A DNA stretch of 64,000 nt from Myxococcota bacterium (lineage in GTDB: Bacteria > Myxococcota_A > UBA9160 > UBA4427), in assembly GCA_965250285.1 (NCBI GenBank), contig OZ252299.1, positions 4,480,001 to 4,544,000 of the forward strand, in the 5' to 3' direction. The notes beneath the pieces were generated by a model. That model was not told where the DNA came from. It made no database searches and was given only the letters and a program-made list of their open reading frames with translations. Each line of letters opens with the position of its first letter. Position 1 is the stretch's first letter. The position numbers and the translations under genes are program-made. This document shows positions 1 to 64,000 of this stretch, piece by piece.

Positions 1-417
1 GGCGATCCAAGCCCGGCGCTCATGCCGCTTGCGCGGATCCTTCACGACCGCGGCCGATCGACGAGCACCACCCTGACGACCCCTCTCCTGCTCTTCGCGA
101 GCCGGGTGTTCAGCTGGAGCGGCGCGCACGAAACCGCTGCACGCGTGGCGCGCGAGGGCATCGCGTGGGTCGAACGCACGGGGGAGCACATGGTCTCGGC
201 CGAGCTGTACCGGCAGCTCGGCCACGCCCTCGATCGAGGCGCTGCGCCCGAGGAGGCCGCCGCGGCCAGGCGGCGCGGCATCGAGCTCGCGCGCCGGCAA
301 GGTCACGTCGTCAGCGAAGCCCGAGGCCTGCGCGATCGCCAGCGGGCCGGCGTCGCCACGCCGACCGAGCTGACCCGCCTGCTCGAGCTCGAAGAGACGC
401 CTCCGGCAGAGACGTAG
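1..417 (+). CDS. C-terminal end of a STAND/AAA-ATPase-TPR signalling protein (adenylate cyclase/kinase-associated type), 5' part outside window
   Basis: Frame open from base 1. SAELYRQLG...GIELARRQG resembles the AELxRLxG...ALExARRQG tail of predicted ATPase/cyclase proteins. Confidence 0.55.
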   Translation, partial: GDPSPALMPLARILHDRGRSTSTTLTTPLLLFASRVFSWSGAHETAARVAREGIAWVERTGEHMVSAELYRQLGHALDRGAAPEEAAAARRRGIELARRQGHVVSEARGLRDRQRAGVATPTELTRLLELEETPPAET

Positions 418-596
418 ACGCGGCTCGCCGGGGTCCTCGCAGCGGCCGCGCAGCAAGGCGGCACTTCGAGCGCCGAAACACACGAACTGAAGAAACGCTG
501 AACCTTCCGGGCGGAGCGAGCGCCCTTTGGGACGAGAAAGCGCGGCATGCTGTTTCGGCGCGGGAACGGGTGGCACCGATCCCCAGGAGACTCGAA

Positions 597-2480
597 ATGG
601 CGCCCAGCGAAGCAGATCCCACCACCCCGGCGACGGCCGACTCTCGCCCCGCGTGGGGACGGGTCGTCGGGCTCGTCGTGGCGATCTTCGGGTTCGTCTG
701 CGCCAGCCCCTCCGTCGCGCAGGAGATCGTGCGCGCGTCCCCCGATGTGACGATCCCCATTGGCGCCGCAGCCGTGGTCACGCGCGACGATCAGGTCGCC
801 GTCGACGACCGTCTCGGCGCCGTCACGGCCGACGTACTCGTCGGCATCCCCGAGACCGCGGCGATCGCGGCCTTCTCTCGCGTCGGCGCGTCGTACGCCG
901 TGGCCTTCGAGACGCAGACCCAGCTGCCGGGCGGGCTCATCGCCGACCCGGCCGACGTCGTCGTCTACGATGCGCTCAACGCGGCCTACAAGATCTTCTT
1001 CGACGGCTCGGGCCTGCCGCTCGGCACCCGGGTCGATGCGGTCTCGTTCGCCGGAAGCGCGCTGCTTCTGTCGTTCGGCGAGCGCACGAACCTGGGATTC
1101 ATCGTCGACGACGAAGACGTCGTTCGCTGGGACGGGAGCTTCTATACGCTCGCCTTCGATGGCTCGGCGGCGGGCCTCGATCCGGCCGTCGACACCGACG
1201 CGGTTCAGATGCTCGGACCGAATACACTGCTGTTGAGCTTCGACATCACGGGCGCGGTGGGCGGCATCGTGTTTCGCGATGAAGACGTGATGCGCTTCGA
1301 AGACGGTGTATGGAGCCTCGAGTACCAGGCGGCGGCCAGCGAGCCGAGCTGGATCGCGGCCGACCTCGACGCCATGACCGTGCCCGAGCCAACGACGGGG
1401 CCGCTCTTCGTGGCCGGCTTCGCTTCGCTCGCGGCAATGGCCGCGCGCAGACGGCGGCGCCGGGGCCCCGTTGCTGTGACGTGCACGCTGGCGATCGCGG
1501 CGCTGACCCTGGGCCCCGCCACAGGGGCCGGCGCGAGCGAGGGACGCCTCGAAATCAACCACACCTGCGCCACGCAGACGGGCTGCGGCGCGGGCGACAC
1601 GCCGGGCTATCCGGTCACGATCACGAGCGCGAGTCGGCGCAGCATCGTGCTGACGAGCAACCTCGTCGTACCCGACGCATCGACGACCGCCATCGACATT
1701 CTGGTCAGCGACGTCACGGTCGACCTCGCAGGCTTCTCGATCCTGCGCAGCGGCTGCGAAGGCGCGACGGCGAGCTGCACGGATACGTCGGCGAGCAACG
1801 CCGGCATCCGCGCCATCGGCTCTCCCAGTCCGAGCATCGAGCTGTACGGCTTCCGGGTGTACGGCGGCAGCGCCATCGGCTTCAGCGACGGGGTCGTGCT
1901 CGGGTACGCATCCGAGATTTCGAACGTGCGCGCACGTTGGAACCGCTTCTCGGGCATCGGAACGATCGGGTACGGCGGCCTGCTCTTCGACAACACGACG
2001 CTCGAGAACCCCGAGTTCGGCGTCACTACCGGAACGTTCGGGCCCAGTGTCGCGATCGGCAATCGAACCCATCAGAACGGTGTCGGCCTCATCGGGACTG
2101 GCAGTGCCCTGGTGCTGGCCGACAACGTCGGGTTCGAGAACAGCGTCGGCGGCTTTTCGACGAGCACGTCGACCAGCGTATTCGTGTCGAATACGAGCTA
2201 CGGCAATGCGGGCAACGGGCTCACCGTCTCGCCCGGCGAAGCCGCGATCTTCGAAGTGAATACGGTCTACGACAACACAGACGGGATCTTCGGTGGCGAC
2301 GGCACCCTCGCGCGGGGCAACGTGGCGCGGAACAACTCGGGCATTGGCATCCGACTCGGCCCGGACGGTGGCTATCGCGAGAACGTCCTGACGAACAACG
2401 CGGGGGGCCAAGTGAGCTCGGGGATCAACCTCGGCGACAACGCCTGCTCGGGGCCATCGGGGGTGGCGCCATGTCCGTGA
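597..2480 (+). CDS. Secreted two-module protein: signal peptide, repeat domain, internal PEP-CTERM motif, second signal peptide, right-handed beta-helix domain
   Basis: AGGAG RBS at 585-589 before ATG 597. VPEP at 1380-1391 followed by a TM segment and R6 (1446-1463), then a hydrophobic stretch ending AGA|S (1535/1536). Asn/Gly-rich beta-helix repeats follow. Confidence 0.8.
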   Translation: MAPSEADPTTPATADSRPAWGRVVGLVVAIFGFVCASPSVAQEIVRASPDVTIPIGAAAVVTRDDQVAVDDRLGAVTADVLVGIPETAAIAAFSRVGASYAVAFETQTQLPGGLIADPADVVVYDALNAAYKIFFDGSGLPLGTRVDAVSFAGSALLLSFGERTNLGFIVDDEDVVRWDGSFYTLAFDGSAAGLDPAVDTDAVQMLGPNTLLLSFDITGAVGGIVFRDEDVMRFEDGVWSLEYQAAASEPSWIAADLDAMTVPEPTTGPLFVAGFASLAAMAARRRRRRGPVAVTCTLAIAALTLGPATGAGASEGRLEINHTCATQTGCGAGDTPGYPVTITSASRRSIVLTSNLVVPDASTTAIDILVSDVTVDLAGFSILRSGCEGATASCTDTSASNAGIRAIGSPSPSIELYGFRVYGGSAIGFSDGVVLGYASEISNVRARWNRFSGIGTIGYGGLLFDNTTLENPEFGVTTGTFGPSVAIGNRTHQNGVGLIGTGSALVLADNVGFENSVGGFSTSTSTSVFVSNTSYGNAGNGLTVSPGEAAIFEVNTVYDNTDGIFGGDGTLARGNVARNNSGIGIRLGPDGGYRENVLTNNAGGQVSSGINLGDNACSGPSGVAPCP

Positions 2481-3529
2481 GCCATCTCGAAGCGGCTCCG
2501 CGCGCCCGTTCTCCGTTCGGCCGACGGGGCGGGTATCGCGCCGCTCTGCTCGCCTTCGCCCTCTTCATGGCGGGCAGCGATCGTGCCTTCGCGAGCGACG
2601 GATTGGTCGAGCTCGACCAGCTGTGTGCCGTTCATTCGGGCTGCATGGCGGGCGACACGCCGGGCTTCCCGATCACAATCACCGGCGCAGGGGGCCGCAG
2701 CTTCATCCTGACGACCAACCTCATCGTGCCGGGCGGCGGGACCAATGCGATCTCGATCGACGCAACCGACGTCTCGATCGATCTGAACGAGCACACGATT
2801 CTGCGTTCGGAGTGCGTCGGCGCCACGACCGACTGCAGCAGCACCGCGTTCGGTGCGATCGCGATCGTACAGACAGCGCCGGCGGCAGCCGCTGGCGGTG
2901 CGACCGTCCGAGATGGGCGGATCCTGGGTTTCGGGCAAGGCCTGCTTCTCGGTCGGGGTGCGGAGGTTCGCAACGTCGTCACGCGATGGATTCGCGGCGC
3001 CGGCATCTCTTCGCGCGGTCACGGCACGCTCCTATTCAGCAACACCGTGGATCAGTGCTTCGGGAGCCTGCTCGCGAACAGCATCGATCCGGGCGGGGTG
3101 GCGATCGGCAATCGCGTTTCGGGCGGTGCGAGCTTTGGCTTCGCGGTGAACCAACCGGGCATCGTCGTCGTCGACAACGTCGCGCTCGAGAACGGCGCGG
3201 TCGGGCTCTTGGCCAGTGAAAGCGCAGTGATGGTCGACAACGTCGCCCAGGGGAACACGACGTACGGCCTGACCGCCGACGAAGGCTCGGTCGTCATTCG
3301 AAACACCGCCCATGACAACGACCAGGGGGGCCTGTTCGTACAGGGCGGCTCTCTGGTCCGAGGCAACGTCGCACGCAGCAGCTCGATCGGCCCGGGCATC
3401 ACGGCAGCCGCACCGACGGGCCAGGGGCATCTGGAGAACGTCTCGAGCAACAACGCCGGCGGCGACGTCGTGGGCCCGCGCGTCGACCTGGGTGCCAATG
3501 CATGTGGCGGAACACCCGGGTGCCCCTGA
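2471..3529 (+). CDS. Secreted right-handed parallel beta-helix repeat protein (paralog 2)
   Basis: Start ATG 2471 or GTG 2477, overlapping the upstream stop. Signal peptide ends AFA|SDG. Shares the ELxQxCA...GC.xGDTPGFPITI N-cap and C-terminal LGxNAC motif with its neighbours. Confidence 0.8.
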   Translation: MSVSHLEAAPRARSPFGRRGGYRAALLAFALFMAGSDRAFASDGLVELDQLCAVHSGCMAGDTPGFPITITGAGGRSFILTTNLIVPGGGTNAISIDATDVSIDLNEHTILRSECVGATTDCSSTAFGAIAIVQTAPAAAAGGATVRDGRILGFGQGLLLGRGAEVRNVVTRWIRGAGISSRGHGTLLFSNTVDQCFGSLLANSIDPGGVAIGNRVSGGASFGFAVNQPGIVVVDNVALENGAVGLLASESAVMVDNVAQGNTTYGLTADEGSVVIRNTAHDNDQGGLFVQGGSLVRGNVARSSSIGPGITAAAPTGQGHLENVSSNNAGGDVVGPRVDLGANACGGTPGCP

Positions 3530-3647
3530 CACAGCGCCCACCCCGACGGAAAGGGGTCACGCCGATCCGCCGAACGAAACGACGCGCAGAAGCGAAGAGC
3601 AGCGAGACGAGACGCAGCGAAGAGCGTGCCCGAAGGAGAAGCCGAAG

Positions 3648-4655
3648 ATGACGCAGAACCGCACCCGACCCACCTCGCTCGCGGCGGCCCTGGCCGCCGC
3701 GAGCCTCGGCGTCGCACTGTACGCGCCGTCGGCGGCGGCGCTCGACGGTCGCTTCGAGCTGAATCAGCTGTGCGCGACCGTCACCGGCTGCATTCAGGGC
3801 GACACGCCCGGCTTTCCCATCACGCTGACGGTGGCGGCAACGGCTGGCTACGTCTTGACGAGCGAACTCGTCGTCCCCGACGCGAATACCTCGGCGATCG
3901 TGATCTCGGCGAACGACGTGCACATCGACCTGAACGGGTTTCGCATCGTTCGCAGCGGGTGCGAGAACGCCGTCGCCACGTGTGAAGCCGCGAGCGGATC
4001 GGGCGATGGCATCGGCGTCGACGACTTCTCGCTTCGACGCGGAACGAGCGTGACGAACGGCAACGTCGTCGGGATGGGCCGATACGGACTGCTCCTGGGC
4101 CCGCAGGCCCATGTGACGCACATTCAGGCGCGTTGGAATCGTCTCGAGGGCATCGCCGTGAACGAGAGCGGGCGCGTGCATCGCGTTCGCTCGATCGAGA
4201 ATGGAGGCGCGGGGATCTCGGTCGCCAGCGGCTCGACGGTGTCGGAAAGTGCAGCCGTCGGAAACGGCGGCGCCGGCATCTTCACCGCGACGGGATGCCA
4301 CGTCGTCCGCAACGTCGCCTGGGACAATGACGCTCAGGGCATCCGCAGTACGACCGGCTCGGTGATCCGACACAACGCCGTCGGCGACAACGGCAACATC
4401 GCGGGCATCCAGGCCGCCGCTTCCACCGTGGCGGGCAACGCCGTTGCGAACCAATCGGGCGGGCCGGGCATTCTCGCGACGACCGGCTCGATGGTCGAGT
4501 CGAATGCGATCACCGATACGGCCCTCGGCAGCGAAGGGCTCTCGCTCGGAGACGCGGGCTACCGTGGCAACGTGCTGACCGACAACCCCACTGGCCATGT
4601 CACGGGCGGAATCAACCTGGGCGCGAACGCCTGCGACGGAGTGCTCTGCCCCTAG
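3648..4655 (+). CDS. Secreted right-handed parallel beta-helix repeat protein (paralog 3)
   Basis: AAGGAG RBS at 3633-3638. Signal peptide ends AAA|LDG. ELNQLCATVTGCIQGDTPGFPITL, NxxxG repeats, ends INLGANACDGVLCP. Confidence 0.85.
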   Translation: MTQNRTRPTSLAAALAAASLGVALYAPSAAALDGRFELNQLCATVTGCIQGDTPGFPITLTVAATAGYVLTSELVVPDANTSAIVISANDVHIDLNGFRIVRSGCENAVATCEAASGSGDGIGVDDFSLRRGTSVTNGNVVGMGRYGLLLGPQAHVTHIQARWNRLEGIAVNESGRVHRVRSIENGGAGISVASGSTVSESAAVGNGGAGIFTATGCHVVRNVAWDNDAQGIRSTTGSVIRHNAVGDNGNIAGIQAAASTVAGNAVANQSGGPGILATTGSMVESNAITDTALGSEGLSLGDAGYRGNVLTDNPTGHVTGGINLGANACDGVLCP

Positions 4656-4705
4656 CGATCGGCGCCGTTCCGCGTCGAGTCCCGTGCCGCGGCGGCGCCC
4701 CGGCG

Positions 4706-5578
4706 CTAGTCCGCCTTCTCGAAGAGCAGCGTCGCCCGGTCGCTCTCGCCGATGGCGGTGTACTTGTCCTTGTCGACCTCGCCGAGCGCGAACGACGGCG
4801 GCAACGTCCAGACGCCGGCCTCGTGATCGGCCGGATCTTTCGGGTTGGCGTTGATCTCGCTCTGATCGACCAGGCGGAAGCCGTTCAGCTCCATGAGCGC
4901 GATGACGTCGGCCTCACGCAGATAGCCCTTGTTGCCGTCGGCATAGCTGTAGGGAGCATCGGGCTTTGCCCGGTGCTGCACGACGCCCACCATGCCGTCG
5001 TCCTTGAGCATGAGCCGCAGCGCCCGCAGCTCCTGATCGGCGATGTCCCAGCGGATCAGGTTGTGGAGCATGCGCGGGATCAGAATGCGGTCGACGGTGC
5101 CATTGGCCTCGTCGGGGATCGCGTTGCCGAAGTAGCCCGTCACGTTGTCGGCCGACACGCCCGACATGGCCTCGACACGGTCGGGGAACGTCTCGTCCCA
5201 CGTCTCGAGCGCCTTCTGAACCCGCTCGATCGGCGTGTCGTCGCCGGCGAACACCACGCCGATGTACTGGCCTTCGTCGGCCACGTACGGCGCCAGGATG
5301 CGCGTGTACCAGCCGCCGCCCGGTGCGTACTCGACGACCGTGTGCGTGGGCTGCACGTCGAAGAAGCGCAGCGTCTCGTTCGGGTGCCGGTAGGCGTCCC
5401 TCGCCCGGTCGTCGTCGCGGCGCTCGTGCGCGAGCACATCGTTGAGATGCTTGAAGTCTCCGCTCGCCGCGCGTTCGGGCCGCGGGGGCTCGGTCGTTTC
5501 GGTCGGCTTCGTCTCGAACAGGGCGCAGCCCATCGAGGTGGCCAGGGCAGCAACCAGGGTGAGCATGGCGAGTCGCAT
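4706..5578 (-). CDS. Class I SAM-dependent methyltransferase-like lipoprotein (COG4798 type)
   Basis: Lipobox SMGC. RDAYRHPNETLRFF, VVEYAPGGGWYT, SEINANPKD, VWTLPP and IGESDR motifs. Confidence 0.85.
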   Translation of the reverse strand: MRLAMLTLVAALATSMGCALFETKPTETTEPPRPERAASGDFKHLNDVLAHERRDDDRARDAYRHPNETLRFFDVQPTHTVVEYAPGGGWYTRILAPYVADEGQYIGVVFAGDDTPIERVQKALETWDETFPDRVEAMSGVSADNVTGYFGNAIPDEANGTVDRILIPRMLHNLIRWDIADQELRALRLMLKDDGMVGVVQHRAKPDAPYSYADGNKGYLREADVIALMELNGFRLVDQSEINANPKDPADHEAGVWTLPPSFALGEVDKDKYTAIGESDRATLLFEKAD

Positions 5579-5682
5579 CGGAGGATCCTCTCGTCTTCGG
5601 AAGGCGACGTTCGTCGCCGGTGGGCGCGTCCGCCGGGGCGGAATGGCGAGCTGCAGGCCGGAGCAGGCCCACGGCCCGCCCG

Positions 5683-6126
5683 ATGCTAGGGACACGAAAC
5701 GGCCCGGGCGAGACCCTGGTTCAGATCAGCGACGGCGAGACCGTCGACGTGCTCGATCCGTTCGCCACGGGCGTGTCGCCCTCGGACGAGTTCTCTGCGA
5801 TCGACCTCACCGTCCGCTTCGACGAGAACGACACCGGCGGGCTGCAGGCTCGAGTCGGCGCTTCTACGGCTTCGACTTTCGCAGTGATCTCGCGTGCTGG
5901 ACCGGCAGCAGCAGCCCCGACTGCCATCGCACCCGATGCCTCGGGCGCCCTGTTTCGCGACACCCTCTTCCTCAGCGACGGCGCGGCGTGCGATGCGCAG
6001 CTGACCTGGGCGCTCCTCCTCGACCGAGACCGGCGGCGGCGATCCCGCTCGGGCGAACGGGGCGGTCGAAACGTGCTTCGCAAGAGCGCAGCGGGCTCGA
6101 ATGGGGCCGCTGAGTTCGCGCGGTGA
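5683..6126 (+). pseudogene. Possible remnant of a surface protein
   Basis: Coding-like acidic stretch (LVQISDGETVDVLDPF...DLTVRFDEND) ending in WALLL-DRDRRRR, with no signal peptide or clear RBS. Confidence 0.25.
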
Positions 6127-6139
6127 CGCCGTCCCCCAC

Positions 6140-6192
6140 CTATTCCTAATTGGACATAATCTGTTTCTCATATCGTCTATTTTCAATTCCAC
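6140..6192. promoter_or_regulatory. AT-rich promoter/operator region of the hemerythrin-GST operon
   Basis: Sharp AT-rich island (CTATTCCTAATTGGACATAATCTGTTTCTCATATCGTCTATTTTCAATT) in a GC-rich background just upstream of ATG 6249. Confidence 0.5.
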
Positions 6193-6248
6193 CGACATGC
6201 CGAATCTTCCCCGTCGAGCCCCAACCACCCACCGACGGAGGGGACGAC

Positions 6249-6833
6249 ATGTTCACGCCGATGACGAAGCGCGAGTGGCAGGCCCACCCCCGCTTCCCCT
6301 CACAGACGCTCCTGCTCGGCTCGCACGAGAACTTTCGCCAGGTGTCGGAGGTGCTCGTGGCCGAAGCCGAGGGCGGCGGCTTCGTGCGACCGATCGACCG
6401 GCTGTACCGACGCTGGATCGGGGCCATGCGCAGCCATGAAGCCTACGAAGAGGGGAAGCTCTACCCCTACCTCGAGCGTCGGTTTGCCACCTCGTTCGAG
6501 GCCGCCGAAGCCGGGCATCGGGCCCTGCACGCCGCTCATGACGGCGTCGTGAAGGCGCTCGCCGAGGCCCAGGGCGGCGACGATCCCCGGGCCACCGACG
6601 CGCTGCACCAGGCCCTCGCTCGACACGACGGCGTGCTGGGCACGCATCTCGACGTCGAGGAAGAGCTCGTGATCCCGATGCTGCTCGCGCTGTCGCCCGA
6701 CGAGTTCGTCGAGTACTGCGACACCCCGATCGACCAGCTGATGCTGCGCCTCGATGCGCGCTCGATCGAGGCCATGCGAAGCGAAACGCACGAAGAGACT
6801 CGAGAGGAGGCGAACGATGGGCCGGCTGGTTGA
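6249..6833 (+). CDS. Hemerythrin (HHE) domain protein
   Basis: GGAGG RBS. HENFR, HEAYEEGKLYP, GHRALH and HLDVEEELVIP metal-ligand motifs. Confidence 0.8.
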   Translation: MFTPMTKREWQAHPRFPSQTLLLGSHENFRQVSEVLVAEAEGGGFVRPIDRLYRRWIGAMRSHEAYEEGKLYPYLERRFATSFEAAEAGHRALHAAHDGVVKALAEAQGGDDPRATDALHQALARHDGVLGTHLDVEEELVIPMLLALSPDEFVEYCDTPIDQLMLRLDARSIEAMRSETHEETREEANDGPAG

Positions 6834-7779
6834 CGGTGTCTGGAACGGCGAAGAAGAGCAGACGCGCATCGCTGAAGATGGAGCGTTCGTGCGAGGTGTG
6901 ACTTCGTTCCGGGGCCGCGTGTCGCGTGACCCCGGGGCGGAGTTCGCCGCCGAAGCCGGTCGCTACCACCTCTTCGTTGCGCACAACTGCCCCTGGGCCC
7001 ACCGTGCCGTCATCGTGCGCAACCTGAAGCAGCTGCAAGACACGATCGGTATGAGCGTCGCGAACACGCTCCGCAACGACGACGGCTGGTGGTACGCCGA
7101 AGGGCTCGACGACCATCAGCCCGTCGGCGGCCAGCTGCCCCTGCATCGTTTCTACTCGGCCGCCCGCGAGGCCTACACCGGCAGCGCCACCGTGCCGGTG
7201 CTGTGGGATCGCCGGCTCGGCACGATCGTGAACAACGAGTCGGCCGAGATCATCGAGATGCTGAACTCGGCGTTCGACGCCTTCGGTGACGCATCGGTCG
7301 ACCTCTATCCCGAGCCGCTGCGCGAAGGCATCGATGCGATCAACGAGCGGGTCTACGCCACCGTCAACAACGGCGTCTACAAGTGCGGCTTCGCGCGCAC
7401 GCAGGCCGCCTACGACGCGGCGGTGGTCCCACTCTTCGAGACGCTCGACGACATCGAGCAGACGCTCGCTCACGAGCGCTATCTCGTCGGTGACACGATG
7501 ACCCTCGCCGACGTGCGCCTCTTCACCACGCTCGCGCGCTTCGACGCCGTCTACTTCGGCCACTTCAAGTGCAACGTTCGGCGGATCGTCGACTACCCGA
7601 ATCTCTGGGCCTACACCCGTGATCTCTATCAGACGCCCGGGATCGGCGAGACGGTCCAGATCGACGTCTACAAGAAGGGCTACTACGGGCGCAGCCCGGG
7701 CATCAACCCGCGCGGGATCATCCCCTACGGCCCCGACCTCGACTTCGAGGCGCCGCACGGTCGCGCGGCGCTCTCTTGA
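6817..7779 (+). CDS. yqjG: Glutathionyl-hydroquinone reductase (GST omega/Xi class, YqjG-like)
   Basis: MGRLVDGVW start. CPWAHR, TVPVLWD, IVNNES, NNGVYKCGFA and RFDAVYFGHFKCN motifs. Confidence 0.9.
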   Translation: MGRLVDGVWNGEEEQTRIAEDGAFVRGVTSFRGRVSRDPGAEFAAEAGRYHLFVAHNCPWAHRAVIVRNLKQLQDTIGMSVANTLRNDDGWWYAEGLDDHQPVGGQLPLHRFYSAAREAYTGSATVPVLWDRRLGTIVNNESAEIIEMLNSAFDAFGDASVDLYPEPLREGIDAINERVYATVNNGVYKCGFARTQAAYDAAVVPLFETLDDIEQTLAHERYLVGDTMTLADVRLFTTLARFDAVYFGHFKCNVRRIVDYPNLWAYTRDLYQTPGIGETVQIDVYKKGYYGRSPGINPRGIIPYGPDLDFEAPHGRAALS

Positions 7780-7830
7780 GCACACCGCTCACTTCTTCAC
7801 CCCAATGACGAACCACCGAGGAGAACGACG

Positions 7831-8175
7831 ATGGACAATCGAGCAAACGTGCAGGCTGTGATCGACGGCATTCTGAAGGGCGAGATCCTGGAAACCTTCG
7901 ATCGCTACTACGCCGACGGCGTGATCATGAGCGAGAACGGCGTCGATGAGCGCGTCGGCAAGAGTGCGTGCCGCGCATACGAGGAGGCGTTCGTGAACGG
8001 CGTGACCTTCCACGGTGCCGAGGTCGGCGAGGTGCTGGTCGACGGCGACCGATCGGTCGTCGAGTGGGTCTTCGACCTGACGCCGAACGGCGGCGACCGC
8101 ACGTTCCAGAAGCAGGCGGCGGTGCAGACGTGGCGCGACGGCCAGATCGTTCGCGAGGTGTTCTACCACGGCTAG
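7831..8175 (+). CDS. SnoaL-like/NTF2 family protein
   Basis: GAGGAG RBS. DRYYADGVIMSEN...VQTWRDGQIVREVFYH. Confidence 0.85.
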   Translation: MDNRANVQAVIDGILKGEILETFDRYYADGVIMSENGVDERVGKSACRAYEEAFVNGVTFHGAEVGEVLVDGDRSVVEWVFDLTPNGGDRTFQKQAAVQTWRDGQIVREVFYHG

Positions 8176-8291
8176 CCTGGGCGTTGCGCGTCGAGCGACC
8201 CCCGGCTCGCCCGACCAAGCGACCGCAGTCTGCCAAGCCGAAGAGACCTTGCCTGGCTGCGGTCGCAGCGCGAGCCCGACTTGACCCAGTC

Positions 8292-8702
8292 TCAGTCGGG
8301 CCATTCCATGACCACCGAATCGGCCGAACGCACGGGCGTTCCATCCATCACGGCTTCGATGTTGTTGCCATCGGGGTCGAGGACGAACGCCGCGTAGTAG
8401 CCGGGCTTGTAGGGTCGGGGCCCCGGGGCTCCGTTGTCACGACCCCCTGCGCCGATCGCCGATCGGTGGAACGCGCGCACGGTGGCGTGATCGCGCGCCT
8501 GAAAGGCGATGTGCAAACCCGTGCTCGCCGGGGCACCGGGACCGAACGAGAACTCGTCGATCTGCACGTAGTCGCCGCGATCGTCGAAGGCGACGTCCAG
8601 CGCCTCGAAGACGGCGCGGTAGAAGCGCTTCGACGCTTCGAAGTCGCGAACGTGAATGTGAACGTGATCGAAGAGGCGTCCGAAGTGAAAGCGCTTCGAC
8701 AT
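8292..8702 (-). CDS. VOC/glyoxalase family protein
   Basis: DHVHIHVRDFEASKRFY, HIAFQA, DNGAPGPR, YYAAFVLDPDGNNIEAV. Confidence 0.9.
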   Translation of the reverse strand: MSKRFHFGRLFDHVHIHVRDFEASKRFYRAVFEALDVAFDDRGDYVQIDEFSFGPGAPASTGLHIAFQARDHATVRAFHRSAIGAGGRDNGAPGPRPYKPGYYAAFVLDPDGNNIEAVMDGTPVRSADSVVMEWPD

Positions 8703-8830
8703 CGGTTCGCTCCTTTTCGCGTGTCGCGCTGCGAGCGTAGCCCCGCATGCGGTCGGCCGACCACGCGCCCGCTGCATCCCATGTGGCGAACGCGTTCGAC
8801 ATGCTTTCGCGAGCGCGCGACCATCAGCGG

Positions 8831-9253
8831 ATGGACACCTTCTCCCTGACCCCTCAGGCCATCGACGAGGCCGTGCGCCAGTCGTGGACCGATCGACCGA
8901 ATCGCTGCCTCGAGATCTCGCCGACGCATGCGCTCGCCGTGCAGGAGATCGACCCTGATCGGCTGCGCCCCGGCGCGCTCGTGCCGGGGCCGACGCTCTT
9001 CGCTCTGGCCGATCTGGTGCTCTGGTACCTCACGTTCGGCGCGATCGATCGCATCGAACCCATGGCCCTCACGTCCGACCTGTCGATTCGCTTCCTGCGC
9101 CCGGCCCAGGGCGAGAAGGCCTACGCCCGAGCAGACCTGGAGAAAGCCGGGCGCCTGATGGTGATCGGGACGGTGAGGATCTGGATGGACGACGAGCCCG
9201 ACCGCCTCGTGGCGACCGCGCAGGGCACCTACGTCTTGCCACGGGAGTCGTAG
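8831..9253 (+). CDS. PaaI family hot-dog thioesterase
   Basis: LRPGALVPGPTLFALAD, TSDLSIRFLRPA, VATAQGTYV. Confidence 0.85.
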   Translation: MDTFSLTPQAIDEAVRQSWTDRPNRCLEISPTHALAVQEIDPDRLRPGALVPGPTLFALADLVLWYLTFGAIDRIEPMALTSDLSIRFLRPAQGEKAYARADLEKAGRLMVIGTVRIWMDDEPDRLVATAQGTYVLPRES

Positions 9254-9389
9254 CCCGACACCAACCCGTGTGCGGCCGGAGGCGTGCCTCGAATCAGACC
9301 TCGACGACACCGTGCTCGAGGCCGCCTACTCCAGCATCGAACCGAAGCGCCGCAACCGAGCGCTCGTGCGCCGACACGAAGAGGATCGC

Positions 9390-10034
9390 ATGGTGGCAAC
9401 GCATCACCCCCTCGACCATCTGGTCTACGCCGTCCCGTCTCTTGCGGAGGCCGTGGAGCACTTTGATCGAGCGCTCGGCGTGAGGCCCTCGCTCGGCGGT
9501 CGACATGAGGCATTCGGCAGCCACAATGCGATCCTGCCGATGCAGGGTGAGAGCTACGTCGAGCTGATCGCGCTCGACCCCGAGAACCCCGAGCCGCCGC
9601 AGGCGCCGCCCTTCGGCCTCGCCGAGCTGCGCGAAGCGCGACTCGTCACGTGGGCCGTACGCAGCGTCGACATCGACGCCAGCGCCGAGAAAGCGAAGGC
9701 GGCGGGCTACGACCCGGGTCTCATCGTTCCCGTTTCACGGCTGGCCCCGGATGGGACGCGGCTCGAGTGGAAGCTCAGCCTTCGGCCGCGCCCGACCGGT
9801 GACGGTCTCGTGCCCTTCGTGATCGACTGGGGATCGACGCCGCATCCCTCGAACGACGGCGGTTCAGATGATCAGAGGTGCCAGCTGCAGTCGTTTCAGG
9901 CGGTGCATCCCGAACCCGAGCCCGTCCGCCACGACCTCCGCGCTCTCGGCGCACAGCTCGAAGTCGGGATGGGCACGCAGCCCGGTCTACGCGCCGTGCT
10001 CGAGGGGCCGGGCGGGACGCTGGAGCTTCGCTGA
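9390..10034 (+). CDS. VOC family protein (Glyoxalase_3 type)
   Basis: LDHLVYAVPSL, GGRHEAFGSHNA, YVELIALDP, PFVIDWGSTPHP. Confidence 0.85.
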   Translation: MVATHHPLDHLVYAVPSLAEAVEHFDRALGVRPSLGGRHEAFGSHNAILPMQGESYVELIALDPENPEPPQAPPFGLAELREARLVTWAVRSVDIDASAEKAKAAGYDPGLIVPVSRLAPDGTRLEWKLSLRPRPTGDGLVPFVIDWGSTPHPSNDGGSDDQRCQLQSFQAVHPEPEPVRHDLRALGAQLEVGMGTQPGLRAVLEGPGGTLELR

Positions 10035-10193
10035 ACCGGCTCGAGGCGCGCGGGGCACGACCGATCGCGGCGCCGGAGCGGGCGGAAGCCCGCGATTCGA
10101 CTGACGCATCGGCGTTCGACGTCCAAAACCCCCCATGCGCGACACGACGCCATCGTGCGACCTTCTCAGCGCCTCATGACGGAGGGGCCGTGC

Positions 10194-11441
10194 ATGGACG
10201 TCCACTCGATGAGTGTCAGGGCCCGGCGCGCGTTCAATGCGAGCTTCGTGGCGATGGTCGTCGGGCTCCCACTGCTCACGTGGTACTTCGCCGTCGCCTT
10301 CGTGTCCCACGACGCCACACTCGTCTGGCCCGACGCCGCCTTCTGGCGATCGGTCGAGCCACCCAGTGCTCCCGTCGTCGCCGCGTATCTCGGCTGGCTC
10401 GCCCTTCAGGCGGCGCTGTTCGCGTGGCTCCCGGGCCGAACGACGACCGGCGTCGTCGAGCCCGACGGACGGCGGCATCGCTATCGGCTGAACGGGTTCA
10501 TGGCGCTCTCGGTGACGGTCGGCGCGGCCGTCGCCGCCGTTGTCGCCGGGCTCGTGCCCGGCGGCATATTCTACGACGTCTGGGGTGCGCTCGTCACGAC
10601 GGCGAACATCACGGTGCTCGTCGGCTGCGTCGCCGTCTGTGCGATCGGCCGCCGACAGGCGACGCCCGACGAGCGCCGGCTCAACTGGCTCGAGGCGTAC
10701 ACGCTCGGCGCATGCCGCAACCCGCGCGTCGGGCGCTTCGACCTCAAGTTCTTCTGCGAGTCGCGTCCGAGCATGATCCTCTGGGTGCTGATCGATCTCT
10801 CGCTCGCTGCGAAACAGTTCGAGCTACACGGCACGGTCAGCAACGCGATGATCCTCGTCTGCGCCTTCCAGATCCTCTACGTCGCTGACTACTTCTGGTT
10901 CGAGGACGCGATCCTCTCGACCTGGGACATCAAGAACGAGAACTTCGGGTTCATGCTGGGGTGGGGCTGTCTGGTCTGGATCCCGTTCTCCTATGCGCTG
11001 CAGCCGCTCTACCTGGTCCACCACCCCGAGCCCCTGCCGGCCCTCGGCGCCGCAGGCATCTTCGCGTTGAACGCGCTCGGCTTCTTGATCTTTCGCAGCT
11101 CGAATCTGCAGAAGCACCGCTTCTCGAGTGACCCGACGCGAGAGATCTGGGGACGCAAGCCCGAGGTCATCGAGACCGAGCAGGGCAATCGGCTGTTGGC
11201 GTCCGGCTGGTGGGGCCTGTCGCGACACGCCAACTACCTGGGCGACTGGTTGATGGGGCTGTCGTGGTCTCTGACCACCGGTTTCGGGGCGCTCCTGCCC
11301 TATTTCTACCCGATCTACTTCGCCATTCTTCTGCTTCACCGCGAGTGGCGAGACAACCGGCACTGCGCGGCGAAGTACGGCGACGACTGGCGCCGCTACA
11401 CCCAGCGCGTGCGCTGGCGGATCGTTCCCTGGGTCTACTGA
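10194..11441 (+). CDS. ERG4/ERG24 family sterol reductase (Delta14- or Delta7-sterol reductase-like), integral membrane
   Basis: FDLKFFCESRP, WDIKNENFGFML, LLASGWWGLSRHANYLGD, LLHREWRD..CAAKYGDDW..Y...V.WRIVP.VY. GGAGG RBS at 10181. Confidence 0.9.
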   Translation: MDVHSMSVRARRAFNASFVAMVVGLPLLTWYFAVAFVSHDATLVWPDAAFWRSVEPPSAPVVAAYLGWLALQAALFAWLPGRTTTGVVEPDGRRHRYRLNGFMALSVTVGAAVAAVVAGLVPGGIFYDVWGALVTTANITVLVGCVAVCAIGRRQATPDERRLNWLEAYTLGACRNPRVGRFDLKFFCESRPSMILWVLIDLSLAAKQFELHGTVSNAMILVCAFQILYVADYFWFEDAILSTWDIKNENFGFMLGWGCLVWIPFSYALQPLYLVHHPEPLPALGAAGIFALNALGFLIFRSSNLQKHRFSSDPTREIWGRKPEVIETEQGNRLLASGWWGLSRHANYLGDWLMGLSWSLTTGFGALLPYFYPIYFAILLLHREWRDNRHCAAKYGDDWRRYTQRVRWRIVPWVY

Positions 11442-11557
11442 GGCGAATCATCGGCGGTGCTTCGTGCGCAGGCGGTCGCTAGCCTCGGTCGGGTCGATCG
11501 CTGCACCGGCGCCGTGACACGCGAGCTCATGGCCGTCGAGATACGGAGGAGGCTTCG

Positions 11558-12538
11558 ATGGCGCCCTGGCTCGTCGATGGCCTCGTGCTCGCATTCGGGA
11601 TCGCGCTCCTCATCGGGGGCGGCGAGTCGCTCGTTCGCGGCGCTGCGGCGCTGGCCCGACGACTCGGTGTGTCTCCACTCGTCGTCGGGCTCACGGTGGT
11701 CGCGTTCGGCACCAGCGCACCCGAGCTCGCAGTGAACCTCACGGCGGCGGTCGGCGGCTCGGGCGCGATGGCCTTCGGCAGCGTGGTCGGATCGAACCTC
11801 GCGAACATCGGCCTGATCCTCGCGTGCTCGGGCATCTTCCGTCGACTCTCGATCGAGAGCAGCGTCATCACGCGCGAGATCCCGATGATGCTGCTGGCGA
11901 GCATCGCCACCCTGATCATGGGCCTCGATGCGCTCCGCGCAGCGCCTTCGTCGAAGTACGACCGGGCCGATGGCCTGCTGCTGCTGCTCTTCTTCACGGT
12001 CTTCATCTACTACACCGTCGCAGCCAACCTGCGAAAGCGAAGCGAGGACACATTCGTCGAGCAGGTCCGCGACCAGCCGCTCGGCAAGCAGCGCGCGACG
12101 GTGCTGGGCGAGATCGGCTTCCTGATCGCCGGGATGCTCGGGCTCGCCCTCGGCGGCCGCTTCACCGTTTCGGGCGCCGTCGGCGTCGCCACGGCGCTCG
12201 GCGCACCGAAGGGCCTCATCGGTTTGACCGTCGTCGCGGTCGGCACGAGCCTCCCGGAGCTGAGCGCCAGCATCATCGCGGCCCGACGCGGCGAATCGGA
12301 TCTCGCGATCGGCAACGTCGTGGGCTCGAACATCTTCAACCTGCTCTTCGTGCTGGGGCTCACGGCGTGCGTGAGCCCCGTCCCCGTGCCCGTCGACGGC
12401 TTCGCCGATCTGATCGTCATGCTCGGTTTCACGGGTGCCTTGCTCGGCTTCAGCCTGCTGCGCGGCCACATCGGGCGCCGCGAGGGTCTGACCCTCTTGA
12501 TCTCGTACCTCGGCTACATCACGTGGCGCGTGGCGTAG
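11558..12538 (+). CDS. Ca2+/Na+ antiporter (YrbG/CaCA family)
   Basis: Two alpha repeats, GTSAPEL...GSNLAN and GTSLPEL...GNVVGSNIFN. Confidence 0.92.
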   Translation: MAPWLVDGLVLAFGIALLIGGGESLVRGAAALARRLGVSPLVVGLTVVAFGTSAPELAVNLTAAVGGSGAMAFGSVVGSNLANIGLILACSGIFRRLSIESSVITREIPMMLLASIATLIMGLDALRAAPSSKYDRADGLLLLLFFTVFIYYTVAANLRKRSEDTFVEQVRDQPLGKQRATVLGEIGFLIAGMLGLALGGRFTVSGAVGVATALGAPKGLIGLTVVAVGTSLPELSASIIAARRGESDLAIGNVVGSNIFNLLFVLGLTACVSPVPVPVDGFADLIVMLGFTGALLGFSLLRGHIGRREGLTLLISYLGYITWRVA

Positions 12539-12584
12539 CGCGAACGCGACGGATGCCGGACGAGCCCGCGAGCGCGGGGCGGGA

Positions 12585-15500
12585 TCATGCCCCCTGCGAT
12601 CGCGCGTGGTCGCTCGACTCGGGTTCACGCGAACGTCGTCCCAGCCGTTGACACAGCACGTAGAAGACGGGCGTGAAGAGCAAGCCGAGGATCGTCACGC
12701 CCAGCATCCCCGAGAAGACCGTGATGCCCAGCGCCCGCCGCATCTCGGCGCCCGGCCCGGTCGCGATGACGAGCGGCACGACGCCCAGAATGAACGAGAG
12801 CGCGGTCATCAAAATGGGGCGGAGCCGCAGCCGGGCTGCTTCGATCGCCGCCTGCTCGGGCGAGGCGCCCTCGTCTTCGCGCTGCTTGGCGAACTCGACG
12901 ATGAGAATCGCGTTCTTCGCAGCCAGACCGACGAGCACGATGAGGCCGACCTGCACCAGGATGTTGTTGTCCCAACCCGTGAGCCAGATGCCCAACATCG
13001 CGAAGAGCAGGCCCATGGGTACGATGAGCACGACGGCGAGGGGCAGCCGAAAGCTCTCGTACTGGGCCGCGAGCAGCAGGAACACGAAGAGCGCGGCGAG
13101 CGCGAACACGAACACGCCGCTGTCACCCGCGAGCTTCTGCTGCAAGGCCAGCTCGGTCCACTCGAAGCTGAGCCCGTCGGGCAACCGCTCCGAGGCCAGC
13201 TGTTCGAGCTGGTCGATCGCATCCCCCGTGCTGGTGCCGGGCAACGTGTTGCCGTAGACCGAAGCGGCCGGGTAGAGGTTGTAGCGACTCACCCTGTACG
13301 GAACGGTTCGGTACTCGGTGCGAGCAACGCTACCAAGCGGCACGGCCTCGCCGAACGCGTTTCGTGTGCGCAGCGCAAGCAGATCTTCGGGCGTCTGTCG
13401 GTAGGGCTCGTCGGCCTGTGCGGTCACGCGAAACGTGCGGCCCAGAAAATTGAAGTCGTTCACGAAGGCCGAGCCGAAGTAGATCTCGACCGCGTCGAAG
13501 ACACCCGAAACAGGCACGTTCAATCGGCGCGCCCGTTCGCGATCGATGTCGAGGAAGAGCTGCGGCGTCGCCGTATTGAAGAGCGTGAACACCCCCGTGA
13601 GCCCCTCGCTCTCGCTCGCGGCGTCGACGATGTCGCGCGTCGACGATTCGAGCAGCTCCAGCCCTCGACCCTCGCGATCCTGGATCATCATCCGAAAGCC
13701 GCCGGCGTTGCCGATGCCTCGAACAGGCGGCGGCTCGATGACCAGAACGAAAGCCTCCGGGGTCTCAGCCGCGACGTCCCACGCGGCATCGACCAGCTCC
13801 CTGAACCCGATCCCACGACTTTCACGATCCTCGAACGACGCGAACGTCGCGAAGATCGTGGCGGCGTTCGGGGCGTTCGTGAACGTCGCGCCCGAGAAGC
13901 CAGCGAAACCGACGGCGTTCTCGATGCCATCGACCTCGAGCAGACGGGCGGTCACGTCCTGCGTTACCGCGTCGGTTCGATCGAGGTCGGCGCCCGGAGG
14001 CAGCTCGATCGAGACGATCACGTAACCCTGATCCTGCGCGGGAATGAAGCCAGCCGGCACGATCCCGAACTGCAGAACCGCGAGGGCAACGAGCCCGACG
14101 TAGACGAGGGCTGCGATCGCCGACCGACGCCCAATGCCGCCCACGACCCTGGCGTACGTGCCCGAGACGCGGTGAAGGCCTCGGTTGAACGGGCCGAACA
14201 CCCGCGCCGCGAGTCCCGACTCGTCTGACTCGTCTCGAGGCTCGAGCAGGAGCGCGGCCAGGGCCGGACTGAGCGTAAGTGAGACCGCGACCGAGATCAT
14301 CGTCGCGGTTGCGATCGTCAGTGCGAACTGCCGAAAGAACTGCCCCGAGATCCCGGTCACGAAGGCCGCGGGCACGAAGACGGCCACCAGCACCAGGCCG
14401 AGCGCCACCAGCGCGCTGCCCACCTCGTCCATTGTGCGGTGCGCGGCGTCTCGCGCCCCGAGCCCTTCTTGGATGTTTCGCTCGACGTTCTCGACCACCA
14501 CGATCGCATCGTCCACGACGATTCCGATCGCGAGCACGAGGCCGAAGAGCGTCAGGTTGTTCAGGCTGAAGCCGAAGGCGGACATGACCGCGAACGTGCC
14601 GACCAGCGACACGGGGATCGCCACCACCGGTATGATCGCCGCACGCCAGCTCTGCAGGAACAGCACGATGACGAGCGCGACGAGGAAGACGGCCTCGAAG
14701 ATCGTCTCGATGACCGCGTCGACTGACTTCGCGATGAACTCGGTCGGGTTGTAGACGATCGCGTACTCGAGATCGTCGGGGAAGCTCTGGGCGAGCTCGG
14801 CCATCGTTGCCTGCAGCTCGGCGGCGGTCTCGAGCGCATTCGTGCCGGGCGTCTGAAAGATCGGCAACGCAATGGCAGGTTGATTCGCCAGATACCCGCG
14901 CGTCGAGTAGCTCTGCGCGCCGAGCTCGACCCGCGCGACGTCGCGAAGACGCACGATCCGACCGTCGTCTTCGGCCTTGACCACGATCTCCTCGAACTCT
15001 TCGGGCCGAATCAACCGCCCACGCGCCTGCACGCCGATCTCGAAGGCAAGAGGGGTCGAGGAGGGCGCCTGATTCATCGAACCGGCCGCGACCTGCACGT
15101 TCTGGCTGCGCAACGCGTTCACGACCTCACCCGCGGTCAACCCGACCGAGTTCACACGCTGGGGATCGAGCCAGACCCGCATCGCGTACTCACTGGCGCC
15201 GAAGAGTCGAATCTGTCCGACCCCGTTGATGCGCGCCAGGCGATCTCGGATCTGAAGCGTCGCGTAGTTGGCGATGTACAGCTGGTCATAGGTGTCATTG
15301 GGCGAGTAGAGGTTCACGACCATCATCAGGTCGGGCGAACTCTTCTGAGTCACGACGCCCAGACGACGCACCTCTTCGGGCAGACGGGGCTCGGCGATCG
15401 CGACGCGGTTCTGAACGAGCACCTGGGCTTCGTCGAGATCGGTCCCGAGCGCGAACGTGACGGCGAGGCTGAGCGCGCCATCGCCCGTCGAGTTGGAGCT

Positions 15501-15740
15501 CATGTAGAGCATGTTCTCCACCCCGTTGATCTCTTGCTCGAGCGGAGTGGCGACGGTGTTCGCGACGGTCTCAGCCGATGCGCCAGGGTAGGTCGCCGTC
15601 ACCTGGATGGTCGGCGGTGCGATCTCGGGGTACTGGGTCACGGGGAGACCCACGTAGGCGAGCCCACCCAAGAGGAAGATGACGACCGAGAGGACCGCCG
15701 CGAAGATCGGTCGCTCGATGAAGAAGTGCGTGAAGCTCAC
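12585..15740 (-). CDS. RND efflux transporter permease (HAE1, AcrB/MexF-like)
   Basis: 1051 aa. FIERPIFAAV, GIVVDDAIVVVENVER, KNAILIVEFA, RLRPILMT. Confidence 0.95.
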   Translation of the reverse strand: MSFTHFFIERPIFAAVLSVVIFLLGGLAYVGLPVTQYPEIAPPTIQVTATYPGASAETVANTVATPLEQEINGVENMLYMSSNSTGDGALSLAVTFALGTDLDEAQVLVQNRVAIAEPRLPEEVRRLGVVTQKSSPDLMMVVNLYSPNDTYDQLYIANYATLQIRDRLARINGVGQIRLFGASEYAMRVWLDPQRVNSVGLTAGEVVNALRSQNVQVAAGSMNQAPSSTPLAFEIGVQARGRLIRPEEFEEIVVKAEDDGRIVRLRDVARVELGAQSYSTRGYLANQPAIALPIFQTPGTNALETAAELQATMAELAQSFPDDLEYAIVYNPTEFIAKSVDAVIETIFEAVFLVALVIVLFLQSWRAAIIPVVAIPVSLVGTFAVMSAFGFSLNNLTLFGLVLAIGIVVDDAIVVVENVERNIQEGLGARDAAHRTMDEVGSALVALGLVLVAVFVPAAFVTGISGQFFRQFALTIATATMISVAVSLTLSPALAALLLEPRDESDESGLAARVFGPFNRGLHRVSGTYARVVGGIGRRSAIAALVYVGLVALAVLQFGIVPAGFIPAQDQGYVIVSIELPPGADLDRTDAVTQDVTARLLEVDGIENAVGFAGFSGATFTNAPNAATIFATFASFEDRESRGIGFRELVDAAWDVAAETPEAFVLVIEPPPVRGIGNAGGFRMMIQDREGRGLELLESSTRDIVDAASESEGLTGVFTLFNTATPQLFLDIDRERARRLNVPVSGVFDAVEIYFGSAFVNDFNFLGRTFRVTAQADEPYRQTPEDLLALRTRNAFGEAVPLGSVARTEYRTVPYRVSRYNLYPAASVYGNTLPGTSTGDAIDQLEQLASERLPDGLSFEWTELALQQKLAGDSGVFVFALAALFVFLLLAAQYESFRLPLAVVLIVPMGLLFAMLGIWLTGWDNNILVQVGLIVLVGLAAKNAILIVEFAKQREDEGASPEQAAIEAARLRLRPILMTALSFILGVVPLVIATGPGAEMRRALGITVFSGMLGVTILGLLFTPVFYVLCQRLGRRSREPESSDHARSQGA

Positions 15741-16954
15741 CGGGCACCAGCAGCTTCGGTCGCCGATTCGTCCTGCATCGGGCGTGCCGCGTTGCCGATT
15801 CGAACCCGGTGGAAGGCGCCGGAGATCACCTGCTCATCCCCGGTCAGCCCTTCGCGGATGATGCGCCTGCCTTCGTGTATCGGACCGAGCACGACGAATC
15901 GGCGCCGTACGACGCCCTCGTCGTCGAGCACGAATACGAACTGACGCGCCTGATCGAACTGGATCACCTCGTCCGGTACGAGCACCGCTTCGTAGAGCCC
16001 GCTGCCCTGCAGCCTGAGACGACCGAACACGCCGGGCTGGAGGAAGCTGCCCGGGTTCGCCAACACGGCGCGTCCCTCGAGCGTGCCGGAGCTCGGGTCG
16101 AGCTCGTTGTCGACGAAATCCATCACACCATGGTGTACGAACTCGTCCTCGTCGAGCAGCTTGATGGCCACCGCGTTCGGGGTCGTGCGTGAGCTGGCGC
16201 GGGCGCCGCTCTCGTTCAGTCGGGTGTACTTCAGGTACGCGGCCTCGCTCGCCTCGAACACGAAGTAGATCGGATCCTCTTGAACGATCGTCGTCAGCAG
16301 CGTCGCCGAAGCGTTGCCGCCGCTGATGAGGTTGCCGGCATCGACCATCCGCTCGCCCACGCGACCGGCGATGGGTGCACGGACCTCCGTCCACTCGAGA
16401 TCGAGCTCAGCCTGTGCCAAAGCGGCGCGGCGATTTGCCACACGCGCTGCGGCACTCTGCTGCTCGGCGAGCCTCTCGTCGAATTGGTCCTGTGGAATCG
16501 TGCGCGTCTCGATCAGGCGCTTCGCTCGCTCGACCTCGACTTCGGCGAGATCGCGTCTCGAGATCGCCTCTTGCAGATCGGCTCGCGCAGCGTCGAGCGC
16601 GATGCGGAAGGGTCGCTGATCGATGACGAAGAGCAGCGCGCCCTTTTCGACGACCTGCCCCTCCTGGAGCGCGACCTCATCAAGGAACCCGCTGACGCGC
16701 GCGCGCACCTCGACCCGGCGAACCGCCTGGAATCGCCCTGTGTATTCGTCGTACTCGACCAGCTCCCGGCGCTCGGGCCGAACGATGGGCAGCTCGAGTG
16801 GCTCGTCCGAGGGCGATTGCGCCCAAATCGGCGCGGCGACCCACATCGAGAGGACCGCGACGATTGCGGCAGCGAACGCTGCCTTGACACGTCGGTTGTC
16901 AGCGAGGATGCTCGCCGCGACACGGAGGTGAGCTGTGCGATCGCTTGGGCGCAT
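15737..16954 (-). CDS. RND membrane fusion protein (periplasmic adaptor), start uncertain
   Basis: [44 protein letters not shown]. 4-nt overlap with the permease start. Confidence 0.9.
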
Positions 16955-17489
16955 GTTGTTCAGATTCCCGATCGTGGCGCTGGTTGCGGCGCTGGCGGGG
17001 ATCGCCGTGGCTTCGACGCCGAGCGTGGGTGATCTCGCACCCGACTTCTCACTCACCGGCTCCGACGGCAAGACCTACGCGCTCTCCGACTACCGCGGGA
17101 AGACCGCCATCGTGCTCGCGTGGTACCCCCAGGCGTTCACCAGCGGTTGCACGCTGGAGTGCAAGTCGCTCATCGAAGACGGCGCGCGCCTCCGCTCGTA
17201 CGGGGTGCCCTACTTCATGGTCAGCGTGGATCCGCCGGCCGAGAACACCCGCTTTGCGCGCTCCATGAAGGCCGACTTCCCGTTGCTCAGCGACCCGACC
17301 AAAGAAACAGCCCGTGCGTACGGCGTTCTCCACCAGGACCGCTTCGCACTGCGCACCAACTTCTACATCGGTGCGGATGGCAGGATTCTCCGGATCGAGC
17401 GCAACGTCGACCCGGCCACCGCCGCCGCTGACATCGCGCAGAACCTCGAGGAGCTGGGCTTCTCGGCGAAACCGCCACCCGGGTCATGA
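16935..17489 (+). CDS. Secreted peroxiredoxin (BCP/PrxQ family)
   Basis: GGAGGTGA RBS at 16924. Signal peptide, [30 protein letters not shown]. Confidence 0.85.
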
Positions 17490-17504
17490 GTACCGCGGCC
17501 TCAC

Positions 17505-17795
17505 TCAATCCGTCGTGACGTCCCGTCGGCCATCTTCGTCGAGCAGCGGGGGCGCGATCGACAGCGCGCGGTGGATCAACTCGACTCGGCTGGCGCAGCG
17601 CGTCTTGCGAAGGATCGCTTTGGTCTGAGCCCTGACCGTCTCGAGGCTCACTCCGCGCTGGTCGGCGATCTCCATGTTGCTCAACCCCTCGGCCATCGAT
17701 GCGCACACAGCGCTCTCCGCGGCCGTCAAGCCGTACACCCGATCGAGCCCGTGGGTCGAGATGACGTCACGGCGCTCGGGGTCGACGGCCATCAC
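17505..17795 (-). pseudogene. Isolated C-terminal LuxR-type HTH, probably a truncated sensor-LuxR regulator or a stand-alone HTH
   Basis: YGLTAAESAV...GLSNMEIADQRGVSLETVRAQTKAILRKT. An in-frame stop lies about 50 nt upstream. Confidence 0.55.
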
Positions 17796-17843
17796 AGCTC
17801 CTTTCGGAGCGTTCAGCCTAGGGCGAGCTCGATTCGGATCGCA

Positions 17844-17859
17844 TCACCCTGCAGGGTGA
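17844..17859. repeat. Perfect 16-bp palindrome TCACCCTGCAGGGTGA
   Basis: Read directly from the sequence, intergenic. Confidence 0.9.
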
Positions 17860-17985
17860 GAACGGTTTCGTTGCATGCGCACGGTCACGACTCGACCCGA
17901 AAGCGAACGCGCTCCAGTCGACACGCGTCAGCGCGGCTGCATGCTCTTCACCGAACGGACGAACTCGGCTCGTTGGCGGCGCGCC

Positions 17986-19035
17986 TCACCGCTTCTGCCC
18001 CACGCGCCAGGCCGTCACACCGCCCTGACCGTCGAGCGCGGCGAGTGCGCGTCCGTCCGGACGCCAGTACAGATCGCTGACGATGTCGGCCAGCAGTGCG
18101 CCCCCGATCGCATCCCCCTGCCCATCGGGCTTGAGCGACCACACGACCACGGTGCAGTCGCGGCCGCCCGAAGCCAGGGCCCTTCCGCGACACGCGAAGG
18201 TCAGGGTCGTGACGAGTTGATCATGGAGCTCGAGCACGCCCGGCTTCGTTCCTTCGGGTCCGTCCCCCTCGAAGGACCAGACGGAGATCGTCGGCCCACC
18301 GCCCGTCGCCAGCAGCGTGCCCGTATCGTCGAAGTCGAGCGCGGAGGGCTTGGCCGGATAGCCCGCCATCATCGAATCCTGCCCCGTCGAGCGGCGCCAG
18401 AAGTGGACCGTGCTGTCCTGACTGCCGCAGGCGACGACGTCGCCGTCGGGGCTGAGCGCCATCGAAACCAGCGAGCCCTTCCACTCGAGCTTCTGATTCA
18501 GCTCGCCGCTCGTTCCTTCGAAGAACGCGACCTGTCCGTAGCAGGTCGTTGCGAGCTCACCCGCGTCGGACCACGCGATCGCGCTGACGGTGCTGGGGTG
18601 GTCGTCCGACCGCCAGATCTCGGCGCCATCCGGTCCATACACGCAGACCTGCTTCGCACACGACGTCGCCAGAAACCGACCATCGGGAGACCACGACGCG
18701 TTCTCCACCCAGCCGCGGCCGACGTCGATCGTGTGCTCGACCTGCCCCTCGGCGACACCCCAGATCAGGGCTCGACCGTCCTGCCCGGCCGTGGCGAAGA
18801 CTCGGCCTTCTGGATGGACCGCCAATGCAAGGACGCCGCCCTCGTGCGTCCCCTTCTCCGGCCACGCTCTCTTGCCCGACTTGCCATCGAGCGCGTAAAC
18901 GCCCCCCGCAGCGTCCGCCACCACCAGCGCATCACCGCGTTCGCTCCAGCCACCGGCGATCGCGTAGTCGTCGACCTCGGCGGTCCAGCCGCTGCGAAGG
19001 ACACCGATCGTTTCGCCGACCTTCAGATCAGACAT
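17986..19035 (-). CDS. WD40 repeat protein (CobW-associated)
   Basis: Repeated xATxGxDGxxxxW and WSPDG motifs. Confidence 0.9.
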   Translation of the reverse strand: MSDLKVGETIGVLRSGWTAEVDDYAIAGGWSERGDALVVADAAGGVYALDGKSGKRAWPEKGTHEGGVLALAVHPEGRVFATAGQDGRALIWGVAEGQVEHTIDVGRGWVENASWSPDGRFLATSCAKQVCVYGPDGAEIWRSDDHPSTVSAIAWSDAGELATTCYGQVAFFEGTSGELNQKLEWKGSLVSMALSPDGDVVACGSQDSTVHFWRRSTGQDSMMAGYPAKPSALDFDDTGTLLATGGGPTISVWSFEGDGPEGTKPGVLELHDQLVTTLTFACRGRALASGGRDCTVVVWSLKPDGQGDAIGGALLADIVSDLYWRPDGRALAALDGQGGVTAWRVGQKR

Positions 19036-20369
19036 GCTTCGAAGCCCTCTCGCATGGCGTCCTCATCGAGGTTTCGGCCGATGAACACGAGCTGACTTCG
19101 CCTCGGCGCATCCCCCCATGGTCGATCCGGCTGACTATCGAAGATCATGTGGACACCCTGGAAGACGTAGCGATTCTCCTCGCCCTTGAGGCTGATGAAG
19201 CCCTTCATGCGAAAGATGTCGACACCGCGCTCTCGCAAGAGCTCACCGAGCCAGGCGTTGAGCTTCTCGGGATCGACGTCACCGTCCCGCTCGATCGAGA
19301 TCGAGCCGACCTCGTCGTCGTGCTCGTGTTGGGCCACCCACGTGCGCTCGGCCTCGAAATCGACCGCCTTGCCATCGGCGTCCAGCACCCTCAGATCGAA
19401 CTCTTCGGCCGTATGCTGGGCGAAGAGGCCGACGCGCGCCGCCCGATCGACCTCGAGCACGAACGACTTGCGCCCCTCGGCCTCGAGCTGCAGCTCGACA
19501 TGTTTGCCGATCGGGATCATCTCGCCGGGCTGGATCGACTCGGGCGGCTCGGCGTACTGCCGCACGCACCACTCGGCACCCTCACGCAGCGCCGCATCAT
19601 CGGTGCCCTGCTCTGGCGTGACGACGAGAGACATCGCCGGATCGGGCCCTTCGGCGAGGCTGAGCTCGTAGCGACCGGACGAGAGCGCATAGACGCCCGT
19701 CCACTCGAATGGATACTCGGGCTCGAGGAAGGTCGGACGACGCTCGAGCGCCGTATCGAGATCGAAGGCAGCGAGATTGAGAACCGTATCGACGGGGACG
19801 TTGCCCCGCTCGGTACGAACGACGCGGGCCATTCGGTTCATCTCGCGGAGCCGAGCCTCGACGACATCGAGCTTCTCGTCGTCGACGAGGTCGGTCTTGT
19901 TGAGCACGAGGACGTCGGCAAACGCGACCTGCTCGGTGCTCTCGTCGCTCCGGCCGAGCTGCTGGTCGATGTGCGCCGCATCGACGAGCGTGACGATCCC
20001 GTCGAGGGCGAACTCTTCGCCGATCTCCTCGTCCATGAAGAACGTCTGCGCGACCGGACCGGGATCGGCCAGCCCCGTGGTCTCGACGAGCACGTAGTCG
20101 AACTTGTCTCGGCGCTTCATCAGGTTGCCCAGCACACGAATCAGATCGCCGCGTACCGTGCAGCAGATGCAGCCGTTCGACATCTCGAAGATCTCTTCGT
20201 CGGCGTCGATGACGAGCGCTTGATCGATGCCGACCTCACCGAACTCGTTCTCGATCACGGCGATGCGCTTGCCGTGCTCTTCACTCAAGATGCGATTGAG
20301 CAGCGTCGTCTTGCCCGAGCCGAGGAAGCCCGTGAAAATGGTGACCGGGACTGCGCCAGGCGAATCCAT
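19023..20369 (-). CDS. COG0523 G3E metallochaperone GTPase (CobW/YjiA family)
   Basis: TGFLGSGKTTLLN, NEFGEVGID, GCICCTVRGDL, ETTGLADP, NKTD, C-terminal FQGVH...LVFIGR. Confidence 0.93.
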   Translation of the reverse strand: MDSPGAVPVTIFTGFLGSGKTTLLNRILSEEHGKRIAVIENEFGEVGIDQALVIDADEEIFEMSNGCICCTVRGDLIRVLGNLMKRRDKFDYVLVETTGLADPGPVAQTFFMDEEIGEEFALDGIVTLVDAAHIDQQLGRSDESTEQVAFADVLVLNKTDLVDDEKLDVVEARLREMNRMARVVRTERGNVPVDTVLNLAAFDLDTALERRPTFLEPEYPFEWTGVYALSSGRYELSLAEGPDPAMSLVVTPEQGTDDAALREGAEWCVRQYAEPPESIQPGEMIPIGKHVELQLEAEGRKSFVLEVDRAARVGLFAQHTAEEFDLRVLDADGKAVDFEAERTWVAQHEHDDEVGSISIERDGDVDPEKLNAWLGELLRERGVDIFRMKGFISLKGEENRYVFQGVHMIFDSQPDRPWGDAPRRSQLVFIGRNLDEDAMREGFEACLI

Positions 20370-20687
20370 CTAGTTCTCCTTGGTGCCTGTGGTGAGTAAT
20401 GACAGAGCGGCGACGTCGACTTCGAATCCCCAGGCCTTGCAGACCTCCATGAGATCCTGGGGGCTCACATCGTCCGTGGGCTTATGCAGCTTGTGTTGAA
20501 GCTGAGGGCCGTCCGATCGAAGCAACCCGAACACGGTTTCGACCGGGGCGCAGTCTTCTTCGAGACAGGCCAGTTCGCTGACCGTGATCGTCGCGTCGTC
20601 ACGCAGATCGAGCGCGTCGCGCAACACCTGCTTGATGCGACGGACGGTATCGAGATTCGGCTTCGTCGATGAGCGGCCGATCAGCAT
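20370..20687 (-). CDS. Small conserved hypothetical protein with a CxxxxC motif
   Basis: VSELACLEEDCAPVETV. Translationally coupled to both neighbours. Confidence 0.7.
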   Translation of the reverse strand: MLIGRSSTKPNLDTVRRIKQVLRDALDLRDDATITVSELACLEEDCAPVETVFGLLRSDGPQLQHKLHKPTDDVSPQDLMEVCKAWGFEVDVAALSLLTTGTKEN

Positions 20688-22039
20688 GCGACTTCTCCCT
20701 CTCGAGACACGGCGAGGCCGGCGTGCACGAGCCACCGGTTCGACAGACCCTCCGCGATCGGCCCGTCGAACACGATCCGCCCCTCGCGCAAGAGCACGAC
20801 GCGCGCTGCCTGGGGCGGCAGCGCGTGCAGATCGTGTGTGGCCCAGATGCAGGCGGCCCCGTTCCGGCGAACCGACTGTTCCACGAGCGTCCGGAGCTCG
20901 TCTGCGGCAACGGGATCGAGCCCCGAGGTCGGCTCGTCGAGGAGAAGCAACGACGGCTCGGTCACGAGGAGACCCGCGAGCGCAACCCGACGCTGTTCAC
21001 CGAAGCTCAGCTCGTGACACGGGCGTTCCCACAGATGATCGATGCGCAGCGCCGTCGCCATCTCGAGGGCGCGGTCGCGCGCTTGCTCGAGATCGACGCC
21101 CCGTCGAACCAGTCCCCACGTGATGTCTTCGTCGACCGTGCTCGCGATGAAATGATGCTCTGGGTTCTGGTCGAGCAGCGCGACGCGACCATCGAGTCGG
21201 GCGCCGAGCGCGGCACCGGGCTGCAGCGGAACGCCGAGACGATGCATCGCCCCGCCGGTCGGAGCATCGAGCCCAGCGAGCAAACGCAAGAGACTGGATT
21301 TGCCCGCTCCGCTCGGACCGCAGACGACCACCCACTCGGCCGGGTGCACGCGAAGGTCGAGCTGCTCGAGAACGCGCTTCCCACCGCGCTCGACGTCGAC
21401 CGCATCGAGACCGAAGCCGTCGGCGGCGTCGGCACCGATCCGCGCGCTGCTCCGCAGCAGCGCGTTCTCCTCCACGCGCTCGAGGCGGAGAAAGGACTGC
21501 AACGCACCCTCGCCGAGCAGCGAACCCCAGGATGTGAGGGGCAGCCCCGGGCGCCCCAGGCGCAGGCGCGCCGCATCGCGCCGCTGCGCCCATTCGCGCC
21601 GCGTGAGCACACCATGCAGGAGCGCGTGGTCGAGGGCCGCAACGACGCGCTCGGGCACACGCATCCGAAGCATGATCTGTCGAAGCGAGGCCCAGTCGAC
21701 CCGGGTTCCGAGCCAGAGAACCCAGACCACGCCGCACAGGACGCGAGCGCCGACCTCGACGGCACGACGTGTGTCGGAGCTGACGAGGACCCCGCTCAGC
21801 AGGACGAAGACCACGAGGATCATCGCCCATGCGAGGACCGGCTCGATCCGTCGTTGCCCGCGCGCGTACGCGACGCCGATCAGGACGGCGCCCACGCTCG
21901 CCCCGATCCCAGACACCACGGGATCACGCGCGCCCGCATTGACGACCAGCACGCAGAGAGTGAGTGCGAGGCTCGAGGCCGCGACCCACAGCGGTTGACG
22001 ACGTTCGAAGAACAGCGAGTGCTCAGCGCTGATGTGCAT
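20681..22039 (-). CDS. Fused ECF transporter T component and ATPase (CbiQ-CbiO-like)
   Basis: N-terminal TM helices with RLR and ALLRS coupling region. Walker A GPSGAGKS, LSFGEQRRVALAG, LLLDEPTSGLD, ATHD. Confidence 0.85.
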   Translation of the reverse strand: MHISAEHSLFFERRQPLWVAASSLALTLCVLVVNAGARDPVVSGIGASVGAVLIGVAYARGQRRIEPVLAWAMILVVFVLLSGVLVSSDTRRAVEVGARVLCGVVWVLWLGTRVDWASLRQIMLRMRVPERVVAALDHALLHGVLTRREWAQRRDAARLRLGRPGLPLTSWGSLLGEGALQSFLRLERVEENALLRSSARIGADAADGFGLDAVDVERGGKRVLEQLDLRVHPAEWVVVCGPSGAGKSSLLRLLAGLDAPTGGAMHRLGVPLQPGAALGARLDGRVALLDQNPEHHFIASTVDEDITWGLVRRGVDLEQARDRALEMATALRIDHLWERPCHELSFGEQRRVALAGLLVTEPSLLLLDEPTSGLDPVAADELRTLVEQSVRRNGAACIWATHDLHALPPQAARVVLLREGRIVFDGPIAEGLSNRWLVHAGLAVSREGEVAC

Positions 22040-22937
22040 CGCGCTGCCCTCCGAGCACACGCTCCCAGGCGCGGCCTGCCACGAAGCCGAGCCCGAAGAG
22101 GATGAGGATCGTCATCGCCAGCCCGAGCTCGCCCTGGCTGAGGTCGACGAGACTGCCCGTCGGTGGTCGCCCCGCCGTCTCGGCGATCGCACCGAAGACG
22201 GTGCCGTCGATGCCCTCGTAGCTGCAGCCCACCAGGCCGATCGAGAGCAACAGGACCATGGCCGATGCCCTGGCGAGCGGGGATTTGCGAAGCAGTCGCA
22301 GCGATTCGGGCAGAAGGTCGGGCCGACGCGCAACCAACAGGCGGACGATGCCGACCGAAGCGAAGGCCTCGAGCAGCGCCAACGGCACCTGCACGGGCGC
22401 AAAGCCGAGCAGCACTGCGGTGAAGGTGGTCGCGGGCGCCACCGCGCTCGAGAGTCCGAGCGCGAGCACCACGGCGTCGGCCATGTAGACGCTCAGATCG
22501 GCGAGGCCACATGCCAGGGCAACCCCGATGCCGTTCGAGACACCCAGCCGCTGCATCAGCGTCCACAGGCCAACCGCCGCCCACGGTCCCAATACGCCGA
22601 GTGTCAGGGTATTCACCCCGAGCGTGGTGAGCCCGCCGTGCGCGAAGAAGATCGCCTGCAGCACGAGTACGAAGAACGTCGGCCACACGATGTGACGGAC
22701 GCCCACGATCAGCGCGAGTACCGGCGTCAGGCAGATGTGACTGGTTGCACCGACGACCGGTACCGGGAGCGGCAGCAACGTGGCCGCGAACAGCAGACTC
22801 GTTGCACCCGCCATCGCGACCGGCGCTGGTGCCGTCTCTGCCTGTGCGCCCCGTATGCTCCAGGCGACGACGGGCGCGGCCGCGACGCTCCATCCAATGG
22901 CCTGACCGAGCGGAAGCACGCCTTCGGCTAGATGCAC
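22023..22937 (-). CDS. cbiM: ECF cobalt/nickel S component CbiM fused to a CbiN-like domain
   Basis: GTG 22937 with GGGAGA RBS gives MHLAEGVLP, the metal-binding N-terminus. ATSH, QAIFFAHGGLTTLGVN, C-terminal YEGID...GELG..ILFGLGFVAG. Confidence 0.85.
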   Translation of the reverse strand: MHLAEGVLPLGQAIGWSVAAAPVVAWSIRGAQAETAPAPVAMAGATSLLFAATLLPLPVPVVGATSHICLTPVLALIVGVRHIVWPTFFVLVLQAIFFAHGGLTTLGVNTLTLGVLGPWAAVGLWTLMQRLGVSNGIGVALACGLADLSVYMADAVVLALGLSSAVAPATTFTAVLLGFAPVQVPLALLEAFASVGIVRLLVARRPDLLPESLRLLRKSPLARASAMVLLLSIGLVGCSYEGIDGTVFGAIAETAGRPPTGSLVDLSQGELGLAMTILILFGLGFVAGRAWERVLGGQRDAHQR

Positions 22938-23834
22938 GAGCACTCTCCCAAGTGCGGGGACACCAGCCCCGCCATGCTCGACCGCAGGGGCGGGGGCCGT
23001 GCTGCTCGCGGAGTGAATCCGTGGACGGCCTCGAGGAAGAGCGAAACGCCGTCGAAGATATCACGCACGCTCTCGCCAGGACGCGGATCGTCGACGGGTT
23101 CGACCGATCTCCCCGGCGTGGTACCGGCGATTCGACGAGGCCCAGGGCCGGCCCACCGACACGCCGTGGATCGAACATCGAAGAGATGCCGATGGGGGCC
23201 ATCTTCGACCGAGGCGTGAAGATCGCGATACAGGTGGCATCGCTGCCAGCTCTCCTTCGGCTCGCGCGAGCTCCCCATCTCCCCGTATGAAGCGAAGACA
23301 CGGGGCGTGCGGGATGAGGCGCACTCGTCCAGGTTCGTCGGCGGTGCGAGCCGTCCCGTCGCAACGTCGGCTCGTCCGCCGGTCTCTGACTCGGCGCGCC
23401 GACCCCCCCGAGCGCGCGAGGGGCCCGCACGTCGACGATCTCCGCGGCGAATCACGCGCGCCTCCGATGGCTCGGGGAACGAGCGAAACACCTGGGCACC
23501 GTCGGCGCATCCGAAGGCGACGGCCTGCTGAGGGGCATGGAGCAACGGTGGCCTGCGAGTCAAACGAACGATGACGCGAATGAGAGGCGCGTGATGAGCA
23601 ACGGCGGAGCGCCACGACGACCGCGGCTCGACGCGGTGCCAGTGGACCCAGCGATCCCACGTCAATAGCGCCGGCCGGCTCGGTCGAGTTCCCCTCTGTC
23701 CGAAGAAAATCGACCGGGCCGATCTCACGGTTCGACACAGGGAGTGGGCCTGCGCACCTCATCCGACAGTGCGAGACTTCGGCGGGCTGTCACCCCGGGA
23801 CGCCGCGACGAGAATGAATGGACACGAGGTAGAC

Positions 23835-24272
23835 ATGAAGGACATCAAGGGCGTCTTCCGCAACCTCGAAAAGAAGCTGATGCAGTCGAGCTGGTTCGAT
23901 GACGACTGGGAGATCTACAACCGCGGCCCCTACCTGCAGCTCTACAAGGTGAACTGGCACAACGACAACCAGGGCGGCGTGCACTTCGAAACCTACATCG
24001 AGGCGCCGCAGATCAAGCAGAAGGAGTTCCCGATCTGCATGCATGCCGAAGAGGATTGTCCGTCGCAGCCCGAGTTCATCGAGACGTTCCTGGCCCTGGA
24101 GGGCGAGCGGATCGCGGGCTGGAAGGGGTATCAGACGATCGGCACGGGCTACAGCATCTGTGAGCGACGGCTCCCTCTGAACTTCAAGAACCTCGAGGGC
24201 CGGCTGGTCGAAGAGTTCAATCGCCTTCGGCAGCTCGAAGCCGGCATCGATCAGGTTCTGGGTCGACTCTAG
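23835..24272 (+). CDS. Hypothetical protein
   Basis: GAGGT RBS and strong coding bias. No motif recognised. Confidence 0.75.
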   Translation: MKDIKGVFRNLEKKLMQSSWFDDDWEIYNRGPYLQLYKVNWHNDNQGGVHFETYIEAPQIKQKEFPICMHAEEDCPSQPEFIETFLALEGERIAGWKGYQTIGTGYSICERRLPLNFKNLEGRLVEEFNRLRQLEAGIDQVLGRL

Positions 24273-24319
24273 GTTCGGCGACCGCAGATCACCAAACGCC
24301 TTCGCTTCGGAGCAGGACC

Positions 24320-24508
24320 ATGAGCCGCGACAAGAATCCGTGCATCGACGTGTGCGAATTCTCTGGCCCGAAGGGGTGGTGTCTGGGGTGCGGGCGGACC
24401 CGAGAAGAAGCCCAGAAGTGGAAGTCGCTCAAGCCCTATGCGAGGAACATCCTGCTGAAGGAGCTCGAGAAGCGGCGGTCTCGCCTTCAGGCGCAGCAGT
24501 CCCGGTGA
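24320..24508 (+). CDS. DUF1289 family small Cys-rich protein
   Basis: NPCIDVC...WCLGCGRT.EE...W. Confidence 0.85.
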   Translation: MSRDKNPCIDVCEFSGPKGWCLGCGRTREEAQKWKSLKPYARNILLKELEKRRSRLQAQQSR

Positions 24509-24596
24509 ACGCCCGGCTCGCCCGCTGGCGGCAGAAGCGACACCATCCAGCCATGCCCCCGACTCGACCGCCCTCTCATCGCGCAGGCGGCGGGCC

Positions 24597-26588
24597 TCAC
24601 TTCGCTGCAGCCGAACCGATCGGCGTGCGATCGCCTTCGATCTGGCCGAGGAACTCGTCGAGGCCGAGCTCGCCGAGCTGTTCACCCTCACCCGAGCGGA
24701 CGTTGATCGTGCGGGCCGCGGTTTCCTTCTCGCCCACCACGAGGGCGTACGGGATCTTCTGCAGGCTCGCCTCGCGGATCTTGTAGCCGACCCGATCGTC
24801 TCGAACGTTGACCTCGACCCGCAGGCCGGCGTCGAGCAGCTGCTCTTCGACCTCGCGCGCGTAGTCGTTGAAGCGCTCGCTCACGGGCAGCACCACCACT
24901 TGGACCGGCGCAAGCCACAGCGGGAACCGACCCGCGAAGTGCTCGATCAGGATGCCGAGAAACCGTTCGACGCTGCCGTAGCAGGCCCGGTGGATCATCA
25001 CCGGCACGTGCTTGTCGCCGTCGGCGCCGACGTAGCTCAGGCCGAACCGTTCCGGCATCGAGAAGTCGAGCTGGATGGTGCCGCACTGCCACGAGCGCTT
25101 GAGGACGTCGCGAATGTGAAAGTCGATCTTCGGGCCATAGAAGGCGCCATCACCGGCGTTGAGCTCGTAGTCCATGCCCGCGGCGTCGAGCGCCTCGCGC
25201 AGGGCATCCTCGGCCTGGTCCCAGATCTCATCGCTGCCGACGCGCTTCTCGGGCCGGGTCGAGAGCTCGACGCGTACGTCGTCGAGACCGAAGTAGCCGT
25301 ACACCTCCTGAAAGAACGCGATCAGCATGCCGATCTCGCCGGCGATCTGTTCGGGCGTACAGAAGTGATGGGCGTCGTCCTGGGTGAAGGCCTGCACGCG
25401 GAAGAGCCCATGACGAACCCCCGAGAGCTCGCGCCGGTGCACGAGCCCCATCTCCTGAAAACGCAGCGGGAACTCGTTGTGGCTGTGGTTCCGGTGCTTG
25501 TAGACCAGAACGTGTCCCGGGCAGTTCATGGGCTTCACCGCCATGGGGCGGTGCTCTTCGACGTTGTCGTGGATCTCGTCGGGATGCGCCTCATCGCGCA
25601 GCTTCAGCTTCGTGAAGAACATGTTCTCGAGGTAGTTGTCGTAGTGCCCCGACACGTGCCAGAGCCGTTCCGAGAGCACGAGCGGCGTCTTGAGCTCTTC
25701 GTACCCCCGGCGCGAGAGCAGACCGCGCATCGTATCCACGAGCGTCGTGAACAGCGTGGTGCCCTTCGGGTGGAAGAACGGGAAGCCCGGCGCCTCCTCC
25801 TCGAAGTGGAAGAGATCGAGCTGCTCGCCCAGCACCCGATGATCGCGCTTGCGCGCCTCCTCGAGCAGATGCAGGTGCTCCTTCAGGTCGTCCTTGCTGA
25901 AGAAGGCCGTGCCGTAGACCCGCACGAGCTGCTCGTTCTCGGCGTCGGCGCGCCAGTACGCACCCGAGACGCTCGTCAGCTTCACGTGCTTGAGCCATCC
26001 GGTGTGGGGGACGTGTGGGCCGCGGCAGAGGTCGACGAACTCGCCATGCCGGTAGAGCGTGATCTCCTCGCCCCGGGCCTCGATGTCGCCGACGATCTCG
26101 GCCTTGAATCGGTTGTGCCCTCCATCGATGGCGCGATAGCGCGCGAACGACTCGTCGGCCTCCTTGTCGCGCACCACACATCGCTCGAACGGCAGCGCCT
26201 GCTTGGCGAGGCTCGCCATCTCGGCCTCGATGGCGGCAAAGTCATCGGGGTGGATCGCGCCGTCGGGCAGATAGATGTCGTAGTAGAAGCCGTCTTCGAC
26301 CACGGGGCCGATGGTGAGCTGGGCCTCGGGATGGAGACGCAGGATCGCGTCGGCCATCAGATGGGCGGCCGAGTGCCGCAAGACCTCGAGGGCCTCGGGA
26401 TCCTTGCGGGTCAACAGCGCGACCTCTGCACCGTCGACCAGGGGCTGGGCGAGATCCTGAACCCGACCCTCCACCCGGGCCGCGACGGCGGCCTTGGCGA
26501 GTCCGGGCCCGATTTCGCGGGCGAGATCTGCAGCGCTGGCGCCGTCCGGCAGGACGCGCGCGCTGCCGTCGGGCAGCGTGACTTCCAT
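24597..26588 (-). CDS. thrS: Threonine--tRNA ligase
   Basis: TGS domain, editing motifs RHSAAH and DLCRGPH, RDHR, KPMNCPGH, FTQDDAH, GAFYGPKID, MIHRA, anticodon-binding domain. Confidence 0.98.
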   Translation of the reverse strand: MEVTLPDGSARVLPDGASAADLAREIGPGLAKAAVAARVEGRVQDLAQPLVDGAEVALLTRKDPEALEVLRHSAAHLMADAILRLHPEAQLTIGPVVEDGFYYDIYLPDGAIHPDDFAAIEAEMASLAKQALPFERCVVRDKEADESFARYRAIDGGHNRFKAEIVGDIEARGEEITLYRHGEFVDLCRGPHVPHTGWLKHVKLTSVSGAYWRADAENEQLVRVYGTAFFSKDDLKEHLHLLEEARKRDHRVLGEQLDLFHFEEEAPGFPFFHPKGTTLFTTLVDTMRGLLSRRGYEELKTPLVLSERLWHVSGHYDNYLENMFFTKLKLRDEAHPDEIHDNVEEHRPMAVKPMNCPGHVLVYKHRNHSHNEFPLRFQEMGLVHRRELSGVRHGLFRVQAFTQDDAHHFCTPEQIAGEIGMLIAFFQEVYGYFGLDDVRVELSTRPEKRVGSDEIWDQAEDALREALDAAGMDYELNAGDGAFYGPKIDFHIRDVLKRSWQCGTIQLDFSMPERFGLSYVGADGDKHVPVMIHRACYGSVERFLGILIEHFAGRFPLWLAPVQVVVLPVSERFNDYAREVEEQLLDAGLRVEVNVRDDRVGYKIREASLQKIPYALVVGEKETAARTINVRSGEGEQLGELGLDEFLGQIEGDRTPIGSAAAK

Positions 26589-26607
26589 CGGTTCGTCTCC
26601 CTGTCTT

Positions 26608-26663
26608 GCGGGACGGCTACGATCCGCCCTCGCGCGGCATCCGACGGCTACGACCCGCCGAAT
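26608..26663 (-). promoter_or_regulatory. thrS leader: two tRNA-Thr(CGU) anticodon stem-loop mimics (putative translational operator)
   Basis: mRNA hairpins AUUCGGCGG-GUCGUAG-CCGUCGGAU (26663-26639) and GCGAGGGCGG-AUCGUAG-CCGUCCCGC (26633-26608), then SD AGGGAG 26602-26597 and AUG 26588. Confidence 0.75.
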
Positions 26664-26690
26664 CCCTCGAAGACCGGAGCGTGGCTCATC

Positions 26691-27521
26691 ATGATCCTCA
26701 AGCAAGCCCGTCGACCCGACGTGAGCCTCAAGAGCGCCGCCGAGCTGGAGGGCATGGCCGCCGCGGGCCGACTCGCGGCGCGGTGCCTCTCCTGGATCGT
26801 CCGCCAGGTGGGCCCGGGGATGACGACGAACGAGATCGACGACCTGCAAGTGCAGTTCGCACGAGAGCATGGCGTGACGGCCGCCCCCCTGAACTACCGC
26901 GGGTTTCCGAAGAGCATCTGCACATCCGTGAATGAGGTGGTCTGCCACGGCATTCCCAGCGACCGAAAGCTCGTCGAGGGGGACATCATCGGCGTGGATG
27001 TCACGCTGATCGTCGAGGGCTACCACGGCGACACGGCCACCACGATCCCAGTGGGGGCCGTGGCACCCGAGGTGGCGCGGCTGCTCGAGCGGACGCTCGA
27101 GTGCCAGCGGCGTGGCATCGACGCCGCTCGGCCGGGCGCCCGCATCGGGGACATCGGGGCCGCGATTCAGTCCACCGTCGAGCCCGCGGGCTTCTCCGTC
27201 GTACGAGACTTCGTGGGCCACGGCATCGGGCGGGGCTTCCACGAGCCGCCTGAGATCCCCCACTATGGCCAGGCGGGCAAGGGCCGCCGCCTGCTCGCGG
27301 GCATGACCTTCACCGTCGAGCCGATGATCAATGCCGGCAGCTGGGCGACCGAGGTGCTCGACGACGATTGGACGGCGGTCACCGCCGACGGATCGCTCTC
27401 GGCGCAGTACGAGCACACCATCGCGGTCACCGACGACGGCTACCGCGTACTTACGGTGCAGAACGACACCGGTGCATGGGAGCCACCCGGCCGCTGGAGC
27501 CCATCGGGCTGGATCGACTGA
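26691..27521 (+). CDS. map: Methionine aminopeptidase type I
   Basis: FPKSICTSVNEVVCHGIP, DIIGVDVT..YHGDT, GHGIG..FHE, EPMIN, SAQYEHT. Confidence 0.96.
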   Translation: MILKQARRPDVSLKSAAELEGMAAAGRLAARCLSWIVRQVGPGMTTNEIDDLQVQFAREHGVTAAPLNYRGFPKSICTSVNEVVCHGIPSDRKLVEGDIIGVDVTLIVEGYHGDTATTIPVGAVAPEVARLLERTLECQRRGIDAARPGARIGDIGAAIQSTVEPAGFSVVRDFVGHGIGRGFHEPPEIPHYGQAGKGRRLLAGMTFTVEPMINAGSWATEVLDDDWTAVTADGSLSAQYEHTIAVTDDGYRVLTVQNDTGAWEPPGRWSPSGWID

Positions 27522-27748
27522 GCGCACCGACCGGTTGGCGTGCCTGCGCATGGTGCTGATGGCGCTCGCGGATCGGACGCTCGCGCAGTGGACGCCTCGA
27601 ACGGGGCGAACCAGACTCTCACCGAGATCCGACCCCGCCCGGGCGGCGTCGAATCGAAGGGGGACCCGACCGGGTCCAGTCCGTCGACCGCACGGACCGA
27701 GATGAAGAGGGAGACGGCGCGCGTTCCGAGGAACACGCCTTCGACGCC

Positions 27749-28888
27749 ATGTCTGCAGGATCTCGAAGCACATCCACATCGCCCGGTTCGCGATCGATCG
27801 ACGGCATCCTGCCGGCGCAGGGCATTCGGCAGCTCATCGATGAGGGCGCGGTCGGGCTGAGCGCCCCCATGAGCGATCGGCAGCTTCAGCCAGCCAGCCT
27901 CGACCTGCGTCTCGGCAGGAAGGCCTACCGATTGCGAGCCAGCTTCTTGCCGGGCCCGGGCCGCCCCGTCGAAGACCGGATCAAGCAGCTCGCCCTGCAT
28001 GACATCGACCTCGCCGAAGGAGCCGTTCTCGAGACGGGCTGCGTATACCTCGTGCCGCTCCTCGAGTCTCTCGATCTGCCAGGCGACACCTCTGCTGCGA
28101 CGAACCCGAAGAGCTCGACCGGACGCCTCGACGTCTTCACCCGCGTGATCGCAAGCGGCGCCAACGCATTCGATCAGATCCCAGCGGGCTATCGGGGCCC
28201 ACTCTTTGCCGAGATCTGCCCCCAGACCTTCCCGATCGTCGTGCGTACGGGTTCGACGCTGAGCCAGATTCGATTTCGCGTCGGCTCGCCGGCCGAGACG
28301 GACGAAGGCCTGCGCAGCCTCCATGCCAGCGATGTGCTGGTCTCCGGAGCGACGCCGGCCGACATCCAGGATGGCATCGCCCTCTCGGTCGACCTGTCCC
28401 CGACGCTGGCTGAAGACTCGGGAGGGCTCGTCGGCTACCGCGCCAAACGAAACACCGGCCTGGTCGACGTCGACGCACCGTCCTCGTGCGCCATCGCGGA
28501 CTACTGGGAACCGATCCAGCTGGATGCCTCCCAGAGCTTCGTGCTCGATCCCGACCAGTTCTACATCCTCGCTTCGAAAGAGGCCGTCCACGTCCCACCC
28601 ACGCATGCGGCAGAGATGGTGCCGTTCAACCCGCTCGTCGGAGAGTTTCGAGTGCACTACGCCGGATTCATGGATCCAGGCTTCGGTCACGCTCCGGCCG
28701 GCGGCGGCGGGGCGCGCGTCGTGCTGGAAGTTCGTAGCCACAAGGTGCCCTTCATCCTCGAAGACGGGCAGATCGTCGGTCGGTTGATCTACGAGCGCAT
28801 GGCTTCGACGCCCGAACGACTCTACGGAAGCGACCTCGGCAGCCACTACCAGGCCCAGGGCCTCAAGCTGTCGAAGCACTTCGTCTGA
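27749..28888 (+). CDS. dcd: 2'-deoxycytidine 5'-triphosphate deaminase, long two-domain type
   Basis: QPASLDLRLG, NPKSSTGRLDVFTR, GEFRVHYAGFMDPGFG, YQAQGLKLSKHF. Confidence 0.9.
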   Translation: MSAGSRSTSTSPGSRSIDGILPAQGIRQLIDEGAVGLSAPMSDRQLQPASLDLRLGRKAYRLRASFLPGPGRPVEDRIKQLALHDIDLAEGAVLETGCVYLVPLLESLDLPGDTSAATNPKSSTGRLDVFTRVIASGANAFDQIPAGYRGPLFAEICPQTFPIVVRTGSTLSQIRFRVGSPAETDEGLRSLHASDVLVSGATPADIQDGIALSVDLSPTLAEDSGGLVGYRAKRNTGLVDVDAPSSCAIADYWEPIQLDASQSFVLDPDQFYILASKEAVHVPPTHAAEMVPFNPLVGEFRVHYAGFMDPGFGHAPAGGGGARVVLEVRSHKVPFILEDGQIVGRLIYERMASTPERLYGSDLGSHYQAQGLKLSKHFV

Positions 28889-28969
28889 TCTACGGATGGC
28901 GGGCGAGCGGAAGACGAGGGGGATGGATCAGAGATCGCTCGCCCCTACGCTCCTCTGCGTCGGCGATGA

Positions 28970-29098
28970 TCCGCGCACCGCGCAAGCCAGGGCGGCGCGA
29001 CGCGCGCCGACTACACGTTCGCCTACCACAAGCTCGACGAGAAGGTGCTCATCTCACTGCATCACTCTTCGCTGACGTGGATCCCGCCGGCGAGCTGA
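28970..29098 (+). pseudogene. 3' remnant of an iota-carbonic anhydrase/CaMKII-association-domain (HHSS) protein
   Basis: Translates to ...TRADYTFAYHKLDEKVLISLHHSSLTWIPPAS*. In-frame TGA at 28967-28969 and no start codon. Confidence 0.6.
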
Positions 29099-29184
29099 GT
29101 CGAGCCCGGGCCATCGTTCGAGTCAGAGCACGGGCCGCTCGAGCGCGCCGGTGGACGTCTGGCCCAGCGACGCGCCCTCGCCCC

Positions 29185-29808
29185 TCACGCCGCACGCTCG
29201 AGCCGCTGCGCAATGAACCGCTCGGCCCGCGCATCGGCTTCGGCGTACGCTGCGGCGACGGCCTCTTCGCCGCCGCGCATCAGCCCGGCCGCCGCGATGA
29301 CCTCGACATCGTGCAAGCCGAGGAACCCGAGCATGTGTCGCAGCCAGGGTGTGGCGAAGTCGACCTCGCCCTCGATCTCGGTGCCGCCACTGGTCACGAT
29401 GAGAAAGACCTTGCGATCGGCGAGCAGACCTTCGGGGCCGTCGGGCGTGTAGTGGAACGTGCGGCGCACGCGCGCAACCGCATCGACCCAGGCCTTCAGC
29501 GTCGACGGCACCCCGAAGTTGTAGATCGGCGTCGAGACGACCAGCACGTCGGTCGCCTCCAGTTCTTGCACCAGGGCGTCCGACTCACCGAGCCGCTCGC
29601 GCATGGCTTCGGTGCGCTCGGACTCGGGGGTGTTGGTCGCCGCGGCGAAGGCCGCGTCGACGGGTGCGATCGCCTGCGACACGTCGCGCGTGACGACCTC
29701 GACCTGCGGCAGCCCCGCAGCGAGCCTTTCGACCAGGCGGGACGCGAGCCCGCGGCTGACCGAGTCACCCGCGTCGTGGGCGCTTGCTCCGACGTTCAGA
29801 ATCCGCAT
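29185..29808 (-). CDS. azoR: FMN-dependent NADH-azoreductase
   Basis: STPIYNFGVPSTLKAWVD, TFHYTPDGPEGL, TSGG. Confidence 0.9.
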   Translation of the reverse strand: MRILNVGASAHDAGDSVSRGLASRLVERLAAGLPQVEVVTRDVSQAIAPVDAAFAAATNTPESERTEAMRERLGESDALVQELEATDVLVVSTPIYNFGVPSTLKAWVDAVARVRRTFHYTPDGPEGLLADRKVFLIVTSGGTEIEGEVDFATPWLRHMLGFLGLHDVEVIAAAGLMRGGEEAVAAAYAEADARAERFIAQRLERAA

Positions 29809-29936
29809 GGGTTCTCCTCTCTCTTTCTCTCTCTATTTCTGTGCGCTGCTGGTTTCGTCTGCGCTGGGCGCTCGGCGTGCGCGGTCCGAGATCGGCGCCT
29901 CAGAAGGGACTCTACGGACGCTCGGTATCTGACGTA

Positions 29937-29977
29937 ATAGAGACTCTATGGGTATCTCTATCCCGATCTTCGGGATA
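29937..29977. promoter_or_regulatory. Probable LysR operator inverted repeats between azoR and lysR
   Basis: ATAGAG-A-CTCTAT (29937-29949) and TATCCCGA-TCT-TCGGGATA (29959-29977). Confidence 0.6.
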
Positions 29978-30006
29978 ATCTTCCGTCAGGCTGAATCGAG
30001 GGCGTC

Positions 30007-30936
30007 GTGGCGGATCGACTGACAGACATGCGGGCCTTCGCGCGCGTGGCGCGTCTCGCCAGCTTCGCCCGCGCGGCGGCCGAGCTGCGGATGTCGCCGA
30101 CCGCCGTCAGCCGGCGCGTGAACGCCCTCGAAGAAGGGCTCGGCGTGCGCCTGCTCGAGCGCACCACTCGCCGGCTGCGCCTCACCGCCGAGGGCGAGGC
30201 GTATCTCGAGCGCAGCGAACGCATCCTCGAGGAGATCGAAGACCTCGAAGCCTCGGTGGCCCTCGAGCAGGCGTCGCCCCGCGGTCGGCTTCGGGTAGCC
30301 GCCGGCGTCTCGTTCGCGCTCGAGCAGCTGCTCCCCCTGCTGCCCGAGTTTCTCGGCCAGCATCCCGACCTCTCGGTCGACCTCGAGATGTCGGATCGCT
30401 ACGTCGACCTCGTGGCCGACGGCATCGATGTCGCGATCCGAATCGGACGACTCCCCGACTCGAGCCTCATCGCCCGCCGACTGGCCGTCTCGCGGCTCGT
30501 GCTCTGCGCCTCGGCCGAGTACGCGGCGCGCGCGGCATTGCCCGATGTGCCCGCCGGGCTGGCGGGACATCAGTTCGTGATCGATCGCAACGGCCCGCGC
30601 GCCTTCGAGCTGCATGGACCGGATGGAGAGGAGCGGTTCACGCCCGAAGGACGGCTCTACGTCAACGACGCGCACGCCACGCGCGATGCCCTGCGAATGG
30701 GCCTCGGCATCGGGCAGCTGCCGACGTTCGTCGCCGGACCCGACTTGGCCGCAGGACGGCTCGTCCCCGTCTTGCCGCGGTACCGAATGCCCGTCGCGAC
30801 GGTCAGCGCCGTGTACCCGCCGAGCCGACAGCTCTCGACCAAGGTCAGGGTGTGGATCGACCACCTGGTCGCGTGTTTCGGCGATCCGCCGAGCTGGGAT
30901 GCGGGCCTGCCAGAGGGCGACCCGCTGTCGCCCTAG
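30007..30936 (+). CDS. LysR family transcriptional regulator (CrgA/DmlR-like)
   Basis: SFARAAAEL..S..AVSRRV..LE..LGVRLLERTTR, DLVADGIDVAIRIG. Confidence 0.93.
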   Translation: MADRLTDMRAFARVARLASFARAAAELRMSPTAVSRRVNALEEGLGVRLLERTTRRLRLTAEGEAYLERSERILEEIEDLEASVALEQASPRGRLRVAAGVSFALEQLLPLLPEFLGQHPDLSVDLEMSDRYVDLVADGIDVAIRIGRLPDSSLIARRLAVSRLVLCASAEYAARAALPDVPAGLAGHQFVIDRNGPRAFELHGPDGEERFTPEGRLYVNDAHATRDALRMGLGIGQLPTFVAGPDLAAGRLVPVLPRYRMPVATVSAVYPPSRQLSTKVRVWIDHLVACFGDPPSWDAGLPEGDPLSP

Positions 30937-31009
30937 TGCGCACGCGAGCTCCGGGCCCGGGCACCACACCGAGCCACGACACCGGAGCGGATCCCTCGTG
31001 CGCCTTGGC

Positions 31010-32269
31010 TCAGCGGGCGGGCAACAGATCGAAGCGCGCCTGGCGCCGCAGCGCCGCGGTCGACGACAGCGTGGGCCAGAGAAGCCGTCGCATCGCCTGA
31101 TCGGTGCGCAGCGCGGCACGGGGGAGCCTGCGCCAGAGCGGCCGTGCATCGAGCTGCGTCATCACCAGCTCGAAGACCGCCTCCTTCGCGGCACCGAGAG
31201 CAGGGCCCGCGAATGCGCGATCCCCGATGACCATGAAGCAGCTGAGATCGCCGAACGAGATCAGCGTCGGCTTGCCCGAAGGCTTGAACCGCACGAGCCG
31301 CCTTCGCTCGATGAAGCGCGCCGCATTGCGCGCGGCACAGACGCCCATGTCGAGCGCGTGGTAGCCCTGCTTCGAGATCGGATCGGGCAGATCGGCCGCA
31401 TCCCCGGCAATGAAGATCTCGGGGTGATCGAGATGCTGCAGGGTGCGCTTCACGGGCACCCATTCACGCGGCGGCGCCAGCGCGGCCTCCGCCAGCAAGG
31501 CCGGGGGCGCGGGCCCGCCGGTCCAGATCGTCAGGTCGGATTCGATTCGGCGCCCGCCTGCGAGCACGACGGCGTCTTCGTCGATGCGCTCGACCGGTGA
31601 ACCGAGACAGAACTCGACACCGAACGCCGACGCGAGCCCGCGAATGTGCGCGTCGAGCGAAGCCGGGGCCTCAGGCAGCAGTCGGGGCTGTGCCTCGACG
31701 AGATGCACACGAAGCGAATGCTGACGATGGGCGCGCAGAATCTCACCGAGCGCCTCGATCCCTTCGAGGCCGCCTCCGACGATCACGACGTCGCTCGCCG
31801 CCCGCTGACGGCTGAGCTTCGATAGCCGACGACCGATCCTTGCGCAGTCGTCGACCGACTTGAAGGGCAGCGCATGCTCGACGACACCCGGCACGCCTCG
31901 GGTCGCGTCGACCCCGCCTATGCCGACGATGAGCGCGTCGTAGTCGAGCGGCCGCTTGCGGCGCGCGAGCGACACGGCGTGGCCCTTCGCATCGATCGCC
32001 GTCACCGTGTCACGTACGAAGCGGTGCCCCGCGCGCTCGAGGATCTCGGCCAGCGGCAGGCGCAGCAGCTCGGGCGTCTTCACGCCCGAGAGCAGCTCGT
32101 GGATGTTGGGAAGGAACTCGAAGGCGCGCCGACGATCGACGAGCGTGACGTCGAAGCGATCGGCGTCGAGCTCGGTGGCAGCCGCGAGGCCCGCGAAGCC
32201 GCCGCCGAGAATCAGCACGCGGGGCTTCGCCTCGGCACGGCCCCTTCGGTTCGTATTCGAGGCGCCCAT
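31010..32269 (-). CDS. NAD(P)/FAD-dependent oxidoreductase (NDH-2-like)
   Basis: ILGGGFAG, YDALIVGIG, IVGGGLEGIE, IFIAGDAA. Confidence 0.85.
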   Translation of the reverse strand: MGASNTNRRGRAEAKPRVLILGGGFAGLAAATELDADRFDVTLVDRRRAFEFLPNIHELLSGVKTPELLRLPLAEILERAGHRFVRDTVTAIDAKGHAVSLARRKRPLDYDALIVGIGGVDATRGVPGVVEHALPFKSVDDCARIGRRLSKLSRQRAASDVVIVGGGLEGIEALGEILRAHRQHSLRVHLVEAQPRLLPEAPASLDAHIRGLASAFGVEFCLGSPVERIDEDAVVLAGGRRIESDLTIWTGGPAPPALLAEAALAPPREWVPVKRTLQHLDHPEIFIAGDAADLPDPISKQGYHALDMGVCAARNAARFIERRRLVRFKPSGKPTLISFGDLSCFMVIGDRAFAGPALGAAKEAVFELVMTQLDARPLWRRLPRAALRTDQAMRRLLWPTLSSTAALRRQARFDLLPAR

Positions 32270-32412
32270 CCTTCGCGTCTTCCTTCTTCCTTACTTCCTG
32301 CTTTCGCTACTTCATTGCTTCTCGACTCGACGCGGTGTTCGAAGCGTCGCGTCACAGCGCGCGTGCTCGAGGTCGTAGCGACTGGGCTTCGATGTCGAAC
32401 CGATCGCGCCCG

Positions 32413-33069
32413 TCACCGCGACGAGGCCGAACGCCGATGGCCCCGCTCGGGTCGCGTCGGCCGCGCTCGCACGAGGATCTTGGCCGGCCGGTCCCACACA
32501 CGCGCCGCGGTGAGCCGCTCGAGTGTCGCGTACCCGCCCCCCGCCCCCCACGCGCGCAGCGCGCCGCGCACCTCGGCCGCATGGAGTAGAAGCGGAACTC
32601 CGATGCCCCACACCACCACCAGCGCGAGCAGGGTCTCGAGCTGCGTCAGGTCGAAGGTCGCCACGCCGAGCCGTCGGCCAGCGAGATACGAGCCGAGACC
32701 GCCGACCACGCCGAGCAGCGCCGACCACGCGACGCGTCCGCGCAGCCAGCTGAGCGACACGTTCACGGTCGTCGCGAAGACCATCCAGAGCGCCACGATC
32801 CACGCCGGACCGAGCCAAGCGTCCGGCCCCAGGCCGGCATAGCCGATGCCCCCGATCCGAATCAGGACAAGATCGGCCGCGATCCCGAAGGCCCCTGCTG
32901 CGAGCACGACGCCCCCCTCGAGGGCCGGCGCTGCGTGCTGCGCGAGGTGCCAAGAGAGCCAGGCAACGGCGACGATCGGGCCGAGCCAAGCCTGACCCCA
33001 CAGGGCGCCGAACACACAGGCGCACCAGACGCCGTTCAGGCCGAGCTGGTAGATGAGCAGGCGGATCAT
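32413..33069 (-). CDS. DUF2878 family membrane protein
   Basis: PAWIVALWMVFATTVNVSLSWL...GGLGSYLAGRRLG. Apparently leaderless. Confidence 0.8.
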   Translation of the reverse strand: MIRLLIYQLGLNGVWCACVFGALWGQAWLGPIVAVAWLSWHLAQHAAPALEGGVVLAAGAFGIAADLVLIRIGGIGYAGLGPDAWLGPAWIVALWMVFATTVNVSLSWLRGRVAWSALLGVVGGLGSYLAGRRLGVATFDLTQLETLLALVVVWGIGVPLLLHAAEVRGALRAWGAGGGYATLERLTAARVWDRPAKILVRARPTRPERGHRRSASSR

Positions 33070-33077
33070 GGGGCGAG

Positions 33078-33105
33078 ATTCGAGGCCCCACCTCGAACGG
33101 ATGCG
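33078..33105 (-). promoter_or_regulatory. Putative SigK-like ECF promoter for DUF2878
   Basis: CGCATCC-N16-CGAAT-N8-ATG on the minus strand. Confidence 0.65.
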
Positions 33106-33250
33106 GCGAAGAGCGATTTCTAGACGCGCTGCGCCGCGCCCCAGCGGCCTTCCCGATCTGGACGGCCCGCGTCCGGGCGGTGCGGCCTTCTCTTGTTCTG
33201 CGTGCCACCCGCGCTGCAGCCAGGCGTGGCGGCACGTTCTCGGGATCGGC

Positions 33251-33278
33251 TGCATCCAGGCATCGAGGCGCTGCGAAT
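33251..33278 (+). promoter_or_regulatory. Putative SigK-like ECF promoter for the chalcone-isomerase/sigma operon
   Basis: TGCATCC-N16-CGAAT. Confidence 0.65.
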
Positions 33279-33318
33279 CACTTGTCGAAACCAGTCCCGA
33301 ACCGAGGAGCCTCCGCCC

Positions 33319-33915
33319 ATGCCCCGCGAGATTCGACACCACATGATGCCGCTCGTCCTGATGGCCCTGCTGCTGGCCGGCCCGGCCGCCGCCGCCGTCG
33401 AGTCGGGCGTCGAATTCGACGAGGTCGCGCGCGTCGATACGCCGCGCGACGAGCCCATCGAGCTGCCGCTCTGCTCGACGGGTCTGCTTCGCTACAAGCG
33501 GATCTTCCGCGGCTACGCCGCCGCGCTCTATCGCGCGCAGTGCGACGTCGCCGAGCCCGATCTCGCCGCCGCGCCCCTGCGGCTCGAACTGTCGTACTTC
33601 TGGTCGATCGGCGGCCATCGCTTCGGCGAGGCTGCCGAGCGGATGCTGCGAAAGAACCTCGATCCGGCCGAGTTCGCCGAGATCGAGGTGCGCATGCGCC
33701 GGCTCCACGCCGCGTACCAATCGGTCTCGCCCGGTGATCGCTACGCGCTCACGTACAAGCCGGGCATCGGCACCGAGCTCTCGCTCAATGGCGAGACGCT
33801 CGTCAACGTCGAAGGCGAAGACTTCGCGCGCGCCTACCTCGGCCTCTGGCTCGGCGACGCGCCCATGGATCAGAAGCTTCGCAACGCGCTGCTCGCGCGA
33901 GACGAGAGGAGATGA
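33319..33915 (+). CDS. Chalcone isomerase-like family secreted protein
   Basis: GAGGAG RBS, signal peptide, GLLRYKRIF..YAAALY, PGDRY, FARAYLGLWLG..P. Confidence 0.8.
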   Translation: MPREIRHHMMPLVLMALLLAGPAAAAVESGVEFDEVARVDTPRDEPIELPLCSTGLLRYKRIFRGYAAALYRAQCDVAEPDLAAAPLRLELSYFWSIGGHRFGEAAERMLRKNLDPAEFAEIEVRMRRLHAAYQSVSPGDRYALTYKPGIGTELSLNGETLVNVEGEDFARAYLGLWLGDAPMDQKLRNALLARDERR

Positions 33916-33984
33916 TCTGGTGCATCGCTCCACCGCCACCTACCTTCCGCCAGCGGTCGTTTGGACCGGCCGCATCGGGGGCCC

Positions 33985-34530
33985 GTGGCCGAGTCGCTCT
34001 TCCATCGTATCGCCGCCGGTGACGAGGTCGCCGTGAAGGAGTGCGTCGACGTCCATGGCGGACGCGTCTGGGCGCTCGCCCGGCGCTTCTCGTCGGATCG
34101 CGCCGACGCCGAAGACGCGGTGCAGGAGATCTTCATCTCTCTGTGGAAGAGCGCGCATCGCTACGATCCCGCCAAGGCGAGTGAAGCCGCGTTCGTCGCG
34201 ACGATCGCCCGGCGGCGCATGATCGATCGCCTGCGTGCCCGCGGAGGTCGGGCGCAGACCGTGCCGATCGACGAGCGGGAAGTGGCGAGTCACAACACCG
34301 CGGGTCAGGTCGAGGCCGCGGTCGACCTCGCGCGCGTGCGCGACGTCATCGAAACGCTCGAGCCCGAGCCCCGTCGCGTGGTCGAGCTCGCCGTGCTGCA
34401 GGGCTACTCGCATGGCCAGGTGGCCGAGGCGACCGGCATCGCCCTCGGCACGGTCAAGAGCCACGTGCGGCGCAGCCTGGTGAAGGTGCGAGACGCTTTG
34501 CGGCCGCAGGGCGGGGAGGCGCGACGATGA
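33985..34530 (+). CDS. ECF RNA polymerase sigma factor (SigK-like)
   Basis: DAEDAVQEIFISLWK..RYDP, IARRRMIDRLR, GYSH..VA...GIALGTVKSHVRR. Confidence 0.9.
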   Translation: MAESLFHRIAAGDEVAVKECVDVHGGRVWALARRFSSDRADAEDAVQEIFISLWKSAHRYDPAKASEAAFVATIARRRMIDRLRARGGRAQTVPIDEREVASHNTAGQVEAAVDLARVRDVIETLEPEPRRVVELAVLQGYSHGQVAEATGIALGTVKSHVRRSLVKVRDALRPQGGEARR

Positions 34531-35306
34531 GCGAAGACCGACTGCTCGAGCTACTCGCACATCGCGCGACCGAAGGCCTCGGTCCGAGCGAGACCGTCGA
34601 GCTCGACCGTCTCCTGGCGGAGCACCCCGACGTCGACGAGTGGGATCTCGACCACGCCGCCGGCGCGATCGACCTGACCCTCTCGACCGAGCCCGACGAA
34701 GCGCTCCCCGACGCACTGCGCACCCGCATCCTCGCCGACGCGCCGCCGGTGCTCGCGGCGACCCGGGCCGAGCAACCGACCTCACTCGCGACCGAACGCG
34801 CGCGGCGCAGCCGCTTGTCGACCGTGAGCATGGCCGTGGGCTGGGCGGCGGCCGCGGTGCTGGCCGGCCTGCTGCTGATGCCGGCGCAGACGCCTGCGCC
34901 GACGGGCGACGCATCGGCCATGCTGCGCGCCGAGCTGCTCGCCGCCGATGCGCTGCAGATCCCGTGGACAGCCACCGGCGATGCCGCCGGCCCCGAGGCC
35001 TCGGGCGACGTGGTGTGGAGCAACGAGCGACAGTCGGGTGTCATGCGCTTCAGCGGCCTCGCCGTCAACGACCCCAACGTCGCTCAGTATCAGCTGTGGA
35101 TCTTCGACGCAGCCCAGGACGAGCGTTACCCGATCGACGGCGGCGTCTTCGACGTGGTCGAAGAGGGCGGGGACGTCCTCGTTCGCATCGATCCGAAGCT
35201 CGCCGTCGTGTCGCCGACGCTCTTCGCCGTGACGGTCGAGAAGCCGGGAGGCGTGGTCGTCTCGAGTCGAGAGCGCATCGCCGTCGTCGCATCGGTCGAG
35301 AGCTGA
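34527..35306 (+). CDS. Anti-sigma factor (RskA-like)
   Basis: One TM helix, GDVVWS..Q.G, QYQLWIFD, FAVTVEKPGGVVVS. Coupled to the sigma gene. Confidence 0.85.
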   Translation: MSEDRLLELLAHRATEGLGPSETVELDRLLAEHPDVDEWDLDHAAGAIDLTLSTEPDEALPDALRTRILADAPPVLAATRAEQPTSLATERARRSRLSTVSMAVGWAAAAVLAGLLLMPAQTPAPTGDASAMLRAELLAADALQIPWTATGDAAGPEASGDVVWSNERQSGVMRFSGLAVNDPNVAQYQLWIFDAAQDERYPIDGGVFDVVEEGGDVLVRIDPKLAVVSPTLFAVTVEKPGGVVVSSRERIAVVASVES

Positions 35307-35335
35307 TCCGGCTCGTCGACTTTCTCGGCCCGCCC

Positions 35336-35363
35336 TGCATCCATGCGCCGCCGAGCCGCGAAC
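35336..35363 (+). promoter_or_regulatory. Putative SigK-like ECF promoter for lipocalin (leaderless)
   Basis: TGCATCC-N16-CGAAC-N8-ATG. Confidence 0.65.
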
Positions 35364-35371
35364 CTCTCCGC

Positions 35372-35953
35372 ATGAACCTGACGAACCGACGCTTCGGCCG
35401 AACCGGCATCCTTTCGATCCTGCTCCTGGCTGCATCGCTTGGCGGCTGCGCCTCGAGCCCGCCGCCGCTCGAGGCCCTCGACCGCAAGATCGAGGTCGAG
35501 CGCTTCATGGGCGACTGGTACGTCGTGGCGTTCATCCCCATCGACCTCTTCTTCTTCAGCGAGGCCGACGCACACGATGCGGTCGAGCGCTACGAGCTCG
35601 ACGACGAGGGCGGCATCGACATCACGTACACCTTTCGCGACGGCAGCTTCGACGCCGAGCCGAGGGTCGTGACCCAGGATGGGCGCATCTACGACGAGGA
35701 GCTCGGCACCGAGTGGCGAGTGCGCCCGTTCTGGCCCTTCTGGTCGGCCTATCTGATCGCGTGGCTCGATGACGACTACGAGCGCGCGATCGTGGGCGTG
35801 CCTTCTCGCTCGAACGTGTGGGTGCTCTCGCGCACGCCCCACCTCGACGAGATCGAGCTCGAGGCGCTGACCGAGCGCGTCGGCGAGCTCGGCTACGACC
35901 CCGCCGCGCTGCGTCGCGTGCCCCACCGGCGCGCCGAAGCGCCTGGCGAGTGA
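35372..35953 (+). CDS. Lipocalin (Blc-like lipoprotein)
   Basis: Lipobox LGGC, RFMGDWYVVA, WPF.SAY, DDDYERAIVG, VWVLSRTP. Confidence 0.9.
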   Translation: MNLTNRRFGRTGILSILLLAASLGGCASSPPPLEALDRKIEVERFMGDWYVVAFIPIDLFFFSEADAHDAVERYELDDEGGIDITYTFRDGSFDAEPRVVTQDGRIYDEELGTEWRVRPFWPFWSAYLIAWLDDDYERAIVGVPSRSNVWVLSRTPHLDEIELEALTERVGELGYDPAALRRVPHRRAEAPGE

Positions 35954-36864
35954 CCGTGACGGCCTCTCGTCGGATCGCGATGGCCCGGCGCGCCTCGGCG
36001 CGATCCGCAGATCGGTCTTGGGTCGCGGCCGCGGTGCTCTCGATCCTGATCTGCACCGTGGCCTCGGTCGGCCACGCGGGCCCGGCCGATCTCAACGATC
36101 TCGCCAATCTCAACGATCTCACCAAAGGCGATCGCGCGTGGGCGGCGCGGGCCGAGATGCTCGATGGCGACCGTGCAGATCCGACCCGCATCGAAGAGGC
36201 CATCGTGCACTACCGCGCCGCCGCCGAGGCCGAGCCCGACTCGCTCGAAGCGCGCTGGAAGCTGCTGCGGGCCCTGCACTACGCCATCGACTTCACCACG
36301 CTCTCCGAAGACGACCAGGAAGCGCGGGTCGGCGAAGCCGTCGAAGTCGTGCGCGCATCCGACGCACTCACCGCCAGCGACCGGCCGGCCGCGTCCGCCG
36401 ACGTGGCCCGGCTGCTCTTCTGGAGCTCGATCGCATGGGGCACGCGTGCGCAGCGCGTGGGTCTGCTCACCATCGTGAGGGAAGGCGTGGCCAAGCGCAT
36501 GTACGTCAATGCGGAGCGGTCGCTCGAACTCGATCCGAGCGTCGATCAGGGCGGCGCGCTGCGCCTGCTCTCGCGCCTGCACTCTGCGTTGCCGCGCGTA
36601 CCCTTCGTATCGGGTTGGGTCGACCGCGACCAGGCGCTGCCGCTCGCCGAGCAAGGCTATGCGCTCGACCCCGATCATCCAGGCAATCGACTGGTTCTGG
36701 CGCTGACACTCCTCGAACGCGAGCCCGAGCGCGCCGAAGAGGCGCGCATGCTCCTGCAGACCGTCGCCTCGACCGAGCCGCGCCCGAGTTGGCTCGTCGA
36801 GGATCTGCGCATTCGCGAGCAGGCGAGGGAACGACTCGCCGAGCTCGACGGGCCTGCGTCGTGA
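35950..36864 (+). CDS. Secreted TPR-like protein
   Basis: Signal peptide and helical TPR-like segments (ERSLELDP, GYALDPDHPGN). GTGA overlaps on both sides. Confidence 0.7.
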   Translation: MTVTASRRIAMARRASARSADRSWVAAAVLSILICTVASVGHAGPADLNDLANLNDLTKGDRAWAARAEMLDGDRADPTRIEEAIVHYRAAAEAEPDSLEARWKLLRALHYAIDFTTLSEDDQEARVGEAVEVVRASDALTASDRPAASADVARLLFWSSIAWGTRAQRVGLLTIVREGVAKRMYVNAERSLELDPSVDQGGALRLLSRLHSALPRVPFVSGWVDRDQALPLAEQGYALDPDHPGNRLVLALTLLEREPERAEEARMLLQTVASTEPRPSWLVEDLRIREQARERLAELDGPAS

Positions 36865-38213
36865 AGCTCGGGCGAGGCCGGCTCATCGCTTACTCGGCGC
36901 CATCGCTGGTCACGTCGGTCGCGGCGCTCCCGATGGCGCTCTTCGTGCCCGCGTTCTACGCCGACGACCTCGGCGTACCACTCGCGGCCGTCGGCATCGC
37001 GATCGGCGCCTCGCGACTGCTCGACGTCGTGACCGATCCGCTCATCGGAAGCCTGAGCGATCGCTCGAAGCTGCCGTTCGGGCGTCGCAAGCCCTGGATG
37101 ATCCTGGGCGTCCCGGTCTTCCTGTTCTCGCTCTGGAAGATCTTCGTGCCCGACGAGAACGTCTCAGCGACCTACCTGGGTGTGTGGGCCGCCCTGCTCT
37201 ATCTCGGCTTCACGATGATCGATCTGCCGCACAAGGCCTGGGGCGCCGAGCTCTCGACCGACTACGACGAGCGCTCGCGCGTCACGAGCTGGCGCGAGGG
37301 CATCTCGACCGCCGGGCAGGTGATGCTGCTGGCCGGATTGGTCTGGCTCGCGGGGGAAGGAACCGACGCAGCCGCCGGCCAGCTCCGCGCCATCGCGCTG
37401 ACGATCGTCGTTGCGTTGCCGGTTCTGCTCGCCCTCTGTGTCGGCGTCGTCGGCGAACGCGAGCCCGAAGCGTACGTGCACCCATCCCGTGGCTTCTTCG
37501 CAGGCCTCCGGATCGTGGCACGCAATCCGGCATTCCTGCGCATGGTGGGCTGCGTGCTGTTCTTCGTCTCGGGCGTCGCGATCCAGGGCACGCTCCACCG
37601 CCTGGTCCTGTCGGACGTGATGCTCGACGAAGGGCGGTTCTCGCTGATGATCCTGCTCGAGAACGTCGGGACGCTCGCGGCAATCCCCATCTGGCTCGCG
37701 ATCTCGGTGCGCATCGGCAAGCACCGCGCCTTGATGGCGGCGGCGCTCTGGCTCGCGGCCTGGAGCCTGCCGCTCGTGACCCTGCGTGCGGGCGACGTCG
37801 ACACCCTCGTCGTGATCGTGGTGCTGCGCGGCTCGAGCTTCGCCTCGATCCTGTTCCTCGCCAACTCGATCGCGGCCGACGTGATCGACGTCGACACCCT
37901 CGAGAGCGGAGAGCAGCGGTCGGGCCTCTTCTTCGCGGTCTGGGGCATGGTGATCAAGCTTTCGCTCGCCCTGGGTGTGGTGCTCGCGACGACTCTGCCC
38001 GCGGCGCTGGGCTACGAGCCCGCGAAAGACCAGATCGCGCCCGCGGTGCAGGGGCGCCTGATGATGGTCTACGGCGCCATCCCCGCGCTGCTCATGGGCC
38101 TCGGTGCGCTGTTCCTGCGGCGTTTTCCAATCACGCGGGAGCGCCACGACGAGGTGCGTGCCGAGCTCGAGGCGCGCATGCGTGCCGAGCCCCAGGCGCG
38201 CATGCGCGCGTAG
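36861..38213 (+). CDS. MFS transporter (GPH/MelB-like)
   Basis: DVVTDPLIGSLSD, GRRKPW, ELSTDYDERSR, ADVIDVD..SG.FFAVW..K. Confidence 0.88.
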   Translation: MKLGRGRLIAYSAPSLVTSVAALPMALFVPAFYADDLGVPLAAVGIAIGASRLLDVVTDPLIGSLSDRSKLPFGRRKPWMILGVPVFLFSLWKIFVPDENVSATYLGVWAALLYLGFTMIDLPHKAWGAELSTDYDERSRVTSWREGISTAGQVMLLAGLVWLAGEGTDAAAGQLRAIALTIVVALPVLLALCVGVVGEREPEAYVHPSRGFFAGLRIVARNPAFLRMVGCVLFFVSGVAIQGTLHRLVLSDVMLDEGRFSLMILLENVGTLAAIPIWLAISVRIGKHRALMAAALWLAAWSLPLVTLRAGDVDTLVVIVVLRGSSFASILFLANSIAADVIDVDTLESGEQRSGLFFAVWGMVIKLSLALGVVLATTLPAALGYEPAKDQIAPAVQGRLMMVYGAIPALLMGLGALFLRRFPITRERHDEVRAELEARMRAEPQARMRA

Positions 38214-38483
38214 CCAGCAGCGGCGCGCACCGTGCCAGCTCGCTTCGCCAGTCACATATCTCGCAAGTTGGACAAACCTCGATCGGGCGACGTCCGGTGC
38301 GCCGTTCAGGGTCCGGCAGCGCCTCGCGCTCTGGTATCGTCGGGACGCTCTCGACCAGAACGTTCGAGGTCGAGACCACCGAGATGACGCGCTGGAACGC
38401 GCACGTCGTCGCAACCCCGGCCTGTCCATCGCTCCGGGATCTGCTCACGCAGATCACACGATGAGAGCGTGCGGAGTCAACGC

Positions 38484-40217
38484 ATGAGTGAGAACCCGCC
38501 CGAAAGATCGTTGGCAAACGACCTGCCCCCGTACGAGCCCCAGCGCATCGTCGACGCGCCCTTCGCGGAACGCATCCGCTTGGCGTGCACGATGTGGGCG
38601 GATTCGAGCCCGAATCGACCGAGCGTGATGGCGCTCTACTGGGGCAAGTACTTCTTCGTCCTGATCGGCGTCTGGGCCTTCTGGTGCAGCTTCAATGCCG
38701 GCTACACGGGCTTCTTCCAGTTCGGCGATTGGGTCTTCACCGCCGAGTCGTTCAAGAAGGCCATGGTCTGGTCGATGGCCTGGGAGCTCTTCGGCTTCGG
38801 CTGCGGCTGGGGGCCGATGAATGCCCGCTTCGACAAGTGGTTCGGTGGCTACCGCCACTTCGCGCGGCCGGGGACGATCAAGCTGCCTCTCTTCCGCGGC
38901 GCGCCCCTGATCGGCGGCGACACCCGCAACTACCTCGACGTCGGCGTGTACGTCCTCAACCAGCTGCTGCTCCTGCGCGTGCTGATTGCGCCCGAGGTCA
39001 CGCCGGCGCTGTTGCTGCCCTGCTTCGTGCTCGTCGCCGTGAACGGCGTGCTCGACAAGACCCTCTTCCTCTGTGCGCGCTACGAGCACTACTGGGTGGT
39101 GATGGCGGCGCTGGTCTTCGCGTCGGCGAACGACGTCTGGATCGGCGGGTCGAAGCTGGTGTGGTCGTTCATCTGGATCTGGGCGGCCGTCTCGAAGTGG
39201 AACCGCCTCTTCTCGTCCGTGATCATGTTCATGATGAACAATGGGCCGTTCTTCCCCAAGTTCCTCAAGAAGCGGCTCTTCACGAACTTCCCCGACGACC
39301 TTCGCCCCTCGCCGTTCGCCGAGCGGATGGCGCTCTTCGGCCACATCTCCGAGTTCTCGATCCCGTTCATTCTGGCGATCGGAGCGTTCACGGGCGAGCC
39401 CCTGATCATCCTCGCGGGCTGCATCCTCTTCACCGGGTTCCACACCTTCATCGGGATCAACAACCCGAACGGGATGCCGGTCGAGTGGAACATTCTCATG
39501 ATCTACGGCGGGTGGTTCCTCTTCTGGTTCAACCCCCAGGCGTCGATCCTCGACTTGACCGCGACCCCGATCCTGTTCGCGGCCATGCTCTTTTCTCTCG
39601 TCGTCGTACCGACGGTCGGCAATCTGTTCCCAGCCAAGGTCTCGTTCCTGCCGTCGATGCGTTACTACGCCGGCAACTGGGCGTACAACATCTGGCTCTT
39701 CAAGAAGGGCGGTGCGGTCGACAAGCTCGCGAAGCTCAAGAAGTCGAGCGCGCCCGTCTACGAGCAGCTGAAGGAGTACGTCGAGGATCCGATCGAGCTC
39801 GAAGCCGCCAAGACGGTGATGAGCGTCAGCCGCTTCATGCACTTCGAAGGACGTCCGCTCCTCGAGGCACTGCCCGTCGCCGTCGACGACATCGAAGACT
39901 ACGACTGGTACGAGGGCGAGCTCGTCGGCGGGATGATCCTCGGCTGGAACTTCGGCGACGGTCACCTGAACGGTGAGCAGCTGATGCGTGCGATCCAGCC
40001 CATCTGCGGTTTCGAAGAGGGCGAGCTGCGCATCATCTCGGTGGAGAGTCAGCCCCTCTTCACGCCGACGATGCACTGGCGCGTCTTCGACGCGGCGGCG
40101 GGCAAGCTGACCGAAGGCGTCACGAACCTCGACGACTACGAAGACCACCAACCGTGGCCGACGGGCGAAGCCGCGGCCGCGCTGTCGAGTCGAGCGGGCG
40201 AGGCCGCCTCGGCTTGA
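38484..40217 (+). CDS. DUF3556 family multi-pass membrane protein
   Basis: SFLPSMRYYAGNWA, LGWNFGDGHL, GELRIISVESQP, many TM segments. Confidence 0.8.
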   Translation: MSENPPERSLANDLPPYEPQRIVDAPFAERIRLACTMWADSSPNRPSVMALYWGKYFFVLIGVWAFWCSFNAGYTGFFQFGDWVFTAESFKKAMVWSMAWELFGFGCGWGPMNARFDKWFGGYRHFARPGTIKLPLFRGAPLIGGDTRNYLDVGVYVLNQLLLLRVLIAPEVTPALLLPCFVLVAVNGVLDKTLFLCARYEHYWVVMAALVFASANDVWIGGSKLVWSFIWIWAAVSKWNRLFSSVIMFMMNNGPFFPKFLKKRLFTNFPDDLRPSPFAERMALFGHISEFSIPFILAIGAFTGEPLIILAGCILFTGFHTFIGINNPNGMPVEWNILMIYGGWFLFWFNPQASILDLTATPILFAAMLFSLVVVPTVGNLFPAKVSFLPSMRYYAGNWAYNIWLFKKGGAVDKLAKLKKSSAPVYEQLKEYVEDPIELEAAKTVMSVSRFMHFEGRPLLEALPVAVDDIEDYDWYEGELVGGMILGWNFGDGHLNGEQLMRAIQPICGFEEGELRIISVESQPLFTPTMHWRVFDAAAGKLTEGVTNLDDYEDHQPWPTGEAAAALSSRAGEAASA

Positions 40218-41644
40218 GTGCGTCGTCTGGCGAGGTCGATGCCGTCGTCGTCGGCTCGGGCCCGAACGGGCTCGCAGCCGCCGTTCGACTCGCGGAGGCG
40301 GGGCGATCCGTTCTCGTCCGCGAGGCGAACGAGTACATCGGCGGCGGTCTGCACAGTGAAGAGATGACCCTCCCGGGCTTCCTCCACGACACGTGCTCGG
40401 CCGTCCACCCGATGGGCATCCTCTCGCCCTACCTGTCGCAGCTGCCCCTCGACAAGCACGGCCTCGAGTGGGCGGCGTCGGACATCTCGTTCGCGCACCC
40501 GCTCGACGATCGCCCGGCGGTCCTGCATCAGAAGGACATCTCGCTCGTCACGGAGCAGCTCGGCCCCGATGCGAAGCGGTACGAGCGACTCGTTCGGCCC
40601 TTGGCGAAGAACGTGCCCGCGCTCGTCGCCGACTCGCTCGCGCCGCTTCGAATCCCTCGCGCGCCGATCTCGTTCGCGCATTTCGGGCTGCTCGGCGCGC
40701 TCCCGGCTCGGACACTCGCGCGTCTCTTCTTCGAGGACGAGCCGGCGCGCGCGCTGGTGGCGGGGTGCTCGGGCCACTCGATCCTGCCGCTGACGCGCCC
40801 CTTCTCGGCGGCCGTCGGCCTCATGTTCATCTTGACCGGCCACGAGGCCGTCTGGCCGGTGGCGCGCGGCGGCTCACGCGCGATCGCGCAGGCCCTCGCG
40901 TCGTATCTCGAGTCGCTGGGCGGGCGAATCGAGACCGGCGTACCCGTCGACTCGATCGCCGAGCTACCGCGGGCGCGCGCCGTCTTGTTCGACACGTCGC
41001 CCCGCGAGCTGGTTCGGGTCGCCGGCGACGAGCTGCCGGCTTCGTACAAGCGGCGCCTTGGCCGGTATCGCTACGGCCCCGGCGTCTTCAAGCTCGACTG
41101 GGCGCTCGATGGGCCGATCCCGTGGAAGGACGAGCGCGTGACGATGGCGTCCACCGTGCACGTCGGCGGCACCCTCGACGAGATCTCCGCCTCTGAGAAG
41201 GCCGCGTTCATCGGGCAGCACACCGATCGCCCATACGTCATGGTCTGCCAGCAAAGCGATCTCGATCCGTCGCGTGCGCCGGAAGGCAAACGAACCGGGT
41301 ACGCGTACTGTCACGTCCCGCACGGCTCGACCGCCGACATGACCCAGGCGATCGAGAGCCAGATCGAGCGGTTCGCGCCCGGCTTCAAGGACCGTATTCT
41401 CGAGCGCCGCACACTCAGCCCAGCGGGGCTCGAAGCCATGAATCGAAGTCTCGTCGGCGGAGCGGTCACGGGCGGCGTCGCCGACGCATTCCAGCTCTTC
41501 ACGCGGCCTGTCGCACGACTCAACCCCTACACGACACCGAACCCGCGCGTGTTCATCTGCTCGGCCTCGACGCCGCCGGGCGGTGGTGTCCACGGCATGT
41601 GCGGGTACTGGGGTGCCGAAGCGGCGCTGAAGAGACTTCAGTAG
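40214..41644 (+). CDS. Phytoene dehydrogenase-like NAD(P)/FAD-dependent oxidoreductase
   Basis: VVGSGPNGLAAA, PGFLHDTCSAVHP, CSASTPPGGGVHGMCG. TTGA overlap with DUF3556. Confidence 0.88.
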   Translation: MSASSGEVDAVVVGSGPNGLAAAVRLAEAGRSVLVREANEYIGGGLHSEEMTLPGFLHDTCSAVHPMGILSPYLSQLPLDKHGLEWAASDISFAHPLDDRPAVLHQKDISLVTEQLGPDAKRYERLVRPLAKNVPALVADSLAPLRIPRAPISFAHFGLLGALPARTLARLFFEDEPARALVAGCSGHSILPLTRPFSAAVGLMFILTGHEAVWPVARGGSRAIAQALASYLESLGGRIETGVPVDSIAELPRARAVLFDTSPRELVRVAGDELPASYKRRLGRYRYGPGVFKLDWALDGPIPWKDERVTMASTVHVGGTLDEISASEKAAFIGQHTDRPYVMVCQQSDLDPSRAPEGKRTGYAYCHVPHGSTADMTQAIESQIERFAPGFKDRILERRTLSPAGLEAMNRSLVGGAVTGGVADAFQLFTRPVARLNPYTTPNPRVFICSASTPPGGGVHGMCGYWGAEAALKRLQ

Positions 41645-41840
41645 GGCGAGCCGCGCCGCCCACGAGCGCTCGATCGACGACGCGCAACGAATCGATCACT
41701 CGAAGTCTGCGACTGGCCTCGGGGCTCACGCGGCACTCGGCCACTTTCGGAGCAGCAAGCACACTCGGTCGTCTCGCTCCGAGCCCTGATCGGTTCTTCG
41801 CCGAGAAGCCGACTTAGGCGCTTGCCCACGTCGACCCGAC

Positions 41841-42317
41841 TCAGGTCTTCGGACGCCGCAACCTCGCGGCCTCGTCGTCGACGTCGTGGCGCCGTCGAAT
41901 CTGCAGGATCTGCTGCGCGATGACGTCGGGGGTCCAGCTGTACATCGGATCGGCCGGCTTGGCTGTGGAAGGCTTCTGGCACATCGGGCGTCGCCGGCCC
42001 CACAAGAGGAGATACGGACACTTCTCCTCTTGAGCCACTCGCACCTCGATCGACACGGGGTACGAACCCTCGGTGTGCTCGCCACAGATCACGATGACCT
42101 GATCGACGCTCCGAATCACGGCGCGCAGGCGCTCCTCGCCGCCTTTGTCTGCGGTCGACACCGTCGACGTCGCGGTGACGTCGAAGCCCGACGCGGCTTC
42201 GGCCGCCTGGGCGAGGAGCAGATTCAGCAAGTCGCCGTCGTGCTCGAGGTCGCAGCTGGCATACACCCGAACGTTGACACCCGCATCGCCGGGCTCCGAG
42301 AGATCGTGTCTGGTCAT
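41841..42317 (-). CDS. TIR-like domain protein (ThsB/MTH538/DUF1863 type)
   Basis: [54 protein letters not shown]. Confidence 0.75.
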
Positions 42318-42631
42318 GTGTCGGCCTCCCAGGGATCGTCTGCGCAACGTGCAGGCGGCACGTGGCGATCACCTCCCGGGCATCCCTTGGCGTCGGTGCT
42401 GCACCGAATCGAAGGCGGCCTAGGTCCGTACGCTCACGGTTCGAGGAGCGACGTCTCGCATCCTCGAGAGCATAGAGCCTTTCATGAGGGCAGGGCCGGA
42501 TCGAACGATTGGCTTCGATCGCTGCGCGACGTGCGCGCCAGGCGTCCCGGCGCCCAAACCCGCCGCAGTCCCCCGTGTGCTAGGTTCGGGGGCATCGAGC
42601 AGGCGCGATCCGCGGCTGCTCTGCTTGCAAG

Positions 42632-42659
42632 CGCATCCCGAAGCGGGCACGACGCGAAC
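42632..42659 (+). promoter_or_regulatory. Putative SigK-like ECF promoter upstream of the cold-shock gene
   Basis: CGCATCC-N16-CGAAC about 190 nt before TTG 42849. Confidence 0.45.
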
Positions 42660-42848
42660 CGCGCCGTCTCGCTGAGGGGATCTCGGCTCCACGGTGGAGC
42701 CCATCGATCGAGCGCTGCAACGACCCCTGGCCCCCTCGAACGGCCTCCATGTTTCAACGTGGGCACCACTGTGGCAGGCGGCTCCGGCCGTCACGGGCCG
42801 GTGACTTCGAGTATCCGGGTACGGGGCTCAACGGAAGAGAGCAAGAGT

Positions 42849-43052
42849 TTGTCAAACGGTACAGTCAAGTGGTTCAGCGACGAGAAGGGCTACGGCTTCA
42901 TTACGCCCGAGGACGGGTCCCAGGACCTCTTCGTCCATCATTCGAACATCCTGGGTGAAGGCTTCAAGTCGCTGAGCGACGGTCAAGCAGTGACCTACGA
43001 AGCCGCCGAGGGCCGCAAGGGCCCCGAGGCAACGAGCGTTCAGCCGCGATAG
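42849..43052 (+). CDS. cspA: Cold-shock protein
   Basis: TTG start. [15 protein letters not shown] (RNP1), LFVHHS (RNP2), GFKSL. Confidence 0.95.
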
Positions 43053-43259
43053 GCCCAGATCCGTCTCGTGCGGCGCTGTCGAGGCGCACGGCATTCCGGT
43101 CGGGTCCCGACTGGATCTGTGCGGGCGCAGACAGTGCCGTCGCAGTTGCAACACCGTCGGCGACGGCTCGCATTCGAGTCGTCGCCGACGCGTCTCACGC
43201 ACGGCCCGCGGATTCGCGCGGGGTTCTTCCTCACTGCGATTGGTTTCTCGGGGGTGCCG

Positions 43260-43874
43260 GTGCTTGAGCACAGTCAATCGACCACTCACGCCGACGTATC
43301 GAATGTCGTCGATGCGATTCGAGAGACGAGCACCCTCCTTTCATCCTCGTCTCGAGCAGACTACGTGTGCACCGAGCTCTTCTGCGTCGATCGGGCACTC
43401 TGCCGAATTCAATCGCAAGGTCTCGCCAGCGGGTCGGTGTTCTGCGATTGGGGGAGCGGGCTCGGAGGCGTGTGCATCATCGCCGCCCTCCATGGTTTCG
43501 AGTCGTACGGGATCGAGATCGACGCGAGACTCGTGACTGCGTCGAGAGCGTTGGCGGCGGATCTCGATCTTCCCGTCACCTATGCCGAGGGCTCATTCTT
43601 GCAGCCCGGAGACGAAAGCCTGCTGGCCGACCCTCCGCTCCGAACGCAGCTCGTATTCGATGGCGAAGCATGGCGTCGACTCCGACGCCGCCCGATCGAC
43701 TGCGACGTGGTCTTCTCGTACCCGTGGCCGGGTGACGAGTCGTTCGTCGAGCGCGTGTTCACGTCTCGTGCTCAGGAAGGCGCGCTTCTGCTGACGTTTC
43801 ACGACTTCGACCGCATACTGGCTCAAAGGAAGGTCTCGGAGGCCGGGGATCTCGACACCATCGGTTGGCTCTGA
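43260..43874 (+). CDS. Class I SAM-dependent methyltransferase, start uncertain
   Basis: FCDWGSGLG, YGIEID, GSF, DVVFSYPWP. Confidence 0.75.
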   Translation: MLEHSQSTTHADVSNVVDAIRETSTLLSSSSRADYVCTELFCVDRALCRIQSQGLASGSVFCDWGSGLGGVCIIAALHGFESYGIEIDARLVTASRALAADLDLPVTYAEGSFLQPGDESLLADPPLRTQLVFDGEAWRRLRRRPIDCDVVFSYPWPGDESFVERVFTSRAQEGALLLTFHDFDRILAQRKVSEAGDLDTIGWL

Positions 43875-43916
43875 CGCGTTTCCTCAGGCGAAAGCACGGA
43901 GGCCTCGAACCGAGCC

Positions 43917-44924
43917 GTGGGTCGCATTACGACACTGTTCGTGCACAAGATCGTCGCGCAGGTCGCACCCGGCATCGACCGAGCCGAGCTGCTTCGCAGT
44001 GTCGGCGTCGATCCCGATCGGCCCATCGACCCCAAGGCAATGATCGACGATGCCGAGTACTACGCGTTGCTCGAGCGCATTGCCGAAGCCGACGCGGCGG
44101 CGGTCGACCTGCCCCTGCGCACGGGCGCCTCGATGCGGTGCGACGAGTACGGCGCGCTGGGTCTGGCGATGAAGTCGGCTCCGACGGCACGGGGATCGTT
44201 CGAGCGCGCCGAGCGATACGCACGCGTCCTGACGAGCGTGTCGACCTACGAAGTGCGTGAGACGGGCGACGGCGTTTACGTGCATCTCCACCGCGAGGGC
44301 GAGCGGCGGCTGGGGCTGCGGCTCTCGAACGAAGCGACGATCGCGAGCCTGTTCTCGATCGCACGCGAGGTCTCGACCGCGCCCCCGCAGCCGTCGCGAA
44401 TCATGCTGAAGCACGCTGCGCCCGGGGTGCACCCTCCGCACGCCGACTTCTTCGGCTGTCCCGTCGAGTTCACAGCCGAGCACGATGCATTGCTCTACGC
44501 GCCGGGCGCACTCGAGCAGCCCAACCGCATCGGCGACCCGAGCGTGGTTCGCTTCTTCGATACCCACCTCGCAGCCGAGCTGGCTGAGCTCGAGGACGAC
44601 GAAGCGCTGGATCGCCGCGTCGAGATCGAGGTCTCGAAGACCTTGAGCGACGGCGTGCCCAAGATCAGCGACGTCGCTCGCGGGCTCGGGATGAGTGGCC
44701 GGACGCTTCAGCGACGTCTTGCCGATCAGGGCCTCTCATTCCAGGGCCTGGTCGACACCGCGCGGCGTAAGCTCGCCGAGAAGCTGCTTCGCGAGACCGA
44801 CTATCCGCTCGCCGAGATCGCCTTCCTCACCGGGTTCGCGGAGCAGAGCGCATTCAATCGTGCCTTCAAGCGCTGGGGCGGACAGACGCCCCGGTCGTAT
44901 CGAATCTCGACGCGCGGCGACTGA
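43917..44924 (+). CDS. AraC family transcriptional regulator
   Basis: GMSGRTLQRRL, EIAFLTGFAEQSAFNRAFKRWGGQTPRSYR. Confidence 0.93.
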   Translation: MGRITTLFVHKIVAQVAPGIDRAELLRSVGVDPDRPIDPKAMIDDAEYYALLERIAEADAAAVDLPLRTGASMRCDEYGALGLAMKSAPTARGSFERAERYARVLTSVSTYEVRETGDGVYVHLHREGERRLGLRLSNEATIASLFSIAREVSTAPPQPSRIMLKHAAPGVHPPHADFFGCPVEFTAEHDALLYAPGALEQPNRIGDPSVVRFFDTHLAAELAELEDDEALDRRVEIEVSKTLSDGVPKISDVARGLGMSGRTLQRRLADQGLSFQGLVDTARRKLAEKLLRETDYPLAEIAFLTGFAEQSAFNRAFKRWGGQTPRSYRISTRGD

Positions 44925-44930
44925 CGCGCG

Positions 44931-44943
44931 CCCCCCCCCCCCC
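44931..44943. repeat. C13 homopolymer tract
   Basis: Read directly. Lies immediately upstream of the putative AraC sites. Confidence 0.85.
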
Positions 44944-44951
44944 GGCCGCCT

Positions 44952-44988
44952 TGGCGCACACGGTCAATCCTCTGTCGCGGCCGGCCAA
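44952..44988 (+). promoter_or_regulatory. Putative tandem AraC-binding direct repeats
   Basis: TGGCGC-N4-GGTCAA and TGTCGC-N4-GGCCAA with a 21-bp period, upstream of the NmrA gene. Confidence 0.55.
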
Positions 44989-45069
44989 GAACGCATCCCG
45001 TGCCGCTCGTAGCTTCAGCTCCGAATGAAGGCCAGGGCCTGTCGCCCGGCCGCATATCAGGAGCAAGCC

Positions 45070-45924
45070 ATGACCCGAAAGAACCTCGACCCCCAGCGAC
45101 CGATCCTCGTTCTCGGTGCGACCGGCAAGACCGGACGCAGGATCATTCAGATGCTCGCCGACGAGGGTGTGCCGACGCGCGCCGGCTCGCGCTCGGCCGT
45201 GCCCGCCTTCGACTGGAACGACGAGGCCGGCTGGGACGCCTGCCTCGAAGGCGTGCGCGCCGTCTACATCAACTACGCACCCGACCTCGCGATGCCCGGG
45301 GCCACCGACGCGATCCGCACTCTGGTCGAGAAGGCGAGACGCGCCGGCGTCGAGCGGCTCGTGATCCTCTCGGGTCGCGGTGAAGAAGAGGCCCAGGCGT
45401 GCGAGCGCATCGTGCAGGCGAGCGACCTCGACTGGACGCTCGTGCGCGCGAGCTGGTTCAACCAGAACTTCAGCGAGGGCGCCTTCGTCGATCTCGTGCA
45501 GGCCGGACAGATCGCACTGTCGGCCGGCGACGTGCCCGAACCTTTCGTCGACGTGCAGGACATCGCCGAGGTCGCCGTCGCCGCATTGACGCAGCCCGGC
45601 CACTCGGGCGAGGTCTACGAGGTGACCGGGCCGCGGATGCTGACCTTCGCAGAGGCGGCGGCCGAGATCGGTCGAGCGACGGGCCGCGATGTCCGGTACG
45701 TCCAGGTGCCCCACGACGCCTTCGTCGAAGGGGTTGCAAGCTCGGGCGCGCCGAAGGACGTGGTCTGGATGCTCGACTATCTCTTCGCGACGGTGCTCGA
45801 CGGCCGCAACGCCCACGTGACCGACGGCGTGCAGCGCGCCCTCGGTCGCCCGCCCCGGGACTTTGCCGACTACTGCCGTGAGATCGCCGCATCAGGCCTT
45901 TGGAACGCGAAGGAGGTGGCGTGA
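45070..45924 (+). CDS. NmrA family NAD(P)-binding protein
   Basis: ILVLGATGKTGRR, RASWFNQNF, FVDVQDIAEVA, YEVTGP. Confidence 0.9.
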   Translation: MTRKNLDPQRPILVLGATGKTGRRIIQMLADEGVPTRAGSRSAVPAFDWNDEAGWDACLEGVRAVYINYAPDLAMPGATDAIRTLVEKARRAGVERLVILSGRGEEEAQACERIVQASDLDWTLVRASWFNQNFSEGAFVDLVQAGQIALSAGDVPEPFVDVQDIAEVAVAALTQPGHSGEVYEVTGPRMLTFAEAAAEIGRATGRDVRYVQVPHDAFVEGVASSGAPKDVVWMLDYLFATVLDGRNAHVTDGVQRALGRPPRDFADYCREIAASGLWNAKEVA

Positions 45925-46403
45925 TGTCGACGACCCTTCCGCTCCTCGTCGGGCTCGCCACGCTCGGCTCTGCACTGATCGCGGGGACGTTCTTTGCTTT
46001 CTCGAGCTTCATCATGCGTGCGCTCGGTGATCTACCGCCGGCGGCCGGCATCGCGGCGATGCAGCGCATCAACGTGGTGGTACTGAATCGCTCGTTCCTC
46101 GGTGCCTTCATGGGCACCGCCGTCGTGTCGCTCGGAGTCGGCGTGCTCGCAGTGTTCGGCTCGGATCATCCGGGCGCGGCCTGGTTTGTCGCCGGCGCGA
46201 TGCTCTATCTGCTGGGGACGTTCGCGGTCACCGCGGCGGGCAACGTACCGCTCAACGATCGACTCGCCGCGGTCGAGGCCGAAACGCCCGCCGCGGCCGA
46301 GGTCTGGTCGCACTACCTGGTTCGCTGGACGCGGCTGAACACGCTCCGAACCGCAGCCGCCGCGTTGGCCGTCGCGGCCTTCTGCGTCGGTCTATCGCGG
46401 TGA
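45924..46403 (+). CDS. DUF1772/anthrone oxygenase family membrane protein
   Basis: FFAFSSFIM.AL, AMQRIN, GNVPLNDRL, W..Y..RWT..N..RT. Confidence 0.88.
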   Translation: MSTTLPLLVGLATLGSALIAGTFFAFSSFIMRALGDLPPAAGIAAMQRINVVVLNRSFLGAFMGTAVVSLGVGVLAVFGSDHPGAAWFVAGAMLYLLGTFAVTAAGNVPLNDRLAAVEAETPAAAEVWSHYLVRWTRLNTLRTAAAALAVAAFCVGLSR

Positions 46404-47525
46404 GAGGGCGCGCGGCCGGTCGGCCTCGGCCAGATCGGCGTCGCCAATGGCGGCGACCAGATCACTGATCGCGCGGTCGCGCGCCGCATCGTCTTCCCGC
46501 CGCACGTTCACGTGCCCGATCTTGCGAAGCGGCCTGGGCGCCTTGCCGTAGTCGTAGAGCTTCGCCCCTTCGACCGACTCGACGGCGCCCGCCGGTGGCA
46601 GGGTGCCGATCAGGTTCAGCATCGCGCTCGAACCGTCGAGCGCAGTCGACTCGATCGGCCAACCAGCGACGGCCCGCATGTGATTCTCGAACTGGCTCGT
46701 CTGCGCACCATCGAGGGTCCAGTGACCCGAGTTGTGCACTCGGCACGCCATCTCGTTCACGAGCCAGCGACCGTCGACCTCGAAGAGCTCGATGGCGATC
46801 ACGCCGCGGTAGTCGAGCGCCCCGCAGATGCGCGCGAGCCACTCGCGGCCCGTCGCGAGCTGGGCGTCGGTCAGCCCCGCGGCCGGCGCCCGCGAGATGC
46901 GAAGAATGCCGCCGACGTGGGCGTTCTCGGGCGGCGCCCACATCTCGATGGCCCCGTCGGCGTCGCAGACGGCGACGAGCGAGAGCTCGCGATCGAAGGG
47001 GACGAAGGCTTCGAGGATCGCCGGCCGGTCGCCGAGCTCACGCGCGGCCGGGGCGAGGTCGTCCGGGCCGTGCAGCCGCCACTGCCCCTTGCCGTCATAC
47101 CCATCGGATCGCGTCTTCAAGATGGCGGGCAGACCCACCGACTCGACGGCGCGCTCGAGCTCTTCGAGATTCGAGACAGGTTCGAAGTCGGCTGTCGCGA
47201 TGTCGTGATCGCGCAAGAAGCTCTTCTCGAGCAGCCGGTCGCGCACGACTTCGAGCGCGCGCGTGCTCGGGTGCAGCGGCATCTTCGCCTCGAGCGCGCG
47301 ACACGTCTCGAGGGGCACGCCCTCGAACTCGTACGTGACGACATCGCAGTCTTCGAGGGCGCGCGCGACCTCGGGCGACTCGTACGCAGCCGTCAGGGTG
47401 GGCGCGACCTGCGAGGCCGAGCAGCCGGCTTGCGGATCGATGACGAGGACATCGATGCCGATGCGCTGAGCGTCTTCGGCGAGCATGCGCCCCAGCTGTC
47501 CGCCGCCGAGGATTCCGACCCTCAC
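46392..47525 (-). CDS. purK: N5-carboxyaminoimidazole ribonucleotide synthase
   Basis: GILGGGQLGRML, VTYEFE, GYDGKGQ, NEMACRVHNSGH, SQFENH, YGK..R..RKIGH. Confidence 0.96.
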   Translation of the reverse strand: MRVGILGGGQLGRMLAEDAQRIGIDVLVIDPQAGCSASQVAPTLTAAYESPEVARALEDCDVVTYEFEGVPLETCRALEAKMPLHPSTRALEVVRDRLLEKSFLRDHDIATADFEPVSNLEELERAVESVGLPAILKTRSDGYDGKGQWRLHGPDDLAPAARELGDRPAILEAFVPFDRELSLVAVCDADGAIEMWAPPENAHVGGILRISRAPAAGLTDAQLATGREWLARICGALDYRGVIAIELFEVDGRWLVNEMACRVHNSGHWTLDGAQTSQFENHMRAVAGWPIESTALDGSSAMLNLIGTLPPAGAVESVEGAKLYDYGKAPRPLRKIGHVNVRREDDAARDRAISDLVAAIGDADLAEADRPRALSPR

Positions 47526-47578
47526 GCCCGCTCCTTCTTTCTTGACTCGAGTTCGTCGAGGGCCCTGAGTCGGCCCGA

Positions 47579-48112
47579 TCAGCTGCCTTCTTCTTTCCAG
47601 GGCGGCGGAGTATGGAGGACGCGCTCGGTCTGCGCGAGGCGTCGCGCGCGCAGGCGGTCGCGCAGGGCGGCGTCGGCGTGGCCGAGCATCTCGGCGGCGA
47701 GCAGCCCGGCATTGGCCGCGCCTGAGGGACCGATTGCGAGGGTGCCGACGGCGACGCCCGCCGGCATCTGCGCAATCGAGAGCAGCGAGTCGACCCCGCT
47801 GAGCGCGCGACTCTTCACCGGCACACCGAGCACCGGCAACACCGTCATCGACGCCAGCATACCCGGCAGGTGGGCCGCCCCACCGGCGCCCGCAATGATG
47901 ACGGCGAGCCCACGCTCTTCGGCACGGCGGCCGTACTCGAAGAGCAGCTCGGGGGTGCGATGGGCCGAGACCACGTGGGTCTCGTGCGCGACCTCGAGCT
48001 CACTGAGCACACTCGCCGCCTCTTGCATCGTCGGCCAATCGGAGGTCGAGCCCATCACGATGCCTACGGGTCCCGGGGCCGAGGCGTCGAGCCAGGCGGG
48101 GCGGTCGTCCAT
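47579..48112 (-). CDS. purE: N5-CAIR mutase
   Basis: [35 protein letters not shown]. Confidence 0.96.
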
Positions 48113-48233
48113 CTTCGAGCTCCTTCGCGGTGGGCGCAGGTTAGCTCGAAAAAGTTTGGGGGGCGGCGAGGCCCGGCCGAGCGATCAGCGCCTCCGGCGC
48201 CCTTTACGGCGCGGCGCTGCGGGGCGGCTTTCT

Positions 48234-49004
48234 CTACGTCGAGCCAGATCGTCGCGCGCGAGCCGATAGCTGCCACACGCCGATCGTGACGAGCCCCAGA
48301 GCCAAACAACCCAACCCGATCCCGGCCGGCGCGAGACCCGGCACCGCCACGCCGCCCGGTGCGTTGACGACGACCTCGAAGTTGTCGATCGAGAAGCTGG
48401 TCCCTGCCTCGTTGACGGCGCCGCCGAGGAACCCGAAGCGGATCGGGTCGCCCGAAGCCGAGAAATCCGGCGGCGTTCCGGCGTTGACCTCCTCGAAGTC
48501 GGCCTGCGCCAGATCGACCGACTCGACCGGGCCCCAGTTCATCAGATCGAACGCAGGCTCGGCCGTCGACGGCGCGTAGATGCCGCCACCCTGGGTGAAG
48601 GCGAAGACGAGCGTCGGTTGCGAGAGGTCGAGGGGGGCGTTCGTGCCGATGATGTCGGCTCGAAAACGCACCGTATCGAGCGGCCCATCCACAGCGGGAT
48701 CCCAGCCGCTCGCAGTCTGGAACGTGCCCACGGTCGACAGCACGCCGGGCAAGATGAGAGCACGGTAGGCACCCGGGTTGCCGCCCGAAGCGAGCGTGGT
48801 CGACGACCCACCCGCGAACGTGAAGCCGTCGAACCAGTCGACGAAGTCGCCGTCGTTCACGACGAGCTGTTGTGCCCCGGCCGGCCACGCCAGGGCCGTG
48901 AGCCAGAGTGCAGAGACGATCCTCAGACCCAGACGGGGTCCGCGTCGAGAGCTGAATCGGCGAGCGGCGCCACCGAAGAACCAACGAAGCACCTCGTTTC
49001 GCAT
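48234..49004 (-). CDS. Secreted protein with IPTL/PEP-CTERM-like C-terminal sorting signal
   Basis: Signal peptide ends AGA|QQ. C-terminal VPGL, TM segment and basic tail. Start uncertain. Confidence 0.7.
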   Translation of the reverse strand: MRNEVLRWFFGGAARRFSSRRGPRLGLRIVSALWLTALAWPAGAQQLVVNDGDFVDWFDGFTFAGGSSTTLASGGNPGAYRALILPGVLSTVGTFQTASGWDPAVDGPLDTVRFRADIIGTNAPLDLSQPTLVFAFTQGGGIYAPSTAEPAFDLMNWGPVESVDLAQADFEEVNAGTPPDFSASGDPIRFGFLGGAVNEAGTSFSIDNFEVVVNAPGGVAVPGLAPAGIGLGCLALGLVTIGVWQLSARARRSGST

Positions 49005-49249
49005 CCCGACCTCCGCACGATTGAGCGCCCAAGTCACGGCTTCCATCCTGCACTGTCGCCCAGCGAAAATCGACACAGAAATGCGACCGCGGCCCAATGA
49101 GATCCGACGGGGCACCGATCTGTACCGTTTCGGGCGCACGAGGCCCGCCCGGAGCCCGGCGGAGCGGGGCCGACCACAGCGGTCTCGATCGGCGCGAACG
49201 CAGGCCAGCACGTCGGTCGCCAGCGGTCGATCGGCTCTATGCTCTTCGC

Positions 49250-49579
49250 ATGTCCGACGCGCGCACAATCGGTCGACCGCACTTCTCCGTGGGCGAAGTC
49301 GTCCAGCACGCGCTCTTCGGCTACCGCGGCGTCGTCGTCGATCTCGATGCGACCTTCCAGCTCACCGACGAGTGGTACGACGAGGTCGCACGCAGCCGGC
49401 CGCCTAAGGACGCGCCGTGGTATCACGTGGTCGTCGAAGACTCGGACGCCGTCCGCTACGTCGCCGAGCGCAACCTGCGCGCGGACGACACGGGCGAGCC
49501 GGTGCGCAATCCCCTGCTCGACGAGCTCTTCGCAGGGTTCGATGATGGGCGGTATCGGCGACGCGACCGGCTCCAGTAG
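49250..49579 (+). CDS. hspQ: Heat shock protein HspQ (YccV-like)
   Basis: FSVGEVVQH.LFGYRGVVVD.D, PPKDAPWYHVVV, YVAERNL. Confidence 0.9.
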   Translation: MSDARTIGRPHFSVGEVVQHALFGYRGVVVDLDATFQLTDEWYDEVARSRPPKDAPWYHVVVEDSDAVRYVAERNLRADDTGEPVRNPLLDELFAGFDDGRYRRRDRLQ

Positions 49580-49673
49580 GCCGCCGCCCAGCGCTGATGT
49601 GAGGCGTTCGCTCGGATCCGATCGCTCGCCCGAGGCGCGCCCTGCGCGCAGCGGACGCCGCACCGAAGGGCGG

Positions 49674-52061
49674 CTACTGAACAGTCAGCGGGCCGAGTCT
49701 CTGCGCAGCCTCGAGCTCTCGGCGCGCCTCTTCTTCGCGGCCGAGGCGGGTCAAGACCTGGGCGAGCCGCTGGTGCGACGCCGCGCTCGGGCGAAGCCGC
49801 GTGGCCTGTTGCAGCGGGGTCACCGCCTCTTCGAGTCGGCCCTCGGCCACCAGGACGCCGGCGAGCTGCTCGTAGGCGAGCGGCTGATCGGGCTCGGTCG
49901 CGATCGCCGCGTCGAGCTGGTCGATGGCCTCTTTGGTCTTGCCCTGCTGAGCAAGCACCAGGGCGAGGCCGACATGCGTGCGCGCGCTCGGCCCTTCGGC
50001 CAGCGCAGCGCGCAGGTGACGCTCGGCGCCATCGAGCTCGCCCCGGCGAGCGAGCGAGCTGCCGAGGTTGTAGTGCGCCGAGACCGACTTCGGATCGAGC
50101 TCGAGGGCGCGCTCGTACATCTCGGCCGCCTCTTCGCTGAGCCCCTGACGATCGAGCACGAAGCCGAGGTCGCTGTAGATCGCCGGGCGCGCTTCGATCG
50201 CGAGCGACTCGCGGTAGTGCGCCTCGGCGACCTCGAGCTCGCCGAGATCGATCGAGGCGAGCGCGATGTTGTTGTGCGCCTTCGTATGCTTCGGATCGAC
50301 GGCGAGCGCCTGCTCGAGCGTCTCGACCGCCTCGGCGCTCAGCCCCTGCTGAAAGAGCGCGAAACCCTTCGAGTTGAGCAGCTCGACGTTCTCGGGCTCG
50401 ACTTCGAGCCCGCGGTCGTACGACCGGACCGCGCCGGGATAGTTGCCCGTGCGCTCGTTCGCCATGCCCGCGCGCAGGAACGAGTAGGCATCGAGAAAAC
50501 GCTCTTCGATGCTCGCGATCGAGTCGGCGGGGATCGGCACGAACTCGGGGATGTTCGCAGCGCGGTCGCGCTCGGTGAAGCGGTCGAGCACGACGGGCGG
50601 GGTCGATCGCCCTTCATCATCGATGTGCGTGAGAAAGAGCTGCGTATAGGGCGTGTACGCCTTCGACGAGAAGACCAGCCAACGCCCATTCGACGAGAAG
50701 CTGTGCCACGAGTTCATGAGCGGGGTGTTCGCGCGCAGCCGACGCGCCTCGCCGCCTTCGGCCGGGACGATGAAGAGCTCGCTGTCCGGCATCAGCAGCA
50801 TGTAGTTCTCGGCCTTGCAGAAGACGATCCACTTCCCGTCCGGTGAGAACTTCGCGAAGAAGTTGCTCATGCCATTGTGCGACGCGCCTTCGATGGGCTC
50901 GGCCTGCCCCCCCATGCCCTCGTTGAAGGGCACGCGATACAGATCGAACTTGAAGGGGGCGCGATCCTCGACGAACTCGGGCACGTCCTCCCCGTCGAGC
51001 AGGATCGTGCTCGCATCGTCGACCCCGCCCTTTCGATAGGCCTTGGTGCGGGCGAAGACGACCGACTTGCCGTCGGGGCTCCACGTCGGATTGCTCTGCA
51101 CGTACTCGGGATCGTCGGCGCCCGGCAGCGGCGCATACGTGCCGGTCTGCGTGTCGTAGACGACGAGGATGCCCTTGATCGGGAAGAAGAGCTGCGAGAA
51201 CGCGATCTCGGGCGTCGCCACGAAGACGGCGCGATCCTTGACCGTGCTGATCACGTAGCGACCGTCGGGCGAGATCTGCGAGAGCAGGCCGAAGGTGAGC
51301 TCGCCGTCGTCTCGCTCGTAGTCGCTCCAGGTGATGATCTTCTCGTCGTTCATCACCATCTCTTGCTCGACGGGCAGCACGGCGTACGCGCCCTTGTCGT
51401 TGCCGTAGTCGACGTCGAGGCCCAGCACGCTGCCGTCGCCCGAGAACGAGTGGCAGTTGCCGCAGACGGGCAGGTTCTCGAGAACGATCGGCGGCCCTTC
51501 CATCGAATCGACCGAGCCGAATCGCCAGCGAATGCGCGACGGATCCTGCACGGCGTCGATGAACGGCAGCGGCACCTCGCGGTAGAAGATCGCGTCGCCC
51601 ACCGGATCGGTGGAGGTGCGAATGCGCACCGTGCTGGCCGAGACGGGCTGGCCCGTCGGGCCCAGGCCAACGATGGCGACCTCTGCGTCTTGCTCGGTGC
51701 TGCCACCCTTGATCTCGGCCCAGTGCGGCTCGGCCGGTCGCCACTGCGGCTCGCTGGTCGAGAAGCGACGTCCATCGTCGTCGCCGTCCAGGCGCAGCAT
51801 CACCTGCCACTCGCTGACTCCCTCGGTCTCATCCTTCCAGACGAACGTTGGCGCCACGATCTCGGGCGGAAAGAGCGTGTCGTCGAGGGGATACGTGATT
51901 TCGAGCGCGCCGGTCGCCGCTGCGGGGAAGGCGACCTTCGTCGGCGCGGCCTCGCGGCTGCAGCCCAGCCAGGCGCCAAGGGCGAGGGCGATGAAGAGAA
52001 GCGTCCGCGCGGGCGGGCGGAGTCGGGGGCGACTCGCATCTCGGGGTCGAGCATCGGTCAC
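49674..52061 (-). CDS. Lipoprotein with TolB-like (PD40) beta-propeller, CxxCH motif and C-terminal TPR array
   Basis: Lipobox WLGC, VCGNCHSFS, repeated SPDG motifs, TPRs (AHNNIALA, AHYNLGSSL). Start uncertain. Confidence 0.8.
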   Translation of the reverse strand: MTDARPRDASRPRLRPPARTLLFIALALGAWLGCSREAAPTKVAFPAAATGALEITYPLDDTLFPPEIVAPTFVWKDETEGVSEWQVMLRLDGDDDGRRFSTSEPQWRPAEPHWAEIKGGSTEQDAEVAIVGLGPTGQPVSASTVRIRTSTDPVGDAIFYREVPLPFIDAVQDPSRIRWRFGSVDSMEGPPIVLENLPVCGNCHSFSGDGSVLGLDVDYGNDKGAYAVLPVEQEMVMNDEKIITWSDYERDDGELTFGLLSQISPDGRYVISTVKDRAVFVATPEIAFSQLFFPIKGILVVYDTQTGTYAPLPGADDPEYVQSNPTWSPDGKSVVFARTKAYRKGGVDDASTILLDGEDVPEFVEDRAPFKFDLYRVPFNEGMGGQAEPIEGASHNGMSNFFAKFSPDGKWIVFCKAENYMLLMPDSELFIVPAEGGEARRLRANTPLMNSWHSFSSNGRWLVFSSKAYTPYTQLFLTHIDDEGRSTPPVVLDRFTERDRAANIPEFVPIPADSIASIEERFLDAYSFLRAGMANERTGNYPGAVRSYDRGLEVEPENVELLNSKGFALFQQGLSAEAVETLEQALAVDPKHTKAHNNIALASIDLGELEVAEAHYRESLAIEARPAIYSDLGFVLDRQGLSEEAAEMYERALELDPKSVSAHYNLGSSLARRGELDGAERHLRAALAEGPSARTHVGLALVLAQQGKTKEAIDQLDAAIATEPDQPLAYEQLAGVLVAEGRLEEAVTPLQQATRLRPSAASHQRLAQVLTRLGREEEARRELEAAQRLGPLTVQ

Positions 52062-52133
52062 GGCGATCGGGGTCCTGCCTCGAGAGGCGATCGGGTTCCT
52101 GCCCTGGAAAGGGATCGGGTGCCTGCCTCGGGA
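52062..52133. repeat. Three imperfect 24-bp tandem repeats
   Basis: GGCGATCGGGGTCCTGCCTCGAGA / GGCGATCGGGTTCCTGCCCTGGAA / AGGGATCGGGTGCCTGCCTCGGGA. Confidence 0.8.
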
Positions 52134-52282
52134 TCGGTGGGACCCACGAGTATGGGGCATCTGCGCGGGCGTGCCGACGGGTTTCGGGGTGAATTGACCT
52201 CGGATCTCTTCGCCTTTGCCGGGGCGTTCAGCACCAGGCCTTTCACCCACGCAGGATTGGACACGCCCACCCAGATGAGGAA

Positions 52283-52312
52283 TTGACAGGCATCTGGCTG
52301 GCAGATTACAAC
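52283..52312 (+). promoter_or_regulatory. Putative sigma70 promoter
   Basis: TTGACA-N18-TACAAC about 80 nt upstream of ATG 52390. Confidence 0.45.
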
Positions 52313-52389
52313 CACAGGGCCACCAGAGTTGCTCTTTGCCCTCGGGTCGATCGAGACCGAATGGGGGCGACCTCTATCCGGAGACCGCG

Positions 52390-53601
52390 ATGAATCGGGT
52401 TCGTTCTCTCACTCTGCTCCTCGCTGCGCTGCTCGCCGCCGGTTCGGCGTCGGCGGGCGTCCACACCGTCTCGCCCGGCGAGTCGATCCAGGCTGCGATC
52501 GACAGCGCGAGCCCCGGCGACACGATCCTGGTCGAGCCGGGTGTCTATCAGGAGCTCGGCAACGCCGAGTTCGGCCTCCGCATCTCGACCGACAACCTGC
52601 GCTTGATCGGCAAGGTGCGGCCGGGCAAGGGACAGGCAGGCAAGGTCCGCATCATTCCGTTCGGCACCCAGTACACGGGCATCTACGCCGCGCCGGCCGG
52701 CTGCGGCCCCGACCTCGGCGTCGGCCAGTGTGCCGACGAGCTGCACGGCGTCTACATCCGCGGCTTCACCGTCGAGGCCTTCGGCAAGAACGGCATCCAG
52801 ACCCGCTTCGTGCGCGACTTCGAGCTCATTCGCAACGAGTCGGCGGGCAATGGCTGGGACAACGGCAACGGCATCTACCCGACCATCTCGGCCAACGGGC
52901 TGGTGCGCAACAACATCTCGTACGGCTCGGCCGACACGGCGATGTGGGTGGCGGCTTCGGAGAACGTCCGTGTGATCGGGAACGATCTCTCGTCGAGCGC
53001 GATCGGCTTCGAGATCACGGTCTCGAACAACGTCGTCGCGCGCCACAACGAGATCTACGGCAACACCGTCGGCGTGGGCCTCTTCCACCCGAACGCGGCC
53101 GGCAACGCCCAGCTGCCCGTGATGGCGAACTGGGTCATCGACCAGAACGACATCCACGACAACAACGGCATCGGTCTCGCGTTCCCCGGCAGCTTCCAGG
53201 AGGGCTTGCCGCCGGGCGTGGGCGTGCTGCTGCTGGGCGTCTCGGTGAACGAGATCACCGGCAATACCGTCTCGAACAACGGTCTGATCGGCATCGGCGT
53301 GCTCGGCTGGTGCTCGGCGACGGCGAACGGCGACCCCGATCGCAACTGCATCAACGCGCCGCCGACGGCGGATCCGTCGGCGAACGACAACTTCGTCGCC
53401 CGAAACAAGCTCGACAACAACGGCACGAACCCCTTCCCGCTGTTGCCGCCCGAGATCGCCGGGCTCGCGGCAGACATCGTCTACGTCAGCACGCCCGAGG
53501 CCGGCGAGGCGGGCACGGGCAACTGTTTCGAGAAGAACAAGCCCAAGAACGGGTTCACGTTCATCTCCTCTGAAGGAGTGCTGCCGACCGACGGCTGCTG
53601 A
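52390..53601 (+). CDS. Secreted right-handed parallel beta-helix repeat protein
   Basis: Signal peptide, VSPGESIQAAID.A.PGDTI.VEPGVY, NG.YP, Asn-ladder repeats. Confidence 0.88.
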   Translation: MNRVRSLTLLLAALLAAGSASAGVHTVSPGESIQAAIDSASPGDTILVEPGVYQELGNAEFGLRISTDNLRLIGKVRPGKGQAGKVRIIPFGTQYTGIYAAPAGCGPDLGVGQCADELHGVYIRGFTVEAFGKNGIQTRFVRDFELIRNESAGNGWDNGNGIYPTISANGLVRNNISYGSADTAMWVAASENVRVIGNDLSSSAIGFEITVSNNVVARHNEIYGNTVGVGLFHPNAAGNAQLPVMANWVIDQNDIHDNNGIGLAFPGSFQEGLPPGVGVLLLGVSVNEITGNTVSNNGLIGIGVLGWCSATANGDPDRNCINAPPTADPSANDNFVARNKLDNNGTNPFPLLPPEIAGLAADIVYVSTPEAGEAGTGNCFEKNKPKNGFTFISSEGVLPTDGC

Positions 53602-53605
53602 GCCA

Positions 53606-53662
53606 CGCGACCTGCGGGTCGTCGCCCCGCGCGACCTAGGGGTCGTCGCCCCGCGCGACCCC
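53606..53662. repeat. 24-bp tandem palindromic repeats (REP-like)
   Basis: CGCGACCTGCGGGTCGTCGCCCCG, CGCGACCTAGGGGTCGTCGCCCCG and a partial third copy. Each contains a CGACC-N4-GGTCG hairpin. Confidence 0.8.
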
Positions 53663-53700
53663 GCAGCGTTTCTGCGCGACCCTCTTCGACGGGGTTCACA

Positions 53701-53727
53701 CGCCCCCGGCCGATCTGGCCGGGGGCG
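53701..53727 (+). terminator. Strong GC hairpin, possible terminator
   Basis: CGCCCCCGGCC-GATCT-GGCCGGGGGCG, with only a weak U tract. Confidence 0.4.
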
Positions 53728-53758
53728 TTCTCGTCGGGGCCCGGCAAGAAGGATCGAA

Positions 53759-54958
53759 GTGTCTTCCCCCCTCGCCACAGAGACGTTCGAGGCGCACGGC
53801 TGCCGCGTCGAGTGTCGTCGTTACGAGGGGCCGGTGGCGCGCGAGCTGTACCTGCTGGCAAAGCCGCCCGCCGACGCCCCGACCGCGGCGTCCCAGGCCG
53901 AGTCGGTCGACCGAGCGCTCGCCGCGGTGCTCGAGGCCCTTGGCGGAGACGCGGCATCGGCCGTCACCGAGACGGTCTTCCTCGCCGATCTCGACGCCGA
54001 TCTCGAAGCGGTGCGTGCCGGGCGACGCGCCGCATTCGGGGGCTTTCCGCACGCCGCCACGCTCGAGATCGAGCAACCTCCGCTCGAAGGCGGGGCCCGC
54101 CTGCAGGTCACACTGCACGCGTCGATCGCCCGCGACGCACCGCCCCGCGTCGATGTGCTCGATCTCGCCGCCCCCGATGGCGACGACGCAACAGTTCGCC
54201 CGTCGGCGCTGTGCATCCACGCAGGCGACGAGACGAGGCTCCACGCCGCCTCGGTGCTGGGCGCGGGCAAAGATGCCTACGCCCAGACACTCGCGATGTT
54301 CGAGCGCGCCGATGACCTGCTCGCCCAGGCCGGCATGACGTTTCATGACGTTGCGCGCACGTGGATCCATCTGCGCGAGATGGATCGCGACTACGACGCG
54401 TTCAACCGCGCGCGGCGCACGTTCTTCGAGGCGCGCGGCGTCGATCCCCCGCCGGCGAGCACCGGCATCGGCGGTGCGCCGTGCGGTCGATCGCACGATC
54501 TCGTCCTCGGTCTCCATGCGTTGACAGCGCGCGGCAGCGTCGAGCGCACCGTCATGACGACGCCGACCCTGAACGAGGCGCCCGTCTACGGCTCGGATTT
54601 CGTGCGAGGCATGAAGGTGGTCGAGGCGAACAAGACCGCGCTGCACGTCTCGGGCACCGCGAGCATCGACGAACGGGGCGAGACCGTCCACACGGGCGAC
54701 CTCGACGCTCAGGTCGACCGCATGCTCGTCAACATCGCCGCGTTGCTCGAAGGCCAGGGCGCGGGCTTCGGCGACATCGCCTCGGGCATCACGTACGTGA
54801 AGCGGCCGGCCGATGCGCCGCGCGTGCGAGCCCGCCTCGAAGACGCCGGCTTCGCAGGCTTCCCGAACGCGATCGTGGCGGCCCCGGTCTGCCGACCCGA
54901 GCTGCTCTGCGAAGCCGAGGTGCTCGCGGTGTTGCCGAAGACCGCGGCCAGCAGCTGA
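53759..54958 (+). CDS. RidA/YjgF superfamily tandem-domain protein (FkbO/Hyg5 chorismatase-like motifs)
   Basis: RTWI....D.DY..FN.AR, PPASTGIG, VSGTASIDE.G, YVK, VCRPELLCE.E. Confidence 0.75.
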   Translation: MSSPLATETFEAHGCRVECRRYEGPVARELYLLAKPPADAPTAASQAESVDRALAAVLEALGGDAASAVTETVFLADLDADLEAVRAGRRAAFGGFPHAATLEIEQPPLEGGARLQVTLHASIARDAPPRVDVLDLAAPDGDDATVRPSALCIHAGDETRLHAASVLGAGKDAYAQTLAMFERADDLLAQAGMTFHDVARTWIHLREMDRDYDAFNRARRTFFEARGVDPPPASTGIGGAPCGRSHDLVLGLHALTARGSVERTVMTTPTLNEAPVYGSDFVRGMKVVEANKTALHVSGTASIDERGETVHTGDLDAQVDRMLVNIAALLEGQGAGFGDIASGITYVKRPADAPRVRARLEDAGFAGFPNAIVAAPVCRPELLCEAEVLAVLPKTAASS

Positions 54959-55050
54959 GGCACCGGCCATCGATGCCGTAGCGGGCCGCTTTCGCCTCGC
55001 CCGGGAACCGCCGGTCTGCGCATGGGAGACCGTTGTCGAAGGCAGAAGCC

Positions 55051-56550
55051 CTAGGCGCTCACGGCCTCTGACGGGGCGATGCGCGTCTCGAGGCGCTTCA
55101 AGACGCCGTCGATGCAGCGGCTCACCTGCGTGCAGTTGCGAATGATCTCGATCTTCGGCCAGGTGGCGCGCTCACCGTCGGCGACCAGGTCTTCGACCTC
55201 CCTGGGCGAGAGGCTCGAGAGCACCATCGACGGCTCGTAGAAGCGTCGGCTCGGCACGATGTTCACGTCGGCCGCGTAGTTCTGGGTCAGGACACTGAAG
55301 AGGAGCCGCGCGTAGAAGTCGACCGGGTGGCGATCGCGCACGACGCTCATCGCAAAGGGATAGACGGCGCGCAGCAGATCCTGCGAAGCCGACACGTAGA
55401 TGCCCGTGAGTTGCGAGAGCAACGTGTCCTTCGCATGCGGATCGAGGGTGGCCCACAGCGTCACCGGGTTGGCCTGGCTGCTGATGAAGTGGTTCACGCT
55501 GTAGAGACGGGCCAGACGACGGGCCGGCATGTCGTCGGTGATCGAGCCGTCGACCCATTGACGTGAGGGCACGTAGGGTTGCCGCCGGCCCGACGCATCC
55601 TTCGCCGCCAGCGTGACCGGAGGGAACAGACCGGGGACGGCGCACGAGGCGAGCACGGCCTCGCGAATGCAGGCGTTGGGCGATGTCGCGGCGTTCAGCA
55701 GCCGCGAGCGCTGATGCAGCTGCGCGGGCGCGACCGCGACGTTGATCTGGCGGCCGGTCTCTTCGAACGCCTCGATGAAGGTCAGATCGGGGATGATCGA
55801 TTCGATCATCGCCTCGAGCTTGTCGACCTCGAGGATGCGGCGCCGCGCGGGCGCTCCGTCGCCCCCGCGCAGAACCGCGAAGGCGCGTTGGGTCACGTCA
55901 TCCGAGAAGAGGCGCTGGAGCGCGTCGGGTGCGTGGGTGCCGATCATGGCGGCGACGATCGATCCCGCGCTGGCGCCCGACACGACGCTCGGCACGAGAT
56001 CGTGCTCGGCCAGCGCTCGCGCGACGCCGATGTGGAACGAACCCAACGAGCCGGCCCCCGAGAGCATCAGCGCCGAGCGCCCGAAGCAGGCCTGGGCGCG
56101 TCTCAGCAGCCCGACCTTGTCGTGCAGCGAGATCGCGTGCTCTTCGACGGCCTCGAGGTCGAGGATCGCCGCCGTCAGCTCTTCGATGTAGTCGCTCACG
56201 AGCTGCTTGGTGCCGAAGCGCGCATGGGCGTAGAGGGCCGACGAGCCCATGCCGCCCATGTTTCCGTGCAGGCCTTCATTGAGATAGAAGAGCAAGCGGT
56301 GCGCGTCGCCCGACCGGCGGATCGCGACGAGCTCGTCGTAGCGCAGCCGAATCACCCCATGGTCGTACAGCGTGCACGACTCTTCCGACTTCCAGGCGTC
56401 GGCCCCCGAACGTCGATCCTCCTCGATCGCCCAGGTCTTCCACTCTTCATAGGTCTTCGCGTGCTTCATCGGTCGCATCACTTGGCGCAGCTTCGCCGTG
56501 TCCTCGATGCTGCCAAAACAGCGCCGCAACGTCGATTCGAGGCGAGCCAA
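55051..56550 (-). CDS. Patatin-like lipase with DUF3336 domain (SDP1/TGL-like), start uncertain (alternative ATG 56478)
   Basis: LSGAGSLGSFHIG, GASAG, LASCAVPG, WVDGS, NHFISSQANP. Confidence 0.85.
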   Translation of the reverse strand: MARLESTLRRCFGSIEDTAKLRQVMRPMKHAKTYEEWKTWAIEEDRRSGADAWKSEESCTLYDHGVIRLRYDELVAIRRSGDAHRLLFYLNEGLHGNMGGMGSSALYAHARFGTKQLVSDYIEELTAAILDLEAVEEHAISLHDKVGLLRRAQACFGRSALMLSGAGSLGSFHIGVARALAEHDLVPSVVSGASAGSIVAAMIGTHAPDALQRLFSDDVTQRAFAVLRGGDGAPARRRILEVDKLEAMIESIIPDLTFIEAFEETGRQINVAVAPAQLHQRSRLLNAATSPNACIREAVLASCAVPGLFPPVTLAAKDASGRRQPYVPSRQWVDGSITDDMPARRLARLYSVNHFISSQANPVTLWATLDPHAKDTLLSQLTGIYVSASQDLLRAVYPFAMSVVRDRHPVDFYARLLFSVLTQNYAADVNIVPSRRFYEPSMVLSSLSPREVEDLVADGERATWPKIEIIRNCTQVSRCIDGVLKRLETRIAPSEAVSA

Positions 56551-56739
56551 TCGAGCAGGGGCTGTGCAGCCGGGTCAACGCAGAACGACGCCGGCACGGG
56601 GCGTTCTCCGCGAATTTGGGCCGCGCCTGGCGCGGGTGTGCGAGTCCTCAGTCGGTCTCGTCATCGGGCCGGCGTCGCTCCATTCGGAGAGATCGGCCGC
56701 AACGAGGAGCGGATGCTCGCCATCGGATTTGCTGGGCAA

Positions 56740-57795
56740 TTACACCGAGGCGAAGAGCGTCTGGCCGCTGCGCTCGGCCGAAGCTCGTAGGGCCCCCTCG
56801 CGGGTGATCTCGCCATCAGACGTGACGAGTACGCTGGTCGCGCCGTCTTGCGCGTCTGTCTCGCCGAGGGCGAACGGCACGAATCGACCCCAGGACCGAT
56901 CCTGGCCGAGCTGGTCACCGAACTCGGGCGCCTCACCGCAAGGCCAACCATAGGCGTACCAGAAGACACGCTCGGCAGGCTGAAGGATCTCGGCGCTCAC
57001 CGTGCCCCAGGGCGCGTCTTCGTGGGGCGCTGCGTCTTGCCGGCGCGTACCGTGATTGCAGATCGAGTAGCCCCAGCCCTCGAGCAGCGGGTTGCTGCGC
57101 GGGTCGCGCTCACGATTCGCATGATCCGAGAGGATGCACGCGAGCGCCTCGACGTCGAGCGCGCCGATCAGCCCTTCGGCGAGGTCGATGCCGCGTTGTC
57201 GCCGCGCGGCGTTGTTGTTTGCGGGCCGGTCGAGGGGTGCAAGCGGATCGTTGTGCGCCACGAGCTTCTCGGAGAGGTAGCAGTTGACGGCGAACACCTG
57301 CCCCGGATCCCTTCGGCTGAACTGCTGATGGACCGCGACGCCGAAGCTCCCCGCTTCGACCTGCGCAAGGTCGCCGTTCGCATCGGCCAGAATCAACGAA
57401 ACCGGCAGATCGGACGACCCGGCCAACTCGAGGAAGGTGAGTGCGTCTGAGACCGTCCGACACCTCTGCATCAGGCCCTCGGTGATCTTCACGAACGAGA
57501 AGCAGGGCCGGTCGACGTCGGGCGCCGCCTCGAACGTCATCGCGCACGTGAAGGCGAGCCCGTGTTCGTTGATGCCGCGGGTGGTCTCACCGGGCCGGGC
57601 GATGTAGCCGCGCTCGATGAGCGAGTGCTCCGATGTCGAGACGAGCTCGGTGCCGATGTGGCGCGGGGCGCCTTCGGGTCGAACGATGCGCAGGAACGTC
57701 CGAATGTCGTAGGGGTTGTCGCTTACGCTCCCGATCAGGGCCTCGCCCGTCGGGTTCGCATCGTGGCCGGTGACGCCGATCAGAAAGCAGGGCAT
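56740..57795 (-). CDS. Ntn-hydrolase (C45/C69 peptidase-like acyltransferase/hydrolase)
   Basis: N-terminal MPC, GINEHGLA, ILADANG, ILSDH, ICNH, WYAYGWPC. Confidence 0.7.
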   Translation of the reverse strand: MPCFLIGVTGHDANPTGEALIGSVSDNPYDIRTFLRIVRPEGAPRHIGTELVSTSEHSLIERGYIARPGETTRGINEHGLAFTCAMTFEAAPDVDRPCFSFVKITEGLMQRCRTVSDALTFLELAGSSDLPVSLILADANGDLAQVEAGSFGVAVHQQFSRRDPGQVFAVNCYLSEKLVAHNDPLAPLDRPANNNAARRQRGIDLAEGLIGALDVEALACILSDHANRERDPRSNPLLEGWGYSICNHGTRRQDAAPHEDAPWGTVSAEILQPAERVFWYAYGWPCGEAPEFGDQLGQDRSWGRFVPFALGETDAQDGATSVLVTSDGEITREGALRASAERSGQTLFASV

Positions 57796-57852
57796 GGCTC
57801 GAACCTCCTTCGAGCGTACGAACGCGGCCGAGAACGCGCGGTCGTGCTGATC

Positions 57853-59286
57853 CTAGCCCTCTGGCACTCGGTCGACGGGCGGGCGCTTCCGGTGCCAGTC
57901 GGTGGCCGCCTGGTACGCGCGGCCCGCCGACACCAGGCGGGCCTCGGCCAGGTGGGGTGCGACGAGCTGAAACCCGATCGGCACACCGCGGTCGTCGAAG
58001 CCACCGGGCATCGTGAGGGCCGGATGACCCGAGAAGTTGAAGGGCGCCGTGAAACGCGTGAACGACGCGATGCCATCGGGCCCGGCGAGCGCCTCTTCGA
58101 GCCCTCCCTGCATGGTGAGACCCGTGCGCCAGCAGACCGGCACGAGGAGCAGATCGACTCGCTCGAACAGGGCGTCGAGCGCCTTCGAGAAGCTCAGACG
58201 CTCGACGTCGAGCTGTGCAATCTCGGTCGCGTGCACCGCGCGGCCAGCCTCGAGAAAGCTCCGAAAGTGGGGCCCGTATTCGTCCTGCCGTGAGGGAAAC
58301 GTCTCGGCGTGGACGACCGCGGCGGCCGCGCTGCAATAGGGTGCGAAGAGCCGGGCGAGTGGATCCATCGGCGGCAGGGGCGTCTCGACGATCACGGCAC
58401 CGACCTGCTCCAGCGTGGCCGCGACGTGCTCGAGCGCGCGGCGCACGACGGGCTCGACGCCGTCGAGCGAAACGCGCGTGTCGAGAGCGATCCGCATGCC
58501 CTGCAGATCGAACGACTCGGTGACGCAGTCGGGCACAGCTTCTTCGAGACACAGGGGATCGGCCGGGTCGGCTCCCGCGACGGCGTGCAAGACGTGCCCG
58601 GCATCTTCGGCGCTGCGCGCCATCGGGCCGACGTGATCGAGAGCGGCCGCCAGCCCGAACACGCCGTGCACGCTCACCCGGCCCCATGTGGGCTTGATGC
58701 CCATCACGCCGGTCATCGCGCACGGAAAACGGATCGAGCCGCCGGTATCGGAGCCGATCGATGCGGTGCAGAGCCCCGCCGCGGTCGCCACCGAAGGGCC
58801 GTTCGACGATGAGCCTGGCCAGTGATCGTGCTGCCACGGATTCACGGGCGTCGGAATCTTGGGGTGGTTCTCGACCATGCCCCCCTCGGTCATCGTCAGC
58901 TTGCCGAGCAGGATGGCCCCGGCCGCTCGCAAGCGCTTCACGATGGTGGCATCGAAGTCCGGCCGAAAGTCGCGATGGATCCACATGCCGCCGGTCGTCG
59001 GCACGCCCCGGGTGAAGCACAGATCCTTGACGGCCACGGGCACGCCGTGCAGGGGGCCTCGAGCTGCGCCGCTCTGAAGCTCGGCCGTGGCGCGTTCGGC
59101 CTGCGCCATCGCTTCGTCGGTGAGGGTCTGCATGTAGGCATGCAGTCGCGGGTCCAGCGCTTCGATGCGGTCGAGATGAGCGCGCGTGACGTCGACCGGC
59201 GAGTAGCGGCCGGCGGCATAGCCGCGCGCGAGATCGGTGATCCCGGCGAAACACACCTCGCTGTCTTCGAGAGTCGATGCGTTCAC
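57853..59286 (-). CDS. Amidase (amidase signature family)
   Basis: LHGVPVAVKD, NPW..PGSSSNG, GSDTGGSIRFP, GIKPTWGRVS, PFNFSGHP. Confidence 0.92.
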   Translation of the reverse strand: MNASTLEDSEVCFAGITDLARGYAAGRYSPVDVTRAHLDRIEALDPRLHAYMQTLTDEAMAQAERATAELQSGAARGPLHGVPVAVKDLCFTRGVPTTGGMWIHRDFRPDFDATIVKRLRAAGAILLGKLTMTEGGMVENHPKIPTPVNPWQHDHWPGSSSNGPSVATAAGLCTASIGSDTGGSIRFPCAMTGVMGIKPTWGRVSVHGVFGLAAALDHVGPMARSAEDAGHVLHAVAGADPADPLCLEEAVPDCVTESFDLQGMRIALDTRVSLDGVEPVVRRALEHVAATLEQVGAVIVETPLPPMDPLARLFAPYCSAAAAVVHAETFPSRQDEYGPHFRSFLEAGRAVHATEIAQLDVERLSFSKALDALFERVDLLLVPVCWRTGLTMQGGLEEALAGPDGIASFTRFTAPFNFSGHPALTMPGGFDDRGVPIGFQLVAPHLAEARLVSAGRAYQAATDWHRKRPPVDRVPEG

Positions 59287-59363
59287 TTCGGTGTCATCCT
59301 GGCTCGTTCTACAAGCATAGGCGGAGACCATCGCGCAAGCCGAGCACCTGGCTTCTGGCGGGG

Positions 59364-60248
59364 TCAACGACCGTCGCGGCGCGGCCAGGGCACCAGCGCC
59401 GGCGTGCGCGCGGCGTAGTCTTCGAAGCCCTCGCGGCGCTCGGCGCTGCGCTCGTCGAGCATCGGGATGCTGAAGCCCGCGAACATCACGGTGATCGCGA
59501 CGGCCCCGATGCCCGTCCACCAGGCCGATGGCGTCGCCGCCAGGGCGAAGAGCCAGAGCGAAAACCAGAAGCCGATCTCACCGAAGTAGTTGGGATGGCG
59601 CGACAGGCGCCAGAGCCCTCGATCCATCACCTCGCCCGGGGTCTTGCGCTCGGCGAAGATCTTCATCTGCTCGTCGGCGACGAGCTCGATGGCCGTCGCA
59701 CCGACACCCACGATGAGCGCAATCGCATCGAGCACGCCGAGCCCGGGCGCGCCCTGGGTCATCGCCGGGTAGAGGGGCAAGAGCCCGAGGTAGACGAAGA
59801 ACGTCTGCGAGATCACGACGCCGACGAGCCGGACGGCCCAGACCGGCAGCGGCCACTTCGACGCCAGCAGACCGAATCGCCAGTCTTCGTGATGGATCCC
59901 CGGCCAGTCGCGCCACCAGTTCAGGGTGAGCCGTGCGCCCCAGAAGACGGTCACGACGAGCACGGCCGTCTGGCGCGCATCGAGGGGCCCTGCGTCGGCC
60001 ACGCCGAAGACGATCCAGAGCGCGGCCAGCGGCGGCATCACGCTCCACCACGCGTCGAAGACCGAGCCGTTGTCGAGCCGCACGATGTACGCGAACGCGA
60101 CGGCCGCCGAGACGGCGAGCCCCGCCCCGAGTGCGACTTGGGGCGAACCGGGCCAGAGCCACCATGTCAGCAGCGCGGCGGGCATGATCACCGCGTAGGC
60201 GCGAAGGATGGTTCGGCGCGAGGCCTTCAGGTCGGTTGCTTCGGTCAA
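59364..60248 (-). CDS. DUF1295 family membrane protein (steroid 5-alpha-reductase-like)
   Basis: FDAWWS, EDWRF, ADEQM, GLWRLSRHPNYFGE. Confidence 0.85.
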   Translation of the reverse strand: MTEATDLKASRRTILRAYAVIMPAALLTWWLWPGSPQVALGAGLAVSAAVAFAYIVRLDNGSVFDAWWSVMPPLAALWIVFGVADAGPLDARQTAVLVVTVFWGARLTLNWWRDWPGIHHEDWRFGLLASKWPLPVWAVRLVGVVISQTFFVYLGLLPLYPAMTQGAPGLGVLDAIALIVGVGATAIELVADEQMKIFAERKTPGEVMDRGLWRLSRHPNYFGEIGFWFSLWLFALAATPSAWWTGIGAVAITVMFAGFSIPMLDERSAERREGFEDYAARTPALVPWPRRDGR

Positions 60249-60570
60249 AGCCCGGGCTCCATCTGGGTGCGAAGGGGAGACTCGCCTGGCCACCGAATCG
60301 AGGCGCTTCGCTCGAAGACACGCCTCTGATCCGCGAGCGAATCGGTCCTTCGCGCATGAGCACCGATGATGCCGGCCTGGGGCCCCGCCGGCGAGGGGCC
60401 GGGTCGCCTCTGCGAAGCGCTGGGTGGCCCCGGGAGGGGCCGTGCCGCGAGCCACCCGACGAAGTCGGCCCGCGCATCGGGTTCGAGGGCGGGCCGAAGC
60501 GAACCCGTCGTCTCGAGCGGGCATCTATTCTTCTTGTCGTGCGCGCGCGCATGGCCGCGTGCGTGAGGGG

Positions 60571-62136
60571 GTGACCGTGACGAGGCAGCGATCGATCACC
60601 CGGGCGAGATGGGCCCGCGCCCGCACAGCCGTGTCCGCCATCGGGGCCATGCTCGTCGCGGGCATCGGCTGCGCGCCGAAGGCGCCGCCGGTCGCCCTCG
60701 CTCCACCCACCGTGTTCGACCGGCTCGAGCAGCCCGAAGAAGGCGCGGCGGGCTTCGAAGCGCGCCCGGGCGAGATCGACCCCGCTGAGCTCATCCCGCT
60801 CGATCTGTTGCAGGGCCCCCATCACGTGGTTCGCTCCGCTCGCCTCGACGACCGAATGCTCTACGTCTTCGTCGTCGACAGCGACCTCGGGCCGCTCGAA
60901 GTCACGGGCCGCGGCCTGCTTCGCAAGCGGGTGTACGAGATCGAGGCGCTGGCCACCTACGATGAACGCGACCTGAACAGCGGCGAGGTCTACGCCATCG
61001 AGCTGGCGAACGCGGCGAGCGAACCGGTCGAAGGCGTGCTGCAGATCGGGCGGCACCCGGTGCGGACGGTCACCAACATCCCGCGTGGCCTCGTGCACGT
61101 GTTCAAGGCCACCGGCGAGATGTTCAAGGGCGGCCGCACGCACCTCGAAGACGACTACACCGACGAGATGATCGGCCTGAGCGGGCAGAAGCGGCTCTGG
61201 GCCGCGCGCCTCGGCGTCGACCCGCACTCGACCAATCCCCACGTACAGGCGCGCCTCAAGCGAAACGGTTGGATGAGTCTGCTCGGCCAGCTGAGCGTGC
61301 AGGTCGCGACGATCCCGGTGCCGGCCGGCGCAGCCACGATTGCGATGTCGGGCGTCGGCGCGACGACGAGCATGAACGAGCAGCTCGACGACGAGTCGCC
61401 CGAGGACGTGCGCGTGCGCACGCGCGGCTTCTTGATGGACGAGCTCGGCACCGACGAAGCGCTCGCCGAGCGTTTTCTGTCGCACCCGTGGTACCCGCCG
61501 AACCACCAGGCCACGATCATCCGATCGCTCGGTGAGATGCACGGGGTGCAGGGGCGTCACGAGTTCATCGAGATGGCCTCGCAGGCCGACGAGGCGCACG
61601 AAGCCTATGCCTTTACACGCCTGGCATTGATGTTCGGCGAGATCCACGCGCGGCGGGCGCGTCTTTCGCGAATCGAGCCGACCGGCGACTGGCTCGTCGG
61701 GCGCGGCGTCGACGACCGCCCCATCGTGCCGCTCTATCTCGACCATCTGGTCTGGACGAATCGCGTCGCCGAAGCCGAGGCCGAACTCAATCTCGCGCTC
61801 GACGCCGACGAAGCCCCGGACCCGCTGCTCATCGTGTCGGGCGACCTGACCCCGCGTGCCGCCGATGAGCTCGCAGATCGCGGCTGGCTGACGACGCAGG
61901 GCATCGAGCACCTCTGGCTCGCGGGCATCGACCTCGAGCGCCACATGCCCGAGGGCCCCGACGAGGGCCGCATCCTGCCCGAGTTCGGCGGCTGGTCGTC
62001 GCTCGAGTCGTGGCGCATCGCCGCGCACCGCGCACAACAAGAGAAGCAGCCTCGACCCGTCGCGGACGAGATTGGCGAGGTGGAGCAGGTCGCCGTGCGA
62101 ACGAGCGAAGCACCCGCCGAGTCGGGCGTTCGCTAG
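60571..62136 (+). CDS. Hypothetical lipoprotein
   Basis: Lipobox GIGC after an Arg-rich n-region, long ORF with strong coding bias. Confidence 0.7.
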   Translation: MTVTRQRSITRARWARARTAVSAIGAMLVAGIGCAPKAPPVALAPPTVFDRLEQPEEGAAGFEARPGEIDPAELIPLDLLQGPHHVVRSARLDDRMLYVFVVDSDLGPLEVTGRGLLRKRVYEIEALATYDERDLNSGEVYAIELANAASEPVEGVLQIGRHPVRTVTNIPRGLVHVFKATGEMFKGGRTHLEDDYTDEMIGLSGQKRLWAARLGVDPHSTNPHVQARLKRNGWMSLLGQLSVQVATIPVPAGAATIAMSGVGATTSMNEQLDDESPEDVRVRTRGFLMDELGTDEALAERFLSHPWYPPNHQATIIRSLGEMHGVQGRHEFIEMASQADEAHEAYAFTRLALMFGEIHARRARLSRIEPTGDWLVGRGVDDRPIVPLYLDHLVWTNRVAEAEAELNLALDADEAPDPLLIVSGDLTPRAADELADRGWLTTQGIEHLWLAGIDLERHMPEGPDEGRILPEFGGWSSLESWRIAAHRAQQEKQPRPVADEIGEVEQVAVRTSEAPAESGVR

Positions 62137-62541
62137 CCGCTTCGCCCGCGCAGACGTCGCCCGTGACCGTATAGCTCGGAGCAACCCAGAAGCCGCGATC
62201 GATGCCGGGTCGTTCACGCTCCGATCGAACCAAGCCACGTCCAGTCAGTGCGTGCGGGGACGAGCCCGCCCCTGGCTCGCGCGCGACATGCGATTCTCGC
62301 AGCTCTTCGGTTCGACCCGCAAAGCGATGCAATCGCCCGAGAGGGATCTAGGCGGCCCGCTTGCGCAAGGCTCCAGCTCGAGATGGAGCGACTCGCCCGC
62401 GTGAGGCCGCAGCGCTCGCTTCGCGGAAGGGGTCTGCAATCTCGGCGACTCGACGCTTTCGGGCGTCGGCGGAAAGCGGGAGGCACCGCGGCAGCGGATG
62501 AATCGATGCTTCTCGCCACGGACTGCCGCGGCGCGACGGAG

Positions 62542-63177
62542 CTAGAGGCCGCGCTTCAGCTCGAGCAACGCTTCGCGGGAGACGGCCAGCAGATCGACCC
62601 GGGTGGGGTCTGCAAGCCAGACCTCCATCGCCGCCATCGTCGCCATGTTGAGTGCGTGCGCCTGCACGCGAACGCGAACGCTGCCGAGCGGCTCTCCCAA
62701 TCGACGCGCCACGTCCTGCGCCAGGATGTTCACGAACCTCTCACCCATGGCGATCGCTCGGGGCGCAAGCGCGGGGGTGGTCGCGATCAAGGCGAAATCA
62801 CCCGCCTCGTCGACGTTCGGCCGAAGACCCGCGACCTCGACACTCGTGGCGACTGCGAGGCAGGCGTCGATCGGAGACTCGTGTGCCGGACGCGCACAGA
62901 TCGCTTCGACCATCACCTCGGCCCGGCGGCGAATGCCCTCGAGCGCAACGCCCTCCTTGCTCTCGAAGTACCGGAAGAACGTGCTCTCCGAGACGTCCGC
63001 GGCTTCGGCGATCTCGGCGATGCGGGTCTGCTGATAGCCCTGCTTGGCGAACAGCTCGAGCGCAGCTCGGTGGAGCTTGTCTCGTGTTTCCTGCTTCTTG
63101 CGCTCACGCAGACCCTGCTGCGCGGGGGAGCTCGGTTCTTTCGGCTCTTTCGGTTCTGCCGTGTCTCGAGGCGTCAT
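62542..63177 (-). CDS. TetR family transcriptional regulator
   Basis: GLRERKKQETR..L.RAALELF..QGY..T....IA.AADVS.STFFRYF.SKE. Confidence 0.92.
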   Translation of the reverse strand: MTPRDTAEPKEPKEPSSPAQQGLRERKKQETRDKLHRAALELFAKQGYQQTRIAEIAEAADVSESTFFRYFESKEGVALEGIRRRAEVMVEAICARPAHESPIDACLAVATSVEVAGLRPNVDEAGDFALIATTPALAPRAIAMGERFVNILAQDVARRLGEPLGSVRVRVQAHALNMATMAAMEVWLADPTRVDLLAVSREALLELKRGL

Positions 63178-63720
63178 CGCGTCGAGACTACCAGACCGGC
63201 CCTCGATCATGAGATGGCCGGCACCAGTCCAACCGAACCGCGGCCCGTCGCAGCACGTGCAGTCCGGCCATCAATGCGCCTTCTTTAGCTCCCCTTTCGC
63301 GACTCCGCCCGCGACGGAAAAGGGCGGATCAACCCGAAGCGGTCGCAGCACGCTCGAGCTCGTGGGCAGCGCAGAAACCGGCCTCGCCCGAAATCTCGCG
63401 TTCGAATCGGTGGCGTTCGGCGATCTGCCAGTGAAAGAGCTGACCGAAGCCAAGACCGTGCGCTCCGAAGGAGAGCGTCGAACGCTTGGCGATACACGAG
63501 CGCCGCCTGACGCGTGCGTCGTCTCGGCCAGAGGAAAGGAGCCCTCCCGCGTGCTCGCAAGCGGGTGCGAGCTCCCCAGCGCCGGGTGAGCGCGGGCCGG
63601 CGCGATCGGCCCGCGTCGACATGCCCGACGCCGAAGCCCTCGACGAGCGCAACGAGGACGGCGGCGCTGGAGATCCCTGTGACGGCAGATCCGGATACCC
63701 GTCGCTCGATGGTCAGAAAA

Positions 63721-63750
63721 TGATAGAACAGTCAATTGAAATAACTATCA
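63721..63750. promoter_or_regulatory. AT-rich imperfect palindromic operator
   Basis: TGATAG-AACAG-TCAATTGA-AATAA-CTATCA, 20 of 30 positions symmetric. Confidence 0.6.
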
Positions 63751-63817
63751 CTTCATGGCATGGTTTGGGCGGATCGCTCAGTCGGAGCTCCGCACGTCGG
63801 AGGAACCGGAGAAGCCC

Positions 63818-64000
63818 ATGCCCCAGATCGAAGAGTCCGTCCCTGCCCACCTCGTCGCGGCCGCCGAGGCCGCCCGAGCCTCGTTCTCGGCGGACCAGGG
63901 CAGCGAGTTCAAGGTCACGGGGATCGTCGATCCGCCGCCGGCCGACGGCACCGAGGTCGCCGACCGCGACCTCCAGCTGATCCTCTGCGGCCAGCAGGAC
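63818..64000 (+). CDS. Hypothetical protein, 5' part only (runs off window)
   Basis: GGAG RBS. MPQIEESVPAHLVAAAEAARASFSADQGSEFKVTGIVDPP..., open to the end of the window. Confidence 0.6.
   Translation, partial: MPQIEESVPAHLVAAAEAARASFSADQGSEFKVTGIVDPPPADGTEVADRDLQLILCGQQD

Follow-up and report, generated by a model that had tools for sequence, protein, structure and literature searches.

Internal PEP-CTERM tag and second signal peptide as the probable joint of a two-part secreted precursor in a Myxococcota genome

What does a PEP-CTERM sorting tag do when it lies in the middle of a protein? According to Haft et al. (2006, PMC1569441), the tag is defined as terminal, with a median tail of three residues, and the long-tailed cases were suggested to be possibly non-functional. 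One gene (P0001 below) in the stretch of DNA that we analysed, a window of 64,000 nucleotides from contig OZ252299.1 of a Myxococcota bacterium, has 339 residues after its TIGR02595 match, so its tag is not at the extreme C-terminus. The original prediction had read the gene as a secreted polyprotein, in which an internal PEP-CTERM anchor is fused to a second signal peptide and a second passenger. We believe that P0001 is probably such a precursor, and that signal peptidase and exosortase would cut it into two exported proteins.

The reading frame is uninterrupted, as had been claimed, and each of the five parts could be located in the expected order in its 627-residue translation (Table 1). 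The predicted first signal peptide is present, with a hydrophobic segment at aa 18–37 followed by a conserved Ala41 (hydropathy, alignment); we refined the claim by placing its cleavage most likely after Ala41, at nucleotide 719. The segment made up of VPEP, a transmembrane helix and arginines is recognized as PEP-CTERM by the TIGR02595 model (aa 262–288, 23.4 bits against a cut-off of 16), while Pfam PF07589 gives 19.9, slightly below its cut-off of 20.7. P0001 resembles canonical PEP-CTERM substrates in its N-terminal signal peptide, PEP, hydrophobic helix and Arg cluster, in the many tagged copies per genome and in the presence of exosortases, but it differs from them in its tail of about 340 residues, which contains a second signal peptide. 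GC3 is 0.86–0.88 across all five parts, including the junction. When we scanned 380–4800 for promoters and terminators, the results were at chance level only. None of the sequencing runs listed as containing this stretch is RNA, which has no bearing on whether the gene is expressed.

Passenger B was said to align with two downstream paralogs, each with its own signal-like N-terminus, and it does: they match P0001 aa 287–622 (44% identity) and aa 287–619 (39%). At window positions 2471–2480 the likely ATG of the first paralog overlaps the last codons and the stop of P0001. Similar start/stop overlaps occur between B paralogs in related loci, so links between B genes seem to be coupled by overlap, whereas A and B are joined by fusion.

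Table 1. Parts of the fused gene and its two downstream paralogs, in positions of the window.
Feature	Positions	Strand	Evidence
Whole fused reading frame (P0001), 627 aa, no internal stop	597..2480	+	Translation; GGAG ribosome-binding site before ATG 597, -7.1 kcal/mol
Signal peptide 1 (predicted; cleavage after Ala41)	597..719	+	Hydrophobic peak at aa 18-27; Ala41 almost unchanged across 11 homologs
Passenger A, aa 42-261, predicted beta-propeller-like domain, acidic and built of repeats	720..1379	+	AF2 model; no Pfam match
Internal PEP-CTERM, aa 262-289 (VPEP, a short hydrophobic helix and a run of six Arg)	1380..1463	+	TIGR02595, 23.4 bits
Second signal-peptide-like segment (SP2), ends Ala-Gly-Ala	1464..1535	+	Matrix score 13.8; Ala313 invariant in 11 aligned proteins
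Passenger B, right-handed beta-helix, paired-looking Cys, aa 314-627 plus stop	1536..2480	+	PF13229, 33.2 bits
Stand-alone B paralog 1, own signal-like N-terminus; likely ATG overlaps the P0001 stop	2471..3529	+	Translation, alignment
Stand-alone B paralog 2, own signal-like N-terminus, GGAG site	3648..4655	+	Alignment; ATG 3648, -7.1 kcal/mol

The fusion is not an assembly slip, because contigs from two runs read through the junction without any change, and the layout recurs in ten full-length homologs. Logan contigs of run X1, which is possibly the source of the assembly, cover 300–4800 with 0 differences, and record 10 of run X2 crosses 864–1766 with 0 differences and 0 gaps (the two runs belong to one study, the comparison is of assembled contigs, and the listed X3 pieces stop short of the junction). 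The stretch at 1400–1540, where a lost stop or a frameshift had been considered, is identical in the X1 and X2 contigs.

A search with the whole protein found ten other clusters, at 34–64% identity and with 73–99% of the protein covered. The tag, the Arg run and the Ala before B, which is invariant, are kept in the alignment of these homologs, and the length of the linker varies. The tag is of the form PE(P/S) in nine of them and IPTL-type in one (P0011), at the same position; the C-terminal half of B differs in P0008. We also examined 76 loci from named genomes, 25 of which have domain A with a PEP-type tag. Thirteen of the 25 run in frame via SP2 into B and twelve stop, although the compared genomes are kin and counts across them are not independent. 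A separate B gene lies directly downstream of the terminal-tag A gene in three of the twelve loci, and also in genome G007. The fused loci are mostly from MAGs labelled Myxococcota or Deltaproteobacteria, with one Spirochaetaceae. It had been asked whether relatives have a stop after the Arg run, and the ten homologs and the thirteen named-genome loci all keep the fusion.

On a quick tree of domain A, P0001 falls within a six-row clade whose members are all fused (SH-aLRT 97). The fused state takes nine changes on this tree, and the supported branches force just two. Codon comparison of four close junctions found many non-synonymous changes, which suggests that constraint acts on the character of the linker and not on its sequence.

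Domain A has a confident AF2 model (pLDDT 94.2, pTM 0.89), and its best VIA-align match is the LRP4 propeller 3v65_B (Z 10.0, rmsd 4.5, 164 aligned), tied with many other propellers. It has no Pfam match, and the fold searches returned generic propeller matches only. Elsewhere, domain A is linked to assorted C-terminal modules. At eight loci (L155, L163, L165, L170, L180, L184, L192 and L207) it ends in or near a short acidic tail, IF-x-D/N-x-FE, which is not PEP-CTERM and is a candidate for a different sorting motif. In P0021, a membrane methyltransferase (MddA-like, below cut-off) is fused ahead of a signal-like segment that leads into domain A and a terminal PEP-CTERM, and this is possibly another internal-signal fusion. 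For passenger B, PF13229 matches aa 432–570 with 33.2 bits against a cut-off of 25.9, NosD gives 18.7, below its cut-off of 23.6, and the ESM Atlas returned beta-helix clusters at 0.95–0.96; a sequence search of the PDB found no relative. From the folds and the gene linkage, we infer that A and B may act jointly as surface binding or adhesion proteins.

The same layout is found elsewhere in the source genome (G000). There are 72 TIGR02595 matches over the cut-off, in a census where SP2 played no part in the selection; 66 end within 25 aa of the C-terminus, one at 43 aa and five at 263–747 aa. A pattern scan added two further internal tags, with 1,951 and 4,492 residues remaining. In all seven internal cases the Arg cluster is followed by a hydrophobic segment with a small-residue site and then by a second passenger, which puts the linker in six genes besides P0001. 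The second passengers are unrelated to each other (DUF4465, TSP3 repeats, Rhs/transglutaminase-like, FG-GAP and beta-helix). Of the ten long-tailed pattern matches, three (C1:2584209, 2842040 and 1125946) are probably not PEP-CTERM and were left out; one of these scored 12.1.

Some of these genes are unusual in themselves. L020 (C1:1404321-1410746) has a small YD-like domain with an internal PEP-CTERM, fused to a Rhs/transglutaminase-like protein of about 1,900 aa, and L021 (C1:456539-470737) has a small domain fused to an FG-GAP repeat protein of about 4,450 aa. The first domains of L018, L019 and L021 are about 150–170 aa long and appear by eye to be shared, with no Pfam match. Two other genes, at C1:171200 (+) and C1:903653 (-), have an internal IPTL-like tag and then a second signal-like segment.

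Related genomes also have internal PEP-CTERM tags followed by a signal-like segment and differing passengers, which the original prediction had proposed to look for. A junction search of 40 relatives found the layout in at least 10 genomes (70 loci examined of about 200 matches), and the total is 13 of 40 after a search based on DUF4465 was added. Among 14 DUF4465 genes found via that domain alone, nine are fused through a PEP-like tag, an Arg run and SP2, four are stand-alone with an ATG and a ribosome-binding site, and one is ambiguous. The nine (L016:1417-3024, which is G000 C1:2850916-2852523, and L219, L221-L225, L230 and L231) form a conserved two-unit fusion, found in 9 of the 14 genomes that have the domain, in which DUF4465 and a terminal PEP-CTERM come last. 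All six DUF4465 loci scanned have a cobalamin riboswitch, and the fusion gene likely gives two B12-related surface proteins. Two junctions, L073:1616 and L071:1582, end in a lipobox. Their second units, in which the internal PEP-CTERM is followed by a lipobox Cys, would be lipoproteins, and a lipobox at this place is sensible only as a processing signal.

A junction search across the phylum matched 15 of 151 genomes, all of the same order, with at most 45 candidates scored per genome. In a wider search of 1.84 billion representatives, a junction profile built from 19 sequences had 1,745 matches (E up to 0.001), and 134 of the best 149 of these (excluding P0001) have an internal PEP-CTERM. The profile contains SP2, so the rate of SP2 among its matches is circular and we used the set for breadth only. 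Up to nine internal sites, making chains of up to ten units, occur in a protein of 2,500 aa (Planctomycetales according to NCBI). The original prediction was right about the fusion as a polyprotein with an internal PEP-CTERM and a second signal, but it understated the scope, because the layout is a reusable linker and not a one-off.

SP2 looks like a real signal peptide. We scored it with a home-made matrix, for which 78 stand-alone B genes supplied the training set (the 20 residues that precede the mature start). The median was 16.5 for the 13 fused A–B loci, compared with 16.1 for the 78 stand-alone B signals (leave-one-out). All thirteen fused SP2s have Ala at -1, and the residue at -3 is small or Val in every one of them. 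SP2 of P0001 consists of the Arg run, a stretch with an 11-residue hydropathy of 2.27, and Ala-Gly-Ala, and scores 13.8. Scores of 10 or more were obtained by six of the seven internal cases in G000 (lowest 8.1), and among the controls by 2 of 68 terminal tags whose reading was continued beyond the stop and by 5.7% of 368 random ORF windows. The full-length AlphaFold model leaves the junction (aa 263–315) under pLDDT 50, so the helical hairpin that had been proposed for the two segments rests on the positive-inside rule.

Could B be made from a start of its own inside the fused gene? For the best ribosome-binding site ahead of a usable in-frame start, the median energy is -2.6 at 32 fused junctions, compared with -6.7 at 87 stand-alone B genes. 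Energies of -5 or stronger occur at 9 of the 32 junctions versus 69 of the 87 genes, and ten junctions have no usable in-frame start codon. In P0001 itself, an independent start at ATG 1437 had been named as one finding that would refute the polyprotein, and it is not supported because this codon has no ribosome-binding site (0 kcal/mol) and the Met is not conserved. GTG 1476 reaches -5.0, but the resulting signal would have no basic n-region. An internal start for B appears unlikely in most junctions. One locus (L146) is an exception in that GGAG and an ATG survive within its long junction, and in G000 two tandem duplicates (L017, C1:961096) are joined via a long spacer-like linker; both of these long junctions look like recent stages of read-through.

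The enzymes for the other cut are encoded in the genome. G000 has six exosortase-family genes (TIGR04178); two are over the TIGR02602 cut-off, one is XrtT and one is XrtH-like (TIGR04177, 79.6 against a cut-off of 86). All five relatives that we tested have such genes, four to seven each. An exact PEP is present in 11 of 13 A–B fusions and in 7 of 9 DUF4465 fusions, compared with 11 of 12 terminal A tags; the two fused sets, which were chosen independently of the junction profile, together have it in 18 of 22 junctions. TIGR02595 is passed by 7 of 13 internal tags and by 7 of 12 terminal A tags, and the medians of those that pass are 18.6 and 23.0. The polyprotein reading is least secure on the point of whether exosortase still cuts the internal tag.

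In the mechanism that we propose, signal peptide 1 would start Sec export of P0001 and would then be removed. Domain A would cross the inner membrane, and the PEP-CTERM helix and Arg run would stop the transfer. The Arg run would double as the n-region of SP2, which would restart export for domain B. Signal peptidase I would cleave after Ala313 and free the beta-helix, a cut that we consider very likely. Exosortase would treat the internal PEP like a terminal tag and process domain A, and we think that cleavage there is likely. After both cuts, a stub of two helices would be left in the membrane. The outcome would be two surface or periplasmic proteins per translation event, and we would expect an equal (1:1) yield of A and B. 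Such a linker likely arises by in-frame fusion of a PEP-CTERM gene with the secreted-protein gene that follows it, the spacer, the ribosome-binding site and the start codon being lost afterward. We also lean towards a more general view, in which PEP-CTERM, Arg run and SP2 would be a portable self-separating linker for building secreted polyproteins out of two to ten surface proteins unrelated to each other, and in which the housekeeping exosortase and signal peptidases would set the fate of each unit (exosortase-anchored, free or lipoprotein).

The polyprotein reading survives the comparative tests: the fusion is conserved, the halves are separate elsewhere, the SP2s score like stand-alone signals, most junctions have no internal start and exosortases are present. 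One alternative keeps most of this and supposes that signal peptidase alone cuts the junction. The PEP is degenerate in two of the 13 A–B fusions and two of the nine DUF4465 fusions, the HMM scores of internal tags are slightly lower, and exosortase might be obstructed by the second helix next to the tag. We nevertheless find this unlikely, as 18 of 22 junctions retain an exact PEP within a linker whose flanking sequence diverges and whose length varies, the share of tags over the TIGR02595 cut-off is about equal to that of terminal tags, and P0011 has a different exosortase-type tag at the same position. The junction might also never be cut, which would make P0001 a two-helix inner-membrane protein with two periplasmic domains. 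In its favour, cleavage at the junction is a prediction from sequence, and the 19-residue hydrophobicity of the second segment reaches about 1.6. Against it we count the invariant Ala at -1 and the small residue or Val at -3 that all 13 loci share with stand-alone signal peptides, the lipobox variants, the existence of each half as a complete separate gene and the chains that reach ten units. We regard an uncut junction as very improbable.

The same low probability goes to two overlapping in-frame genes, where B would come from an internal start and the A gene would merely have lost its stop. ATG 1437 would give a plausible signal peptide, the L146 junction has its GGAG and ATG, and sites at least as strong as -5 are found at nine of 32 junctions. 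However, ATG 1437 stands at 0 kcal/mol though the other starts of the cluster have ribosome-binding sites, the Met at its position is not conserved and a usable start codon is missing from ten of 32 junctions; the read-through product would in any case still be made and need handling. The last alternative is a faulty assembly, or a stop codon lost recently with no function behind the fusion, for which we see hardly any room and which for P0001 is largely refuted. The contigs of the two runs are identical base for base at the junction, the fused layout recurs in ten protein clusters and 13 named-genome loci, and the GC3 of the junction is of the coding type; these outweigh a GC content of 68.6% that favours long open frames by chance, the spacer-like linker between tandem duplicates at C1:961096, and the origin of the supporting runs in one study.

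Sorting signals inside proteins have been described before. An ArtA substrate of Haloferax volcanii has a central PGF signal and is cleaved, and its long second fragment made the cut detectable (PMC6098224, on Abdul Halim et al. 2017). The same review describes this substrate as a strain-specific fusion to a NifU domain and archaeosortase as a distant exosortase homolog, and states that exosortases had seen no experimental analysis as of 2018. P0001 is like the ArtA substrate in having a mid-protein sorting signal that came about through gene fusion and would be cut by an enzyme of the exosortase/archaeosortase family. It is unlike it in that the account in PMC6098224 mentions no second export signal, whereas the P0001 layout is conserved and modular and its second part is predicted to be exported. 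MXAN_5598 has an internal MYXO-CTERM, with an adhesin-like region on one side and a second envelope module on the other, and gene fusion and processing were proposed for it (PMC11980579). The likeness is an internal tripartite tag between two envelope modules; the differences are another tag, another protease family, a single example and no second signal peptide in the Discussion of that paper. P0001 has no Cys before the helix and lacks the invariant Cys motif of MYXO-CTERM, and TIGR03901 gives 20.6 for the 33-aa helix-to-Arg fragment and 14.4 in the A half, with a cut-off of 20.

There is also NF033207, midcut-by-XrtH, which we take to be a family with an exosortase-type signal inside the protein. 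P0001 shares the internal position of an exosortase-type signal with it, but its tag is PEP, and a search of P0001 with NF033207 gave no match at E up to 1. Weak junction matches were seen for P0011 (19.7) and for the two IPTL-like ORFs of G000 (genome best 21.4), with a cut-off of 45. In Bradyrhizobium, the FbcH cytochrome b-c1 precursor yields two proteins from one gene through an internal signal-peptidase site. FbcH belongs to a respiratory membrane complex, has no sorting tag and is not a reusable linker, whereas the P0001 junction has such a tag and is such a linker. Our literature search, which covered mainly open-access journals and main texts, returned no account of a PEP-CTERM-plus-second-signal linker or of multi-unit chains. 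A passage search of bioRxiv 2023.06.07.544157, PMC3237569, PMC12188702 and PMC7783341 returned no such layout either.

Internal sorting signals were previously known as single cases. We conclude that the layout of P0001 is genuine, conserved and widespread; it is a variant of exosortase sorting, and the protein likely functions as a secreted polyprotein. If this is true, it would overturn the working assumption under which PEP-CTERM proteins with long tails count as broken, and many proteins annotated as single would be precursors of several mature proteins. Natural mid-chain PEP tags would give an experimental handle on the exosortase cut site and on the order of the two cuts, as the central signal did for archaeosortase. 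If it works as we infer, the linker of about 45–55 residues could be a tool to export several proteins in a fixed ratio from one gene. For the bacteria that carry them, these fusions would be a counterpart of the secretory polyproteins of viruses and eukaryotes.

Follow-up and report, generated by a model that had tools for sequence, protein, structure and literature searches.

Paired GU-loop hairpins in the leader of a second myxococcotal thrS gene: a probable threonyl-tRNA synthetase operator shared by one clade of the enzyme

The threonyl-tRNA synthetase (ThrRS) of Escherichia coli binds two hairpins in the leader of its own gene, thrS; exclusion of the 30S subunit needs the N-terminal domain of the enzyme, tRNA competes for binding, and a Thr-to-Met switch is described, according to the available parts of four sources (PMC11088916, PMC3858243, PMC9976931, PMC7373986). 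The same portions of these reviews present E. coli thrS as the only gene for which autorepression of a bacterial synthetase by tRNA mimicry has been shown. Our literature search, with subscription journals outside its coverage, found no such operator outside E. coli and no thrS attenuation in myxobacteria; the available main text of PMC11109978, apart from its supplements, which may bear on novelty, contains no thrS or synthetase motif.

Does an operator of this kind exist outside Gammaproteobacteria? The question is raised by a 64,000-nucleotide stretch of a Myxococcota genome (the window), in which a reading made from the sequence alone had proposed that two mimics of the tRNA-Thr(CGU) anticodon arm precede thrS and serve in autoregulation. 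That sequence-only reading had overlooked that the window thrS is a second, xenologous copy, the native thrS of the host having no such leader.

Two hairpins between thrS and map

The host genome holds two intact thrS genes, the window copy being 45% identical to the native one. The features of the two loci are as follows.

24597 to 26588, minus strand: second (xenologous) thrS, 663 aa, with N-terminal TGS and editing domains (TIGR00418, 662 bits)
26597 to 26602, minus strand: Shine-Dalgarno AGGGAG of thrS, from sequence, at -14 to -9
26608 to 26633, minus strand: hairpin 2 (proximal), 6 bp, a bulged A and 3 bp; fold z -2.8; conserved in the clade
26639 to 26663, minus strand: hairpin 1 (distal), 9-bp stem; fold z -2.6; conserved and covarying in the clade
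26691 to 27521, plus strand: map, type I methionine aminopeptidase (TIGR00500), the divergent neighbour, outside the element
C1:1636905-1639659, strand not given: native thrS in a tRNA-Val–thrS–infC operon, intact, encoding a 646-aa ThrRS (copy at C1:1637183)

The start codon of thrS is the ATG at 26588 on the minus strand, and that of map the ATG at 26691 on the plus strand; the spacer between the two is 102 bp long and, as previously claimed, contains a 17-bp direct repeat at 26612 and 26643, with 16 of 17 positions identical. Comparable repeats, 20 to 45 bp apart, occur about 0.006 times per 102 bp in the host genome (338 genome-wide). On the thrS strand each repeat copy is the core of one hairpin, and refolding returned both of the stems of about 9 bp with 7-nt loops, (G/A)UCGUAG, that had been read from the sequence. 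The loop of hairpin 1, GUCGUAG, occupies 26654-26648, with the G35 equivalent at 26651 (-63) and the U36 equivalent at 26650; that of hairpin 2, AUCGUAG, occupies 26623-26617, with the G35 equivalent at 26620 (-32). Both loops hold a CGU anticodon-like triplet. The loop of the host tRNA-Thr(CGU) is CUCGUAA, from which the mimics differ at positions 32 and 38, and the stem sequence of the window hairpins matches none of the three tRNA-Thr stems of the host genome. A GC-rich linker of 5 nt separates the hairpins, giving a GU-to-GU spacing of 31, and the minimum free energy structure of the leader holds both at once. Hairpin 2 ends at -20, and the 5-nt gap to AGGGAG described earlier was confirmed (-20 to -14).

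In sequencing run X1, possibly the source sample and so not independent, one contig spanned 24000-28000 with zero differences; in related-strain contigs from run X4 a change at 26627 converts a G.U pair of hairpin 2 to A-U. An Rfam scan of 26300-27000, a search that the sequence-only reading had suggested, gave no family for the element and a single chance SAM-IV match (E 3.8) inside map. The window ThrRS keeps its catalytic, zinc, editing and anticodon-reading residues and its N-terminal domain, and infC is absent directly after its gene. Around the locus, we also observed that the window map is itself a second copy (the other, at C1:1213652, is 46% identical) and that an ORF of 167 aa at 23769-24272 (plus strand), with no NCBIfam match, converges with the region 3' of thrS.

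Twin GU hairpins are conserved in one ThrRS clade

Loci were collected from genome contigs (best 80 of 557), from metagenomes by way of a clade-specific protein segment (best 80 of 120) and from whole-genome searches. A protein identity of at least 60% defined the clade, which comprised 115 loci, 105 of them with a leader and 80 of those non-redundant; setting aside five leaders of an attenuator subclade left 75 for analysis. Carriers were Myxococcota, Planctomycetota and metagenomes, the titled records being mostly Myxococcota/Polyangia and Planctomycetota.

An automated detector with no stem-sequence rule looked for a GU-loop hairpin at -45 to -22 and a second one 25-115 nt further upstream. 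GU-loop hairpins proved conserved in relatives, as would be expected of the proposed operator: the proximal hairpin was detected in 69 of the 75 clade leaders and the twin in 65, the ten misses being mostly displaced or imperfect hairpins on inspection. With the same detector, random genome windows gave 112/1500 proximal and 21/1500 (1.4%) twin hairpins, other thrS leaders 8/85 and 2/85, and the gammaproteobacterial branch 9/38 and 4/38; no GU hairpin was found in the five attenuator-subclade leaders. Curated sets of 74 hairpins 1 and 73 hairpins 2 had been picked on GU, which makes the invariance of GU within them circular, and the fair test is a count on stems picked blind to the loop: GU stood at loop places -4/-3, two bases before the 3' arm, in 121 of 149, against a genome-wide background for this register of 1599/27546 (5.8%).

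The clade consensus runs GRYGG, two to four free bases, GU, two further bases and CCRYC. Loop length is 6, 7 or 8 nt, with 6-nt loops in 35/74 hairpins 1 and 23/73 hairpins 2. Within the 7-nt loops, U33 occurs in 16/38 and 21/45 (hairpins 1 and 2, respectively) and C34 in 20/38 and 25/45; positions 32-34 are variable, while A predominates at 37 and U or G at 38. A detector that demanded U or C at position 33 missed many clade members. The described geometry of a tRNA-Thr(CGU) arm therefore stands in one part, the fixed GU in anticodon register, but not in the others, since U33, C34 and the 7-nt loop vary across the clade. All four letters occur at the base preceding GU, as expected if G35 and U36 alone are read, and the fixed GU agrees with the available part of PMC7373986, which names G and U as identity elements of the E. 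coli operator.

Position is conserved as well. The proximal G lies at -24 to -40 in 69 of 73 curated leaders, and an SD-like word usually starts 9-17 nt past the hairpin-2 loop. The two hairpins are 28-35 nt apart in 64 of 72 leaders (modal spacing 29-33) and up to 112 nt apart in others, and inserts between the hairpins or before the SD are predicted to fold into closed stems of their own. In a few leaders (L053, L201/L202, L218 and L195) the hairpin-1 stem is wholly different, with reversed C-G closing pairs or an A/U-rich sequence, and the GU register is kept; to judge by these sequences, this suggests local re-invention of the hairpin.

These counts bear on the idea that the window repeat arose by duplication, by chance or neutrally, in GC-rich DNA, or that map uses the plus-strand words TACGAT/TACGAC as -10 boxes. 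The host genome (a single contig) is indeed 69% GC, folding of the whole 121-nt region is unremarkable (z -0.34), and the plus strand of loop 2 does read TACGAT; against this, the hairpins are conserved in 65 to 69 of 75 leaders, with covariation, and most loops have complements that do not resemble a -10 box. With map adjoining clade thrS at 2 of 115 loci, it is excluded as a general cause of the hairpins. We regard this explanation as extremely improbable.

Stems of hairpin 1 covary

MAFFT alignment of mixed 6- and 7-nt hairpins misaligned the 5' arms, and the 7-nt (38 rows) and 6-nt (35 rows) sets were counted apart, the single 8-nt loop being left out; the pair counts cover hairpin 1 only. 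In these sets, 85% and 90% of cells were paired, and 51 and 50 changes, respectively, were two-sided. Covariation scores of 0.43 and 0.48, compared with 0.18 and 0.19 for shuffled sets, were reached by 0 of 500 shuffles, and all slid registers scored lower, in agreement with the earlier suggestion of selection on structure. On one measure, how many pairs show a two-sided change, the 6-nt set did not exceed its shuffles (188/500). Kinship of sequences inflates shuffle tests, and changes were therefore counted on the protein tree, on which pair 3 of hairpin 1 showed seven changes per side and eight joint changes. Across stems G.U outnumbers A.C by 48 to 21, with an A.C mismatch at pair 4 in 6/74 hairpins 1 and 9/73 hairpins 2. 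In predicted folds the inner pairs exceed a probability of 0.5 in 64 and 58 of 72 leaders. Mimicry by itself would not require the stem sequence to be as conserved as it is.

A covariance model of 29 positions was weak: it found window hairpin 1, a training sequence, and missed window hairpin 2, and across 17 loci it recovered one of four held-out clade loci together with two off-target matches, so that its silence on Gammaproteobacteria is no evidence.

A predicted promoter just upstream of hairpin 1

Counted upstream from the hairpin-1 G in 74 clade leaders, -10-like TAnnnT hexamers are most frequent at 23-29 nt and TTG words at 45-56 nt; from these clade-wide peaks we place the predicted transcription start just 5' of hairpin 1. 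The window has two candidate elements.

26678 to 26683, minus strand: candidate -10 CACGCT, from a scan, a weak match
26700 to 26705, minus strand: candidate -35 TTGCTT, inside the first map codons, from a scan and the clade TTG peak

The resulting arrangement, TTGCTT-16-CACGCT at 26705-26678, recurs as TTGCTT-16-CACnCT in L031; it would start the thrS transcript near 26671 and give a leader of about 83 nt. A strict sigma-70 consensus scan of 24300-27800 returned no promoter, the window candidate falling below threshold, so the case for a promoter rests on the positional peaks across the clade. The candidate promoter (26676-26705) shares sequence with the divergent map gene, overlapping its SD and its first codons.

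An alternative reading is at the DNA level, in which the repeats are palindromic sites (GRYGG-N6-8-CCRYC), about three helical turns apart, for a transcriptional repressor acting just downstream of the thrS promoter. The modal spacing of 29-33 bp, the beginning of hairpin 1 near the predicted start and the presence at pair 4 of all four R/Y combinations, A.C included, would suit such a repressor. Hard to reconcile with it are a spacer of 6, 7 or 8 nt with an asymmetric GU fixed to the 3' arm, a spacing of anywhere between 28 and 112 nt with hairpin 2 kept by the SD, outer pairs that covary with free sequence, and the excess of G.U over A.C. Moreover, no neighbouring gene family is common to more than 8 of the 75 loci, which leaves the supposed repressor without a co-inherited neighbour, and the strict twin motif occurs once in the 6.2-Mb host genome. 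We consider a DNA-binding repressor highly unlikely.

A probable ThrRS operator

We favor, with a probability of roughly 0.8, the interpretation that the twin hairpins are an operator for translational autorepression by ThrRS, working like that of E. coli. Free dimeric ThrRS would use its two anticodon-binding domains to bind both GU loops on its own mRNA, and the bound enzyme would block ribosome loading at the adjacent Shine-Dalgarno; tRNA-Thr would compete ThrRS off the leader and so relieve repression. What comes from the sequences themselves is the twin covarying stems, the GU fixed two bases before the 3' stem, the nearness of hairpin 2 to the SD and the co-travel of the element with one ThrRS clade without infC. 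That ThrRS binds, that it does so as a symmetric complex with both loops, that its N-terminal domain keeps out the 30S subunit and that tRNA lifts the block are carried over from E. coli and stay conditional here. As for the proposal of a tRNA-mimicry operator outside Gammaproteobacteria, its core agrees with the twin covarying GU hairpins found before the SD and downstream of a probable promoter, but the full CGU arm was overstated.

The hairpins might instead be bound, by ThrRS or by another factor, as RNA elements acting on mRNA stability, processing, termination or translation activation rather than on ribosome blocking. Hairpin 1 would cap the 5' end of the transcript, and a yeast ThrRS on an anticodon-like element has been read as activating, in the part of PMC9956033 available. 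Four leaders of the planctomycete branch (L054, L170, L199 and L211) bear most directly on this alternative: both of their hairpins lie 100-270 nt from the start codon, and terminator-like U-run hairpins occur in leaders of this branch downstream of the twin. Two features count against it, namely that 69 of 75 leaders have hairpin 2 right next to the SD, at the offset seen in E. coli, and that scanning the window leader revealed no terminator-like site. Overall we judge it unlikely, and a role of this kind is possible mainly in the long planctomycete leaders. The inserts between hairpin 2 and the SD in these four leaders are long and structured or repeat-like, three of them containing the terminator-like hairpin with its U-run; they are predicted to be closed by a basal helix that reunites hairpin 2 with the SD.

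Likely transfer of the clade gene and a related subclade with predicted attenuators

Repression by ThrRS, if correct, would concern a gene with a history of its own. The window ThrRS clade is separate from other ThrRS, with an insertion near residue 150, a long branch and an SH-aLRT of 100, and the native thrS groups with thrS of same-order genomes; the native leader, in the host and in its relatives, has no such twin hairpins. Members at an identity of at least 72% were present in 7 of 301 genomes sampled from the phylum of the host, the host included. In 27 of 27 other clade genomes searched, of which the completeness is not given, the clade gene is the sole thrS above the family cut-off, two of these genomes holding an extra fragment. 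No clade thrS is followed by infC (0/61), as opposed to 81 of 120 other thrS loci. In four of five carrier genomes (L250-L254) tRNA-Val and infC are about 200-410 nt apart, tRNA-Val first, and no thrS lies between them, the fifth locus ending too early; we infer that this pattern may be the scar of xenologous displacement. The window thrS was likely acquired by horizontal transfer, on sequence grounds. GC3 is 0.88 in both copies, so composition gives no date for the transfer. From the genomes compared, a self-regulating thrS would have spread through transfer and ousted native thrS from its place in the tRNA-Val–thrS–infC operon, and the host would represent a stage at which both copies persist.

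In the clade proteins the equivalents of R583, E600 and R609 are kept in 74/75, 72/75 and 73/75, respectively; in E. coli ThrRS numbering these are anticodon-reading residues. At the K577 equivalent the native ThrRS has Thr, and 75 of 75 clade proteins have Arg. Genomes with two full thrS genes were rare in our sample.

The subclade of ThrRS most closely related to the hairpin clade, at 61-67% identity and with Nannocystaceae among its titles, is sister to that clade in two trees and nested within it in a third (SH-aLRT 90). Leaders of this subclade were noted at L255-L271, L043 and L049-L052, and one family search gave 17 loci. About 130-250 nt upstream of thrS, 14 of the 17 have a U-tailed hairpin and 13 have a short ORF ending in a Thr run, for example MRASTRTATTTTSTA; of the rest, two carry Thr-rich ORFs of a weaker kind and two are ambiguous. 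Twin GU hairpins were found in none of the 17 leaders, which are predicted to be Thr leader-peptide attenuators.

Significance

A wider picture, to which we give slightly less than even odds, would tie these observations together. A second, independently evolved anticodon-mimic operator would have made thrS a portable, self-dosing cassette that spread across Myxococcota, Planctomycetota and others, evicting native thrS, with the host caught holding both; ThrRS would read a minimal GU-NN-stem code, defined by the 6-, 7- and 8-nt loops; and in one branch of the enzyme protein-sensing mimicry and ribosome-sensing attenuation would have been exchanged for each other.

The 75 different leaders form a natural family for testing what ThrRS minimally reads, given loops of 6-8 nt in which GU alone is fixed. 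The family also makes testable a possible repeated origin of such operators, as well as the benefit that an essential translation gene may draw from built-in dosage control in surviving transfer and ousting the resident copy. Set side by side, the attenuator subclade and the hairpin clade show two regulatory logics on a single enzyme family, as a matched pair.

Comparison with known systems

The nearest known system is the E. coli thrS operator. Both leaders have two stem-loops with GU, two bases and then the stem, one of them just 5' of the SD; the E. coli leader (L111) has the loop UUCGUGU with its G at -32, and the window proximal G is also at -32. E. coli ThrRS is likewise full length with its N-terminal domain, and the window enzyme aligns with it from residue 3. 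Stem pairs 3-5 are Y-R, R-Y (often G.U) and G-C both in the clade and in the Gammaproteobacteria-class leaders that have the hairpin. The differences are in the closing pairs (G-C/G-C in the clade, U.G/C-G in Gammaproteobacteria), in clade loops of 6-8 nt with free positions 32-34, unlike anticodon geometry, and in arrangement: the clade hairpins are near-copies, usually 31 nt apart, whereas the second GU hairpin of E. coli lies at -95, 63 nt away, as placed by the detector. The window leader lacks the long A/U-rich single-stranded linker of E. coli (domain 3, bipartite ribosome site), and clade thrS stands alone with no infC behind it. The clade element is best kept apart from strict E. coli-type members: the long linker is absent, and ThrRS binding and common descent are putative.

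Within Gammaproteobacteria the proximal 7-nt GU hairpin is patchy. It was present in 7 of 30 leaders (L070, L224, L229, L239, L241, L243 and E. coli) of a set made up of 28 class loci picked as best family matches, L070 and E. coli; compact twins, 31-33 nt apart, occur in L070 and L243. A tree of 26 rows chosen from 203 that forced the window ThrRS clade together with Gammaproteobacteria was rejected (p-AU 0.0041), so the gene was not taken from that class. Independent evolution of the operator, raised earlier as a possibility, gains from this rejection but not from stem pairs 3-5, which share the gammaproteobacterial pattern and allow for ancient common descent or a protein constraint common to both. 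On balance we lean towards an operator that arose independently of the gammaproteobacterial one.

Attenuators of the thrL/pheM type, with a Thr-run leader peptide and a U-tailed hairpin, resemble the related subclade and not the window, where we found no leader ORF and no terminator and where about 83 nt leave no room for an attenuator. Attenuation of thrS has reportedly been predicted by bioinformatics in some delta-proteobacteria. Yeast offers a likeness of another kind, in that HisRS on HTS1, ThrRS on RPC10 and AspRS bind anticodon-like mRNA elements, according to the available parts of PMC6542539 and PMC9956033; unlike the window hairpins, these mimics are eukaryotic, often lie in coding regions and involve no SD occlusion.

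The T-box of Firmicutes shares with the window the control of a threonyl-tRNA synthetase gene from its leader, and the two thrS genes of the host recall thrS/thrZ of B. subtilis (PMC3997798, in the part available). Unlike a T-box, the window leader is about 83 nt long, has no terminator and gave no T-box match in Rfam. The logic would also be reversed: T-box RNA binds tRNA, whereas the window RNA would imitate it.
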